From NCBI GenBank assembly GCA_963821875.1, contig CAWGFE010000004.1:52692-116691 (forward strand): a stretch of DNA of 64,000 bases, written 5' to 3'. Below are positions 1 to 64,000 of this stretch, piece after piece. The stretch is from an uncultured Alphaproteobacteria bacterium. Its GTDB lineage: Bacteria; Pseudomonadota; Alphaproteobacteria; CAVTAV01. The translations under genes were made by a program, and so were the position numbers. Numbering within the stretch: the first letter of the stretch is position 1; the number at the start of each line of letters is the position of its first letter. The notes beneath the pieces are model-generated. The model saw only the letters and a program-made list of their open reading frames with translations, did not search any database and was not told the origin of the DNA.

Positions 1-1
1 G

Positions 2-2116
<2,115 letters not shown>

Positions 2117-2118
2117 CG

Positions 2119-3087
2119 TCAGGCGGCTTTCGTTGCTTTCTCCGGATCGTACCAATGCGAGAGATCGCGGCCCAGAAGCGCGCCGAGCCGATCGATTTCC
2201 GGGCGCAACTCCGCCCGCAGCTTCGCTTTCAGTTCCGGGGTCATCCTATCGCGCGGCACGAATTTCGTGTTCGCCCGGCGAACCTTGTCTTTGATGATGT
2301 CGCGCAGTCTGAGCGGGATCAGCATCCGGGCCGGGACTGAAATCCACGGGGCCGGCTCGCGCACCATGCGCATCAGCTTTGGCGAGCGCATCACCTTGTT
2401 GGCGTTGACCACCGAGATTTCGGGTACGAATGTCGGGTCCGCTCCGATGAATTCGAGCGTCTTGCGGTAGACGCCGAGCGTATCGCGCCGGAAGTCGTCA
2501 TAGAGGTGGATGAGCACGTTTTCGGGGCCGAAGACGTTCAGATAGCGTTCCGCCTGCTCGCTGAACCGCACGAAGTCCATATAGAGCAACGTCAGCGCCC
2601 ATTGGAAATCCGGCATCCGGCGTCCTTCGCGCCGGTCCTTCTCCGCGGCCAGGGCTTCCTCGAAATCCGTAATCGGCTCGCCGCCCTCGAAAACCACCTG
2701 AGAGTGATGGGAGGGCAGCACGTCGAGCGGATTGCGCAGCTGAATGATGATCCTGGCGTCCGGATTGTAGTCCTTGATCTCCTGCGCCGCGGTCTTGGAA
2801 TAGAGATAAAACACTGACGCGTCGCACAGAATCGCCGTGTCGGCCGCCTCTGCAAAGATGCTTTCATACTCTTCGAGCGTTGGTGGCTTGAAATTCGGGC
2901 GCACGAGATCGCGGCCGAAATAGTGCGGCTCCTTGACGGCGAAGATGTCCGGATGCTGATCCAGATAGCTGGTCAGGGCGGTCGTGCCCGATTTCGCCGC
3001 TCCGACGAAGAATATGTTTGGCTTGCGTGTCACGAGATGTTTTCCGACGCCTTTTTTGTGAATCCGGCCAGCCTGTATTTTTGTCAA
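2119..3087 (-). CDS. PAPS-dependent sulfotransferase
   Basis: 5'-PSB loop KPNIFFVGAAKSGTT, KEPHYF, 3'-PB motif RNPLDVLPS; C-terminal LLGRDLSHW. TTG start uncertain. Confidence 0.85.
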   Translation of the reverse strand: MTKIQAGRIHKKGVGKHLVTRKPNIFFVGAAKSGTTALTSYLDQHPDIFAVKEPHYFGRDLVRPNFKPPTLEEYESIFAEAADTAILCDASVFYLYSKTAAQEIKDYNPDARIIIQLRNPLDVLPSHHSQVVFEGGEPITDFEEALAAEKDRREGRRMPDFQWALTLLYMDFVRFSEQAERYLNVFGPENVLIHLYDDFRRDTLGVYRKTLEFIGADPTFVPEISVVNANKVMRSPKLMRMVREPAPWISVPARMLIPLRLRDIIKDKVRRANTKFVPRDRMTPELKAKLRAELRPEIDRLGALLGRDLSHWYDPEKATKAA

Positions 3088-3141
3088 TATTTACAAATGG
3101 TTGGTTAATGAAGTAGGGTATTCACCAAATATAGTGCCGGT

Positions 3142-3170
3142 TTGACATGGATCGTGCCGCCTCCCATATG
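3142..3170 (+). promoter_or_regulatory. Putative sigma70/RpoH-type promoter for bolA-grxD
   Basis: TTGACA-N17-CATATG (within CCCATATG) about 100 nt upstream of bolA. Confidence 0.45.
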
Positions 3171-3273
3171 AAGCGTTGCCACCGAGAGGCTGCGCGGCCC
3201 GGCGGCGCTGCCTCGTTGTAACAAGGCGCGATGACCGGCTGATAACTGCAACCAGGCAAAGGTTTTAACGATC

Positions 3274-3510
3274 ATGGCCATGGATCCGAGCGAGATCAAA
3301 GCGTTGATTATGGAGTTCTTCCCGGATGCGGTCGTGGAGATTCAGGATCTGGCCGGCGATGGCGATCACTTCGCGGCGCGCGTCGTCTCGAAGGCGTTCG
3401 AAGGCCATTCCAGAGTGCAGCAGCATCAGATGGTGTATAAGGCCCTGAAAGGCCGGATGGGCGATCAGCTTCATGCGCTCGCATTGCAGACCTCGGTGCC
3501 GTCCGACTGA
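3274..3510 (+). CDS. bolA: BolA/IbaG family protein
   Basis: DLAGDGDHF, SRVQQHQMVYKAL, LHALAL; adjacent to grxD. Confidence 0.95.
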   Translation: MAMDPSEIKALIMEFFPDAVVEIQDLAGDGDHFAARVVSKAFEGHSRVQQHQMVYKALKGRMGDQLHALALQTSVPSD

Positions 3511-3555
3511 CGGCGGACCGGAGACAACTCAAACGAATTGAAGGTTCGAAAAGAT

Positions 3556-3900
3556 ATGACGGAAGAACAAGTTCACGCCCGGATCAGGGATGCGGTGGGC
3601 AGCACTGACGTGATGCTGTTCATGAAAGGCTCGCCGAGCTTCCCGCAATGCGGTTTTTCGGCCGCCGTGGTGCAGATCCTGGACTATTTGGGTGTCGAAT
3701 ACGGCAGCACGGACGTGCTGCAGGACGACGATCTGCGCCAGGGCATCAAGTCGTACAGCGACTGGCCGACGATCCCGCAGCTCTATGTCAAAGGCGAATT
3801 CGTCGGCGGCTGCGACATCATCCGCGAGATGTTCCAGTCCGGCGAGTTGCAGTCGCATCTGCAGGGCAAGGGCATCACGCTCACCGCGCCGACGGCGTAA
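3556..3900 (+). CDS. grxD: Monothiol glutaredoxin Grx4
   Basis: [29 protein letters not shown]; ATG at 3556 preferred. Confidence 0.96.
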
Positions 3901-4201
3901 AGCGCTCGTCGCGTTCGACGCGGCAAATCTTTAGCGAATAGTTTTCGTACCACTCGTCGCGCCCGCGTTGCCGGGCGTGGCGATGGCGCGCGTTCTCTTT
4001 CCAGCTGGCGATGGCCTCCAGGCTGTCCCAGTAACACACCGTGATGCCCTCACCGGACGGATTGCGGACTGAGTTGAGGCCGAGAAACCCGGGCTGCTGC
4101 TTCGAAAGTGCGGCCATTTCCTCCGCCATCGCGTCGTAATCCTCGGCGGACGGTTTCAGCGTGGAGGTGAAGATCACCGCATAGACCGGCTTATCCGACA
4201 T
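3881..4201 (-). CDS. Antibiotic biosynthesis monooxygenase (ABM) family protein
   Basis: [27 protein letters not shown]...H..A...GR..WY pattern; 3' end overlaps grxD by 20 nt. Confidence 0.85.
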
Positions 4202-4224
4202 GACGGTTTCCTTTCATCCGGCCC

Positions 4225-4259
4225 AAAAAGAAACGGCCCGCCGGGATACGGCGGGCCGT
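4225..4259 (-). terminator. Rho-independent terminator of rpsD
   Basis: 11-bp stem ACGGCCCGCCG/CGGCGGGCCGT (4233-4243/4249-4259), 5-nt loop, then TTCTTTTT on the minus strand. Confidence 0.85.
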
Positions 4260-4287
4260 CGTCTCTCTCGATTTTTGAAGCCAAATT

Positions 4288-4905
4288 CTATCTTGAGTAG
4301 AATTCGACGACGAGATTGGGCTCCATGTGCACCGGATAGGGAATATCCGCAAGCTTCGGCGTCACGAGGAGCTTCGCCGTCATTTTTTTATGATCCGTTT
4401 CGAGATAGGGCGGTACGTCCCGCTCGTTCGATTCGACCGCTTCGAGCACGACGCCGAGCTCGTGCGATTTCTCCTTGATCGACACGACATCGCCTTCCCG
4501 CAGGCGATAGCTGGGGATCGTGACCCGCTTGCCGTTGACCAGAACATGACCGTGGTTGACGAATTGCCGCGCGGCAAAAACGGTGCTGACGAATTTGGCG
4601 CGGTAGACCACGGCGTCGAGGCGGCGCTCAAGAAGACCGACCAGATGCTCGCCGGTGTCGCCTTTGCGGCGAACGGCTTCGGCATAGATATTCCGGAATT
4701 GTTTTTCCGTGATATTGCCGTAATAGCCCTTGAGCTTCTGCTTGGCGCGGAGCTGCACGCCGAAGTCCGAGACTTTGCCTCGGCGGCGCTGACCATGAAC
4801 ACCCGGTCCGTAGTCGCGGCGGTTGACCGGACTTTTCGGGCGACCCCAGAGGTTTTCGCCCATACGCCGGTCGATTTTATATTTCGCTTGTACCCGCTTC
4901 GTCAT
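4288..4905 (-). CDS. rpsD: 30S ribosomal protein S4
   Basis: [40 protein letters not shown]-terminus. Confidence 0.99.
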
Positions 4906-4965
4906 GCCTAAGTACTATTCGTCCTTGCCAAGCTGTTCGTTAAACGTGTTCGTTCAAAGGCGCGT

Positions 4966-4993
4966 ACTATATCCAGCGCCGCGCGGTTGTCAA
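4966..4993 (-). promoter_or_regulatory. Putative sigma70 promoter of rpsD
   Basis: Minus strand TTGACA (4993-4988)-N16-TATAGT (4971-4966). Confidence 0.6.
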
Positions 4994-5007
4994 ATGGCGC
5001 GATGCGT

Positions 5008-5760
5008 TTAATCGTCCGTTTCCGCCGGTTTTCGTGTCAGGGCCTTGATAACGCCTCGCAACGTGCGAACATCCTGCTCGGTCAGATTGGCGTTTTGCAG
5101 CAGATTCCGAAGGTTACGCACCATGGACGGGCGCTTTTCTCCGGGCCGGAAAAAGCCTGCGGAATCAAGCTCGGATTCCAGATGATCGAACAGCCGCACG
5201 AGATCTTCCTTGGGCGCGGGCAGCGGAGTCTCCGCGGGGGCGAGGCTATCGGTCACAGCCGTGGTGAACCAGGCATAGCCGATGATCAGCACCGCCTGCG
5301 CCAGATTGAGCGAGGTGAACTCGGGATTGGCCGGAATTTGGAGAATCTTGTCCGATAACGCGACATCGTCATTGTGCAGCCCGGCCTTTTCGGGGCCGAA
5401 CAGGATGCCGCACTGCGCGCCCAGGCCGATCAGCCCCGCTATTTCCACCGCCGCGTCGCTCGGCGTGACCGCCGGCTTGACCATGTCGCGGGTGCGGGCG
5501 GTGGTGGCGTAAATCACCCGGAGATCGGCGATCGCTTCTTCGGTGTCCCGGTAAAGCCTGGCGTTATCGAGGATTTCCGTCGCGCCCGCGGACATGGGGA
5601 CGGCGGCCGGGTTGGGCCAGCCGTCGCGGGGCGCGACGAGACGCAGGTCGGTCAGGCCGAAATTACGCATCGCCCGGGCCGTCGCGCCGATATTCTCGCC
5701 CATCTGGGGTTTGATCAGGATAATCGCGGGCGCGTGTAAGCCCGATTCGCTGTTCGTCAT
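5008..5760 (-). CDS. trmJ: tRNA (C32/U32 2'-O)-methyltransferase, TrmJ/LasT SPOUT family
   Basis: PQMGENIGATARAMRNFG, FGPEKAGL, SLNLAQAV. Confidence 0.92.
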   Translation of the reverse strand: MTNSESGLHAPAIILIKPQMGENIGATARAMRNFGLTDLRLVAPRDGWPNPAAVPMSAGATEILDNARLYRDTEEAIADLRVIYATTARTRDMVKPAVTPSDAAVEIAGLIGLGAQCGILFGPEKAGLHNDDVALSDKILQIPANPEFTSLNLAQAVLIIGYAWFTTAVTDSLAPAETPLPAPKEDLVRLFDHLESELDSAGFFRPGEKRPSMVRNLRNLLQNANLTEQDVRTLRGVIKALTRKPAETDD

Positions 5761-5820
5761 GTCGCTTTGATCGAGGAATTTGACAGAAGGCCCGCATCAG
5801 CGGGTTTTCGGGCCGGTTTG

Positions 5821-6498
5821 TCAACCCGGATGGCGTCTGGATTTGGCACTCATCCAGGAAAAGATCCTGCCGCCGAACGCATAGCTGATCAGGACGAACA
5901 GGGCCGCAAGGCCGAGATTCCAGAGAATAATCATGATCGTGGCGTCCTGCTCATGGATATGAATGAGCAGATGGGCCGTGGCCGAGATCGCCGCGACGGC
6001 CAGGCTGCCGGTGATGATCGCCGATATCGGCCGCAAGGGTGCGGCATGGCGCAGCATCACGAGAAGGACGACCAGTAGCGGCAGACTGGTCAGCGCGACC
6101 ACGACGAAGCAGTCGACCGATTCGCCCAGCTGTATTCCATTCGGCCCGATGGAGACCCAGTCCGTCAGGCACTGATAGCCAAGCGTCGATATCCAGAGAA
6201 TCAGGGCGGGCAGGGGAAGCAGCGCCCAGAGCCGGGAGCGGTCCGGCAGGCTGAGCATGAAGCAGGCGATGGCGGCCAGCACGCCGGTGAGGGCCGCTCC
6301 GGCCACATTGGCGTCGAAGCTCATCTGATGCAGGCGCGTCGCCAGATCCGGCCGGAAGCCTTCGATCAGGCCGACAACGGCGAGAACGCCGAGGCCGATC
6401 GCCAGCCAGATCAGGGCGCGCAGAAGAGGCGGCCGCAACCGTTTTACCGGCGTGGCCTCGCTCACGAGCGAGTCTATGAGATCGGGGGTCTTGATCAC
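5821..6498 (-). CDS. nrsF: NrsF-family (DUF1109) membrane anti-sigma factor
   Basis: N-terminal KTPDLIDSL motif, about six hydrophobic segments, LRHAAPLRP; 4-nt overlap with the upstream ECF sigma gene. Confidence 0.85.
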   Translation of the reverse strand: MIKTPDLIDSLVSEATPVKRLRPPLLRALIWLAIGLGVLAVVGLIEGFRPDLATRLHQMSFDANVAGAALTGVLAAIACFMLSLPDRSRLWALLPLPALILWISTLGYQCLTDWVSIGPNGIQLGESVDCFVVVALTSLPLLVVLLVMLRHAAPLRPISAIITGSLAVAAISATAHLLIHIHEQDATIMIILWNLGLAALFVLISYAFGGRIFSWMSAKSRRHPG

Positions 6499-7076
6499 GT
6501 CTCGTCGCTCCCGCCGGTCAAAATCTTCCTCAGGCTGATGAGGGCCCGGTGGGTCGCCACCTTCAGGGCGGGAACCGAGGTTCCGGTCGTCGCCGAGGCT
6601 TCCCTCAAGGACATCTCGTTCAGCTTCAACAATTCGATCGCCTGCCGCTGACCGGCCGGCAGACTTTCGATCGCCGTGTGCAGGTCCCGCCGGTCTATGA
6701 CGCTATCTCCTATATTCGCTTCGGATGCCGTAAAGGTTTCGTGATCGGTGTCGGAAAGCACTTCGCGGGCCGTGGTTCGTCCCTGCTTGCGCAGGCGGTC
6801 GACGATTCGGCGATTGGCGATCGCGACGAGCCAGGGGCCGAACGGCCGGTCCGGGTCGTATGTCCGGCGCATGGCATGGATGGTCAGGAGAATGTCCTGA
6901 ACCGTGTCCTCGACGTCCCGGGCATCGCGATGCTTTTTCGCGACCAGCGAGCGCAGATAGGGCGCGGTTTCGCCGAGCAGGCGGCGATAGGCGGCCGTGT
7001 CGCCGTTCTGGGCGCGCGCCATAAGGTCGGACCAATCGGTCCTCTCGGGCGCGGCGTCGCCTTTTCCACTGGACAT
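6495..7076 (-). CDS. sigF: ECF sigma factor, SigF-like
   Basis: AQNGDTAAYRRLL, EDTVQDILLTIHAMRRTYDPDRPFGPWLVAIA, KVATHRAL; coupled to nrsF. Confidence 0.88.
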   Translation of the reverse strand: MSSGKGDAAPERTDWSDLMARAQNGDTAAYRRLLGETAPYLRSLVAKKHRDARDVEDTVQDILLTIHAMRRTYDPDRPFGPWLVAIANRRIVDRLRKQGRTTAREVLSDTDHETFTASEANIGDSVIDRRDLHTAIESLPAGQRQAIELLKLNEMSLREASATTGTSVPALKVATHRALISLRKILTGGSDET

Positions 7077-7304
7077 GGAATCCTCTTACGACGGCCCTCG
7101 AATGCCGTCAAACCCTCTCGGCACGTCAGCGGGCTACACGAAACCGTGACGCACCCGTGAGCGAACCTTTCCCAACCGGGAGCGAGCGCCGTCGAACTTC
7201 CCCGTATTCGTCGCAACGCCGACGCCACATCGGACGGGCCGTTCATGAAATGAATTCTTGCAGCTGCGACGCTCGTCGCTGCCGCAAAGTTTTCCCGCCG
7301 GTCC

Positions 7305-7330
7305 GTAACCTTTCCCGTCATCCGCTCGAA
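7305..7330 (+). promoter_or_regulatory. SigF-type promoter driving the buf operon
   Basis: GTAACC (7305-7310)-N16-CGAA (7327-7330) matches the Caulobacter SigF consensus; 50 nt upstream of the precursor ATG. Confidence 0.85.
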
Positions 7331-7379
7331 CCTTGGAGACGGTGACCCTTTAGAACACCGATCACAAAGAGAGAGTGTC

Positions 7380-7745
7380 ATGACCAAAAAACGTCTCAAT
7401 ATCGCTACGACCGTTTTGATGAGCGCGGCCGGACTTGCGCTTGCCGCAAGCGTTTCCCCGGCTTCGGCGGCGATGAATTCCAAGATGGAGCAGAAGCTCG
7501 AGAACATGCTCAAGATGCATCCGGGCGCGAGCAAGGAAACCATCGAAGCGAATATGAAGCGCGTCGCCAAGAACCATCTGGTGCGCTGCTACGGCGTGAA
7601 TGCGGCCAGCAAGAATGATTGCGCTTCGGGCGCTCATTCGTGCTCCGGCCAGTCCGCCATGCCGCGCAATCCGGCCGCCTTCGTTCTTCTGCCGGCCGGT
7701 GATTGCCAGAAGATCGCGGGCGGCAAGCTCAAAGGCCCGATGTAG
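7380..7745 (+). CDS. bufA: BufA1-type (DUF2282) bufferin RiPP precursor with signal peptide
   Basis: Sec signal ending ASA/A; four-Cys core CYGV...KNDC....HSC.G.S...PAGDCQKIAGG. Confidence 0.9.
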   Translation: MTKKRLNIATTVLMSAAGLALAASVSPASAAMNSKMEQKLENMLKMHPGASKETIEANMKRVAKNHLVRCYGVNAASKNDCASGAHSCSGQSAMPRNPAAFVLLPAGDCQKIAGGKLKGPM

Positions 7746-7753
7746 GCCGGATC

Positions 7754-8647
7754 ATGAGCGCAAAGTCGGCCATAGGCTCGCCTGTGCGGTTGACGCCGAT
7801 CCCCGCCGAGGCGGGGATCGGCCTGCGCTTCCCGCATCATCAGGCCGTGCTGGAGACCAAGCCGTCCGTCGCCTGGCTCGAGATTCACACCGAGAATTAC
7901 ATGACCGGCGGGCCGCCGCGGCGCTATCTCGACGCCATCCGGCGCGATTACCCGATCTCGTGTCATGGCGTCGGCCTGTCTCTCGGGAGCGCCGAGGGAT
8001 TGGATAAGGCTCATCTCGCTCGCGTATGCGAGACGATCGATCGCGTCGAGCCGGCGCTCGTGTCGGAACATCTGTCCTGGAGCGTGGTGGACGGGATCTA
8101 TCTCGGCGACTTGTTGCCGCTGCCCATGACCGAAGAAGCGCTGGATGTCGTCCGCCGAAACATCGATGCGGTGCAGACGGCTTTGAAACGGCAGATTTTG
8201 GTCGAGAATCCGTCGAGTTATCTGCGCTATAGCCACTCGACCATTCCGGAATGGGAGTTCCTGGGCGAACTCGCCGCCCGCACCGGCTGCGGCATCCTGT
8301 GCGATGTGAACAACATTTATGTCAGCGCTCATAACCACGGTTGGGACGCGATTGCCTATCTGGATGCCTTGCCGATCGGTCCGATTGGAGAAATTCATCT
8401 TGCCGGTCATTCGGTGCGGACCCTGGAGAATGGCCGGACCGTTCTGATCGACGATCACGGGTCGCGCGTCATCCCCGAGGTCTGGGCGCTGTATGAGCAG
8501 GCCCTCAAGCGCTTCGGCGCGGTGCCGAGTCTGATCGAATGGGATACCGGCGTGCCCGCCCTCGACGTGCTTCTGGACGAGGCCGCCGGCGCCGCCGGGC
8601 GACTGACCGCTTTTGGAGAAAGGAACCGCGATGCCGACGCTGCTTGA
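7754..8647 (+). CDS. bufB: Multinuclear non-heme iron oxidase (MNIO, DUF692), bufferin maturase
   Basis: GIGLR, WLEIHTENY, HGVGLSLG, SEHLSW, ENPSSY, DVNNIYVS, EIHLAGH, IDDHG, LIEWD. Confidence 0.95.
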   Translation: MSAKSAIGSPVRLTPIPAEAGIGLRFPHHQAVLETKPSVAWLEIHTENYMTGGPPRRYLDAIRRDYPISCHGVGLSLGSAEGLDKAHLARVCETIDRVEPALVSEHLSWSVVDGIYLGDLLPLPMTEEALDVVRRNIDAVQTALKRQILVENPSSYLRYSHSTIPEWEFLGELAARTGCGILCDVNNIYVSAHNHGWDAIAYLDALPIGPIGEIHLAGHSVRTLENGRTVLIDDHGSRVIPEVWALYEQALKRFGAVPSLIEWDTGVPALDVLLDEAAGAAGRLTAFGERNRDADAA

Positions 8648-9407
8648 TGTCGAGCGCGCTTTCCGCGCGACCTTTCTGGAGCCCGAAAATGGGGATGCGG
8701 CGGAGCATGTAATCGCCGATGGCATCTCACCGGATGAGCGGCTGGACATCTATCGCAACACCTTTATCGCGGCTCTCACAAAGGCGCTGAGGCTGAATTT
8801 TCCGGCCGTGTTGCGGCTGGTCGGCGACGAGTTCTTAGACGCGGCCGCGCGGATTTTCATCGAGGCCCACCCGCCGAAAAGCGCCTGGCTCGACGCCTAT
8901 GGCGGTGAGTTTTCGGCCTTCCTGGCGGCGTTCCCGGCGTCGTCGTCGCTGACCTATCTGGCCGACGTCGCGCGCCTCGAATGGGCCGTGGCAAGCGCCT
9001 TTCATGCTCCCGAGAGGACGGCCCTCGATCTTGGGCGGATGTCGAACATTCCGCCGGAAGACCATGGCCGACTGCGCTTCGTCCCCGATCCGTCCCTGAG
9101 CCTTGTGCCGGTCGATCATCCGGCGGACGAGATCTGGCAGGCGGTTCTGGACGAGGACGATGCGGCGATGGCCGCGATCGATTTGAGCGCCGGATCGCGG
9201 TGGCTTCAGGTGCGCCGGCTCGACGCGGGTGTCGATGTGACCCGTCTCGACGAGGCCGACGCGTTATTCCTCAGCGAGCTCTGCGAGGGCGTGCGGCTGG
9301 AGGATGCTTTGGAAACGTCCCCGGACATCGATGCGCCGACAGTGCTCGCCCGTTTCCTGGCGGACGGGCTTTTCGTGGATATTCAACAGCAGGGGGCCGT
9401 CCAATGA
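8631..9407 (+). CDS. bufC: DUF2063 / BufC-HvfC family MNIO partner protein
   Basis: RLDIYRN, FPAV.RLVGDEF, YG.EF..FL, YLADVARLEWA; overlaps the bufB stop. Confidence 0.9.
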   Translation: MPTLLDVERAFRATFLEPENGDAAEHVIADGISPDERLDIYRNTFIAALTKALRLNFPAVLRLVGDEFLDAAARIFIEAHPPKSAWLDAYGGEFSAFLAAFPASSSLTYLADVARLEWAVASAFHAPERTALDLGRMSNIPPEDHGRLRFVPDPSLSLVPVDHPADEIWQAVLDEDDAAMAAIDLSAGSRWLQVRRLDAGVDVTRLDEADALFLSELCEGVRLEDALETSPDIDAPTVLARFLADGLFVDIQQQGAVQ

Positions 9408-9874
9408 CCACGCCGCAGACATCAACCGCTTTGCGTGCACCGCGTATGGACATGGCGCGGCGCGTACTCAACTGGCTCGACGCCATTCCTTACACGCTGC
9501 TGGCGATCCCGTTGCGGCTCGCGGTCGCGACGGTGTTCTGGAATTCGGCCCAGGCCCATCTCGCGAACTGGGATACGACCTTCTATCTTTTCGAGAACGA
9601 TTACGCCCTGCCGTTCCTGCCGCCCCATCTGGCGGCCTATATGGCTGTATCGATCGAGGTGACGACGCCGATCCTCCTGGTGCTCGGTCTGCTCACACGG
9701 CCGGCGGCGGCCGTCCTGCTCGGCATGACGGCGGTGATCGAGATCTTCGTCTATCCGATGGCGTGGCCGACCCATATTCAGTGGGCCGCGATGCTGCTCG
9801 TCCTGATGGCGCGGGGCCCGGGCAAGCTGTCGGTGGACTGGCTCGTGCGGCGGAAGGTTTTAGGTGACGCCTAG
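9404..9874 (+). CDS. bufD: DoxX family membrane protein (BufD-like)
   Basis: ATGA overlap with bufC; LFENDY.LP, LLVLGLLTR.AA, WPTHIQW, GPGKLSVD. Confidence 0.88.
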   Translation: MTTPQTSTALRAPRMDMARRVLNWLDAIPYTLLAIPLRLAVATVFWNSAQAHLANWDTTFYLFENDYALPFLPPHLAAYMAVSIEVTTPILLVLGLLTRPAAAVLLGMTAVIEIFVYPMAWPTHIQWAAMLLVLMARGPGKLSVDWLVRRKVLGDA

Positions 9875-9890
9875 GCAGGTCACTCAATCT

Positions 9891-9943
9891 CCGTTCGCCC
9901 TGAGCCTGTCGAAGGGCGGGCTTCGACACGCTCGGCCCGAAGG
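9891..9943. repeat. REP-like imperfect palindrome between convergent bufD and cimA
   Basis: TTCGCCCTGAGCCTGTCGAAG-GGCGGG-CTTCGACACGCTCGGCCCGAA; resembles the CTGAGC-TGTCGAAG...CTTCGACA-GCTCAG repeats common in alphaproteobacteria. Confidence 0.7.
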
Positions 9944-9947
9944 GAAC

Positions 9948-11567
9948 CTAATTCTTCCCCGGCGGCGCGCCGTCGCGATAGAGCTTGTAGGTCAGGCTGT
10001 CGTTCATGGCCTGGAACGAGGCGTCGACGATATTCGGCGAGACGCCCACGGTGAACCAGCGCTCGCCCTTGCCATCGGCGCTTTCGATCATGACGCGAGT
10101 CACGGCATTGGTGCCGTCGCCGGTACCCTGGTTCAGGATGCGGACCTTGTAGTCGACCAGCCGCAAATCATCGATATAGGGCGAGAAGCGTCCCAAATCC
10201 TTGCGAAGAGCGGCGTCCAGTGCGTTGACCGGACCATTGCCTTCGCCCACCGACATGATCTCCTCGCCGTCGATCGTTAATTTCACCGTCGCTTCCGACA
10301 TGGTGACCAGCTCGCCCTTCGCGTTGTAGCGGCGTTCGACCAGCGTGCGGAAACTGTCGATGTTAAAATAGATCGGGACCTCGTCCAGCGTGCGGCGCGC
10401 GAGCAGCTCGAAGCTCGCCGCGGCACCGTCATAGGAATAGCCGGCGAATTCCCGCTCCTTGACGATCTCCAGCAGCCGCTTGAGCTTGGGATTTTTCGGA
10501 TCCACCTCGACGCCGATCTCTTTCAGGCGCGCGACGATATTGGCGACGCCGGACTGGTCCGAAACCAGGATCTGCCGTTCATTGCCGACCTTTTCCGGAT
10601 CGATGTGTTCGTAGGTCCGGGGGTCTTTGAGCACGGCCGAGACATGCAGTCCGCCCTTATGGGCGAATGCCGAGGTTCCGACATAGGGCGCATTGCGCTG
10701 CGGCGCGCGATTCAGCGTCTCGTCCAGCAGGCGCGACAGGCCGGTGATGCGTTTCAGCGCGTCCTCGGAAATGCCCGTATCGACCAGATCGCGATAGGTC
10801 GGTTTCAAGACCAGCGAGGGGATCAGCGAGATCATATTGGCGTTGCCGCACCGCTCGCCGAGCCCGTTGATCGTGCCCTGCACCTGCCGCACGCCGGCCC
10901 GCACGGCCGCCAGACTATTGGCGACGGCGTTCTCGGTGTCGTTATGGGCATGGATGCCGAGCCTGGTGCCCGGGATCGTCCTGGTGACCTCGCCGACGAT
11001 ACGCTCGATCTCGTCGGGGAGCGTGCCGCCATTGGTGTCGCACAGCACCAGCCAGCGTGCGCCCGCATCATGGGCGGCCTTCAGGCAGTCCATCGCGTAG
11101 GTCGGGTTGGCCTTGAAGCCGTCGAAGAAATGCTCGGCGTCGAACAGCGGCTCGCGCTCGCGACGGGCGACTTCGGCGACGCTGTCCGAAATCAGGTCGA
11201 TATTCTCGTTGAGCGGAATCTCCAGCGCCACCTCGACCTGAAAATCCCAGCTCTTTCCGACAAGACAGATCGCGCGCGTCTCGGCCTCGAACAGGGCGGC
11301 GAGGCCGGGATCATTGCCGACGCTGCGGCCCGGCCGCCGGGTCATGCCGAACGCGGTCAAGGTCGCGCAGCCGAGCTCGGGCGGATCGCCGAAAAAGGCC
11401 GTGTCGGTCGGGTTCGCACCCGGCCAGCCGCCCTCGATATAGTCGATGCCGATCTTGTCCAGCGCGGACGCCAGGACCTTCTTGTCCTCGACATTGAAGT
11501 CGACGCCCTGGGTCTGCGCGCCGTCCCTGAGCGTCGTGTCGAACAGATATAGGCGTTCGCGAGCCAT
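9948..11567 (-). CDS. cimA: Citramalate synthase (LeuA/CimA family)
   Basis: DTTLRDGAQ, IEGGWPGANP, FDAEHFFDG, GIHAHND, GERCGNAN, FAHKGGLH. Confidence 0.92.
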   Translation of the reverse strand: MARERLYLFDTTLRDGAQTQGVDFNVEDKKVLASALDKIGIDYIEGGWPGANPTDTAFFGDPPELGCATLTAFGMTRRPGRSVGNDPGLAALFEAETRAICLVGKSWDFQVEVALEIPLNENIDLISDSVAEVARREREPLFDAEHFFDGFKANPTYAMDCLKAAHDAGARWLVLCDTNGGTLPDEIERIVGEVTRTIPGTRLGIHAHNDTENAVANSLAAVRAGVRQVQGTINGLGERCGNANMISLIPSLVLKPTYRDLVDTGISEDALKRITGLSRLLDETLNRAPQRNAPYVGTSAFAHKGGLHVSAVLKDPRTYEHIDPEKVGNERQILVSDQSGVANIVARLKEIGVEVDPKNPKLKRLLEIVKEREFAGYSYDGAAASFELLARRTLDEVPIYFNIDSFRTLVERRYNAKGELVTMSEATVKLTIDGEEIMSVGEGNGPVNALDAALRKDLGRFSPYIDDLRLVDYKVRILNQGTGDGTNAVTRVMIESADGKGERWFTVGVSPNIVDASFQAMNDSLTYKLYRDGAPPGKN

Positions 11568-12940
11568 CAGGCGCGTCTCCAGGTGGTCCCGTCCGGGCCA
11601 TCCTCCAAGGTGATGCCCTGCGACTTGAGTTCGTCGCGGATGCGGTCGGATTCCGCAAAATCCCGCGCTTTTCTCGCAGCATTCCGGTCCTCGATCAAGC
11701 GCTCGATGTCGGTGTCGGAAAGGTCCTTGTCCGTCGCCGCGCCCTTGAGCCAGCCTTCCGGCGAGCTTTGCAGGATGCCCAGAAGCGATCCGCCGGTCAG
11801 CAGCTTGGCCTTCAGGATCGATTTCTCCTCTTCCGTTTCGGCCTTGTTTGCCTGGCGCGCCAGTTCGTGCAGCGCGGCGAAAGCCTCGGGCGTATTGAGA
11901 TCGTCTTCGAGCGCGGCGATGACGGTTTCCGGCTCATAGGCCTCGTCCGCCTCGACACCCGCCAGCTTTTGCAGCGCGAGGTACAGGCGATCGAGCGAGC
12001 GCTTGGCCTGCTCGAGGCCTTCCTCGGTCCAGTTTAGCGGCGCGCGGTAATGGGTCGAGAGCATGAAATAGCGCACCACCTCCCCGGGCCAATGCTTCAG
12101 CACTTCATGGACCGTCGTGTAGTTGCCGAGACTCTTCGACATCTTCTCGCGATTGATCGTGAGAAAGCCGTTATGCATCCAGTAGTTGGCCAGCACCTTG
12201 CCGTGATGGGCGCAACTGCTCTGGGCGATTTCGTTTTCATGATGGGGGAAGACAAGATCCAGCCCGCCGCCATGAATGTCGAAGGTTTCGCCGAGATAAG
12301 TCTCGCTCATGGCCGAGCATTCGATATGCCATCCCGGCCGGCCCTTGCCCCAGGGGCTGTTCCAGCCGGCGTGATCGCCCGCCGGTTTCCACAGCACGAA
12401 GTCGGCCGGATCCTTCTTGTAAGGCGCGACCTCCACCCGCGCGCCCGCGATCATGTCGTCGCGGTTGCGGTGCGAGAGCTGACCGTAATTCGGCATCGAG
12501 GTAACGTCGAACAGCACATGGCCGTCCGCCACATAGGCGTGGCCGGACGCGACGAGCTTCTCGATCATCGCGATCATCTGCGGGATATGCTCGGTGGCCT
12601 TGGGCGTCACCGTCGGGTCCAGCGCCCCGAGAGCCGCCATGTCCTCGGCGTAGATCTTGGCGAAGCGCTCGGTCAGATCGGCCATCGGCTCGCCGGCCTT
12701 CTCATGGGCCGCGATGATCTTGTCGTCGACATCCGTGATGTTGCGGACATAGGTGACCGTGTAGTCCTGTTCGCGGAAATAGCGGTAGAGGACATCGAAC
12801 ACCACCACGGGCCGCGCGTTGCCGATATGAGCATAGTCCCAGACCGTCGGGCCGCAGACATACATGCCCACCGCGCCGGGGGTGATCGGCGTAAACGGAT
12901 GCTTCTCGCGCGAGGCGGTATCGTACAGGACCAGGGCCAC
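11567..12940 (-). CDS. cysS: Cysteine--tRNA ligase
   Basis: MYVCGPTVWDYAHIGNAR, GRPGWHIECSAM, KMSKS; GTG start at 12940 with GGAG RBS. Confidence 0.97.
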   Translation of the reverse strand: MALVLYDTASREKHPFTPITPGAVGMYVCGPTVWDYAHIGNARPVVVFDVLYRYFREQDYTVTYVRNITDVDDKIIAAHEKAGEPMADLTERFAKIYAEDMAALGALDPTVTPKATEHIPQMIAMIEKLVASGHAYVADGHVLFDVTSMPNYGQLSHRNRDDMIAGARVEVAPYKKDPADFVLWKPAGDHAGWNSPWGKGRPGWHIECSAMSETYLGETFDIHGGGLDLVFPHHENEIAQSSCAHHGKVLANYWMHNGFLTINREKMSKSLGNYTTVHEVLKHWPGEVVRYFMLSTHYRAPLNWTEEGLEQAKRSLDRLYLALQKLAGVEADEAYEPETVIAALEDDLNTPEAFAALHELARQANKAETEEEKSILKAKLLTGGSLLGILQSSPEGWLKGAATDKDLSDTDIERLIEDRNAARKARDFAESDRIRDELKSQGITLEDGPDGTTWRRA

Positions 12941-13023
12941 AGGCCACTCCAATTCGGCCAGAACTTTTGAATGCAGCCCGGTATTTAACGACTCAGGCCC
13001 GTGGTCACAAGAACGTCTGCGTT

Positions 13024-13356
13024 CTAGACCTCGACGATGTCCGCGTCGGGCGCATGCTTCATGACGGATTCGACGCCGGTCATGGCCCCCGCCAATGAGG
13101 CATAGCCCTGAGACTGAAGAATGGTCTCGCCATTCGGGGCCTTGAGATGAAAGTAGTGCCGGTCGTCGGTTCCCTTGAACGTCTGGAATTGCTTCGGATC
13201 CTGAGAATTCCGCTTCACCAATTCAATGCCGTTCATTACCCCGGCCCTAGCCTTGTAGCCTTCCGAGGCCCCGATCGTTTCTCCGTTCGACGCCTTCAGG
13301 CGAAACCGGTGCTCTCCCGTTTTGTCTTGAAACAATTCGAATTTGCCAGCCGCCAT
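13024..13356 (-). CDS. yegP: YegP family protein (two DUF1508 repeats)
   Basis: Two repeats F.LKA.NGETI..S.GY; ATG at 13356 with GGAGAG RBS. Confidence 0.9.
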   Translation of the reverse strand: MAAGKFELFQDKTGEHRFRLKASNGETIGASEGYKARAGVMNGIELVKRNSQDPKQFQTFKGTDDRHYFHLKAPNGETILQSQGYASLAGAMTGVESVMKHAPDADIVEV

Positions 13357-13417
13357 TGCTCTCTCCTGTCTGTGCCTGAACACCTCCAGGTAGCAAGGAT
13401 ACGCGCTGTGTCGTCCT

Positions 13418-14759
13418 TTATTGTTGATTAGGAACAAGACGGGATTTCGCCCGTTCCCGTCCGATCAGCGGCAGGAGATGTTTCATCTCGGGGCCGTGGT
13501 CGAGGCCGGTCAGCGCCATGCGGAGCGGGTGGAAGAGGGCTTTGCCCTTGCGGCCCGTGGCCTCCTTGATCGCCTGAATCCACGTGCCCCAGGTTTCGTC
13601 GCCCCAAGGCTCCGGCGGCAGCAAGTCGGCGGCCTGAGCGAGATAGTCGGCATCCTCGATGACCGGCTCGATGGGACCGTGCATGATTCTGGCCCAGGCC
13701 GAGACATCCGCGAAGGTCGTCAGGTTCGGCCGGACCGTTTCCCAGAAGCTTTCATCCGCATCGTCGAGGCCGAGCGCCTTCAGCCGTTCGGCGACATCCG
13801 CATAGGGCGTCGCGTGCAGAATGCGGGCGTTGAGATGCTTGACGTCTTCGGGATCGAATTTCGGCGCCGCGCGTCCGAAATGCGAGAGATCGAAATCGGG
13901 CACGCAGTCGTCGAGATGGATCCGCGCCTCGACCGGATCGGAGGAGCCCAGTCGGGCCAGCAGGCTGTTCAGGGCCATCGGCTCCAGACCCGCTTCGCGC
14001 TGGTCCCGAACCGCCAGCGAACCGAGGCGCTTGGAGAGCGGTTCGCCCTGCGGACCGGTGAAGAGCGCAAAATGAGCGTAGGCCGGGGCCGGATATCCCA
14101 GGGCCTCCGCGATCTGGATCTGAACAGCTGTGTTGGCGACGTGGTCCTCGCCGCGAATGACATGGGTGATTCCCATCTCGCCGTCGTCGACGACGGAGGG
14201 CAGCGTATAGAGCGGGGTGCCATCCTCCCGGATCAGCACCGGATCTGACAGGCTCGCGGCGTCGATCGTCACCGGTCCGCGGACGATGTCCTCCCAGTGA
14301 ACCTCGGTCTGGTTCAACAGAAAGCGCCAATGCGGCTTGCGCCCTTCGGTCTCGAATTTGGCGCGTTCCTCATCCGTCAGCTTCAAAGCCGCGCGGTCAT
14401 AGACCGGCGGCTGACGGCGGGCGAGTTGGAGCTTGCGCTTGATCTCGAGTTCTTCGGCCGTCTCGTAACAGGGGTATAACCGCCCGTCCGCGCGCAGCTT
14501 ATCCGCCGCCGCGTCGTATAGCGCCTGGCGCTCGGACTGGCGGTAGGTCTCGTCCCAGTTGAGGCCGAGCCAGGTGAGATCCTCGCGGATCGCCTCGGCA
14601 AAGGTCTCGGTCGAGCGCTCGGTATCGGTGTCGTCGATACGCAGAACGAATTTGCCGCTGGTCTTGCGGGCGAACAGCCAGTTCAGCAGGGCGGCCCGCA
14701 CATTGCCGACATGGAGATAGCCCGTGGGCGAGGGGGCGAATTGAAGTCTTGGTGGTCAT
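13418..14759 (-). CDS. gltX: Glutamate--tRNA ligase, with +1 frameshift at about 14738-14750
   Basis: [31 protein letters not shown]; ATG at 14759 (MTTK) is one base out of frame with FAPSPTG. Confidence 0.92.
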
Positions 14760-14765
14760 GTGGCT

Positions 14766-16440
14766 TTAGCTGCGCCGGCGCGCGTCGCGGAAGGCGTTGG
14801 TGATCGGATAGCGCCGGTCGCGGCCGAAATTCCGGCGGGTTATCTTCACCCCCGGCGGGGCCTGACGGCGCTTGTATTCCGCGACATAGAGCATGTGCTC
14901 GATCCGCGCAACCGTCTCCCGGTCATGGCCCTGGGCGACGATTTCGTCGATCGGCATCTCCTTCTCGACGAGGCCCTGAAGGATGGCGTCGAGCTCGTCA
15001 TAGGGCGGGAGAGAGTCCTGATCGGTCTGGTCCGCGCGCAACTCGGCGCTTGGCGGTTTGGTGATGGCGTTGGGCGGGATAACCTCGCCCTCGGGGCCAA
15101 GCGCCCAATCGAGCCGGTGGCCGTTGCGCCAGCGCGCCAGCGCGAACACGGTCGTTTTGTAGACATCCTTCAGCACGGAATAGCCGCCGCTCATATCGCC
15201 GTAAAGCGTGGCGTATCCCACCGAGAGTTCGGACTTATTGCCGGTGGTGACCAGCATATGGCCGAATTTGTTGCTCATCGCCATCAGGATCACGCCGCGG
15301 ATCCGAGCCTGGATATTCTCCTCGGTCGTGTCCGGTTCCCGTCCGGCGAAGGTCTTCCTTCATCATGGTCTCGAAGGCCTCGACCGCCGGTTCGATCGCC
15401 ACGCTTTCAATCTTCACGCCCAGGCGCTCCGCGCAACCCGCAGCGTCGTCGATGCTCGCCTGGCTGGTATAGCGCGACGGCATCATCACGAGCCGTACCT
15501 TGTCGGCCCCGAGCGCATCGACCGCGACGGCCGCCGTCAGCGCGCTGTCGATGCCGCCGGACATGCCGAGAATGACGCCGGGGAAGTGGTTCTTGGCGAC
15601 GTAATCCTTGAGGCCGAGCGTCATGGCGCCGTAAATCGCCCGCAAACCTTCCCGAGACGGCGCCATCGGGCCCGGCTCGCACGCGAAGCGGCCATCCGGC
15701 TGGCGGCGCAGTCTGGCGAGCGTCACCGACTCCCGCCACGACGCGAGCCGGATCGCCGTCTTGCCGTCATGATTCAGCGCGAAGGACGAGCCGTCGAACA
15801 CCAACTCGTCCTGACCGCCGACCTGATTGGCGTAGATGAGGGGCAATCCGGTCTCGCCCACGCGCTTTTCGGCGAGCGAGAGCCGCGTGCCTTCCTTGTC
15901 CATCTCGAAGGGGGAGCCGTTCGGCACCAGCAGGATCTCCGCGCCCTTTGCTTTCAGATTCCCGGCGGCTGCCGGCGCCCACATATCTTCGCAGATCATG
16001 ACGCCGAGCCGGATCCCCAGAAACTCGATCGGATTGGGCAGGGGGCCCGGCCAGAACACGCGCTTTTCGTCGAAAACGCCGTAATTCGGCAGATCGTATT
16101 TATAGACGAGCGTCTTGATGTCGCCGTCTGCCAGCAGGGCAACCGCGTTGCGGACCTTACCATCCTGCCGCCAGGGAAGCCCCAGAAGAACCGCCGGCCC
16201 GCCATCGGACGTGTCGTTCGCGATGTCGCGGGCGGCGCTTTCGACACGATCCAGAAAGGCCGGCTTGAGGACCAGATCCTCGGGCGGATAGCCGCACAGC
16301 GCGAGTTCGGTCGTGAGCAGAAGATGAGCGCCGGCCTGGGCCGCTTCGGCGCGCGCGGCGCGAATCTTGGCGGCGTTCCCGGCGATATCGCCCACCGTCA
16401 CATTGATCTGAGCCAGGGCGATGTCGAGTGCGTCGGTCAT
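14766..16440 (-). CDS. nadE: Glutamine-dependent NAD+ synthetase, split by +1 frameshift at about 15351-15360
   Basis: Nitrilase domain (GYPPEDL, ICEDMW) and SGGIDS in ORF 15235..16440; [29 protein letters not shown] continue in the other frame. Confidence 0.93.
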
Positions 16441-16502
16441 TCTGGCCGTTCAGGAGGAAGGAAGCCGGCCGAAATGGCCGGCTCGGTGACTTGGATCGGG
16501 CG

Positions 16503-17885
16503 TCAGGAAGCTTCCCGGGCCTTGGCTGCGTTCTCCACTCGCCTCTGCTTCAATCCTTCGGCGATCAGGAACGCGAGTTCGAGAGACTGGCTGGCGTTCA
16601 GCCGCGGATCGCAATGGGTGTGATAGCGGTCAGCCAGCGCGTGCTCGGTGATCTTCTGGGCGCCGCCGATACATTCGGTGACGTCCTGCCCGGTCATCTC
16701 GATATGGACGCCGCCGGCATAGGTTCCCTCGGCTTCATGGACCTGCCAAAACCGCCGGACCTCGGCGAGAACCTGATCGAACGGCCGGGTCTTGTATCCG
16801 GTGCTCGACTTGACCGTGTTGCCATGCATCGGATCGCAGGACCAGACCACCGACTTGCCCTCGCGTTTGACCGCGCGCACCAGCTTCGGCAACAGGCCTT
16901 CGATCTTGTCCGCGCCGAACCGGGTGATCAGCGTCAACCGGCCGGGATCATTGTCCGGGTTCAGGGCGTCGATCAGCCGCAGCAATTCGTCCGGCTCCAT
17001 GGTCGGTCCGACCTTGGCGCCGACCGGGTTGCCGATGCCACGCAGGAATTCGATATGCGCGCCGTCCAGCTGACGGGTGCGCTCACCGACCCAGACGAAG
17101 TGAGCCGACGTGTCGTACCAGCGGCCGGTGGTGCTGTCGACGCGGGTCATCGCCTCTTCGTAGCCGAGCAGAAGGGCTTCGTGAGAGGTGTAGAACTCGG
17201 TCGTGCGCAGCGCCTGGGTCTCGGCGGGCGAGACGCCGCAGGCCTCCATGAAGGACAGCGCCTCGGAGATCCGGTCGGCCATGTCGCGGTAGCGCTCGCC
17301 GGCCGGGCTTTTCTCGACGAATCCCATGGTCCAGCCGTGCACGCGATGCAAATCGGCGTACCCGCCCTGAGCGAAAGCGCGCAGCAGGTTGAGCGTCGCG
17401 GCGGCCTGGCTATAGGCCTGAAGCAGGCGCTTCGGGTCCGGCACGCGGCCTTCGGGCGTGAAGTCCATGCTGTTCACGATATCGCCGCGATAGCTCGGCA
17501 GCGAAAGGCCGTCCTGGTCCTCCATCGGCGCGGAGCGCGGCTTGGCGAACTGACCGGCCATGCGGCCCACCTTCACCACCGGCGAACTGCCGGCAAAGGT
17601 CAGCGCCACCGCCATCTGCAGCATGACGCGGAACGTGTCGCGGATATTGTCCGGGTGGAATTCGGCGAAGCTTTCGGCGCAATCGCCGCCCTGCAGCAGG
17701 AAGGCCTTGCCCTGCGCGACCTCGCCGAGGTGGCGGCGCAATTCACGGGCCTCGCCGGCAAAAACGAGGGGCGGGAACCGATGCAGCGTCTGCTCGACAA
17801 CCGTCAGTTCATTCTGATCCGGATAGTCCGGCACCTGCTTGATCGGCAGGTCCCGCCATGTATTCGGAGCCCAAGTCTTCGCCAT
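16503..17885 (-). CDS. Class II DAHP synthase
   Basis: [37 protein letters not shown]; ATG at 17885 (MAKTWAP). Confidence 0.95.
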
Positions 17886-18015
17886 TCTTCCAGCCTTCCA
17901 ATCCGCTCGCTGAGCATACCAACAACGCCTCGGCGAGCGGCACAAACATCAAATCAGAGCCTGATATACGCACTAAAGCGCCGATTTTCCAGTCTGTAAG
18001 CGTAACAGATGGGCC

Positions 18016-19356
18016 TCAGCGCATGGTGACAAATTCTTCCGAAGCGGTGGGGTGTACGGCGATGGTGGCGTCGAACTGGGCCTTGGTCGCGCCGCATTTG
18101 ATGGCCACCGCGAGCGACTGGATGATTTCCGGCGCATCCGCGCCGACCATATGAATACCGACGACGCGGTCGGTCGCGGTGTGGACCACAAGTTTCATGA
18201 ACATCCGCTCGTCGCGGCCCGAAAGCGTATGTTTCATCGGCCGGAACGACGTCTTGAAGACGGAAACGTCGAAATATTCCTCGCGGGCGGCTTCCTCCGA
18301 CAGGCCGACGCACGCGAGCGTCGGTTGCGAGAACACCGCGTGGGCCACGTTCTCGTAGTCCATCCTGCGCGGCGTCTTGCCGAACTGGGTGTCGGCGAAG
18401 ATATGACCTTCCTTGATCGCCACCGGCGTGAGGTTGATGCGGTGGGTGCAGTCGCCGACCGCGAAGATATTCCGCTGGCTGGTGCGCATTTCCTCGTCCA
18501 CGATCACCGCGCCGCTCTGGCCGAGCTTTATGCCGGCGGCTTCAAGCCCGAGGCCGTCCGTCTTCGGCGTCCGGCCCGTAGCGTAAAGCACGGTATCGGC
18601 TTCGAGTGTGCTGCCGTCCTTCAGCGTGACCGTCAATCCGCCGCCGGTCTTCTCGATCCGGGTAACATCGGCATGGAGCCGGATATCGATACCTTTCTTC
18701 TCCATTTCGCCCGCCAGAAAGTCGCGGCATTCCTGATCGAAGCCGCGCAGGATCTGATCGCCCCGGTACAGCAGCGAGACGTCCGAGCCCATGCCGTTGA
18801 AGATCCCGGCGAATTCGCAGGCAATATAGCCGCCCCCGACCACCAGAACGCGCTTCGGCAGCGCCGTCAGATGGAAGCACTCGTTGGAGGTGATGGCGTG
18901 CTCGATGCCGGGCACATCCGGCATGGAAGGCCAGCCGCCGACCGCAATGAGAATCTTGTCGGCGGTCACGGTCTTGTCGCCGAGATCGATCGTGTGCTCG
19001 TCCGTCAGGACCCCGCGCGAGAGGAAGAGTTCGACTCCGGCGGCTCTGAGATTCTTGATATAGATGTGGCTCAACCGCTCGATCTCTTTGTCTTTATTGG
19101 CGATAAGCCGGGCCCAATCGAATTTCGCCGGTCCGACGTTCCAGCCGAATCCGGCCGCATCCTCGAATTCCTCGGCGAAATGGGAGGCATAGACCAGCAG
19201 CTTCTTCGGCACGCAGCCCCGGATCACGCAGGTGCCGCCGACGCGGTATTCCTCGCAGATAGCGACGCGGGCCCCGTGCTGGGCTGCGATACGGCTCGCC
19301 CGGACGCCGCCTGAACCCGCGCCGAGCACAAAGAGGTCGTAATCATACGTGGCCAA
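18016..19356 (-). CDS. gor: Glutathione-disulfide reductase
   Basis: GAGSGG, GGTCVIRGCVPKK, HPTASEEFVTMR. Confidence 0.96.
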   Translation of the reverse strand: MATYDYDLFVLGAGSGGVRASRIAAQHGARVAICEEYRVGGTCVIRGCVPKKLLVYASHFAEEFEDAAGFGWNVGPAKFDWARLIANKDKEIERLSHIYIKNLRAAGVELFLSRGVLTDEHTIDLGDKTVTADKILIAVGGWPSMPDVPGIEHAITSNECFHLTALPKRVLVVGGGYIACEFAGIFNGMGSDVSLLYRGDQILRGFDQECRDFLAGEMEKKGIDIRLHADVTRIEKTGGGLTVTLKDGSTLEADTVLYATGRTPKTDGLGLEAAGIKLGQSGAVIVDEEMRTSQRNIFAVGDCTHRINLTPVAIKEGHIFADTQFGKTPRRMDYENVAHAVFSQPTLACVGLSEEAAREEYFDVSVFKTSFRPMKHTLSGRDERMFMKLVVHTATDRVVGIHMVGADAPEIIQSLAVAIKCGATKAQFDATIAVHPTASEEFVTMR

Positions 19357-19522
19357 GTCTTGCCTCCTTCGGTTGCCGCTTGGGCATGGCGGTCTTTCCG
19401 GGCCCTGTCAATATGGTCGCGACTAAATTGAGCGGTTCCGGCGACTCGTGGTAGAGTTTTTTTCTTCCGCTACCACCCCGCCGATCTCGTCTCACCTTTC
19501 TTCTCGTCCGGGCCATAATCGC

Positions 19523-20677
19523 ATGAAGATTGTCTCGGTCTTCGGTACCCGTCCCGAAGCCATCAAGATGGCGCCGGTCATCCGGGAGATCGGGCGCCGT
19601 CCGGTCATCCGCCATGTCGTTTGCGTCACCGGCCAGCATCGGGAAATGCTCGATCAGGCGCTCGAGACGTTCGCGATCGAGCCGGACCATGATCTGCGGC
19701 TGATGACGGATGGCGGGCGGCTCGGCGATCTGGCCGGAGCGGGGCTCGCCGCGCTGACGGACTTGCTTGCGCGCGAATCGCCCGATCTCGTGCTGGTTCA
19801 GGGTGATACGGCGACGACACTGGCCGGGGCGCTTGCCGCTTTCTATCTGAACATTCCCGTTGGCCACATCGAAGCGGGGCTTCGAACGCACGATCTCGCG
19901 CGTCCGTGGCCGGAGGAGGGGAATCGAAAGCTCGTCTCCGGCATCGCCACGCTGCATTTCGCGCCGACGCCGGGCAACCGGGCAAATCTGTTGTCCGAGG
20001 GAGTGCCGCCAGGCCGAATTTATGTGACCGGCAATACCGTCGTCGACGCGCTCTACCAAACCCGGCGCCGGATCGCGGCGACCCCGCCCTGGCGGACGAT
20101 TTTCACCGAGTTCGTTCCCGACGCACCATCCCGGCGGAAGCTGATCCTCGTCACCACGCATCGGCGCGAAAACTTCGCACGGCTCGAAGCGATCTGGTCG
20201 GCGATGCTGGAGATCGCCGGGCGCGGGGACTGCGACATCGTCTACCCGCTGCATCTCAATCCGAATCTCGGGGATGCCGGTCGGCATCTCGGTGGGGAGG
20301 CCGCCATTCGGCTCGTTCGTCCGCTCGATTTCGCGAGTTTCGTCTATTTGCTGGGGCGCGCCGATCTGATCCTCACGGATTCGGGCGGCATTCAGGAAGA
20401 AGCAGCGGCACTGGGCAAGCCGGTCCTGCTGATGCGGGACGTGACGGAACGCCCGGAAGCCGAGGCCACGGGCACTGTAAGGCTCGTCGGGACGGAGCCG
20501 GCCCGCATCTTGGCCGAGACGCACCGTTTGCTCGACGACGAGACGGCTCGCGCGGCCATGAGTTGCCCGTCAGCCGTGTTCGGCGACGGTTACGCCGCGC
20601 GGCGGATCGTCGACGCGATCGAGGAATTTGGAATGGGTGAGACGTCACCGCAAGACAGGTTCACGAATAGCCGCTAG
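19523..20677 (+). CDS. wecB: Non-hydrolysing UDP-N-acetylglucosamine 2-epimerase
   Basis: FGTRPEAIKMAP, TGQHREML, HIEAGLRT, TDSGGIQEEA, TERPE. Confidence 0.95.
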   Translation: MKIVSVFGTRPEAIKMAPVIREIGRRPVIRHVVCVTGQHREMLDQALETFAIEPDHDLRLMTDGGRLGDLAGAGLAALTDLLARESPDLVLVQGDTATTLAGALAAFYLNIPVGHIEAGLRTHDLARPWPEEGNRKLVSGIATLHFAPTPGNRANLLSEGVPPGRIYVTGNTVVDALYQTRRRIAATPPWRTIFTEFVPDAPSRRKLILVTTHRRENFARLEAIWSAMLEIAGRGDCDIVYPLHLNPNLGDAGRHLGGEAAIRLVRPLDFASFVYLLGRADLILTDSGGIQEEAAALGKPVLLMRDVTERPEAEATGTVRLVGTEPARILAETHRLLDDETARAAMSCPSAVFGDGYAARRIVDAIEEFGMGETSPQDRFTNSR

Positions 20678-20722
20678 TCTTTCGGCACCAGACAACGCAC
20701 CTATATAGAGAGGGGATTTTCA

Positions 20723-21106
20723 ATGGCAGATGACGTGAACGAGCGCGGCATGGAGCTGCGCCGCAAGATGTTCGGGCCGGAAGGCGCCGAGAAGCGTGTC
20801 GAGGCGGCAAGCGACTTCATCCGGCCCCTGGAGGATTACGTCACGCGCGAGTGCTTCGGCGACACCTGGAACCGCGGCGTGCTCGATCACAAGACCCGCA
20901 GCATGATCACCATCGCGATGCTCACCGCTCTCGGCGGCCAGGGCGGCCAGATCCGCAATCACGTCAAAGGCGCGATCGCGAACGGTGTTTCCAAGGACGA
21001 GATCCGCGAGATCCTGCGCCACGCGGCGATTTATTGCGGCGTTCCCCGGTCGGTCGACGCCTTCAAAAATGCCGAATCCATGCTGAAGGAAATGGGGCTG
21101 GAATAG
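20723..21106 (+). CDS. Carboxymuconolactone decarboxylase family protein
   Basis: FGDTWNR..LDHKTRSMITIAML, HVKGAIANGVS, AAIYCGVP (PcaC-like, no AhpD CxxC). Confidence 0.88.
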   Translation: MADDVNERGMELRRKMFGPEGAEKRVEAASDFIRPLEDYVTRECFGDTWNRGVLDHKTRSMITIAMLTALGGQGGQIRNHVKGAIANGVSKDEIREILRHAAIYCGVPRSVDAFKNAESMLKEMGLE

Positions 21107-21115
21107 ATCCTGTTC

Positions 21116-21886
21116 TCACCCTTCGGGGTCGTAGGAGATCCCGTGTTCGACGGCGTTCCACATGGCTTCGCCGATCGGGCGTTCGGATTCTTCGAGCAAA
21201 TGACCGGCGAGGCCGGCGCAGCGGGCGGTGAGCACGATGCCGCGCATGGCTTTGGCGGGCAGGCCCGCTTCGCCGAGCGCCGCGCCGATTGCCGCCGAGA
21301 TGTTGGTCACCAGCTTACGGCCGATTTCCTCTTCGATGCAGGATTCGAGCAGTTCCAGCGTCTTGAGATAGGCGCCGCTGGTGCCGGCATTGCGGGTGAT
21401 ATCCATCAGCCGGGCGAAACGCGGGTCGCCGTCGCGGTGGATCGGATGGCCGAAACCCGGCACCGGCTTCTTGGCGGCCTTGAATTCGCGGAGCGCCGCC
21501 CGGCAGGCGGCCTCGCGTTCGTCTTCCGGCACGGCGACCAGCGGCTCCAGCATCTTGGCGCAGGCGCTGGCCGTGCCGGCGAAACGGTCGCCGACGCCGA
21601 GAAGGCCGGCCGCGATGGCGCCCTGATAGGATTCCGGAGCACCATAGATCGTCAGCCGCGCGGCGACCGCTGAGGGCACGAGACCGTGCTCCATGATGGT
21701 CACCATCACGGCATTCAGGATCTCGACCTGTGCCGGTTCGGGCGTCTTGCCCAGCATTTGCAGCAGGATCATCTCCGGGAAGCTGACCTTGCCCATCAAT
21801 TCGGTGACGAGGTTCTTGCCCCGCACCATGATGTTGTCCTTGTCGTAGCCGCAGATGCTCGTGGTTTTGTGAATTTCTTTCGCCAC
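21116..21886 (-). CDS. Citrate-synthase-fold citryl-CoA lyase-like protein
   Basis: VRGKNLVTELMG, EHGLVPS, VPGFGHPIH..GDPR, AR.AGL.GH..EE; 256 aa, shorter than citrate synthase. Confidence 0.85.
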   Translation of the reverse strand: MAKEIHKTTSICGYDKDNIMVRGKNLVTELMGKVSFPEMILLQMLGKTPEPAQVEILNAVMVTIMEHGLVPSAVAARLTIYGAPESYQGAIAAGLLGVGDRFAGTASACAKMLEPLVAVPEDEREAACRAALREFKAAKKPVPGFGHPIHRDGDPRFARLMDITRNAGTSGAYLKTLELLESCIEEEIGRKLVTNISAAIGAALGEAGLPAKAMRGIVLTARCAGLAGHLLEESERPIGEAMWNAVEHGISYDPEG

Positions 21887-21924
21887 TGTCTTCGCTCTCC
21901 GAGTTCGCCGCCGGGAGGCGGGGC

Positions 21925-23067
21925 TTAAAGGTCGATCTTCTTCAGTTCGTCGCGGATCTCCGCGCCATGCTCGTCAAGCGTCGGCGGCGCGAGCAGGTCT
22001 TCGCTGATCTCCTTGTCGAAGGACAGCGGGCTGCGCACGGTCGTGAACTCGCCCATTTCGGGATGGGTCGTCGAGACCTTGATCTTCAGATGCCTGGCCT
22101 GGGGATCTTCCAGCGCCTCGTTGGAGTCGTAGGCGGCCGAGTAGGGCATGTCGAAGGTGCTGAACCGCTCGCACCACTCGTCGCGGGTCCGCGTCTTGAA
22201 GATCGGCGTCATGATCTCGATGAGATCGTCCTGATGCGCGATGCGGCCCGGCCGTTCGGCAAAGCGTTCATCGGTCAAGAGGTCCGGCCGCTCTATTATT
22301 TTGGTCAGGTTCTCCCAGAACTTGACCGGCGACGACATGTGCAGCGCGACCCATTTGCCGTCCTTGCATTCGAACACATAGGACTGCGAGACGCTCGGAC
22401 GGCTATACGGATTCATGATCTCGCCTACCGAGAAATAGTGGGTGAAGGAATCGAGATTGAAGTGGCACATGGCTTCCAGCATCGAGATATCGATGCGGCG
22501 GCCCTTGCCGGTCGTCTGGCGCTCGAATACCGCGCCGAGAATGCCGAGAGCGGAATAGAAGCCGGTCATGGAATCGGCCAGCGCCGGGCCCAGAACGCGC
22601 GGATGATCTGGCGGCGTCACCAGCCGCAGCCAGCCGCTGGCGGCCTGCGCCACCGTATCGAAGGCCGGTCGGTCCTTGGACGGGCCGCTCGTGCCGAAGC
22701 CCGAGATCGCGCAGTAGATCAGGCCCGGATTGATTTCGTGCAGTTCTTCCTCGCCGGCGCCGAGCTTTTCCGCCACGCCGGGACGGAAGTTCTGGATGAA
22801 GACGTCGGCGGTCTTGATCAGCTTGTGAAAGATCTCCCGGTCGCCTTCATCCTTCGTATCCAGCGCGATACTGCGCTTATTGCGGTTGTAGGTCTGATAA
22901 TGGGGGCTGTAGAGGCCGCCCTTGAAGGCGCGGAACGGATCGCCGACGCCCGGGCGCTCAACCTTGATGACGTCCGCGCCAAGATCGGCGAGATGCATCG
23001 CGGCGGCAGGGCCCGTAATGAAGGTACCCATCTCGACCACGCGCAGATTCTTCAGAACTTTGACCAT
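21925..23067 (-). CDS. Class III CoA-transferase (CaiB/BaiF)
   Basis: LADLGADVIKVE, NRNKRS, NFRPG, ISGFG; catalytic Asp in PALADSMTG; PPTLDEH. Confidence 0.93.
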   Translation of the reverse strand: MVKVLKNLRVVEMGTFITGPAAAMHLADLGADVIKVERPGVGDPFRAFKGGLYSPHYQTYNRNKRSIALDTKDEGDREIFHKLIKTADVFIQNFRPGVAEKLGAGEEELHEINPGLIYCAISGFGTSGPSKDRPAFDTVAQAASGWLRLVTPPDHPRVLGPALADSMTGFYSALGILGAVFERQTTGKGRRIDISMLEAMCHFNLDSFTHYFSVGEIMNPYSRPSVSQSYVFECKDGKWVALHMSSPVKFWENLTKIIERPDLLTDERFAERPGRIAHQDDLIEIMTPIFKTRTRDEWCERFSTFDMPYSAAYDSNEALEDPQARHLKIKVSTTHPEMGEFTTVRSPLSFDKEISEDLLAPPTLDEHGAEIRDELKKIDL

Positions 23068-23310
23068 ATTTCCCCACAACCCTTCAGCTTGTTTCTTGAG
23101 GTGCGCGCGATCATACGGAAAGCCCCAATGGCTATCAACCGGCTAACCACGCCTTCCCCTTCGCGCCGAGATGGGGCAGGATGCACGCCGAACATCGAAT
23201 TCTTTCAGGTTGTGTGTTGCCACGGCGGCGCGGCCAAGCGATATTTTCGCAGCGGCCGATGCTAGCGGGCAGGATCCGACTAGTGGCTTGACGTAACTAA
23301 GGGGGGCTGA

Positions 23311-24345
23311 ATGCCGAACAAACTTTTCCCGTGCACGCTCGTTGGCAGCTATGTGCAGCCGAACTGGCTCATGGACAAGCAGAAATTGAAGGGCCGGTTT
23401 CCGCCGCGCGTGCGGGCGAAGGAGTTGTGGCGCGTTCCGCCTGAAACTCTGGAAGAGGCGCAGGACGATGCGACCCGGCTGGCGATTCTCGATCAGGAAG
23501 AAGCCGGGCTCGATATCGTGACGGACGGCGAAATTCGCCGCGAGAGTTATTCCAACCTGTTTTCGAACGCGCTGGACGGTATCGATATCGACAATCCGGG
23601 CCAGGCCCTGGATCGCAGCGGCGAGCCCGTTTATGTGCCGCGCATCGTCGGGCCGATCAAGCGCACCAAGCCGATCTGCGTGAAGGATGTCGAGTTTCTC
23701 AAAGCGCACACGACGCGCCAGACCAAGATCACCGTGCCGGGCCCCTTCACCATGTCGGAGCAGGCGCAGGACGATTACTACGGTTCCGGCCCCGAACGGT
23801 CGATGGCCTATGCCGCGGCGCTGAACGAGGAGATCAAAGATCTGTTCAAGGCGGGCGTCGACGTCGTCTCGATCGATGAGCCCTATATGCAGGCCCGGTA
23901 TGAAAAGGCCCGCGAATACGGCGTCGCTGCGATGAACCGTGCGCTCGAGGGAGTCGACGGCAAGACCGGCGTGCATATCTGCTTTGGCTATGCCGCGCTG
24001 ATCCACGAGCGTCCCCAGGGCTATTTCTTCCTGCCCGAGTTCGAGGACACCCGCGTCGATCAGATCTCGATCGAGACCGCCCAGTCTAATCTCGATTGCA
24101 CGATCCTGGAAAAACTGCCGACCAAGGAAATCGTTCTCGGCGTCATCGATCTCTCCACCGAAGAAGTCGAGAGCGTCGATACGGTGAAGTCGCGGGTGAA
24201 GCGGGCGCTGGACCACTTCCCGGCCGAACGGCTTACGCTCGCGCCGGATTGCGGCATGAAATACATCTCCCGCGAGTCGGCCATGGGCAAACTCAAGGCG
24301 ATGACCCGGGCCGCCGCCGAACTGCGCGACGAATACGCCAAATAG
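23311..24345 (+). CDS. Single-barrel MetE-like (cobalamin-independent methionine synthase II family) Zn enzyme, function uncertain
   Basis: VGSY, DIVTDGEIRRES, PGPFTM, IDEP; Zn ligands HIC...E...PDCG; 344 aa, no N-terminal folate barrel. Confidence 0.85.
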   Translation: MPNKLFPCTLVGSYVQPNWLMDKQKLKGRFPPRVRAKELWRVPPETLEEAQDDATRLAILDQEEAGLDIVTDGEIRRESYSNLFSNALDGIDIDNPGQALDRSGEPVYVPRIVGPIKRTKPICVKDVEFLKAHTTRQTKITVPGPFTMSEQAQDDYYGSGPERSMAYAAALNEEIKDLFKAGVDVVSIDEPYMQARYEKAREYGVAAMNRALEGVDGKTGVHICFGYAALIHERPQGYFFLPEFEDTRVDQISIETAQSNLDCTILEKLPTKEIVLGVIDLSTEEVESVDTVKSRVKRALDHFPAERLTLAPDCGMKYISRESAMGKLKAMTRAAAELRDEYAK

Positions 24346-24373
24346 ATCGGTCGGTTAAGGCGGCGAAAACGAG

Positions 24374-25363
24374 TTAAGCCGCCTTGCCGCGCTGATACAG
24401 GAGCGTGCCGGCGATCTGTTCGCCGATGCGCCAGGCCGTGCGGGTTATGGCCGAGCGCACCGCCGGCGGGTTCGGTCCGAGGTCGGCTTCCCGCCAATCG
24501 GCCACGTCGTTGAAGCCCACGGTCTGGAACCGGTGGGTATTCTCGGCCAGGAACGTGCACAAGCCGGTAAACCGGGCCCGGGCGATCTTCTCGACCCGCA
24601 TCATGTCCCGGCTCAGCAGCTCGAAGCTGTGCAGCACGACGGTGGCGGATCTTGCACCCGCCGCGTGAAGCGCGTTCAGCACATAGCGCATCTCGGCCAG
24701 CGAGCAGGCGCAGAGCTGCAACGCCCGGGTGTGGCCCGGACGGTCGTAGAAGAAGGTGACGGGAACCTCGACAAGGTCGCCGATATGCACCGGCCCGGTC
24801 AGGGCCTCCGGCCGGGAGATCCGGCAGGTATCGCCGAGATAGTCCCGATTATAGCTTGCATCGAAATGAATGCCGTTTCGGACGAGGGCGTCGAGCGTGT
24901 CGTTATTGGCGCCGTAATTGCCCGCGCGGTAGGCGGTCACGGCGGTGGCCCCGGCTTCCGACAGGTTGTTTTTGGCCGTGGCCAGCAGGTTCGCCTGCTC
25001 GTCGAGCGAAAATTCCGTGAGATTCTCGGCGCTGCGGCTCTCGAAAATCGCCGGAGCGTGCGCCATCCATTCGCAATGAAGATGGAGTTGGGCCTCGTGA
25101 CCGTATGACTGGACCGCCTGGACGATTTCCTCGAGATGGCGCGATCCGAAGACGGAGGCGTGAAGCGCTTCGGTGAAGAAGACGGCCTTCAGGCCATGCT
25201 CGTGCAGGACGCGGGCGATATAGCGCGTGCCGAAATCGCCCTCGGCGCATTCGCCCCAGATGCCGCGGCCGATCAGGCGCTCGAAAGAAACGTCCGGGCC
25301 CGGCGCCGGGATCGCGGTTTCGGTATCGATGGTGATGAAGACCTGCACGATACGCCTCCCCAA
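24374..25363 (-). CDS. Polysaccharide deacetylase family protein
   Basis: FITIDTE, GHEAQLHLH, YRAGNY, FDAS; directly downstream of glmS. Confidence 0.8.
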   Translation of the reverse strand: MGRRIVQVFITIDTETAIPAPGPDVSFERLIGRGIWGECAEGDFGTRYIARVLHEHGLKAVFFTEALHASVFGSRHLEEIVQAVQSYGHEAQLHLHCEWMAHAPAIFESRSAENLTEFSLDEQANLLATAKNNLSEAGATAVTAYRAGNYGANNDTLDALVRNGIHFDASYNRDYLGDTCRISRPEALTGPVHIGDLVEVPVTFFYDRPGHTRALQLCACSLAEMRYVLNALHAAGARSATVVLHSFELLSRDMMRVEKIARARFTGLCTFLAENTHRFQTVGFNDVADWREADLGPNPPAVRSAITRTAWRIGEQIAGTLLYQRGKAA

Positions 25364-25387
25364 TCCGGCCTGGGCCCCAAAAGGCCG

Positions 25388-27212
<1,825 letters not shown>

Positions 27213-27218
27213 CTTGCC

Positions 27219-28634
27219 CTAATCCTTGTTGCGGTTCCGCTGGACCGATTTCGGGTCCGGCTTGGGCACCTTGCCCGAGGCTTTTTCGGCCGCCTTCTGC
27301 TTACGATACCGCGCAGCGGCTTCCGGCCGGTTAATTTGATCGGCCCGCGTGACGGCGAAGCCATCCCTGGGCACATCCTTGGTGACGACGCTGCCCGCGC
27401 CCGTGAAGGCCCCGTCCTCCACCGTGATCGGCGGCACCAGCGTCGAATTGGAGCCGATGAAGGCCCGCGCGCCGATAATGGTGAGGTGTTTGTTGAAGCC
27501 ATCGTAATTGCAGGTGATCGTGCCCGCGCCGATATTCGCTTCCGGCCCCAGCCAGGCGTCGCCGATATAGCTGAGGTGATTGACCTTCGTACCCTCGCCG
27601 ATGACCGCGTTCTTCACCTCGACGAAATTGCCGATATGGGCGTCCGCGCTGATATCCGCGCCGGGGCGCAGCCGGGCGAAGGGGCCGATGATCGCGCCGT
27701 CCGCGATGGTCGCGCCCTCGATATGGCAGAACGCGTTGATCGTGACATTGTCGCCGACCGTGACGCCGGGGCCGAAAACCACATTTGGCCCTACGGTCAC
27801 GTCGCTGCCGAGCCTGGTGTCATAGCTGAAATAGACGCTCGAGGGGTCCTGAAGCGTCGCGCCGTCTTCCATGGCTTTCCGGCGCAGTCGCTTCTGCATC
27901 ACGCCCTCGACCAAAGCGAGCTCGTCCCGGGAATTGACGCCCAGAACCTCTTCCTCCTCGCCCTCGACGACGACGGACGGCAGATTGCGCCGCCGCGCGA
28001 TCGCGACGATATCGGTGAGGTAATATTCCTGCTTGGCGTTGTCGTTGTTCACCTCGCGCAGAAGATCGAACAGGATCGACCCGTCGACGACCATCACCCC
28101 CGAATTACACAGATCGATCGCCCGCTGGGCCTCACTGGCGTCCTTGAATTCGACGATCTCTTCCAGCACGCCGGCGTCGTTCACGATCAACCGGCCATAT
28201 TGCGCCGGATCCTTCGGGCGGAAGCCGAGGACCACGACAGCCGGAGGCGCGCCGTCGGCCCCGGCGGGCTTGCGCCGGGCGTCCAGCATCCGCTCGATGG
28301 TTTCGGTGCGCACCAGCGGGTCGGCGGCGAACAGGATCACGACATCGCCGGAGAAGCCGTCCATCGCCTCCGCTGCCGCGAGAACCGCATGGCCGGTGCC
28401 CAGCGGCGGGTCCTGAATAGCGCTTGCGGCCGGGCCGATGGTGGCGCGAACGTCGTCCTGGGCGGGTGAGGTGACGACCACCACACGCTTCGGCGAGAGG
28501 CTTTGGCTCGTGGCCAGAACGTGATGCAGCATGGGCCGTCCGGCGACCGGATGCATGACCTTCGGCAGAGCTGATTTCATACGGGTGCCCTGGCCGGCGG
28601 CCAGAATGATCACACCGATGTCCGAGATTGACAT
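27219..28634 (-). CDS. glmU: Bifunctional GlmU (uridylyltransferase/acetyltransferase)
   Basis: ILAAGQGTRMKS, EYYLTD, GPFARLRPG, NHLSYIGD, NYDGFNKH. Confidence 0.97.
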   Translation of the reverse strand: MSISDIGVIILAAGQGTRMKSALPKVMHPVAGRPMLHHVLATSQSLSPKRVVVVTSPAQDDVRATIGPAASAIQDPPLGTGHAVLAAAEAMDGFSGDVVILFAADPLVRTETIERMLDARRKPAGADGAPPAVVVLGFRPKDPAQYGRLIVNDAGVLEEIVEFKDASEAQRAIDLCNSGVMVVDGSILFDLLREVNNDNAKQEYYLTDIVAIARRRNLPSVVVEGEEEEVLGVNSRDELALVEGVMQKRLRRKAMEDGATLQDPSSVYFSYDTRLGSDVTVGPNVVFGPGVTVGDNVTINAFCHIEGATIADGAIIGPFARLRPGADISADAHIGNFVEVKNAVIGEGTKVNHLSYIGDAWLGPEANIGAGTITCNYDGFNKHLTIIGARAFIGSNSTLVPPITVEDGAFTGAGSVVTKDVPRDGFAVTRADQINRPEAAARYRKQKAAEKASGKVPKPDPKSVQRNRNKD

Positions 28635-28857
28635 ATCGTTGATTTTAAACTAAAATTTCCAGCCTGGGGCAGTGACGGTAGAGGGAAATTTTCCAACCGG
28701 GATATTAATTTACCGATAATGCTGATGGGCGTGCGGACGCTTGTCAACAATGTCGGGTAACCATAAGCCGAGAGGACCGGGGACCCCGCCGATCGTTGCC
28801 GGAGGCGATAGACCGTCGGCGCCATCGGATAATGGACGGCTTAAATGGGGCAAGTAT

Positions 28858-28872
28858 GTGTCAATTTGACAC
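28858..28872. promoter_or_regulatory. Perfect inverted repeat, candidate operator
   Basis: GTGTCAA-T-TTGACAC in the AT-richer divergent glmU/hydroxylase intergenic region. Confidence 0.45.
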
Positions 28873-29028
28873 CATAAATTGCCGCCAACCGTTTTAAAGT
28901 CGAACGCCGGCACATATCCGAAACCGGAAATCCGGTAATCATCGGTAAATCGCTCTCTGGCATGATATCTGCTTTCGCGTCGGGTAAGGGATCCGCACGG
29001 GGCTGTTATTTCGAAGAGAGTGGTTTTC

Positions 29029-30111
29029 ATGGTTTCGCAAAGTCAGCGCGTCGAAACGGCGAATGAACAGAATGGTCAGATCGGCGAGGTCGCCAATTCG
29101 AACATCGCGAACGATCCGGTATTCAAGAAGCGGTCGTTCCTCAAGCTGCCGGTCGAGATCGACGTAAAACGCCTTGTAGACGAATATAACAGCATCCCCG
29201 AAGAGGCTTGGGGCACGAGCTTCTGGGACGCCCATTGTTCGATCGATGTTCTAACCCTCCGCGCCGGCACAAACGGCGACGATACCGATTACATCACCGA
29301 CAATGTCAGCGACAATCCGATCCTGAAGGATTATCCCTATATTTCCTGGCTGTTGAGCGAGGACAGCCCGTTCGGCCGGTCTCTCTATGTCGTGATGTTC
29401 CGGATGCGCCCCAACGGGATCACCCGCATCCATCCGGACAATCATGAAGCCTGGGAGACGACGCACCGCATCCATATTCCACTCACCACCAATGACGGCG
29501 CGTTTCTGCTGTCGGAAGGCCGCGCCAAGCACATCCCGGTCGGCGAGGTCTGGACCTTCGACAATCAGGCGCTTCACTCGGTCGTCAATGGCGACACAAT
29601 GCGCTGCCACATGGTGATCGATGTGCGGCCCAATCCGAAGCTTCAGGCCCTGATGCGGGACGCCGTTTTCGATCCCGGCGAGGACAGCCCCGATTTGTGG
29701 GAAAAGACCGGCGGCCCCGGCACGCTCGACCGCGTGCTGCCGCTCGTCTATGGCTGGGCGCGTCCCCTGTCGGCCAAGGAAAAGCGGGAGAAAGGCCTGC
29801 CGATAGAAGGTTTCGGCTCCCTGATCACCGATCTCGGCAAGCGCGCCAAGCTGCTCGGCACGCCTCTCCAAGAGGGTGACATCATGACCGATGTGAACGG
29901 CGTGGATACCAACCCCGTCGCCCGCACCGCCTTCGACCAGATCGAACTGGAGCATCTTCCCGGCGAGACGGTAACCATCGGCGTGCTGCGCGACGACAAG
30001 CGGGTCGAGTGCAAGATCAAGCTCAAGCCGTCCAATTACTTCGATCCGATCGATCGGGTGCGGGTCGCGCTTGGCGGCAAGCCCAAAAAGCCCGATATGA
30101 CCTATATCTAA
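29029..30111 (+). CDS. Aspartyl/asparaginyl beta-hydroxylase-like Fe(II)/2OG dioxygenase fused to a C-terminal PDZ-like domain
   Basis: HxD (IHPD), RIHIPLTTN, GEVWTFDNQALHSVVN...RCHMVID; then LQEGDIMTDVNG...PGETVTIGVLRD. Confidence 0.75.
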   Translation: MVSQSQRVETANEQNGQIGEVANSNIANDPVFKKRSFLKLPVEIDVKRLVDEYNSIPEEAWGTSFWDAHCSIDVLTLRAGTNGDDTDYITDNVSDNPILKDYPYISWLLSEDSPFGRSLYVVMFRMRPNGITRIHPDNHEAWETTHRIHIPLTTNDGAFLLSEGRAKHIPVGEVWTFDNQALHSVVNGDTMRCHMVIDVRPNPKLQALMRDAVFDPGEDSPDLWEKTGGPGTLDRVLPLVYGWARPLSAKEKREKGLPIEGFGSLITDLGKRAKLLGTPLQEGDIMTDVNGVDTNPVARTAFDQIELEHLPGETVTIGVLRDDKRVECKIKLKPSNYFDPIDRVRVALGGKPKKPDMTYI

Positions 30112-30138
30112 ACGATATCGCCATTGTTATGGTGACCC

Positions 30139-30164
30139 GGTCCCCGCGTCATGGCGCGGGGACC
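30139..30164 (+). terminator. GC-rich hairpin after the hydroxylase gene
   Basis: GGTCCCCGCG-tcatgg-CGCGGGGACC; weak U tail. Confidence 0.4.
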
Positions 30165-30194
30165 TGCTATTCGGGCCTGTTGCAAGGATAAGCT

Positions 30195-30863
30195 TTGACC
30201 AGCCGACGTCTCGTCGTCTTCGATCTCGACGGAACCCTGATCGATACCGCGCCGGATCTGACGGCCGCTCTCAACCACGTGCTGACCACGCTGGAGCGCC
30301 CGACCGTGCCCGAGGATTCCGTCCGCCATATGGTCGGGCACGGCGCGCGCATGCTGCTCCGGCGCGGGCTGGCGGCCTCCGGCCCCGAGCCGTCGGACGC
30401 GGATGTCGAAGCGCTCATGCCGGCCTTTCTGGACTATTACGGCACCCATGTCGCCGACCGCAGCATGCCGTTTCCCGGCATGGCCGAGGCGCTTGACGAG
30501 CTGGCGGCGGCCGGCGCCGGTTTCGGCATCTGCACCAACAAGCCGGAAGCCCTGTCGGTCAGCCTGATCCAGTCCCTGGGTCTCGCCGAGCGATTCCCGG
30601 TCATCGTCGGGGCGGACACATTGCCGGTCAGAAAGCCCGATCCGGCCCCGCTCGTCCATGCCATCGCCCGGCTTGGCGGCGCGCTGGGGCACACCGTCTA
30701 TGTCGGAGACAGCGAGACCGACGTGAAAACCGCTCGGGCCGCGGGCGTGCCGGTCGTCGTGGTGAGCTGGGGCTATACGCCGATCCCCCCGGCCGAACTC
30801 GGCGGCGACACGCTGATCACACAATTTTCCGAACTTGCCGCGGCGGTGCGCGCCCTGTCTTGA
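30195..30863 (+). CDS. gph: Phosphoglycolate phosphatase (HAD)
   Basis: FDLDGTLIDT, CTNKP, RKPDP, VGDSETD. Confidence 0.9.
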   Translation: MTSRRLVVFDLDGTLIDTAPDLTAALNHVLTTLERPTVPEDSVRHMVGHGARMLLRRGLAASGPEPSDADVEALMPAFLDYYGTHVADRSMPFPGMAEALDELAAAGAGFGICTNKPEALSVSLIQSLGLAERFPVIVGADTLPVRKPDPAPLVHAIARLGGALGHTVYVGDSETDVKTARAAGVPVVVVSWGYTPIPPAELGGDTLITQFSELAAAVRALS

Positions 30864-30902
30864 CAACCACGGGTCGAGGCCGTACCAGACGGCATCCCGC
30901 GC

Positions 30903-30978
30903 GGGCGATTAGCTCAGTTGGTAGAGCACTGTGTTCACATCGCAGGGGTCACTGGTTCGAGTCCAGTATCGCCCACCA
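30903..30978 (+). tRNA. tRNA-Val (CAC)
   Basis: Acceptor GGGCGAT/ATCGCCC-A-CCA, D arm GCTCAGTTGGTAGAGC, anticodon arm CTGTG-TTCACAT-CGCAG, T arm ACTGG-TTCGAGT-CCAGT; TTGACA at 30860 upstream. Confidence 0.97.
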
Positions 30979-31069
30979 TGCTTCGCTTGCACTGCAGGCT
31001 TCGGCTCGGCTGGCCAGTTCACAGTCTTCTGTGCGGAGCAACCGAAGCCGGAGCGTATGACCGTCGGCG

Positions 31070-32251
31070 TCAACGGGTTTCGGGCGACAGATCCGCCGTT
31101 ACCGGCGTCGAGATCAGGCCTTTCTCCTCGGCGACCTTTTCCGCGTCCTTGTTGTCGAGCGTGATGCCGCGAGCGAGGCCGAGCGGCTGCGCGCCGTCGC
31201 CGGTGTTCAGCGTGACCGATGTGCTGGTCTGGACGCGCAGGGGAAAATTCGTGTTGTCGTTCAGGACCAGAATCCGGACCGGCACGCGCTGGGTGACCTT
31301 CACCCAGTTGCCGGTCGCGTTTTCGGGCGGCAGAAGGGAGAACGCCGCGCCGCTGGCGGGGTCGAGGCTTTCCACGATGCCGTGGAATTTATGGCCCGGA
31401 TACATGTCGACGCTGATGGTCGCCACCTGACCCGGGCGAATTCGGGTGATGTCGGTTTCCTTGTAATTGGCGTAGACCCAGAAGCGGTTGGTGCAGACCA
31501 GCACGCCGACGTTCTTGCCAATCTGCAGTACGTCGCCGGGTTGCACGGAAAAGCCGGAAATCTGCCCGTCGCAGTCGGCATCGATCTCGGTATGCGCAAG
31601 CTCGAACCGGGCTTTGCTCAGCGCGGCTTGCGCCTTGCGGATGCGCGTGTTGCCCGGACCGGTCTGGCCGAGCATCTTGCGCGCCGCCGTCAGTTGGGCG
31701 CGGGCCAGGTCGAGATTGGCGCGCGCGCTGCGAAGCGATGCCCGGTCGTCATCCAGCTTGGACTGGGGCGCGTTGCCCTGGGCGACCAGATCTTTCGTTC
31801 GCTTGTAAGTCGCCTCGGCATTGGTGAGCGTGGCTTTTCGCGCCCGGATGGACGCTTCGGCGGCTTTTACGGCCGCCGTTTCGGTCGCCACCATCTCCTT
31901 GGCGCTCTTGAGCTGAGCCTTGGCCTCGGCCACTTGATATCGATAGGGGCGCGGGTCGATCCTGAGCAGCAAGTCGCCCTTTTTCACGCGCTGCTGGTCG
32001 TCCAGCGGAGCCGCGACCACCTGACCGGCGACATCCGGCGCGACATGGACGGTATTCGCCTTGATATATGCGTCACTTGTGCTCGGATAATGTTTCTTGT
32101 GGAGGTAATACAGATATCCACCGACGCCGCAGGCGACGAACAAGACGAAAACCACGCCCCATTTGACCCAGCGCCAGCGGCCGGACTTCTTTTCAGGCCC
32201 GTTCGCCGTTCCGCGCTCGTCAGTTGCCATGGTTTCGTCTTTGTCCGTCAT
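31070..32251 (-). CDS. emrA: EmrA/HlyD family membrane fusion protein
   Basis: STSDAYI, VKKGDLL.RIDP, ANYKET, FSLLPPENATGNWVKVTQRVPVRI. Confidence 0.9.
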   Translation of the reverse strand: MTDKDETMATDERGTANGPEKKSGRWRWVKWGVVFVLFVACGVGGYLYYLHKKHYPSTSDAYIKANTVHVAPDVAGQVVAAPLDDQQRVKKGDLLLRIDPRPYRYQVAEAKAQLKSAKEMVATETAAVKAAEASIRARKATLTNAEATYKRTKDLVAQGNAPQSKLDDDRASLRSARANLDLARAQLTAARKMLGQTGPGNTRIRKAQAALSKARFELAHTEIDADCDGQISGFSVQPGDVLQIGKNVGVLVCTNRFWVYANYKETDITRIRPGQVATISVDMYPGHKFHGIVESLDPASGAAFSLLPPENATGNWVKVTQRVPVRILVLNDNTNFPLRVQTSTSVTLNTGDGAQPLGLARGITLDNKDAEKVAEEKGLISTPVTADLSPETR

Positions 32252-32285
32252 ATTTCGACTTCTTGTGTCCGCGTTCGGGCCGGCG

Positions 32286-33827
32286 TCATATCTCGCCGAA
32301 GCCCGGAGTTTGATCGCCGCTTTCCCGGCCGACGCCTTTCTTCAGGAGCAGCAGGATGGGCAGTCCCGCGCCGGCGGCGGCGGTCAGCAGCAGGAAGGCG
32401 TCCATCATGCCCTGGAAGTGGGCCTGCTGGCCAAGCAGCTTGGTCAGAACCGGCCCGGTCAGGGGACTTTGTGCGCTGAGGTGAAGCTCGTTGAGACGTT
32501 GCGCCAAGGCATCGGACATGGATGTAAGGTGTCCGCCCATCTGATTCCAGGCCGTCTGTGTCTGATCGGCCACCACGGTACTCGCCATCGCAATGCCGAG
32601 GCCCGAGGCGATGGAGCGGGCGATCTGGCGAATGCCGGCGGCTTCGGCCGTCTGCTCGTCGGACAGGGTGGCGAAGGTGGCGGTCGCCAGCGGCACGAAA
32701 AACATGCCCAGACCGAAGCCCTGGACGATCACGGGCCATATGAACCACCACTCATTGGTCTGAAGGCTGTATTGCGTCATCACGTAGGACGACGAGACCG
32801 TGATAATGATCCCCGCCAGCATCAGGGGCCGCGCGCCGGTTCGGTTGATCAGATGGCCGGCAAGGAACATCGCCAGCATCGATCCCGCGCCGCGCGGCGC
32901 CTGAACCAGCCCGGTCGTAAAGGTCGGATATCCGAAGATCGTCTCCAGCATTTGCGGCTGCAGCGCCAGCATGCCGTACATGCAGAACATGAAGGTGGAG
33001 AGCAGCAGCGCCGCGCCGGCGAAATTCCGGTCCTTGAAGATCCTGAGGTCGAAGATGGCGTCCTTGCCCATCTCGAGGTTGCGCAGGATCAGGCAGATGA
33101 AGCCGAAGACGCTGAGCCCGGCCGCGATCTGGATCGTGTGGGACGAGAACCAACCCATTTGCTGGCCGCGATCGAACACGAATTGCATCGCGGAAATGGC
33201 GACGACCAGAAAGGCGAAGCCGATCCAGTCGGCCCGGCGTTCCTTCTTTTCGGTTTCCGGCACCAGCGCCCAGACGCCGATCAGCGCCAGAACGCCGACC
33301 GGCAGATTGATGAAGAAGGTCCAGCGCCAGCTCAGGATCTGAGTCAGATAGCCGCCGAGCGTCGGGCCCATGATCGGACCCACCATCGCGCCGACGCCGA
33401 AAATGGCCATGGCCTTGCCGCGTTCCTCGCGTGGATAGAGATTGATCAGGATCGCCTGGGCCGTCGGCAGGAGACCGGCGCCGGCGACGCCCTGCGCGAG
33501 CCGGAACAGCACGATCTGGTCGAGATTGGCGGCGAGACCGCACAGCATCGATGCGATCGTGAAGCCGATAATGCTCCAGACCAGATACGTCCGCTGTCCG
33601 AAGCGGTCCGTCATGAAGCCGGTGAGCGGCATGAAAATGCCGGCGGAAATCAGGTAGCTGGTGAGGACCCAGGAGATTTCGGTGGCATTGGTGCCGAGTT
33701 GACCCTGCATGTGGGGCAGGGCGACCGTAACGATCGTCGTGTCCAGAATCTGCATGATGGCGGCGCACATGACCGCCGCCGTTATGAGATACCGGGTCCC
33801 TTTGTCCTGTACGACCGTGCTCGCCAT
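32286..33827 (-). CDS. emrB: EmrB/QacA DHA2 MFS efflux permease
   Basis: ILDTTIVTVALPHM, WVLTSYL, GPTLGG, WRWTFFINLPVG. Confidence 0.92.
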   Translation of the reverse strand: MASTVVQDKGTRYLITAAVMCAAIMQILDTTIVTVALPHMQGQLGTNATEISWVLTSYLISAGIFMPLTGFMTDRFGQRTYLVWSIIGFTIASMLCGLAANLDQIVLFRLAQGVAGAGLLPTAQAILINLYPREERGKAMAIFGVGAMVGPIMGPTLGGYLTQILSWRWTFFINLPVGVLALIGVWALVPETEKKERRADWIGFAFLVVAISAMQFVFDRGQQMGWFSSHTIQIAAGLSVFGFICLILRNLEMGKDAIFDLRIFKDRNFAGAALLLSTFMFCMYGMLALQPQMLETIFGYPTFTTGLVQAPRGAGSMLAMFLAGHLINRTGARPLMLAGIIITVSSSYVMTQYSLQTNEWWFIWPVIVQGFGLGMFFVPLATATFATLSDEQTAEAAGIRQIARSIASGLGIAMASTVVADQTQTAWNQMGGHLTSMSDALAQRLNELHLSAQSPLTGPVLTKLLGQQAHFQGMMDAFLLLTAAAGAGLPILLLLKKGVGRESGDQTPGFGEI

Positions 33828-33966
33828 TCGCTCACCGGCAGCCTCTCTGCCGGAGACCGCAATAACCTCTCGTATCTGGTTTTTCTGTTAGACCTCTGCG
33901 CCACAGGAACGTCGGCGGGAGATGTTTGTTTCACGGTGAAGGAGGGCGCGGGCCCCCACCGCCAGT

Positions 33967-34479
33967 CTAGAACCAGCGGCGGACCTTGCCGGCGTATTCT
34001 TCATATGATTTTCCGAAGATCGCCCGGAGCCGGCGCTCTTCGAACGGGATCACGATGGAATTCATGATGAAGAACGGGATCAACAGCAGGATCAGGGGCC
34101 AAAGCGCAAGCTGCCAGATCGCCGCGCCCGCATAGATCAGCACCAGCGAGAGATACATCGGATTCCGCGAGATCAGGAACGGCCCCATGTCGACCAGATG
34201 CATCGGCTGGCCATGCGGAAGCAGCGTCGTGCCGCGATGGATGAACATCACGAAGCTGGCGATGGCGATCAGAAAGCCGACCACGACCAGGAAGCCGCCG
34301 AGGATCGCGGCTCCTAGGCCGATACCGGACGGAACGACGTCGAGCGGCACTTCGTGCCCGATGACCAGACCGATGAAATAGACGACGACAAAAAGAAAAG
34401 GCGGGGGAAATTTGGCGAAAATCGGCGCCCTCTCGCTCGGCTGGGAGGGTTCTTGTGGATCCTGATTTTGTGTCGTCAT
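33967..34479 (-). CDS. Isoprenylcysteine/phospholipid methyltransferase family membrane protein
   Basis: GPFLISRNPMY, EERRLRAIFGKSYEEY...VRRW. Confidence 0.85.
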   Translation of the reverse strand: MTTQNQDPQEPSQPSERAPIFAKFPPPFLFVVVYFIGLVIGHEVPLDVVPSGIGLGAAILGGFLVVVGFLIAIASFVMFIHRGTTLLPHGQPMHLVDMGPFLISRNPMYLSLVLIYAGAAIWQLALWPLILLLIPFFIMNSIVIPFEERRLRAIFGKSYEEYAGKVRRWF

Positions 34480-34513
34480 GGTCGGTGGCTCCGTCCTGCG
34501 GGGGGTGGCTGCG

Positions 34514-35032
34514 TTAGAGCAACGCGTAATAGCGGATGCGGTTTCCGCCCTCGGTGCGTTCGCCTATCCCGATGAAGACATAGCGTGTCAGCCAGTCATG
34601 CTTGCCTTGTTCGACTTCGAAAATCGGCGTGGTGCGGAAATAATATTCGGAAAAATCGACGACCGGGCCGCCCTCGGCGGTCCTCTTGTAGCGCGCCATG
34701 GTGTCGGATTTCCGGCCCCAGATATAGCCGCGATTGTAGAGCAGGATGAGCGTGCCGTCATCTTCCTGGAGCATATAGCGGGCGTCGAGGCCCAGTACAT
34801 TGTCCGGCCGGAACAGGGCGTTGTCGCCACCTGAATTGGGCACCGCCTTGCCTTTGATCCTGGGGCCTTCGAAGGTTCCTGTCCCCAGATACACACCGCC
34901 GCGGCCGGCCCCGGAGGGCATATGTTCGATCACCTGGGTATGGCCGAATTGCAGCCGAACCTCGAACGCGAATTCGAATTTCGGCTCGTTCATGGTCGAT
35001 GAATCGGGAAATACGGACGATATGTCGGTCAC
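34514..35032 (-). CDS. DUF3237 family protein
   Basis: GTFEGPRIKG, GGD, LDARYMLQEDDG, YYFRTTPIFE, DWLTR; GTG at 35032 preferred. Confidence 0.85.
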   Translation of the reverse strand: MTDISSVFPDSSTMNEPKFEFAFEVRLQFGHTQVIEHMPSGAGRGGVYLGTGTFEGPRIKGKAVPNSGGDNALFRPDNVLGLDARYMLQEDDGTLILLYNRGYIWGRKSDTMARYKRTAEGGPVVDFSEYYFRTTPIFEVEQGKHDWLTRYVFIGIGERTEGGNRIRYYALL

Positions 35033-35213
35033 CCTGCGCCCCCCTCTGTTCTGGTGAAAACGGCGGTCTTCTGAAGAAAAATGCCGTTCCAAACGCCCTT
35101 TGCCACCCTGGTCGCGACCGTAACACAACTTACCGGAAGGCCTAAATCCTTAACACTACCGAAACCATTCAATGCTGTTATGCCGTCTTTGGGGCTTAAA
35201 ACTTTCGATCTTG

Positions 35214-37316
35214 ATGAGTAACAGCAAAATACTGATCGTCGACGCGGAGACGGATGATCGCAGTCAACTTGCGCGCAATTTCGAGCGTAAAGGCTATAAG
35301 GTCGTCTGTACTCATCAAGCCGAAGAGGCGCTGACGCTTCTCGCGCCGGGCGACGTCGATCTGGCGCTGATCGGGCTCAAGATTCCCGGCGTGAACGGCA
35401 CCGAACTGGTGCGCAAGATACGCGCCGTGCCGGAACTGGCCGATCTGTCCATCCTGCTGATGGCGGAGTCCAAAAGTCGCCGCGCGTTGTTGCAGGCGCT
35501 CAAGGGCGACGTTCAGGACTATATTTCCAAGCCTGTCGACTTCCAGATCGCGCTGATCCGCGTCGGCCAGCAGATAGACCGCCGGGCGACCCTGCGCAAG
35601 CTGATGCACAGCGAGGATCGCTTCGCGCTCGCCGCGGCGGGATCGAACGACGGTTTGTGGGACTACGATCTCGCGGCCGGGACGCTGTTCGTCTCGGATC
35701 GCTGGCTGGATTTGCTCGGCCTGACCGGGCATCCCAACGAACAGGATCCGCAGACCTGGTTCGAGCGGATCCACGACGACGACCAATCGGATTTTCAGAC
35801 CAAGCTCCGGGCGCTGATGATCGGGGCCGAGCCGGAACTGGTCGCCGACTTCCGGATGCGTCACAACGACGGCGGCTTTCGCTGGGTCCGGGCGCGCGGC
35901 GTGGCGCGCCGTAGCGAAGACGGCGACGCGTTGCGGGTGGCCGGCTCTCTGGCCGACATCACTCGCGAGCGGATGACCGATTCCCTGACACGTCTGCCCA
36001 ACCGCCCCGCCACGGTCGAACTGTTCGAGCGCATTCTGACGCGCGCGGCGCGGACCAAGGCGACTCATCTGGTCGCGACCCTCACGATCGACCAGCTTCG
36101 CCAGGTCCAGGAAGGGCTCGGCCAGGCCAAGGCGCAGGAGCTCAGCCGTATCACGGCCGACCGTCTCGCCCGGGCGGTTCGTCCGACCGATATCATCGGC
36201 AGCTTCGGCGGCACCGAATTCTATGTGATGCTGACCAACGTCATGAGCATCGCGGATGGTCTGCGCGGCATGCAGCGCATCACCGATGCGATCTCCGAGC
36301 CGGTCATGCTCGCCGACATCACGCTGGTTCCCACCGTCTCGGCCGGTGTCGTGCTCACCTCGTCCAACACGCCGGCCGCTGAGCAGGTCCTGCAGCAATG
36401 CCATGCGGCGCTCAGCCAGGCGGGCTCCGGCGCGGGCGATCATATCCGGATCTATAACGCCACCATGGAAGTCCATGCGCGCGACAGCCTCGCCCGCGAA
36501 GCGGACATCCGGGAAGCGGTCAAGACGCACTCCTTCCTGTTCCATTATCAGCCGGTCGTCGATGCCGTGTCGGGCGGCATTCTGGCTTTCGAGAGCCTGC
36601 TGCGTCTGAAGAAGCCCGATGGAAGTCTGGCCTCGCCGCTGACCTTCGTGGAATATCTCGAACGTTCCGGCCTGATCCAGCCGGTGACGCTCGAATTGAT
36701 GCACGGCGCTCTGGAATTTTCGAAAGAGCTGACGAAGAGACTTCCCGGACGCGGCCCTGTTCCCCTGTCGGTCAATATCAGCCCGGTACAGCTTCGCAGC
36801 CCGACGCTCGTGTCCGATATCAGCGCCTGCCTGCAGGATGCCAGCGTGCCGCCGAAGTCCTTGAAGATCGAAATCACCGAAAACGCGATGATCGCCGATT
36901 TCGAGACGATCAAGGGACGGCTCGACGCGCTTTCGAATCTCGGGCTCAAGCTGTCGATCGACGATTTCGGTACCGGGTATTCCTCGCTCGCCTATCTCGC
37001 GCAGCTTCCCTTCGACGAGTTGAAGATCGACCGGTCTTTCGTGTCGAGCATCCACAACGACCCGCATAAGAAGAAGCTTTTCGAAGTGATCATGTCGCTG
37101 TCCAAGCGTCTCGGTCTCTCGACGGTCGTCGAGGGCGTCGAAGATCGCGAGGAACTCGACGAGGTCATGCGGATGGGCGCGCGCTATGTGCAGGGCTATT
37201 TCTACTCCAAGCCGCTGCCACCCGAGGAAATCCTGGCCAATCTGGATCGCGATCCGAACTGGCTCGGCGAGCCGGCCAATCCACTGGCCGAACAGCCTCT
37301 TCGGTTGGCGCGGTGA
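35214..37316 (+). CDS. REC(atypical)-PAS-GGDEF(degenerate)-EAL c-di-GMP phosphodiesterase
   Basis: REC fold; PAS GSNDGLWD...RIHDDD; GGTEF; ESL, EITEN, DDFGTGYSSL, KIDRSF, EGVE, QGY. Confidence 0.9.
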   Translation: MSNSKILIVDAETDDRSQLARNFERKGYKVVCTHQAEEALTLLAPGDVDLALIGLKIPGVNGTELVRKIRAVPELADLSILLMAESKSRRALLQALKGDVQDYISKPVDFQIALIRVGQQIDRRATLRKLMHSEDRFALAAAGSNDGLWDYDLAAGTLFVSDRWLDLLGLTGHPNEQDPQTWFERIHDDDQSDFQTKLRALMIGAEPELVADFRMRHNDGGFRWVRARGVARRSEDGDALRVAGSLADITRERMTDSLTRLPNRPATVELFERILTRAARTKATHLVATLTIDQLRQVQEGLGQAKAQELSRITADRLARAVRPTDIIGSFGGTEFYVMLTNVMSIADGLRGMQRITDAISEPVMLADITLVPTVSAGVVLTSSNTPAAEQVLQQCHAALSQAGSGAGDHIRIYNATMEVHARDSLAREADIREAVKTHSFLFHYQPVVDAVSGGILAFESLLRLKKPDGSLASPLTFVEYLERSGLIQPVTLELMHGALEFSKELTKRLPGRGPVPLSVNISPVQLRSPTLVSDISACLQDASVPPKSLKIEITENAMIADFETIKGRLDALSNLGLKLSIDDFGTGYSSLAYLAQLPFDELKIDRSFVSSIHNDPHKKKLFEVIMSLSKRLGLSTVVEGVEDREELDEVMRMGARYVQGYFYSKPLPPEEILANLDRDPNWLGEPANPLAEQPLRLAR

Positions 37317-37467
37317 CCGCCGTCTGGCGGTCCGCATCCTGTCCCTTTTGTCGCACCCCGTTTGACTCCGTAGCCAATCCGTCTTCTTCTATCGACACCA
37401 GCGGTCGCCTTGACGAGCAGATCGGGCCGCGCTCTCCCCAGATTCCGAGCATGCGGGGCCGGATGAC

Positions 37468-37836
37468 ATGATTCCAGAGACGAGCGCCGCATCGCCGCGA
37501 CGCCGGCGGAACAGCCTTCTGCTGATCCCGTGCCTGGCCATCGCGGCCACCGCTTTGCTCGGCGCCTGCTCGGATTCCCGCACGGCCAAGCTCATCTCGC
37601 TCTGTAAGGAGGACAGCCGGCGGTCCACCGCCGAATGCCGGTGCCAGGCCAGGGTGATGCAGTCGTCCCTGAGCAATGACGATCTCGACATGTTGCTGCG
37701 GATGGGAAGCGTCAAGACGGCCGAGGAACGCATGTCGATCATGCGGGAGGCCGGCCGGAACGAACAGCAGTTCATGGCGTGGGGCAAGGCGTTCCAGAAA
37801 GCGGTCGCCAAGGCCACCAAAGAGTGTCGTTTCTGA
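37468..37836 (+). CDS. Hypothetical lipoprotein
   Basis: RRRR + hydrophobic stretch + LLGAC lipobox; four further Cys. Confidence 0.6.
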   Translation: MIPETSAASPRRRRNSLLLIPCLAIAATALLGACSDSRTAKLISLCKEDSRRSTAECRCQARVMQSSLSNDDLDMLLRMGSVKTAEERMSIMREAGRNEQQFMAWGKAFQKAVAKATKECRF

Positions 37837-37959
37837 AACGGGCTTCTCTCGCGAACGCCTGAGATCGCTCACGGCCGGGTCTGGACATGAGGGCGGAATT
37901 TCCCCATATCCTTGTATGCCGTGCATGGTCCGCGCGGCGCTTGGATGAGGATAGGGGAC

Positions 37960-38430
37960 ATGGCGACAGCGACATTTGCAGCCGGTTGTTTCTGGGGCGT
38001 CGAGGCCACCTTCGGTCAGATCGACGGCGTGACCCGCACCGAGGTCGGCTATACCGGGGGTGCGACGGAGGATCCGACCTATCGGCAGGTCTGCAGCGAC
38101 CGGACCGGTCATGCCGAGGCCGTACAAGTCGAATACGACCCTGAAAAAGTGTCATATGAGCAGTTGTTGGACGTTTTCTGGGCCAATCACGACCCGACGA
38201 CGCTGAACCGCCAGGGACCGGATGTCGGCTCCCAATATCGCTCGGCGATCTTCTATCACACGTCGGATCAGGAACAGGCGGCGCGCAAATCCATGGAATC
38301 GCTGGATAAATCAGGGCGATTTGGCGGCCCGATCGTCACGCAGATCGTTCCGGCCGCCACGTTTTATCCAGCCGAGGACTATCATCAGAAATATCTCGAA
38401 AAACGCGGCATGGCGGCCTGCCATTTCTGA
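37960..38430 (+). CDS. msrA: Peptide-methionine (S)-S-oxide reductase
   Basis: [38 protein letters not shown]. Confidence 0.97.
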
Positions 38431-38614
38431 GGTCTGATTGCCGGCCCTGCCGGCACTGCCTTCAAACAGCAACAAATCCGTAATTCTCCGGCCACACGGC
38501 TCGGGCAGATAGGACGCAACCGGATGCGGGCTTTCCGCACGGATTGCGACTGTCTGGCGCGGCCATTGGCCGGAGGAGGATGACATTACCGAACCGTCGC
38601 ACGCGCATCTCCAG

Positions 38615-39394
38615 GTGCGCCTGGCCAATTCGACCAGCGAGGTCGAGGCGGCCCAAGCTCTCCGTTACAAGGTATTCTATGAAGAGATGGGCGCCCGCCC
38701 GACTCCGCAGATGGAGACGTTACGGCGCGACTTCGACCATATCGACGAGCGGAGCGATCATCTGATCGTCCACGATCCGCTCCATCAGGATCCGGGCGGC
38801 TCGATCGTCGGCACGTATCGCCTGATCCGGGGCGACAAGATCAGGCAAATGGAAGAATTCTATTCCTCGGCCGAATACGACCTGAGCCCGATCATGCGGT
38901 TTTCCGGTCCGGTGCTCGAATTGGGCCGCTCTTGCGTGGCGCCGGCTTATCGCTGCCGGTCCGTCATGCAGCTTCTGTGGCGCGGCGTCGCGGAATATGT
39001 CTCGGCCAACGGCATCGGGCTGATGTTCGGCTGCGGCAGTCTGCCGGGCGCCGATCTGGAGCGTCATGCCGAAACGCTCTCCTATCTCCACGCCAAACAC
39101 ATGGCGCCGGAGACGCTTCGGGTGCGGGCCCGCGCCGACCGCTATGAGCCCATGACGCTTCGCGATCCGGCAATGCTGGACATCACGGCCGCGCGGGCCG
39201 GGCTGCCGCCGCTCATCAAGGGCTATTTGAGGCTCGGCGGTGTCGTCGGCGACGGCGCGGTGCTGGACCGGGAATTCAATACGACGGACATATGTATCAT
39301 AGTCGAAACCTCGCGGATCACGGACAAATACGCCCGGAAGTTTATCCGGACGTCGCCGACGTCATCCGTGCTCCGGCCCGCTCTGGCCGCCTAG
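38615..39394 (+). CDS. olsB: Ornithine N-acyltransferase (GNAT)
   Basis: AQALRYKVFYEEMGA, VGTYRL, LELGRSCV, PPLIKGYLRLG; start uncertain. Confidence 0.85.
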   Translation: MRLANSTSEVEAAQALRYKVFYEEMGARPTPQMETLRRDFDHIDERSDHLIVHDPLHQDPGGSIVGTYRLIRGDKIRQMEEFYSSAEYDLSPIMRFSGPVLELGRSCVAPAYRCRSVMQLLWRGVAEYVSANGIGLMFGCGSLPGADLERHAETLSYLHAKHMAPETLRVRARADRYEPMTLRDPAMLDITAARAGLPPLIKGYLRLGGVVGDGAVLDREFNTTDICIIVETSRITDKYARKFIRTSPTSSVLRPALAA

Positions 39395-40200
39395 TTCCGG
39401 CGGGCGGCCCGTCGACGTCCATCCAGCCCCGGAAACGGCGTAGTCCGGCTCGCGCGATTCTGCGGATCGGGCTGGCGGCGCTTCTCACCATGGCCCTGAT
39501 CGGACCTTACGCGCTGGCCGGACTGTTCGGCCGGTCGCGGGCCCGGCCTATCGCCTGGCTGTGGCATGCGGCCATGCTGAGGATCGTGGGGCTCAAGCTC
39601 CGCGTGGTCGGCGCGCCGCGCCGGCGGGGCACGACATTGTTCGTCGCCAATCACGTGTCCTATCTCGATATTCTGGCGCTCGGCCGCCGTCTCGATGGTC
39701 TGTTCGTCGCCAAGTCAGAGATCTCCGGTTGGCCCGGTATCGGCGGTCTCGCCCGCATGGGCGGTACGATCTTCATTCGCCGGGAGATGGAAGCGGTTCG
39801 CGAGCAATGCGAGCAGCTCACGGCCGTGCTGAACAACGGGAACGACGTCATCCTGTTTCCGGAAGGCACCAGCGGACTCGGCGACGGGGTTCTGCCGTTC
39901 AAGACCAGCCTGTTCGAAGTTTCCTACATGGTGCGGCCGGAGACCGATCTGATGGTCCAGCCGGTCGCGATCGCCTATCTTCAGGCCGATGGCCAACGTT
40001 GCGACAATCGCCGCGTCCGGTCGCTCGTGGCGTGGTATGGCCGGACCACCCTCGCGCCCCATCTCTGGCGCTTCGTCGGCGGCCGGGGCGCGGTCGTGGA
40101 GTTGCGCTTCCTCGATCCCGTGAAAGTGAGCGACTTCGCGTGGCGGCGGCCCCTGGCGAAGGCCTGCGAAGCGTCGATAGAGAGCAGTCTGACGGCGTAA
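39292..40200 (+). CDS. olsA: Lysophospholipid / lyso-ornithine-lipid acyltransferase (true start probably later than 39292)
   Basis: NHVSYLD, FVAKSEI, FPEGTS; follows olsB. Confidence 0.8.
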   Translation: MYHSRNLADHGQIRPEVYPDVADVIRAPARSGRLVPAGGPSTSIQPRKRRSPARAILRIGLAALLTMALIGPYALAGLFGRSRARPIAWLWHAAMLRIVGLKLRVVGAPRRRGTTLFVANHVSYLDILALGRRLDGLFVAKSEISGWPGIGGLARMGGTIFIRREMEAVREQCEQLTAVLNNGNDVILFPEGTSGLGDGVLPFKTSLFEVSYMVRPETDLMVQPVAIAYLQADGQRCDNRRVRSLVAWYGRTTLAPHLWRFVGGRGAVVELRFLDPVKVSDFAWRRPLAKACEASIESSLTA

Positions 40201-40286
40201 CCCTCTTGGGTCGCGTCCCGAGGGATGCTAGCTTCTTCCCGGTTGGTGCGGCACCGCGCATCGCTTGTGGGGAGATCGGGATCGCC

Positions 40287-40784
40287 ATGTTTTCCGGGCG
40301 AGGGAAGCTGTTACGGATAGCGCTGTTGTTCGTTGCGCTGGTCATTCTGGGCGTCGTCCAGTGGGAGACCCAGAAGGCCAAGCGGGCGGGCCCGCTTTCC
40401 GGCGCCGTGCGCGTGCTCGTCGTGCCTCGGACCACCGAAACCAAGACCTGCGACGACTGGCGGGTCGACGTTTATCTCGAAAACAGCACGAATTACGAAC
40501 TCAAACTGAACGGATTCACCGTCCATACCGCGTTCGACGGGAAGGACGAGGAGACGGCCAAGCGCGGCACCTTGTCGACCAAATCCAACAAGCCGATCTG
40601 GACGCTCTCCAAAGCGAAGCAGACCCGGATCTGGCATGCCGATAACGGGTGCAGCCAGTGGGCCAGCCACGGCAACTGGAAGACTCAGCCGACCCAGCTA
40701 CGCTACCGGGTCACGGCCTATACCAGCGACGGCATCTTTTCCTCGACGGCCGATACCACAGTTGCCATCGCGAACCGGCCCTGA
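40287..40784 (+). CDS. Hypothetical membrane-anchored protein
   Basis: GGGGAG RBS and ATG at 40287; one N-terminal hydrophobic helix; Thr/Trp-rich domain with 2 Cys. Confidence 0.55.
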   Translation: MFSGRGKLLRIALLFVALVILGVVQWETQKAKRAGPLSGAVRVLVVPRTTETKTCDDWRVDVYLENSTNYELKLNGFTVHTAFDGKDEETAKRGTLSTKSNKPIWTLSKAKQTRIWHADNGCSQWASHGNWKTQPTQLRYRVTAYTSDGIFSSTADTTVAIANRP

Positions 40785-40931
40785 CAGCCCCGGCCAAACA
40801 TGCCGAGCGGCGCTATTAACGGAATCCTTATCTTAACGATCTGTTGAAGATCAGTACGTAAAGATTAGGTTTAATGGACATCCCTGGGTTGCGACTCCGG
40901 GGGCGCAACACGGTATTGCCCAGAGGCTCGG

Positions 40932-42386
40932 ATGGCGAAAAAGAGGAAAAGAGGACGCGTGCTCGATTTCCTCGGCAATCTGCCGCTATGGTCGAGTCAG
41001 GGAGAAGCCGAGGAAACGGACAAGCTGGAGGAGGAGCGGCGGAAGCTCACGCTGATGCAGGGGCGGCTTCTGGAGATCCTGAATACCGAGCCGTTGATCA
41101 GCGCCGGCCGGGTTCAGATCATCGGCCTGGAAGACCTGAAGAAGGATCTCGGGGCGAAATGGGAAAGCCATCGCGATTCCGTTCACGCATCCCTCAAAAC
41201 GATCCTTCGGCGCAAACTCGGATCCGCCGACGTCTATTTTCAGCACGGACAGGACGACTACATCATCGTCTTCGCGACATTGACGCTGGCCGCGGCCAAG
41301 CTCGTTTGCGCCAGCATCATGAAAGAACTCAACACCCTGCTTCTCGGCGACGACAACAACCGGACCGTCACCGTGCGAACCGCCGTTGGCGTCGCCGATG
41401 GCCGGCTGCTGATGGAAGAGAGCAATGTCGACGAGGTATTGAAGGGGCTGTCCGCCGTTTCCGAGGAAGATGGGGCGCCGGAAGAATATGCGGCCGAGGA
41501 GGGGCCTGTTCGCGCCTTGTCCCCCCAAGCCGGCGATCGCCCGCACACGAGCGTCGGTTGGGAGCGCATAGATTTCGAGGGCACGCTCGGCCGGCCTTCC
41601 GAACGGGTATGGTCGCCAATCAATGACGATGCGCTCGACGAAGACGTCGATCTGAACAACTTCCGGCTGATCTACCGGCCGATGTGGAGCCCGGCCAACG
41701 AGACCATTACCACCTATACCGCGAGTTTCGTGGGCGAGGGGCCGGACGGCCAATTAAAGAACGCCTATTCCTTCGTCCGGGGATCCAAGCTTGTTCGCCA
41801 GATGGACGCCAGTGTCCTGGCGCGAGCCAGCCGCAAGATCGTCGAATTGTTCAAGGCGGACCGTCGCTTCGTGATGGCCGTGCCGCACCATTACGAGTCG
41901 GTCACCAACTGGTCGCGGCTTCGCGAATACTCGGAATACTGCAAGGCCATTCCGGAGGAAATCCGGCAGTATCTGGCGTTGAGTTGCGACGACTTTCCGC
42001 CGGGCACGCCGGCGTCGAAGCTGCTGACGATCGGCAACGCGTTGAGTCCCTACTGCCGCGTTCTTGCGGCGAATGTGATGTGGACCATTCGCGATCTCTC
42101 GCCCTATCGGGACGCCGGCTTCAAACTGGTCGGCATGTTCGTCCCGCGGGATGTCTCGCTGCCTCTCATTCGAGCGCGAATAGAGGATTTCGCCGAATTC
42201 GGCCGCCGGAACGGTTTGAGCACCGCAATTCTGAATGTCCACAGCCCCGAACTTGCCGCGATCGTCCGGGATGCGGGGATCGGGTTCATCATGGGACGTT
42301 TTATCGGTGACTATCAGGACGAGCCGGCCTCGATGACCAGGATTTCCTGGGACGAGTTGCTGGCCGCCGATTTCGCCCGGACCTGA
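40932..42386 (+). CDS. Degenerate GGDEF-like/EAL-like protein
   Basis: IIGLEDLKKDLG...HGQDDYIIVF (GGDEF-like); LIYRPMWS and late GFIMG segments resemble an EAL barrel, but catalytic motifs are absent. Confidence 0.6.
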   Translation: MAKKRKRGRVLDFLGNLPLWSSQGEAEETDKLEEERRKLTLMQGRLLEILNTEPLISAGRVQIIGLEDLKKDLGAKWESHRDSVHASLKTILRRKLGSADVYFQHGQDDYIIVFATLTLAAAKLVCASIMKELNTLLLGDDNNRTVTVRTAVGVADGRLLMEESNVDEVLKGLSAVSEEDGAPEEYAAEEGPVRALSPQAGDRPHTSVGWERIDFEGTLGRPSERVWSPINDDALDEDVDLNNFRLIYRPMWSPANETITTYTASFVGEGPDGQLKNAYSFVRGSKLVRQMDASVLARASRKIVELFKADRRFVMAVPHHYESVTNWSRLREYSEYCKAIPEEIRQYLALSCDDFPPGTPASKLLTIGNALSPYCRVLAANVMWTIRDLSPYRDAGFKLVGMFVPRDVSLPLIRARIEDFAEFGRRNGLSTAILNVHSPELAAIVRDAGIGFIMGRFIGDYQDEPASMTRISWDELLAADFART

Positions 42387-42406
42387 CGCCAAAGAACTGG
42401 TTATGA

Positions 42407-42442
42407 CAGCGCCCGGTTCAGTCGCTGACTGACCGGGCGCTG
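42407..42442. terminator. Long hairpin between convergent genes
   Basis: CAGCGCCCGG-T-TCAGTC-gct-GACTGA-CCGGGCGCTG; no U tract. Confidence 0.5.
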
Positions 42443-42480
42443 GCTCGTCTCAGACGGGGCTCGATCGAGCCCGCCGCATT

Positions 42481-44181
42481 CTAGAACAGGCCGAAAATCT
42501 CGCCCTTCTTGTCGACGCCGATACTGGCTGCCGCCGGAACGCGGGGCAGGCCCGGCATGGTCATGATCGAGCCGCAGACCACCACCAGGAATTCGGCGCC
42601 GGCCGAAAGCCTGACCTCGCGGACCGGCAGGGTATGGTTCGTCGGCGCGCCCTTCAGGCTGGGATCGCTCGTGAAGCTGTACTGGGTCTTGGCGATACAG
42701 ACCGGATACTTGCCGTAACCCGCCGCCTCGTAATCCTCGAATTGCTTGCGGATCTTGGCGTCGACCACGATGTCATCGGCGCGGTAAAGCTTCTGGGCGA
42801 TGGTGCGCACCTTGTCGATGAGCTTCATGTTGTCGGGATAGAGCGGCTTGAACTTGGCCTTGCCGCTTTCGACCATCTCGACGACTTTCTTGGCCAGCTT
42901 GGTCGTGCCCTTGCTGCCGTCGGCCCAGTGGGTGCACTCGATCGCCTCGGTGCCGAGCTCGGCGCAGGCCTTGCCGATGGCCTTCATTTCGGCGTCGGTG
43001 TCGGTGATGAAGCGGTTGATCGCCACGACGGCCGGAACGCCGAACTGGGCGACGTTCTCGATATGCCGCTGGAGATTGGCGAAGCCTTTCTCGACCGCCT
43101 TCACGTTCTCCTTGCCGAGATCTTCCTTCTTGGTCACGCCGCCATGGGACTTGAGCGCCCGGACGGTGGCCACGATCACGACAGCTTCCGGCTTCAACCC
43201 GGCCTTGCGGCACTTGATGTCGAAGAACTTCTCGGCCCCGAGATCGGCGCCGAAACCGGCTTCCGTGACCACATAATCGGCCAGCTTCAGCGCGGTCGTC
43301 GTGGCCATGACCGAGTTGCAGCCATGGGCGATATTGGCGAACGGACCGCCATGAATGAAGGCGGGATTGTTCTCCAGCGTCTGCACCATGTTCGGCATCA
43401 GCGCGTCCTTGAGGAGCGCCGTCATCGCGCCGTGCGCGTTGATCTGCTTGGCCAGGATCGGCTCGCGGTCGCGGGTGTAGCCGACAACGATATTGCCGAG
43501 CCGGGTCTGGAGATCGTCCAGGTCCTTGGACAGGCAAAAGATCGCCATGACTTCGGAGGCGACCGTGATGTCGAAACCGTCTTCGCGCGGGAAGCCGTTT
43601 GAGACGCCGCCCAGCGAATTGGTGATGGTGCGCAGCGCCCGGTCGTTCATGTCGACGACGCGGCGCCATGTCACGCGGCGGGAGTCGAAGCCGAGCTCGT
43701 TACCCCAATAAATGTGGTTGTCGATCATCGCGGCCAGCAGGTTGTTCGCGGCGCCGATCGCATGGAAATCGCCGGTGAAGTGAAGGTTGATATCCTCCAT
43801 CGGCACGACCTGGGCATAACCGCCGCCGGCTGCACCACCCTTCACGCCGAAGCACGGGCCGAGGCTAGGTTCGCGCAGGCAGATCAGCGCCTTCTTGCCG
43901 ATCTTGTTCAGGCCATCGCCGAGACCCACCGTCGTCGTGGTCTTGCCCTCGCCGGCGGGCGTCGGGTTGATGGCGGTCACAAGGATCAGCTTGCCGTCCT
44001 TGTTGCGCTTCAGCTTCTTGAGATAATCGAGCGACAGCTTCGCCTTGGTCGGTCCGTAATGGAGCAGGGCGCTTGCCGGAATATCGAGTTTTGCTGCGAC
44101 GTCGTCGATTGGCTTGGTTTTGGCGGCGCGGGCGATATCGATATCGCTCTTCGGCGCCGTGGATTTTTTCTTCGTGGCCAC
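42481..44181 (-). CDS. fhs: Formate--tetrahydrofolate ligase
   Basis: [38 protein letters not shown]. Confidence 0.98.
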
Positions 44182-44352
44182 GTGAACCTCTCAGTTAATG
44201 GATGTGCCGCATTGGAACCGCTGGCGGTTAATGGCAGGTTAGAGCACGAAAAGATGTAAGGGCGGCACTCTACAGCCTGACCGCGCGGGCGTCGAATCCT
44301 ATGTAGTGAAAAGTATCGCGCGGGCGTTTTAACCCGCTTCCTTGCACAAAAT

Positions 44353-45699
44353 CTAGGCGTGTTCGGCGGTTGCCCGGCGTTTATAGGCGGGAACGCCGAT
44401 GATCAGAAGTCCGGCGCTGATCAGCGCCGCCACCGTGGAGACGGCGGAGATCGAGTGCCCGACCGCAGCGTCGTTCGCGAACACGAAATCCGTAATCGCC
44501 GAGACAGCGGACGGGCCAAGCCCGACGCCGAATATGGTGACCATGACCAGGTAAACGGCGATCACCTGCCCGCGCATTTCGTTCGGCGTCACCGCTTGCA
44601 GCGCCGCCTGAACCAGACCGACCGGAGCGCTCAGGAACAGCACCATCAGCGTCAGACAGCCGAGTGTCCAATACGGGCTCGGGACGGCGACGAACAGCAG
44701 CGCCGGGGGGACGGTTCCGCACATGGCGACGATCATGATCGTGCTGTAGGCGGCGATATGACCGCGTTTCAGCATGATCCCGGCGAGCCAGCCGCTGAAC
44801 AACAACCCGAAGGTTCCGCAGACGATCGTGATCAGGCCGATATCGAGACCGATCTGGCCCATATTCCAACCATAGACGCGGCGGAAGGTTGTCGGCGCCC
44901 AGCTGAAGGCGCCATAGCCGGCCATGGCGGAAAATGCCGCACCAAGCATGAGCGTCGCATAGACGACCCAGTGCTTGCGGACGTAGCCGAGAGCCTCGCC
45001 AAGCGTCACGCCGCCCGTCGCGCTCCGCTTTTCACGGCGTACGGGCTCCCGGATGGTGAAGGTGAGCAGGACGACCAGGAAACCCGGCAGGGAGACGAGG
45101 ATGAAGGCCAGCTGCCAAGGCTTCAGCGTGCCGAACATCAGAATTTCCTGTCCGCCGGCGGCCGCCGTGAGGGCGGCAATCGCGCCGCCGAATATATTCG
45201 CCAGACCGGCGCCGACCTGAACGCCGGCGGCATAGAGATTGATCGGCAGGCCGCGTTTTTCCTTGGGGAAATAGTCGGAGATCATCGAGATCGCCGACGG
45301 CGACAAGGCCGCTTCGCCGACGCCGACGCCAAGCCGGGCCATGAAGAGGTGCCAGAAGCTGCTGGCGAGTCCGCAAACGCCGGTCATGATGCTCCACAGG
45401 AACACGCCCGTCGCGATGATGTTCCGGCGGTTCCGGCTATCCGCCAGCCTGCCGATGGGAATGCCGAGCACACCGTAGAAGATCGCGAAGGCGAGACCTT
45501 GAAGCAGGCTGAATTCGAAATCCGTTATCGCGAGATCGTGGCGGATCGGATCGACCAGAAAGGCCATGATCTGCCGGTCGACGAAGGCGATCGTATAGGC
45601 GAAGAACAAGATGAAGACGACGTACCAGCCATAAGCACTCGACGGATAGCCGTCGTCCGCAGAGGGCGGGGGCGTGCCGATAACCGGTGGCTCGCTCAT
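44353..45699 (-). CDS. MFS transporter (spinster-like), paralog 1
   Basis: FVDRQI, GRLADSRNRR, GVGVGEAALSP, PNEMRG. Confidence 0.9.
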   Translation of the reverse strand: MSEPPVIGTPPPSADDGYPSSAYGWYVVFILFFAYTIAFVDRQIMAFLVDPIRHDLAITDFEFSLLQGLAFAIFYGVLGIPIGRLADSRNRRNIIATGVFLWSIMTGVCGLASSFWHLFMARLGVGVGEAALSPSAISMISDYFPKEKRGLPINLYAAGVQVGAGLANIFGGAIAALTAAAGGQEILMFGTLKPWQLAFILVSLPGFLVVLLTFTIREPVRREKRSATGGVTLGEALGYVRKHWVVYATLMLGAAFSAMAGYGAFSWAPTTFRRVYGWNMGQIGLDIGLITIVCGTFGLLFSGWLAGIMLKRGHIAAYSTIMIVAMCGTVPPALLFVAVPSPYWTLGCLTLMVLFLSAPVGLVQAALQAVTPNEMRGQVIAVYLVMVTIFGVGLGPSAVSAITDFVFANDAAVGHSISAVSTVAALISAGLLIIGVPAYKRRATAEHA

Positions 45700-45720
45700 C
45701 GCGCCGGCCCCGCCTCTCGC

Positions 45721-47052
45721 CTAGACGCCGAGCGCGTCGGCGGAGCGCTTGTAGTATTTTATGCCGATAAACAGCGATGTGATGCCGACGATGGTCGCGG
45801 CGGTGCCGACAACGGCCACCGACTTGCCGACATCGGCCGGGTTCTTGAAGAAGAAGTCGGTGAAGGCGGCGACGACCTGGTTGAAGATGCCGTTGGCAGT
45901 GATGTTGAGGATCAGGAAGTAGATCGCGATCACCTGGCCGCGCATTTCATTGGGCGTCACCGATTGCAGCGCCACGGGCCCGAGCCCCACATGGAACGAG
46001 AGGCCCAGCATGAGAATCGCGAGGCAGCCCATCGTCCAATACGGATTGTGAACGGCGACGAGAAGGACAAAGCCGATCAGTACGAGGCATTCGGCGCCGA
46101 TCATCATCTTGTGGAACACGGCTTTTTTCCCGGCGCGAAGAAGCTTGGTCGCCAGCCACCCGCTGAAGACCAGACCGATCGGGCCGCAGACGCCGATGAT
46201 CGTGCCGAAATAGGAGCCGAGCTCGCCGCGGGTCCAGCCGAAATTACGGTCGTAATAGGCCGGAATCCAGTTGATCAGAGCGTAATTCGAGGTCGCGAAC
46301 AGGGAGACACCGACAATCAGCGTCAGATAGGTGCCCTTGTGCTCGCCGATATAGCGCAGGGTTTCGGCAAATTTGGCGTCCGCACGCCGTTCGTGACGCG
46401 CCGGTTCCTTCAAGGTCAGCACCAGAAGCGCGATCAGAAGGCCCGGTATGCCGACCATCAGGAACGCGAACTGCCAGGCGTGAATCTCGCCGAGAACGGG
46501 GATCGTCTGCGGCCCCATAGAAAGTGCCGCCTGCGTCGCAAGACCGCCGAAGATATTGGCGAGACCGGCGCCCACCAGAATGCCTGCGGAATAAACGTTG
46601 AGCGGCAGGCTTCTCTTCTCGCGCGGGAAATTATCGGTGATCATCGAATAGGCGCAGGGCGACAGGGCCGCCTCGCCGACGCCGACGCCGAAACGGCCAA
46701 GGAAGAGCTGCCAGTAATTGGCGGCGACGCCGCACCAAGTCGTCATGACGCTCCAGACGGCGATGCCGGCCGAAATGATATTCCGGCGATTGTGGCTGTC
46801 CGCCAGACGGCCGATCGGAATGCCCAGGACGGTATAAATAATGACGAAGCCGAAGCCGCTCATGAACGCGAAAGCCGAATCCGAGATATGAAAATCGGCT
46901 TTGATGGGATCGACCAGGAAGGCGAAAATCTGCCGGTCCACGAAGGACAGCGTGTAGGCCAGAAACAGAACCGCGACCGCGTACCAGGCGCGCGCCGACG
47001 ACGGATATGACGGCGTCGGCTGAGCGCCGCCAGTCTGCGAACTGTCACTCAT
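45721..47052 (-). CDS. MFS transporter (spinster-like), paralog 2
   Basis: Same motifs as the adjacent paralog; ATG at 47052. Confidence 0.9.
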   Translation of the reverse strand: MSDSSQTGGAQPTPSYPSSARAWYAVAVLFLAYTLSFVDRQIFAFLVDPIKADFHISDSAFAFMSGFGFVIIYTVLGIPIGRLADSHNRRNIISAGIAVWSVMTTWCGVAANYWQLFLGRFGVGVGEAALSPCAYSMITDNFPREKRSLPLNVYSAGILVGAGLANIFGGLATQAALSMGPQTIPVLGEIHAWQFAFLMVGIPGLLIALLVLTLKEPARHERRADAKFAETLRYIGEHKGTYLTLIVGVSLFATSNYALINWIPAYYDRNFGWTRGELGSYFGTIIGVCGPIGLVFSGWLATKLLRAGKKAVFHKMMIGAECLVLIGFVLLVAVHNPYWTMGCLAILMLGLSFHVGLGPVALQSVTPNEMRGQVIAIYFLILNITANGIFNQVVAAFTDFFFKNPADVGKSVAVVGTAATIVGITSLFIGIKYYKRSADALGV

Positions 47053-47400
47053 ATGGCTATTTCTCCCCCCGGATCGCAAGCCGCGTCCCACTGACCGAGG
47101 GAGCAGCTTTTGTGATCGATACCCTAAAGTCAAGGGAATCGGGGCCGCCCTGCGGAACCGGTCGTGGATGCGTGGCGGAGGGGCCGGAGAGGGATCAGGA
47201 AAAAATTCTGAGGAGCCCGCCGATCAGACGACAGGCCCCTGAAATCAGGACTTCTTGCGGACAGCACATAACGCACCGCACCAACGTTTCAAGGCCGGTC
47301 GGAGCGCTGCCCGATATAAGGACACTATGACAGGTTTCGCGAATCAGAATCCGGGATTCATGATATCGCGAAAATATCAGCCGTTATAAGGCCTTAGACC

Positions 47401-47616
47401 TTAGGCCGATAGGTTCTTCAGAGTCTCGGGATCGGCGAAATACACCAATTCGAGGCGGCGAGCATAGGTAATCGCCTCTTCGCGCGAAGAAAAACGCGCC
47501 TGAAGTTCCAGGTTATCCGGCAAGGTAAAGGGTGACACACGAACGAAATCGACGATCCGTGTCGCGGTGACCTCTCGCCGGTCATTTTTGACGAGCATAA
47601 CGCCGTAGCGGTTCAC
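47401..47616 (-). CDS. Hypothetical small protein
   Basis: 71-aa ORF in an AT-richer gap; GAGGA RBS precedes an out-of-frame ATG at 47624. Confidence 0.4.
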   Translation of the reverse strand: MNRYGVMLVKNDRREVTATRIVDFVRVSPFTLPDNLELQARFSSREEAITYARRLELVYFADPETLKNLSA

Positions 47617-47937
47617 AGTTTCATATCCTCTTTGGATCTTTAGACGCTCAATTCTTTAACTAATCATTTGGCGTCTTTGGGGTTTTTGGCGTCCAGACAG
47701 CCTACCCTGTGGACCATAACATAGGGCATTCAGCCGGGATCTCAAGTCGATATTGCAATTTCTTGACAATGAGCCGAGATCGCCGCTTTTTGGCCGCAAT
47801 TCATTGATGTTCTTCATCATTAGTGAAATGATGCTTCGGAAGCCGGTTCCCACCCCGGGCACTTTCGCCCTTCCCGTGCCCACGGCTTTCAGGGGGCCGG
47901 GTTGCCCTGTCCAGAACCAATCAAGGGGAGACATTGG

Positions 47938-48243
47938 ATGCAAAAGAATCTCCGTACAGTAGCCAAGGCGTTTGTTGTGATCGCTCCCGCCGTCTTGTTC
48001 GCGGGCTGCGCCACGCTCAGTGATCAGGATAAGGCCACGCTCGACAAGGCGAGCTCTGACGCCGCGACGGCGCAGCAGCAGGCCTCGAGCGCTCAGACGG
48101 CTGCTCAGCAGGCCGCTCAGCAGGCGCAACAGGCTGCGGACGCCGCCAAGTCCGCCCAGCAGGCTGCCGAACAGGCTGCCGCCGAAGCGCGGGCCGCGTC
48201 CGAAAAGGCGGAGCAGGTCTACAACCAGCGCCTTAAGAAGTAA
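47938..48243 (+). CDS. Lpp/OprI-like alanine-zipper lipoprotein
   Basis: AAGGGGAG RBS; lipobox LFAG-C24; Ala/Gln heptad helix; C-terminal NQRLKK. Confidence 0.85.
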   Translation: MQKNLRTVAKAFVVIAPAVLFAGCATLSDQDKATLDKASSDAATAQQQASSAQTAAQQAAQQAQQAADAAKSAQQAAEQAAAEARAASEKAEQVYNQRLKK

Positions 48244-48268
48244 GATTTCCAGGACAATCTGGCTTGAT

Positions 48269-48311
48269 CTGGCCCGGCGGGGACGCAATGCCCTCGCCGG
48301 GCCAGTTATTT
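48269..48311 (+). terminator. Terminator after the lipoprotein gene
   Basis: CTGGCCCGGCG...CGCCGGGCCAG stem followed by TTATTT. Confidence 0.7.
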
Positions 48312-48350
48312 AAGCCCGGTCGATAGTCGCCGTGGCCGGCTGATTTTGCT

Positions 48351-49313
48351 TTATTCGGTAATCCGGACCGGAACGCCGTCCCGCACGCGGGAGGCTTCGA
48401 ACACGGCATGCCAGTCGATATCGTCGGCCTTCGAGCCGGCGACCGCCATAACCTGCTGGCGCAAATTGGGAACCTCATCCTGGGTATAGTTTCCAGTGTT
48501 CTCGATCTGCTCGACCTGTTTCATGCTGGGCGAGATTTCGAGATAGAGCGCGCCGTTATGCCAGCCGAGCTTCACCGGCTGGGACACGACATTCACCGGC
48601 GTGCCCACTTTGGCCCATCCGAAGAGTTTTTCGATGTCTTCCGGATAGAGGCGCATGCAGCCGTGGCTGACGCGGCGCCCGACTCCCGGCGGCTTGTTGG
48701 TGCCATGGATGAGATATTCGTCCCAGCCGAGATCGAGCGCGTAATTGCCGAGCGGATTATCCGGCCCCGGCCTTACCGCTTTCGGTAAATCGGGATGTTC
48801 CTCGAACGAGCTTTTGGTCGGGAACCAGACCGGATGCCTGCGCTTGCGGGCGACGATGGTCTTGCCGAGCGGCGTTTCCAGGCCCTCGCGGCCGATGCCG
48901 ACAGGGAAGGTCGCGACATGCTTGCCGTCGCGCGAATAGTAATAGAGCCGCATCTCGGCGATATTGACGACGATGCCTTTATGAGGCGCGGCGGGTAGAA
49001 GGTGGGCGCCCGGAACGACGATGGTCCGTCCGTCGCCCGGAATGAAGGTGTCGACGCCCGGATTGGCCGCCTTGAGCTCGTCGAAACCGACGTCGTAAAG
49101 CCGTGCGACGTCGATCAGTGTTTCCTTGCCCTCGATGATATGCAGCCTGGTCGAGCCGACCAGGTCGTCTTTCAGGTCGTAGACGGCGACGAAAGGCTTG
49201 TCGGGACCGCGCCCTATCTCGGAAATCGAGGGGACGGCGGCACTGGCGGAAACAGCCGCCGTGGCGAGACCGGCGACGAGGCCGGCGGTGGTAAGAAGTA
49301 AGGACAACCGCAT
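48351..49313 (-). CDS. L,D-transpeptidase, YcfS/ErfK type (signal peptide, LysM-like, YkuD and C-terminal domains)
   Basis: ETLIDVAR.YDVG...AANPGVD, NIAEMRLYYY, GPDNPLG, IHGTN...VSHGCMRL, VKLGW...LYLE. Confidence 0.93.
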   Translation of the reverse strand: MRLSLLLTTAGLVAGLATAAVSASAAVPSISEIGRGPDKPFVAVYDLKDDLVGSTRLHIIEGKETLIDVARLYDVGFDELKAANPGVDTFIPGDGRTIVVPGAHLLPAAPHKGIVVNIAEMRLYYYSRDGKHVATFPVGIGREGLETPLGKTIVARKRRHPVWFPTKSSFEEHPDLPKAVRPGPDNPLGNYALDLGWDEYLIHGTNKPPGVGRRVSHGCMRLYPEDIEKLFGWAKVGTPVNVVSQPVKLGWHNGALYLEISPSMKQVEQIENTGNYTQDEVPNLRQQVMAVAGSKADDIDWHAVFEASRVRDGVPVRITE

Positions 49314-49467
49314 CGGTGCTACCGCTTAATCGCGGACTCCAGACTGTTTCCGTTTGCTCGGATTCCGAGCGGGAAACAGAATAACCCGGGCCGGAACCGT
49401 TCGAAAAGGATAAGATACGACAAATTTCGGGGTCTTATTGCCGCACAATTGCGGTAAAAGTCGGGCA

Positions 49468-49683
49468 ATGAAGCAATTAATCGAGACAAATGACCTGGTT
49501 CTGCTGTCCTGGGTGGAGGCGTTGCTGAGGGATTCGGGGATCGAATTTTTCATTTTCGATTCGTCCGCGGCCGTTTTCGGCAGCATGCCCATGGTGCAGC
49601 GGCGTGTGATGGTGGCCGACGAGGATCTCGACGCCGCGCGACGCCTGCTGGACGAGGCGAAGATCGAGTATGAAAAGAAGTGA
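49468..49683 (+). CDS. DUF2007 family protein
   Basis: TND.VLLS.VEALL..GIE...FD...RRVMV pattern; precedes the methyltransferase. Confidence 0.8.
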   Translation: MKQLIETNDLVLLSWVEALLRDSGIEFFIFDSSAAVFGSMPMVQRRVMVADEDLDAARRLLDEAKIEYEKK

Positions 49684-50419
49684 GGCCGGTTTTACCGAGG
49701 ACGGAATCCTCGGCAACCGGGTCCGTCTGCGCCAGCCCGTCACCGGTGAACGGGCCGCGATAGATCCGGTGCTCCTTGCCGCGGCGGTGCCGGTTCGGCC
49801 GGGTGAGACCGTCCTCGATGTCGGCGCGGGCTCCGGCGTCGCGGCGCTGTGCCTGGCGGCGCGCTTGCCGGATGTGGTCGTCGATGCGCTCGAAATACAG
49901 CCGGATTTGGCCGACCTGGCCCGCGAGAACGTCGAACTCAACGGCTTTGCGGCGCGAATGACCGTCTATAACGGCGATATCCTGGAGGCTGAGGCGCGTC
50001 TTCCTCGTCTCCCGTTCGATCATCTCATGACCAATCCGCCCTTCCTGGAGCCGGGCGAGGGGACGGAATCGCCGGAGCAGGGCCGCCGTCGGGCTCATGT
50101 TCACGGCGAAGCCGATCTCGCACGCTGGATCAGGGGCTGCCTTGGCCTGGTGCGGCACGGCGGCACGCTGACCCTCGTCCACCGCGCCGACCGCGTTGAC
50201 GCCATTCTTGCGGCGCTGCACGGGCGAGCTGGAGGCGTCATCGTCTTTCCGCTCTGGCCCCATGCCGGCAAACCGGCCCGCCGGGTGATCGTTCAGGCGC
50301 GCAAAGGCCTTGCCGCGCCGGCGATGCTGCATCCGGGCCTCGCGCTCCACGATCCCGCCGGCGGCTATAGTGACGATGCCGAGCAGGTGCTGCGCCACGC
50401 GGCGGCGATACGCTTATGA
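49670..50419 (+). CDS. tRNA1(Val) (adenine37-N6)-methyltransferase-like
   Basis: IDPVLLAA, LDVGAGSG, NPPF. Confidence 0.8.
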   Translation: MKRSEAGFTEDGILGNRVRLRQPVTGERAAIDPVLLAAAVPVRPGETVLDVGAGSGVAALCLAARLPDVVVDALEIQPDLADLARENVELNGFAARMTVYNGDILEAEARLPRLPFDHLMTNPPFLEPGEGTESPEQGRRRAHVHGEADLARWIRGCLGLVRHGGTLTLVHRADRVDAILAALHGRAGGVIVFPLWPHAGKPARRVIVQARKGLAAPAMLHPGLALHDPAGGYSDDAEQVLRHAAAIRL

Positions 50420-50462
50420 GCACAATCTTGTTCGCACCGGACGCGAGGTCTATCTTGGCGCG

Positions 50463-51350
50463 ATGAGCGATCCCACCGCAGTGAAACCCAGGAAACCGTC
50501 GCGGAGATTCGGCATTTTGCCGCGGCGGCCGACGGTATCCGTGCTGCCGCTGGTCGGTACGATCGCCACCGGCGGCGCGTTGCGCAGTACCTTCAGCTAC
50601 CGCGATACGGTCGAGCGGATCGAGCGCGCCTTCGGCTATCGGGGCCTCGACGCCGTGGCGCTGCTGGTCAATTCGCCGGGCGGGTCTCCGGTCCAGTCGA
50701 CGCTGATCTTCAAACGAATCCGGGCCTTGAGCGAAGAAAAGAAGGTCCCCGTCATTACCTTTGCCGAGGATGTCGCGGCGTCGGGCGGCTATATGCTGGC
50801 GATCGCCGGTGACGAGATCTTCGCCGACTCCTCGTCGATCATCGGCAGCATCGGCGTGATTTCGGCGGGATTCGGCTTCACCGGCCTCATGGAACGCCTC
50901 GGCGTAGAGCGGCGTTTGCTGACCGCGGGCAAGAACAAGGCGATCATGGATCCCTTCAGCCCGCTGAACGAGGAGGATGTGGTGCGCATCAAGGCGATCC
51001 AGGCCGATATCCATGAAACCTTCAAGGCGATGGTCCGCACCCGGCGCGGCGGCAGGCTGACGGAATCGGAAGACAAGCTGTTCAACGGCGATGTCTGGAG
51101 CGGGATCGAGGCCAAACGGCTCGGTATGATCGACGGCATCGGAGATGTCCGGAGCGTCATGCGGGACCGCTACGGCAAGCGCGTGCGGTTCCGCGTGGTG
51201 ACGGAGCGGAAGTCCTGGCTGCGCCGCCGGTTCGGTCTTTCCTCCCTTGACGGCGGCAGCAGGGGCGGCTCTTTTGGGGTCGGCAGCGCCGCCGAAGATC
51301 TTATCGCCGTTCTCGATGCGCGCTCGCTCTGGGCGCGCTACGGACTATGA
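50463..51350 (+). CDS. S49 family peptidase (SppA/SohB-like)
   Basis: NSPGGSPVQS, EDVAASGGY, GSIGV, TAGKNK. Confidence 0.9.
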   Translation: MSDPTAVKPRKPSRRFGILPRRPTVSVLPLVGTIATGGALRSTFSYRDTVERIERAFGYRGLDAVALLVNSPGGSPVQSTLIFKRIRALSEEKKVPVITFAEDVAASGGYMLAIAGDEIFADSSSIIGSIGVISAGFGFTGLMERLGVERRLLTAGKNKAIMDPFSPLNEEDVVRIKAIQADIHETFKAMVRTRRGGRLTESEDKLFNGDVWSGIEAKRLGMIDGIGDVRSVMRDRYGKRVRFRVVTERKSWLRRRFGLSSLDGGSRGGSFGVGSAAEDLIAVLDARSLWARYGL

Positions 51351-51375
51351 GCGCCGGTTTTAGGAATACGCTTAG

Positions 51376-51612
51376 ATGCTGGGATTGAGCTTGCCGAAAG
51401 TCATTATTCTGGTCCTGATCGTGGCGATCATCTGGTACTGGTCGCGCGGGTTGCGGGACGACGCGCGCTCCAGCCGCGACGACAACCGGCGCGGCGGTGG
51501 CGGCGGCAATCAGCCCGGCACGGAAAACCTCGTGGCCTGTCCGGTCTGCAAGGCCTATGTCGTGGAGAAGGGGGCCAAGTCCTGCGGCCGCCCGGATTGC
51601 CCGTATAAGTGA
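51376..51612 (+). CDS. Small membrane protein with C-terminal four-Cys motif
   Basis: N-terminal TM helix, Gly-rich linker, CPVC...CGRPDCPY. Confidence 0.7.
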   Translation: MLGLSLPKVIILVLIVAIIWYWSRGLRDDARSSRDDNRRGGGGGNQPGTENLVACPVCKAYVVEKGAKSCGRPDCPYK

Positions 51613-51743
51613 GCCGTAAGGCGATGATAAGGCGCTGTATCGGATGGCTTCTGCGCCTTGACCATCAGCCACCCTCTGTTTACTTTCCGCCGCGATAATC
51701 CTCGCCTTCTGATTGATCGCGCATCCTCGGAGTTTTCCGTCCC

Positions 51744-52624
<881 letters not shown>

Positions 52625-52625
<1 letters not shown>

Positions 52626-54694
52626 TGGCCGAGCTTCTTCTCGAACTGTTCTCCGAGGAAATTCCCGCCCGCATGCAGCCGCAGGCGATGGCCGATCTCG
52701 ATCGCCTGATGACGGCCAAGCTCAAGGACGCCGGGCTCGACTTCACCAGCATGAAGGGCTTCGCGACGCCGCGCCGGCTGACTTTCGTCGTGGACGGACT
52801 TCCCGACTCCCAGCCGGATGTGACGGAGGAACGCAAGGGCCCGCGCGCCGATGCGCCGGAAAAGGCCATCGAAGGTTTCCTTAAATCGGCCGGCCTGAAG
52901 CGCAAGGATGTCGAGATCCGCGAAACCGACAAGGGCGCGGTGCTGTTCGCCGTCATAGAACGCAAGGGCCGCCCGACGCCCGATGTCATCGCGGAAGCCG
53001 TGCCGGAGATCATCCGCAGCTTCCCGTGGCCGAAATCGATGCGGTTCGGCCGTGGCTCGCTGCGCTGGGTGAGGCCGCTGCATTCGATCCTGTGCCTGTT
53101 CGGCGGCAAGGTCGTTCCCTTCGAGATCGAGGGCATAAAGTCGGGCGATACGACGCGCGGCCACCGCTTCATGAGCGCAGGCGAGATCAAGATCAAATCC
53201 TTCGCCGATTACCGGGCGAAGCTTTCCGAAGCGCATGTCATTCTCGATACCGAGGAACGCAAGGAGATCATCCTCAGCGGCGCGGAGCGTCACGCCACGA
53301 AGGCGAAGCTGGACGTGATCCCCGACGATGCGCTGGCGCTGGAGAATGCCGGGCTGACCGAATGGCCGATCGTGCTGGCCGGGGCGTTCGAGGACGATTT
53401 CCTCGAAGTGCCGCAGGAAGTGCTGACGGCCACCATGCGGGCCAACCAGAAATACTTCTCGCTGCGCAACGCGAAGACCGGCAAGCTCGCGCCGAAATTC
53501 ATCATCGTCGCCAACTGCGAGATGAAGGATGGCGGCAAGGCGGTCATCCACGGCAACGAACGGGTGCTGCGCGCCCGGCTGTCCGACGCCAAATTCTTCT
53601 GGGACCAGGATCTGAAGGTCCGGTTGGAAGACCGATTGCCGAAGCTCGAGGATATCGTCTTCCACGATAAGCTCGGCACTTTGGCGGCGAAAGTCGACCG
53701 TATCGCGAGACTGGCGGGCTATCTCGCCACGCATGGCCTCGATTGCGATGCGGCGCAGGCCGAGCGCGCGGGCCGTTTGGCGAAATGCGATCTCGTCAGC
53801 GGCATGGTCGGCGAATTTCCCGAGGTGCAGGGCGTGATGGGCGGTTATTATGCCGCACAGCAAGGCGAGCCCGCGGCGATAGCCGATGCGGTCCGCGATC
53901 ATTACAGCCCGAAAGGGCCGGATGACGCCTGTCCGAGCGCGCCGGTCTCGATCGCGGTCGCGCTGGCCGACAAGCTGGACACGCTGGTCGGCTTTTTCGC
54001 GGCGAACGAGCGTCCGACCGGCTCCAAGGATCCCTATGCCCTGCGCCGCGCGGCTTTGGGGGCGATCCGCCTGATCGTCGAGAACGATGTGCGGCTCGAT
54101 CTGCGCCAAGCCATCGACGCCGCCCTGCAGAACTATAAGGACGGCGGACTGGCGCTGACCGATCCGGGCGAGGATCTGCTCGCTTTCTTCGCCGACCGCC
54201 TGAAAGTCCAGCAGCGCGAGAAGGGCGTGCCGCATGATCTGATCGATGCGGTGTTCAGCCTGGGCGGCGAGGACGATCTCGTCCGGCTGCTGGCGCGGGT
54301 TTCCGCGCTTCAGACTTTCGTCAAATCCGACGACGGCGCGAATCTGCTGACCGGCTATCGCCGGGCGGCCAATATCGTGCGGATCGAGGAGAAGAAGGAC
54401 GATCGCGCCTATGACGGGGTCGTCAAGACCGAGGCTTTGAGCCTTGCGGAAGAAAAAACGCTTTACGAAAATTTAGGCGCGGTCCGAGGAGAATTGCAGG
54501 CCGCGATAGCGTTGGAGGACTTTGGGGACGCGATGGCCTCGCTGGCGCGTCTGAGGGGGCCGGTCGACGCGTTTTTCGACAATGTCACTGTCAATGCCGA
54601 AGAACCAGTCGCCCGCGAAAATCGTTTGACTCTGTTGTCGGAAATTCGCCGCGTCATGCACACCGTCGCGGATTTCTCAAAGATCGAAGGATAA
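52625..54694 (+). CDS. glyS: Glycine--tRNA ligase beta subunit
   Basis: MAELLLELFSEEIPARMQ, WPKSMR, GNERVLRARL, GSKDPYALRR. Confidence 0.98.
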
Positions 54695-54702
54695 GCCGGC
54701 CG

Positions 54703-57363
54703 ATGCCCAAATGGGTCTATACGTTTGGAGATGGCGCTGCCGAAGGCAGGGCGGACATGAAAAATCTTCTCGGCGGCAAGGGTGCGAACCTCGCCGAGAT
54801 GAGCAGTCTCGGGCTCCCCGTTCCGCCCGGTTTTACGATCACCACGGAGGTTTGCACCGAATTCTACGCCAATGACCGGAACTATCCGGAGGGATTGCGC
54901 GAAGAGGTGAGCAAGGCCTTGCACGTCGTCGAGCGTCAGGTCGGCCGTAAATTCGGCGATCCGGACGATCCGCTCCTCGTGTCGGTCCGCTCCGGCGCTC
55001 GGGCTTCCATGCCCGGTATGATGGATACGGTGCTCAATCTCGGCTTGACCGAGGCCACGGTAGAGGGGCTGGCCGAGAAGAGCGGCGATCCGCGCTTCGC
55101 TTATGACAGCTACCGCCGCTTCATCCAGATGTATTCCGATGTCGTGCTCGGCGTCGATCACTATCACTTCGAGGAAATCCTCGACGTCTACAAAGAAGAG
55201 CACGGCTACACGCTCGATCCCGAACTGACGGCCGACGACTGGCGGACGCTGATCGTCTCCTACAAGGAGAAGGTGCAAGAGCAGCTCGACCAGCCGTTCC
55301 CGGACGATGTCGACGAGCAGCTGTGGGGCGCGATCGCGGCGGTGTTCAATTCCTGGCATAACGACCGCGCCAAGACCTATCGCCGGCTTCACGGCATTCC
55401 CGAATCCTGGGGTACGGCTGTGAACGTCCAATCGATGGTGTTCGGCAATATGGGCGACACCAGCGCCACCGGCGTGGCTTTCACCCGCAATCCCTCGACC
55501 GGCGAAAAGGCGATCTACGGCGAGTTCCTGATCAACGCCCAGGGCGAGGACGTGGTTGCGGGCATCCGGACGCCGCAAAGCCTGACGGAAGCCGCGCGGA
55601 TGGAGGCGAAATCCGACCTGCCGTCCATGGAAACCGCGCTACCGGATATCTACGCCGAGCTGATCGAGATCTTCGACAAACTCGAGAAGCATTACCGCGA
55701 TATGCAGGACATCGAGTTCACGGTTCAGGAAGGCAAACTGTGGTTGCTGCAGACCAGAAACGGCAAGCGCACAGCGAAGGCCTCGCTCAAGATCGCTACC
55801 GAGATGGCCAAGGACGGGCTGATCACCGAGGAAGAAGCGATCTTGCGGGTCGAGCCGGCGTCGCTGGATCAGCTTCTGCATCCGACGCTTGATCCGAGCG
55901 CCAAGCGCGATGTGGTCGCCAAAGGCCTGCCGGCCTCTCCGGGGGCGGCGAGCGGCGTCGTCGTCTTCGATGCCGACGAGGCCGAACGTCTGGCCCATAC
56001 CGGTGTCGACGTGATCCTGACCCGGGTTGAAACCAGCCCGGAAGATATTCACGGCATGCATGCGGCGCGCGGCATCCTCACGACGCGCGGCGGCATGACC
56101 AGCCACGCGGCCGTCGTCGCGCGCGGCATGGGCCGGCCCTGCGTGTCGGGCGCCGGTGCGATTCATATCGACATGGCGGCGGGCACGCTGGCCGTCGGCA
56201 AGCGTGTTCTAAAGGCCGGCGACCGGATTACGCTGGACGGCTCGACCGGCGAAGTGATCGCGGGGGCTGTGCCGACGGTTCAGCCGGAGCTTTCCGGCGA
56301 TTTCGGCACGTTGATGGAATGGGCGGACAAGATCCGCCGGATGAAAGTGCGCACCAATGCGGAAACGCCGCTCGATGCGCGCACGGCGCGCCGGTTCGGC
56401 GCCGAGGGCATCGGGCTGTGCCGCACCGAGCATATGTTCTTCGATGCGGATCGCATCCTCGCGGTGCGCGAGATGATCCTGTCCGAGACGGTCGAGCAGA
56501 GACGCGCTGCGCTCGCCAAGATCCTGCCGATGCAGCGCAAGGATTTCATCGAATTGTTCGAGATCATGGCCGGACTGCCGCTCACCATACGGCTGCTGGA
56601 TCCGCCGCTTCATGAATTCCTGCCCCACTCCGAGGACGATCTGAAGGAGGTCGCTTCGGCGGCGGGCGTCGGCATGGCGACGATCCGCAAGCGCGCCGAC
56701 GACTTGAAGGAATTCAACCCGATGCTCGGTCATCGCGGCTGCCGGCTCGGGATCTCCTATCCGGAGATCTATGAGATGCAGGCCCGCGCGATTTTCGAGG
56801 CGGCCCACGAGATCGCGCTCCGCGGCGATCCGGTCGTGCCCGAAATCATGGTGCCGCTGGTGGCGACCGCGCAGGAACTGGCGATCCTCAAAGGCCGTAT
56901 CGACGAGGTCGCGCATCAGGTCGCCGAGGAAAAGAATCGCGAGATCGAGTATCACGTCGGCACGATGATCGAGTTGCCGCGCGCCGCGCTGCGTGCCGGT
57001 GATATCGCCCATGTCGCCGAGTTTTTCAGCTTCGGGACTAACGATCTGACCCAGACCACGTTCGGCATCAGCCGTGACGATGCGGCGCGTTTCCTCGACG
57101 ATTATCTCCGCGCCGGGATCTTCGAGAAGGATCCGTTCGTCTCGCTCGATATCGAGGGCGTTGGCGAACTGGTGGCGATCGCCGCCGAACGGGGCCGCGA
57201 GACCCGCTCCGACATCAAGCTCGGCATTTGCGGCGAACATGGCGGTGATCCGGCGTCGATCGCGTTCTGCGAGAAGGTCGGACTGGACTATGTCTCGTGC
57301 TCGCCCTATCGCGTGCCCATCGCCCGGCTGGCGGCGGCGCAAGCGGCTCTCGACAAGGATTAG
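54703..57363 (+). CDS. ppdK: Pyruvate, phosphate dikinase
   Basis: LGGKGANLAEM, RGGMTSHAAVVARG, GLCRTEHMFF, FGTNDLTQ. Confidence 0.99.
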   Translation: MPKWVYTFGDGAAEGRADMKNLLGGKGANLAEMSSLGLPVPPGFTITTEVCTEFYANDRNYPEGLREEVSKALHVVERQVGRKFGDPDDPLLVSVRSGARASMPGMMDTVLNLGLTEATVEGLAEKSGDPRFAYDSYRRFIQMYSDVVLGVDHYHFEEILDVYKEEHGYTLDPELTADDWRTLIVSYKEKVQEQLDQPFPDDVDEQLWGAIAAVFNSWHNDRAKTYRRLHGIPESWGTAVNVQSMVFGNMGDTSATGVAFTRNPSTGEKAIYGEFLINAQGEDVVAGIRTPQSLTEAARMEAKSDLPSMETALPDIYAELIEIFDKLEKHYRDMQDIEFTVQEGKLWLLQTRNGKRTAKASLKIATEMAKDGLITEEEAILRVEPASLDQLLHPTLDPSAKRDVVAKGLPASPGAASGVVVFDADEAERLAHTGVDVILTRVETSPEDIHGMHAARGILTTRGGMTSHAAVVARGMGRPCVSGAGAIHIDMAAGTLAVGKRVLKAGDRITLDGSTGEVIAGAVPTVQPELSGDFGTLMEWADKIRRMKVRTNAETPLDARTARRFGAEGIGLCRTEHMFFDADRILAVREMILSETVEQRRAALAKILPMQRKDFIELFEIMAGLPLTIRLLDPPLHEFLPHSEDDLKEVASAAGVGMATIRKRADDLKEFNPMLGHRGCRLGISYPEIYEMQARAIFEAAHEIALRGDPVVPEIMVPLVATAQELAILKGRIDEVAHQVAEEKNREIEYHVGTMIELPRAALRAGDIAHVAEFFSFGTNDLTQTTFGISRDDAARFLDDYLRAGIFEKDPFVSLDIEGVGELVAIAAERGRETRSDIKLGICGEHGGDPASIAFCEKVGLDYVSCSPYRVPIARLAAAQAALDKD

Positions 57364-57522
57364 CGCGGGCGGGACCGCGGCATGGCAGGCACTCTGGACC
57401 CTCGCTGCCTTTCCGACATCAGCGCCGAACAGGCCACGCACTGGCTTCGGGATCCGATTCGCCGGCGCCTCGGATCGGAGGACGGGATCCGTCGCGCCGG
57501 AGACGGGCTGAGTCTAAATCCC

Positions 57523-57562
57523 GGTGAGTCGGCGTTTTGGAAGGTGAGTCGGCGCTTCGGAG
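57523..57562. repeat. Two-copy 20-bp tandem repeat
   Basis: GGTGAGTCGGCGTTTTGGAA / GGTGAGTCGGCGCTTCGGAG (17/20 identical). Confidence 0.6.
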
Positions 57563-57580
57563 GGAGGCCGATCTCGTCGA

Positions 57581-57922
57581 TTATCTGGGCTTGAGGCCGA
57601 AGGGATCGGCCGTCGCCGGAGAATTCGGGTCGATCTCGTAATTCCGCTTGCCGCAGTTCGCCATGGCGCCCGGCTTGGACGATTCCCGGCACTTCTCCAT
57701 CTTGTCTTCCTGTTCCATACGCGACATTGCGGCGTGGACGCGGCGATATTCCGCGACATCCGCATCGGTGTGTTTGGCGCAGGTCGCGGCGTCTTTCTGC
57801 GCGATTTCCGTGCACCATCTCTCGAAGGTAAAGTCGCTCAGGGCATCGGCATAACTCGGGATCGCGGTCAGACTGATAGACATCAGGATGCCGGCGAAGC
57901 TGAACAGGAGGAGTTTTGTCAT
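57581..57922 (-). CDS. Hypothetical secreted four-Cys protein
   Basis: Signal peptide ending SYA; four Cys; GC-rich third positions. Confidence 0.6.
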   Translation of the reverse strand: MTKLLLFSFAGILMSISLTAIPSYADALSDFTFERWCTEIAQKDAATCAKHTDADVAEYRRVHAAMSRMEQEDKMEKCRESSKPGAMANCGKRNYEIDPNSPATADPFGLKPR

Positions 57923-58206
57923 TGACTGAAACTGATCACCAAAATGACCGCCACAATGACGGCCGCTAACAATATATATGTGGTGGCCGCGCTTTTTTTC
58001 AGCTTCTTACGCTTCAAAACCCGCCTCCCCGCGAATCTTCAGAAGCCGATTGTCTCCAAGCGGGTAAATCCGCTCGGCGTTTACAGCCCGTGAACCCAAG
58101 AATACTATGCTTCGCCCGGGCCCGATGGCAACCATTGCCAATCATTGTGGCTCCCCCCGATCCCCTCGGGAACTGAATCCGGCCACCGACCGTTTGTGAG
58201 TACGAT

Positions 58207-60867
58207 ATGCTAAAGGACAAACCCGCTGCGATCCTCCGCACGGATTATCGACCGCCGCCCTTTTCCATCGAGCAGGCCGAGCTCGATTTTGAGCTGGAGA
58301 AAGCTGCAACGAGGGTCAAGGCCCGGCTGGACGTCGCGCGCGCGGCCGATCCGTCGGCTGTCGGAAAGCCGTTGCGGCTCGATGGCGAGGGACTGGACCT
58401 GCAGCGCGTCCGTATCGACGGTCGTCTGCTCAACCCCAACGAATTCCAGGTCGATGCCGAAAGCCTGACGATCGCGAGCGTGCCCGACAAGTTCGTGCTC
58501 GAAACGGACGTGATCATCAAACCGCAGGATAATACCGAGCTTTCGGGCCTGTATGTCTCGAACGACGTGTTCTGCACCCAATGCGAGGCCGAAGGCTTCC
58601 GCCGCATTACCTATTTTCTGGACCGGCCCGATGTGATGTCGCGCTACCGGGTCCGCATCACGGCGGATGCCGCGAAATTCCCGGTGCTGCTGTCGAACGG
58701 CAATAATGTCGATAACGGGACGTTGGCGGATGGCCGGCACTGGGCCGAGTGGGAGGATCCGTTCCCCAAGCCCTGCTATCTGTTTGCGCTCGTCGCCGGC
58801 CGGCTGGAGCATCTCGAAGACCGCTTCACGACCAGGTCGGGCCGGAACGTCACGCTCCGGATCTATACGCGCGAGGCCGATGTCGATAAATGCGGCCACG
58901 CCATGGAATCGCTGAAAAAGGCGATGACATGGGACGAGCAGGTTTTCGGGCTCGAATACGATCTCGACGTGTTCAACATCGTCGCCGTCGGCGACTTCAA
59001 CATGGGCGCGATGGAGAACAAGAGCCTCAACATCTTCAACACCAGCTATATTCTCGCCCGGCCGGAAACCGCGACCGACGGCAATTTCGCCAATGTCGAG
59101 AGCGTCGTGGCGCACGAATATTTCCATAACTGGACCGGCAACAGGGTGACCTGTCGCGACTGGTTCCAGCTCAGCCTGAAGGAAGGGCTGACGGTGTTCC
59201 GCGACCAGCAGTTCTCGGCGGACATGGGCTCGCGCGCGGTGACCCGGATTGCCGACGTCCGTGGCCTGCGCTCATCGCAGTTCGCCGAGGATTCGAGCCC
59301 TATGGCGCATCCCGTCCGGCCGGAATCCTATATAGAGATCAATAACTTCTATACGGCGACCGTCTATAACAAGGGCGCCGAGGTCATCCGCATGATGCAC
59401 CGGCTGCTCGGTGCGGACGGATTCCGCCAGGGCATGGATCTCTATTTCGAGCGGCACGACGGCCAGGCCGTCACCTGCGACGATTTCGCCTCCGCAATGG
59501 AGGACGCGAGCGGTGTGGATCTTGGCCAGTTCCGCCTCTGGTACTCCCAGGCCGGGACGCCCCAGCTGAAAGTCTCCGGCCATTATGACGAGACGGCGAA
59601 GAGTTTCGAGCTGTCGGTGGAACAGACCGTGCCGGATACGCCGGGCCAGACGAACAAGAAGCCGATGCATATTCCGTTCGCGGTCGGCCTGCTGGACGAG
59701 TCCGGCGAGGATATTCCGCTCAAACTCGAAGGCGAGAACAGCGCCGGGGATACGACGCGCGTGCTCGATGTGACCAAGGAGAAACAGACTTTCCGCTTCG
59801 TCGACGTGCCCGGGAAGCCGGTTCCCTCGCTGCTTCGCGACTTCTCGGCGCCGGTGCGGCTCAAGGCCGATCTCGACGACGATGCCCTGATCTTCCTGAT
59901 GGGACATGACAGCGATCCCTTCAATCGCTGGGAGGCCGGACAGCAACTTGGCGTCCGCCTGATGCTCGGGCTCGTGGAGCGCTATCGCCGCCAGGAAAAA
60001 CTCTCGCTCGAGCCGGGCTATGTCGAGGCTCTGCGCAAGACGCTCACCGATCCGTCGCTCGACAAGGCCTTCATCGCCAATGTGCTGTCGCTTCCCTCCG
60101 AGATGTATCTCGGACAGAACATGGAGCAGATCGACGTCGACGCGATCCACGCGGTTCGGACTTTCGTCCGTGCCGAGATCGCGCACGCGTTGAAATCCGA
60201 ATTCGAGGCGGCCTATCGCGACAATGCGGTGGATGAGCCCTATGCGTTCGAGCCGAAAGCGGTTGGCCGGCGCAGCCTCAAGAACAGCGCGCTTTCCTAT
60301 CTTGTCGCCGGCGATCCGGACGGGGCGGGCGAGGGGAGCCCGGTGGCGCAATGCCTCGCGCAGTTCCGCGCCGCCGACAATATGACCGATGAGATCGGGG
60401 CGCTGGGCGTGCTGTCTCACGTCGACCGGCCCGAGCGGGTGACGGCCATGGAGGAATTCTACGACAAGTGGCGCAACGACGCGCTGGCGGTCGACAAATG
60501 GTTCGCGCTCCAGGCCATGTCGGAGCGTTCCGGCATCATCCAGGACGTGAAGAAACTGCTGGATCATCCGGCCTATGACGGGCGCAATCCGAACAAGGTG
60601 CGTGCGCTGGTCGGCGCCTTCTGCTTCAACAATCCGGCCGGATTCCATGATGTCAGCGGGGAGGGGTATGAGTTCCTCGCCTCCCGCGTCCTGGCGCTCG
60701 ATCCGGTCAATCCGCAGGTCGCGGCCCGGCTGGCCGGCGCGCTCGGGCGCTGGCGCAAATACGATCCGGCGCGGCAGGATCTCATGAAAGCGGCACTGGA
60801 GCGGATCGTGGCCAACCCCAATCTTTCCAAGGACGTTTACGAAATCGTCTCGAAAAGCCTCGCGTAA
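58207..60867 (+). CDS. pepN: Aminopeptidase N
   Basis: TQCEAEGFRRIT, GAMENK, HEYFHNW...KEG, NPNKVR. Confidence 0.98.
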   Translation: MLKDKPAAILRTDYRPPPFSIEQAELDFELEKAATRVKARLDVARAADPSAVGKPLRLDGEGLDLQRVRIDGRLLNPNEFQVDAESLTIASVPDKFVLETDVIIKPQDNTELSGLYVSNDVFCTQCEAEGFRRITYFLDRPDVMSRYRVRITADAAKFPVLLSNGNNVDNGTLADGRHWAEWEDPFPKPCYLFALVAGRLEHLEDRFTTRSGRNVTLRIYTREADVDKCGHAMESLKKAMTWDEQVFGLEYDLDVFNIVAVGDFNMGAMENKSLNIFNTSYILARPETATDGNFANVESVVAHEYFHNWTGNRVTCRDWFQLSLKEGLTVFRDQQFSADMGSRAVTRIADVRGLRSSQFAEDSSPMAHPVRPESYIEINNFYTATVYNKGAEVIRMMHRLLGADGFRQGMDLYFERHDGQAVTCDDFASAMEDASGVDLGQFRLWYSQAGTPQLKVSGHYDETAKSFELSVEQTVPDTPGQTNKKPMHIPFAVGLLDESGEDIPLKLEGENSAGDTTRVLDVTKEKQTFRFVDVPGKPVPSLLRDFSAPVRLKADLDDDALIFLMGHDSDPFNRWEAGQQLGVRLMLGLVERYRRQEKLSLEPGYVEALRKTLTDPSLDKAFIANVLSLPSEMYLGQNMEQIDVDAIHAVRTFVRAEIAHALKSEFEAAYRDNAVDEPYAFEPKAVGRRSLKNSALSYLVAGDPDGAGEGSPVAQCLAQFRAADNMTDEIGALGVLSHVDRPERVTAMEEFYDKWRNDALAVDKWFALQAMSERSGIIQDVKKLLDHPAYDGRNPNKVRALVGAFCFNNPAGFHDVSGEGYEFLASRVLALDPVNPQVAARLAGALGRWRKYDPARQDLMKAALERIVANPNLSKDVYEIVSKSLA

Positions 60868-61085
60868 GGCTTCTTTTCGGCCTATATGGACCGGCGCGAT
60901 TTTATGTTGACGGGGCAATTCCCTTCGGGGCGCCCTGAGCATAGGATGCGCGGCGGCCGGCGATGGCCGCATCATTTTACAAGTTGGCTGGTAACTAATT
61001 CCGTTTGGGGCTTTCCCCTGGCTCTCGGCGCCCGAATGGGCGTGCGGCGTCCGACGCCTGAGAGTGCGACGGTGAAGGACAGGGG

Positions 61086-62516
61086 ATGAACGACCTACTC
61101 GAACAGAAGACCAGGCAGATCACCGAAGGATCGCTGCTCAAGGCGCTGCTTCGCCTGGCTCTGCCGATCATCATCGCCCAGTCGCTCTCGACCTCCTACC
61201 AGCTCGTCAACACGTTCTGGGTCGGCCGGCTCGGGGCCGCCGCCGTCGCGGCCGTCTCTCTGAGTGGCCCGCTGGTCTTCGTCCTGATTTCCCTCGGCGG
61301 CGGGTTGTCCATCGCCGGCGCGGTGTTCGTCGCGCAATATTCGGGCGCGCGGCAGACCGAAAAGGTCAATCATGTCGCGGCGCAGACGATCCTGATGGTG
61401 GCTGGCGTCGGCCTCTCCTTCACCCTTATCGGCCTGTTGTCGGCTCATGCCGTGCTCACCTTCATGGGAGTCGGCCCGGATCTGATGCCCAAGGCCTTGG
61501 CCTATCTCCATATTTCCTATCTGGGGGTGCCGCTGTTTTTCGGCTTCATGATCTTTCAGTCGGTGTTGCAGGGCGTCGGCGAGGTGCGCTATCCGCTCTA
61601 TGTCATCGCCGGGAGCGTGGCGCTCAACGCCGTGCTCGACCCGCTCCTGATCTTCGGATGGGGCCCGGTCGACGGACGCGGCGTGGTCGGCGCGGCGCTC
61701 GCCACCCTTTGCTCGCAGGCCTTTACCGCGATCGTCGGCATGAGCGTGCTCTTTACCGGCCGGTACGGCGTGCATCTGAAGATGACCCACTTCACGCCCG
61801 ATTTCCCGTTCATGAAACGGGCTTTCATGCTGGGCGTGCCCGCGTCGGTCGAACAATCGGCGCGGTCCCTGGGAGCGCTCTTCCTGACCAGCCTGGCGAC
61901 CGGCTTCGGCACTGTGCCTCTCGCGGCTTACGGTCTCGGCACGCGGATCCTGATGTTCTTCTTCCTGCCGATGATGGGTCTGTCGGCCTCGACCGCGACG
62001 GTCGTCGCGCAGAATATCGGCGCCGGCCGGATGGACCGGGCGGAGCAGACCGCGAAAGTGGCCGGATGGCTCGGCTTTCTGTCGCTCACCGGCCTGGGCC
62101 TGCTGATCTTCCCGGTCGTGGGGCCGTTCAGCCGGTTTCTCGTTCCGGCCGACCTGCATGTCGCCAATCTCGGGGCGCAATTCGTTCATGTCGTCGCGCC
62201 GGCTTTCGGCATCCTGGCGGTGCAGCAGGTCTTTTCCGGCGTGTTCCGGGGCGCCGGGCGCACGATGCAGGCCATGATCCTGTCGATCATGGGCCAGTGG
62301 CTGCTGCAGATCCCGATCTCCTATATGCTGTCCATACACGACAAGATCGGGGTTGCGGGCATCTGGTGGGGCTATCCCGTGGCGGGCGTCATCTCACTGG
62401 TGATCACGATCTGGTGGTTCTCGCGCGGCGCCTGGAAGAACCGGAGCCTGGCGGACGACAAGTCGTTCCCGCCGCATATGCCGGAAAGCGTCCGAATCGA
62501 GGAAGGCGGCTTCTAG
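61086..62516 (+). CDS. MATE family efflux transporter
   Basis: LALPII, NTFWVGRLG..AVAAV, LDPLLIFG, GAALAT, QNIGAG. Confidence 0.92.
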   Translation: MNDLLEQKTRQITEGSLLKALLRLALPIIIAQSLSTSYQLVNTFWVGRLGAAAVAAVSLSGPLVFVLISLGGGLSIAGAVFVAQYSGARQTEKVNHVAAQTILMVAGVGLSFTLIGLLSAHAVLTFMGVGPDLMPKALAYLHISYLGVPLFFGFMIFQSVLQGVGEVRYPLYVIAGSVALNAVLDPLLIFGWGPVDGRGVVGAALATLCSQAFTAIVGMSVLFTGRYGVHLKMTHFTPDFPFMKRAFMLGVPASVEQSARSLGALFLTSLATGFGTVPLAAYGLGTRILMFFFLPMMGLSASTATVVAQNIGAGRMDRAEQTAKVAGWLGFLSLTGLGLLIFPVVGPFSRFLVPADLHVANLGAQFVHVVAPAFGILAVQQVFSGVFRGAGRTMQAMILSIMGQWLLQIPISYMLSIHDKIGVAGIWWGYPVAGVISLVITIWWFSRGAWKNRSLADDKSFPPHMPESVRIEEGGF

Positions 62517-62901
62517 GCCACCCGCCGAGTCTTCGTCGGCCGCTGCATCCTTTTGGTTGCTCTATCAACCGTTCCGCCTGTAAGATTTCCCCGGGGACGC
62601 CGAGTGCTTCTTGTGCCAGCAATAACCCGGTCCACTGGAGGTCGTGTGATCGTCCGGTCACGATATGTTGACTTAACCATCACCGAATCAAGGCGGAATG
62701 CGTGTTAATTCTGTTGGCCGGAATTGTGAATGCGCTATCTTAAAGTTGCAGGGCTCGGCAAAGGATTGTCGCTTTTCGTCCGTGAAACTACAGATGAGAC
62801 TGTAACTGATTTGCGGTACCGGTCGTCTGTGGTACTGGGACGCTCTCAAGGGGCAATCACATTCGCGGCACCCGCAGCTGGTGCAGAGGGTCATCTGTTT
62901 T

Positions 62902-64000
62902 ATGGCTGGCAGACTTAGCAAGCATCCCATCCTCGGCGTGGCGATCGTCTTCGTGATCGCCGTGGTTGGCGCGTTCGGATACCGTTTCTATACGGCTCAA
63001 CAGCAGCATTTCGGCCGCAAGCAGGGCCCGACCCCGGTTGTGATCGCGCCCGTGCAGAACGTCATGTTCGTCGATCGGATCAGTTCGGTCGGCACGGCCG
63101 AGGCGAATGAGTTCGTGACGTTGACGGCCAAGGTGACCGAGACGGTGAGTAAAGTCCGGTTCGACGACGGCGATTTCGTCGACAAGGGCGATATCCTGGT
63201 CGAGATGACCAATGCGCAGGAAAGCGCGCTGTTGGCCGAGGCCGAAGCCAATCTGCAGCAGGCCCAGCGCGAATATGACCGGACCTCGGATCTGGTGAAG
63301 CAGGGCGTGGCGACGCGGTCCCGTATGGATACGGCGACCGCCGGGCTGAAATCGGCCAAGGCGAAGGTCGACGGCATTCTCGCCCAGTTGAACGATCGCC
63401 TCATTCGCGCGCCGTTCTCCGGCATTCTGGGATTCCGTAACGTCAGCGATGGCACATTGCTGACGCCGACCACGCCGATCACGACGCTCGACGACATCAG
63501 CGTCATCAAGCTCGATTTTGCGGTGCCCGAAATTGATCTTGCGGCTCTGCATCCGGGCCTCGAGATCGAGGCGACGAGTTCGGCCTATCCCGGCAAGGTT
63601 TTCAAGGGCGTCGTGCGGACGGTCAATTCCCGCGTCGATCCCGCCACCCGCGCGGTCACCGTGCGGGCCGAGGTCAAGAACAAGGACCGCTCGCTGCGCC
63701 CCGGCATGTTGCTGAACGTCAATCTGATCAGGAGCCGCGGCACCGTCCTCGCAATCCCCGAGGGCGCGCTCGTTCCGGTTCAGGACAAGCAGTATGTCTA
63801 TGTTCTGAGCGGCGACGCTACGGCTCATCGCCGCGAAGTGACGATCGGCCGGCGGCGTCCGGGCATGGTCGAGATCAAGGACGGATTGAAGCTCGGCGAC
63901 AAGGTCATTTCGCAGGGCACTCTGGATGTTCGGGATGGCGACAAGGTGGAAGTGGTGTCTCAGGAGAAGCCCCTCGTAGGGGACGGTCAGCACGCGCCGA
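62902..64000 (+). CDS. RND efflux periplasmic adaptor (AcrA-like), 3' end outside window
   Basis: Translated by hand from ATG 62902: TM anchor, F.DGDFV.KGDILV, IRAPFSG, RVDPATR, LRPGM; absent from the ORF track because no stop lies in the window. Confidence 0.9.
   Translation, partial: MAGRLSKHPILGVAIVFVIAVVGAFGYRFYTAQQQHFGRKQGPTPVVIAPVQNVMFVDRISSVGTAEANEFVTLTAKVTETVSKVRFDDGDFVDKGDILVEMTNAQESALLAEAEANLQQAQREYDRTSDLVKQGVATRSRMDTATAGLKSAKAKVDGILAQLNDRLIRAPFSGILGFRNVSDGTLLTPTTPITTLDDISVIKLDFAVPEIDLAALHPGLEIEATSSAYPGKVFKGVVRTVNSRVDPATRAVTVRAEVKNKDRSLRPGMLLNVNLIRSRGTVLAIPEGALVPVQDKQYVYVLSGDATAHRREVTIGRRRPGMVEIKDGLKLGDKVISQGTLDVRDGDKVEVVSQEKPLVGDGQHAP

Follow-up and report, generated by a model that had tools for sequence, protein, structure and literature searches.

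Does an alphaproteobacterium carry a dedicated tether of the Lpp type, in which a small lipoprotein would be fastened to the peptidoglycan by its own L,D-transpeptidase (Ldt)? The question arises from a lipoprotein gene and an Ldt gene that face each other in a 64,000-nucleotide stretch of DNA from an uncultured bacterium (the window). Surveys based on the Pfam LPP model, in the passages cited here, restrict Braun-type covalent tethers to a few orders of Gammaproteobacteria (bioRxiv 10.1101/2021.05.31.446380; PMC8263019), and the cited passages of papers on Alphaproteobacteria state that the class has no known Lpp homologues (PMC10470522; PMC10787603). Brucella and Agrobacterium are described as tethering β-barrel outer membrane proteins through their N-termini (Godessart et al., cited in PMC10787603 and PMC8263019). 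An earlier reading of the window from its letters alone (the sequence-only reading) had proposed a dedicated Lpp-type tether. Family HMMs, the conserved gene pairing, and the host class support this proposal in silico, and we regard it as probable.

Results

Lipoprotein and Its Family

The features of the locus are as follows.

47925..47930, + strand: ribosome-binding site GGGGAG, 7 nt upstream of the ATG (read from the sequence; kept in the same-genus genome G001, by alignment)
47938-48243, + strand: lipoprotein open reading frame, 101 aa, from ATG 47938 to TAA 48241-48243 (ORF list and sequence)
47938..48006, + strand: lipoprotein signal peptide, residues 1-23, with the lipobox L-F-A-G at its end (sequence)
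48007..48240, + strand: mature lipoprotein, 78 aa; Cys24 codon at 48007-48009, Lys100-Lys101 at 48235-48240
48241..48243, + strand: TAA stop of the lipoprotein gene (ORF list and sequence)
48269..48311, no strand assigned: G+C-rich 14-bp hairpin (48269-48305) followed by UUAUUU, between the convergent genes (RNA folding; stem kept in G001)
48351..49313, − strand: L,D-transpeptidase of the ErfK/YbiS/YcfS/YnhG type, 320 aa, Sec signal peptide at residues 1 to ~26 (YkuD, model and PDB matches)
48588..48977, − strand: YkuD catalytic domain, residues 113-242, with His203 and Cys219 (codon 48657-48659) (PF03734; motif SHGCMR)

The lipoprotein had been described as an LFAG-C lipobox protein whose 78-residue mature part is an Ala/Gln heptad helix ending in NQRLKK, preceded by a strong ribosome-binding site; the open reading frame, the sequence, and a heptad test bear this out. 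The signal peptide reads MQKNLRTVAKAFVVIAPAVLFAG and precedes Cys24, with Ala at position +2, and LFAG-C at residues 20-24 forms a type II cleavage site. The mature part contains 27 Ala and 16 Gln (43 of 78 residues, 55%). In the best heptad register, hydrophobic residues fill 18 of the 21 a/d positions (Ala at 16), a result matched by none of 2000 shuffles. The AlphaFold2 monomer is a single helix over residues 29-100 (pLDDT 94-98; overall mean 91), so that both approaches describe a continuous heptad helix with an alanine core. Trimer prediction with three copies of residues 25-101 and the family alignment gave a median score of 0.37 against a mark of 0.42, and three controls scored 0.00.

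Family membership was examined with curated models, whose cut-offs the protein narrowly misses. The NCBIfam model NF040598 ("Lpp/OprI family alanine-zipper lipoprotein") aligns nearly end to end with 38.7 bits and E 1e-9 (cut-off 43), and the Pfam model PF11839 (Alanine_zipper) gives 16.6 bits and E 0.0094 (cut-off 23.1); the low complexity of the sequence inflates weak matches of this kind. A search of 1.84 billion representatives returned 83 relatives at E ≤ 1e-3, nearly all aligned to or near the last residue of the query. In the alignment of 84 rows (the query and its 83 relatives), NF040598 matches 81 rows at E ≤ 1e-3 (best 3.6e-19), a lipobox pattern is found in 81, and 68 end in Lys, as does the window protein (...RLKK). 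Many of the 16 rows lacking a terminal Lys have one to six residues beyond RK, for example ...RKTRS in Azospirillum. The alignment is almost invariant at C24, at three alanines of the core, and at K101. By these profile matches, the protein is a just-sub-threshold member of the NCBIfam Lpp/OprI alanine-zipper family.

When the family profile was compared with the PDB, the top matches were Lpp-56 variants of E. coli Lpp (E 0.0012-0.02) and the "Major outer membrane lipoprotein" 9tz4; the same database searched with the single sequence gave no significant match. PRK15396 is matched by only 2 of the 84 rows. Because the Pfam LPP family PF04728 is absent from the 13 families listed at E ≤ 1, and BLASTP finds no alignment to E. 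coli Lpp at E ≤ 100, we classify the protein, on sequence criteria, as OprI-type rather than Lpp sensu stricto. The label "Lpp/OprI-like" given by the sequence-only reading thus holds for the OprI/alanine-zipper family, just under the cut-offs, and not for Lpp proper. A word-indexed homologue search, which is insensitive for such a low-complexity protein, gave 6 matches only, and tblastn against plasmids gave none, presumably owing to the low-complexity filter.

L,D-Transpeptidase

The Ldt matches PF03734 (YkuD) with E 8.8e-29 and 101.4 bits (cut-off 23.4). His203 lies within LIHGT and Cys219 within SHGCMR, a motif of the SxGChR form that is assigned to transpeptidases, SxGChA being the DpaA/YafK form (PMC10434034). 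The LdtE model, PRK10190, and PRK10260 give 179-183 bits, and the NCBIfam equivalog cut-offs of 480-583 are all missed; under NCBI's rule, the enzyme is classed as a relative and not as an orthologue. Its best NCBIfam match is the LdtE model with 183 bits, the YbiS/ErfK-type models giving 179 bits, and it is 44% identical to E. coli LdtE.

The full-length ErfK/YbiS/YcfS/YnhG architecture (N-terminal LysM-like, YkuD, and C-terminal parts) is recovered by PRK10190, which covers residues 67-319 (profile 51-303 of 310), by PRK10260, which covers residues 52-318 (profile 37-305 of 306), and by the PDB entries 9tyw_A (residues 49-319, E 2.1e-61) and 4lzh_A (residues 52-318). The three domains previously named for this enzyme fare differently. 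The YkuD domain, with its HGT and SHGC motifs, is clear; the LysM-like domain has a single weak match (TIGR02899, E 0.01, residues 65-87); and the C-terminal domain is covered by the end-to-end PRK10190, PRK10260, and PDB alignments, with no Pfam model matching it.

This is the one Ldt of the ErfK/YbiS/YcfS/YnhG type in the genome, which also encodes a separate LdtD/YcbB-like enzyme and a DpaA/YafK-like enzyme (NF040599, 258.6 bits, motif SSGCYA). In our tree, E. coli LdtA, LdtB, LdtC, and LdtE are in-paralogues, equally related to the window Ldt. The lineage includes the OprI anchor LdtPae2 of P. aeruginosa and the E. coli Lpp anchors ErfK, YbiS, and YcfS, as well as E. coli LdtE (YnhG), which forms 3-3 cross-links and does not anchor Lpp; according to the same source, anchoring and cross-linking enzymes are inseparable by phylogeny or sequence lineage (PMC10434034). 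Adjacency alone is no proof of anchoring, because in E. coli the position beside lpp is occupied by ldtE, the gene of the cross-linking paralogue. The window Ldt is a candidate anchoring enzyme, gene linkage being the sole argument in favor.

Gene Layout and Integrity

The lipoprotein and Ldt genes are convergent, with 107 nt between them. Folding of 48241-48352 gives −50.3 kcal/mol (z −3.27), and none of 200 shuffles is equally stable. A simple terminator scan omitted the intergenic hairpin, its count being near chance (4 versus 2.6 ± 1.8), and the combined terminator and promoter scan likewise stayed at chance level. The folding result and the UUAUUU that follows the stem nevertheless agree with the earlier assignment of a terminator to the lipoprotein gene, and we consider the hairpin a probable terminator.

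Three DNA sequencing runs carry the region at no less than 99% identity with zero indels. In G001, the aligned lipoprotein gene contains two 1-nt insertions. A metatranscriptome contig spans 48075-48251 and differs at two sites, each a third codon position; it is a weak hint of expression, as RNA run X17 yielded two short contigs only, at 97-99% identity, from a library that may contain DNA.

Conservation of the Pair and Host

The lipoprotein gene adjoins an Ldt homologue in 19 of the 34 loci found through the Ldt (Alpha-, Gamma-, and "Delta"-proteobacteria), including all five loci from Alphaproteobacteria or Rhodospirillales MAGs. Fifteen of these 19 loci are convergent as in the window, and all 19 lipoproteins end in Lys. 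Neighboring lipoproteins had first been sought with a strict pattern, which found them at 9 of the 34 loci and missed every alphaproteobacterial one; the HMM was used instead. Among 401 sampled genomes of the same class, 60 have the Ldt type. At the best 30 of these 60 loci, a lipoprotein lies within 1.5 kb of the Ldt in 21 and is absent from that distance in nine. Conversely, a search of the class with NF040598 located 27 loci, 19 of which encode a homologue of the window Ldt within 1.5 kb, and 25 of the 27 NF040598-positive genomes are also among the 60 Ldt-positive ones (two genome lists compared by eye). The predicted conservation of the pairing is thus observed both within and beyond the class, and the genome is not exceptional in carrying the pair. 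In E. coli K-12, lpp is convergent with ldtE at a distance of 63 nt. Azospirillum brasilense Sp7 also carries the pair, located on its plasmid p3, with the RefSeq label "alanine-zipper protein".

The host, a soil bacterium, is an alphaproteobacterium, as had been supposed. Its genome contains GcrA (PF07750), which among the bacterial controls was matched only in Caulobacter, and in the search and the tree the window Ldt groups with Azospirillum and with loci whose titles read Alphaproteobacteria or Rhodospirillales.

Discussion

We favor the interpretation that the pair encodes an OprI/Lpp-type covalent tether between outer membrane and peptidoglycan together with its anchoring transpeptidase, and consider it the likely one. 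After export and lipidation at Cys24, the lipoprotein would be delivered to the outer membrane and lodge in its inner leaflet. From there the alanine-zipper helix of 72 residues, which at 1.5 Å per residue measures about 108 Å, would extend to the sacculus; by analogy with Lpp, the lipoprotein is probably trimeric. Cys219 of the periplasmic Ldt would attack a tetrapeptide stem of the peptidoglycan and become acylated by its meso-diaminopimelate. The ε-amino group of K101 at the C-terminus, or possibly that of K100, would then resolve this acyl-enzyme, leaving the lipoprotein bound to the wall. Detachment could follow through the DpaA/YafK-like amidase, whose gene lies elsewhere in the genome. 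Of this picture, the analysis shows the sequence features, the family relationship, the recurrent pairing of the genes, and the host class; the position in the outer membrane, the trimer, the covalent link, and the identity of the enzyme that forms it are inferred.

A different division of labor, in which the Ldt is mainly a 3-3 cross-linker like E. coli LdtE and the lipoprotein is a free outer membrane spacer or scaffold, either lacking a covalent bond or bound through another enzyme, is rather improbable. It draws on the convergent layout shared with E. coli lpp-ldtE, on the listing of LdtE (YnhG) as a cross-linking enzyme (PMC10434034), and on the LdtE model being the top NCBIfam match. That model, however, barely exceeds the YbiS/ErfK-type models (183 versus 179 bits), and the separate LdtD/YcbB-like enzyme of the host is available for 3-3 cross-links. 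The case of DalA in R. sphaeroides also fits a free spacer: this outer membrane lipoprotein, encoded between LDT genes, is reported to bind peptidoglycan non-covalently (PMC10470522). Against this stand the sole P. aeruginosa enzyme of this Ldt lineage, which is the OprI anchor (PMC10434034), and the terminal Lys, which is nearly invariant in the family, is present in all 19 Ldt-linked lipoproteins of the loci found through the Ldt, and is hard to explain without attachment.

Two further alternatives were weighed. The likeness to OprI and Lpp could be a low-complexity artefact and the adjacency chance, as the 55% content of Ala and Gln, the two missed HMM cut-offs, and the lack of significant matches in the single-sequence PDB search and in BLASTP against E. 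coli Lpp might suggest. This idea is largely refuted by relatives that align over the entire length, signal peptide included, and keep the Cys, the register, and the terminal Lys, by the recurrence of the pairing in three proteobacterial groups, and by a heptad register that no shuffle reproduced; we give it almost no credence. Nor does a recent horizontal acquisition of the cassette from Gammaproteobacteria, which would be uninformative on Alphaproteobacteria generally, appear at all likely. The next-best Ldt matches after the alphaproteobacterial MAGs are indeed gammaproteobacterial (42-46% identity, genome contigs), and the Ldt type is patchy in the class. However, a single branch (SH-aLRT 99) separates all 41 alphaproteobacterial Ldts in the tree, Azospirillum and many family codes among them, from the rest; the label changes once, and none of 500 shuffles gave a number as low. 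The pair does not differ from its flanks in G+C content (0.60-0.63), and a same-genus genome shows synteny at the locus.

Returning to the tether reading, we found no biochemical evidence on any alphaproteobacterial family member in the literature searched here. In this sense, the suggestion of an Lpp-type system in a lineage without a known characterised example stands; the system is, however, not peculiar to this genome, given its Ldt type in 60 of 401 sampled genomes, and the Azospirillum gene had already been labelled. A sizeable minority of Alphaproteobacteria encode an alanine-zipper lipoprotein like OprI in genetic linkage with an Ldt, and the cultivable A. brasilense Sp7 among its carriers makes the tether question accessible at the bench.

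Among the closest known systems is that of P. aeruginosa, where oprI presumably adjoins ldtPae2, judging from the locus tags. OprI is likewise a small alanine-zipper lipoprotein with a C-terminal Lys, covered by PF11839 and NF040598, and LdtPae2 belongs to the same ErfK/YbiS/YcfS/YnhG lineage with the SxGChR motif (PMC10434034). The genome-wide enzyme set is also alike, consisting of a cross-linker, a candidate anchor, and a YafK-like enzyme (LdtPae3 in P. aeruginosa) (PMC10434034). The window protein differs in its alphaproteobacterial host, in ending with Lys-Lys rather than Arg-Lys, in staying under both curated cut-offs, and in its 101-aa precursor, known here from sequence alone. The Lpp of Dickeya also ends with Lys-Lys (PMC12729407).

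In Brucella and Agrobacterium, the N-terminal Ala-Asp of porins serves as the substrate, whereas for the window Ldt a lipoprotein would offer its C-terminal Lys. DalA (RSP_1200) resembles the window protein in being an alphaproteobacterial outer membrane lipoprotein encoded beside LDT genes; it is, however, about 18 kDa, with homologues in Terrabacteria (PMC10470522). Homology to the window lipoprotein, whose mature form is in the 7.9-kDa class, looks unlikely on size. Coxiella burnetii LimB is an outer membrane lipoprotein that a Lys side chain links to meso-DAP, but this is the internal Lys21, and LimB is described as Coxiella-specific and, by its description, is not an alanine zipper (PMC12729407).

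Loss of DalA lowers the Tri-Lys-Arg muropeptide from 4.3% to 1.1% (PMC10470522), and the present family supplies candidate donors for such orphan Lys-Arg muropeptides in Alphaproteobacteria. More tentatively, and with doubts that we consider to prevail, the cassette may be an old proteobacterial staple of the outer membrane-wall connection, inherited in Alphaproteobacteria (where about 15% of the sampled species keep the Ldt type), Gammaproteobacteria, and Desulfobacterota. E. coli lpp-ldtE would then be its late, diverged descendant, Lpp would not be a recent gammaproteobacterial invention, and the family would be the source of Lys-Arg muropeptides in Alphaproteobacteria, such as the 4.3% Tri-Lys-Arg of R. 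sphaeroides.

The comparison with E. coli Lpp itself shows a shared convergent lipoprotein-Ldt layout, an Ldt 44% identical to LdtE, a heptad helix, and a terminal Lys, but no detectable pairwise similarity of the lipoproteins and no Pfam LPP match at E ≤ 1. E. coli has four in-paralogous enzymes, whereas the window genome has one. The helix core is Ala in the window lipoprotein and rich in Leu, Ile, and Val in Lpp, and the helix is about 72 residues long, compared with 56-residue Lpp chains in the PDB. Helix lengths also vary within the family, which offers a natural series on tether length versus periplasm width.

Lipoprotein Gene and Product

The gene pair and the features around it are as follows (window coordinates).

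47401–47616, minus strand: 71-aa ORF of unassigned function, inside a stretch of lower G+C (47200–47900)
7 nt 5′ of the lipoprotein ATG, plus strand: ribosome-binding sequence GGGGAG, read from the sequence
47938–48243, plus strand: lipoprotein ORF, 101 residues, ATG at 47938 to TAA ending at 48243
48269–48305, 3′ of the lipoprotein stop: 14-bp G+C-rich hairpin followed by UUAUUU, from folding
48351–49313, minus strand: 320-residue L,D-transpeptidase (Ldt) with a Sec signal peptide; YkuD domain (PF03734) at residues 113–242, E 8.8e-29

The sequence-only reading had placed the lipoprotein and a convergent Ldt here, and its coordinates and description are correct (ORFs, lipobox, heptads, YkuD, SHGC). 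The lipoprotein begins with a type II signal peptide (lipobox LFAG|C, Cys24, Ala at +2), and its 78-residue mature part contains 27 Ala and 16 Gln and ends in NQRLKK. A single heptad register runs through the entire mature part, with hydrophobic residues at 18 of 21 a/d positions (Ala in 16); shuffling these residues 2000 times never gave as many. The AlphaFold2 model, built from an 84-row alignment of the query and its 83 relatives, predicts one helix (residues 29–100, pLDDT 94–98). Since an α-helix rises 1.5 Å per residue, its predicted length would be about 108 Å. The gene occurs once in the genome.

The two genes are separated by 107 nt. The hairpin region between them folds at −50.3 kcal/mol (z −3.27; 0 of 200 shuffles equally stable); the hairpin is absent from the output of a simple terminator scan, whose counts are at chance level. 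Upstream of the lipoprotein gene, G+C in 47200–47900 falls to 0.51 vs about 0.62, and no promoter elements of this gene were identified. Two tandem paralogous MFS-type transporter genes (44353–45699 and 45721–47133, minus strand) lie upstream of the pair; their products have long segments in common close to the N-terminus.

Family of the Lipoprotein

The protein had been described as Lpp/OprI-like; the OprI part of this description holds and the strict Lpp part does not. The NCBIfam model NF040598 ("Lpp/OprI family alanine-zipper lipoprotein") matches residues 9–92 at profile positions 3–88 of 90 (E 1e-9), scoring 38.7 bits vs a cut-off of 43, and Pfam Alanine_zipper (PF11839) scores 16.6 bits, under its cut-off of 23.1. 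The 13 Pfam families listed at E ≤ 1 do not include LPP (PF04728), and BLASTP against E. coli Lpp gave no match. An exhaustive phmmer search of 1.84 billion representatives returned the 83 relatives at E ≤ 1e-3, nearly all of 83–156 residues and most aligned up to or near the last residue of the query. NF040598 matches 81 of the 84 rows (best 3.6e-19) and the enterobacterial Lpp model PRK15396 matches two; a lipobox is present in 81 rows and a C-terminal Lys in 68, the near-invariant columns being Cys24, three core Ala and Lys101. In the PDB, the single sequence found nothing significant, and the top matches of the alignment profile were E. coli Lpp-56 variants (E 0.0012–0.02) and 9tz4, "Major outer membrane lipoprotein" (E 0.0036). 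Taken together, these model scores, the BLASTP result, the relatives and the profile matches place the protein, at the level of sequence, as an OprI-type alanine-zipper lipoprotein just under the curated thresholds, and not as Lpp in the strict sense.

Many rows that lack a terminal Lys carry 1–6 residues after Arg-Lys. Such tails, for example ...RKTRS (Azospirillum), ...RKTAPPQ, ...RKPAR and ...RKTTP, occur in L089:2151-2414, L053, L111 and L116 and in part of the 16 rows (of 84) without a terminal Lys; they suggest either C-terminal trimming or attachment via a non-terminal Lys. In one alphaproteobacterial subclade (loci L008–L012 and L106), the helix is cut short and gives way to a Gly-rich tail (...TQSHATGRGMRNK); the terminal Lys and the convergence with the Ldt are kept.

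L,D-Transpeptidase and Other YkuD Proteins

Among the domains previously assigned to the window Ldt, YkuD is clear, and the other two are weakly documented: the LysM-like domain by a single match (E 0.01), and the C-terminal domain, which no Pfam model matched, by full-length alignments only (PRK10190, PRK10260, PDB 9tyw_A and 4lzh_A). The highest-scoring NCBIfam models are LdtE (183.2 bits), PRK10190 (179.2) and PRK10260 (178.6), all far under their equivalog cut-offs. The motif is SHGCMR, with His203 and Cys219. According to the P. aeruginosa Ldt study (PMC10434034), SxGChA marks the hydrolase DpaA/YafK and transpeptidases have SxGChR, the form present in the window enzyme.

The genome encodes four YkuD proteins, including the window Ldt. 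The second is LdtD/YcbB-like (PRK10594, 226 bits, SHGCLR). The third, DpaA/YafK-like (NF040599, 258.6 bits, cut-off 365, SSGCYA), lies outside the window on the same contig, about 180 kb from the pair (G000:C4:281332-281625, locus L007), and is a candidate for freeing the lipoprotein from the wall. The fourth is small, with no family match. The set shows the same division as in P. aeruginosa, with a cross-linker, a candidate anchor and a candidate releaser.

PDB 9tyw_A, a 322-residue "L,D-TPase catalytic domain-containing protein", matches the window Ldt at E 2.1e-61, and 9tz4_A (59 residues) matches the C-terminal half of the lipoprotein family profile. These neighboring codes may represent an anchor enzyme and its substrate from one organism.

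Conservation of the Gene Pair

The expectation that the pairing would recur across genomes is borne out. A genome_contigs scan with the window Ldt gave 34 loci, and an HMM built from the window lipoprotein and six relatives detected a lipoprotein gene adjoining the Ldt at 19; at the other 15, the available DNA around the Ldt contained none. The arrangement is convergent downstream, as in the window, at 15 of the 19 and upstream on the same strand at 4, and all 19 lipoproteins end in Lys. The paired loci include all five titled Alphaproteobacteria or Rhodospirillales, together with Gammaproteobacteria (Cellvibrionales, Halomonadaceae, Ectothiorhodospiraceae) and Desulfobacterales or "delta" MAGs.

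Among 401 sampled same-class genomes, NF040598 matched 27 at E ≤ 1e-5 (7 above the cut-off), at least three of which look spurious (L061, L062 and L064; long ORFs or no terminal Lys). A window-Ldt homologue lies within 1.5 kb at 19 of the 27 loci, with 44–56% identity where full length. The Ldt type is present at E ≤ 1e-30 in 60 of the 401, and reading the two lists together showed that 25 of the 27 NF040598-positive genomes are also Ldt-positive. For the best 30 Ldt loci from these 60 genomes, the lipoprotein is within 1.5 kb at 21; in three of the other nine (G164, G168, G183) it lies 1.4–4.5 kb off on the same contig, and in G011 on another contig. Plasmid p3 of Azospirillum brasilense Sp7 carries an 87-residue "alanine-zipper protein" (lipobox LAAG|C, ending in ...SQRKTRS), whose gene lies 17 nt ahead of the one for an "L,D-transpeptidase family protein" with 45.5% identity to the window Ldt.

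The cassette of OprI/Lpp tether type is real and well conserved. Published surveys use PF04728 and confine Lpp to some Gammaproteobacteria (10.1101/2021.05.31.446380; PMC8263019), and PMC10787603 describes lpp as lacking in Brucella and related Rhizobiales. PMC10470522 likewise knows of no Lpp homologues in Alphaproteobacteria, yet measures 4.3% Tri-Lys-Arg in R. sphaeroides peptidoglycan and names no donor protein for it. The literature searched, partly as excerpts, contained no report of OprI-/Lpp-type lipoproteins in Alphaproteobacteria. The gene type is annotated, by the NF040598 model and by the RefSeq label on the Azospirillum gene, but not studied. The cassette is of moderate interest because it runs counter to a widely repeated statement on where such tethers occur and can be tested in Azospirillum.

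Proposed Mechanism

We consider a covalent tether between lipoprotein and peptidoglycan, formed by the neighboring Ldt, the most likely function. After lipidation, the lipoprotein would be delivered to the outer membrane, and its helix would cross the periplasm. The Ldt would react with a donor stem at the meso-DAP carbonyl, giving a thioester that the ε-amino group of the terminal Lys would resolve. Resolution by Lys has been shown for OprI/LdtPae2 and Lpp/LdtA–C; for the window pair we infer it by analogy. Dickeya Lpp likewise ends in Lys-Lys (PMC12729407).

The main alternative is that the window Ldt cross-links peptidoglycan and the lipoprotein is not covalently bound. E. coli K-12 lpp (plus strand) and ldtE (minus strand) are likewise convergent, 63 nt apart, and LdtE, in this same position, is a cross-linking enzyme; the window Ldt shares 44% identity with it over 227 residues (E 5e-55). 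In our Ldt tree, E. coli LdtA, B, C and E and Shewanella sequences form one clade (support 100), so that the window enzyme is no closer to the anchoring than to the cross-linking paralogues. PMC10434034 reports LdtPae2 as the sole OprI-anchoring enzyme of P. aeruginosa and assigns it to a lineage that also includes the Lpp-anchoring E. coli enzymes ErfK, YbiS and YcfS and the cross-linking YnhG.

Host and History of the Cassette

The alphaproteobacterial host proposed earlier is confirmed by GcrA (PF07750), present in the genome and, among bacterial controls, matched in Caulobacter only, and by the company of the Ldt. In a maximum-likelihood tree of 75 Ldt sequences (quick search, unrooted), all 41 alphaproteobacterial rows (same-class genomes, named MAGs, Azospirillum) are split from the rest by one branch (SH-aLRT 99), the other rows being whatever a peptide-pattern scan happened to find. 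The alphaproteobacterial label changes once (0 of 500 shuffles as low), and rows that lack a neighboring lipoprotein are interspersed with paired ones. A 56-row tree gave the same picture (support 98). The tree argues against recent import from Gammaproteobacteria, short of proving vertical descent. The G+C of the pair (0.60–0.63) is that of its flanks.

The region is syntenic in the same-genus genome G001 (74% identity), where two single-base insertions disrupt the reading frame of the lipoprotein gene (L081:2010-2430 vs window 47900–48320) and matches to the Ldt fall in two frames (residues 1–225 and 221–320). Either assembly indels or decay of the cassette along the G001 lineage may account for these breaks. 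The region is absent from the assembly of the other same-genus genome (67% complete). The window version appears in three metagenome DNA runs at ≥99% identity without indels. The Ldt of L038, on a contig titled Vagococcus sp. (Bacillota), sits beside E. coli LdtA on very short branches, and this contig is probably an enterobacterial contaminant of the Vagococcus assembly.
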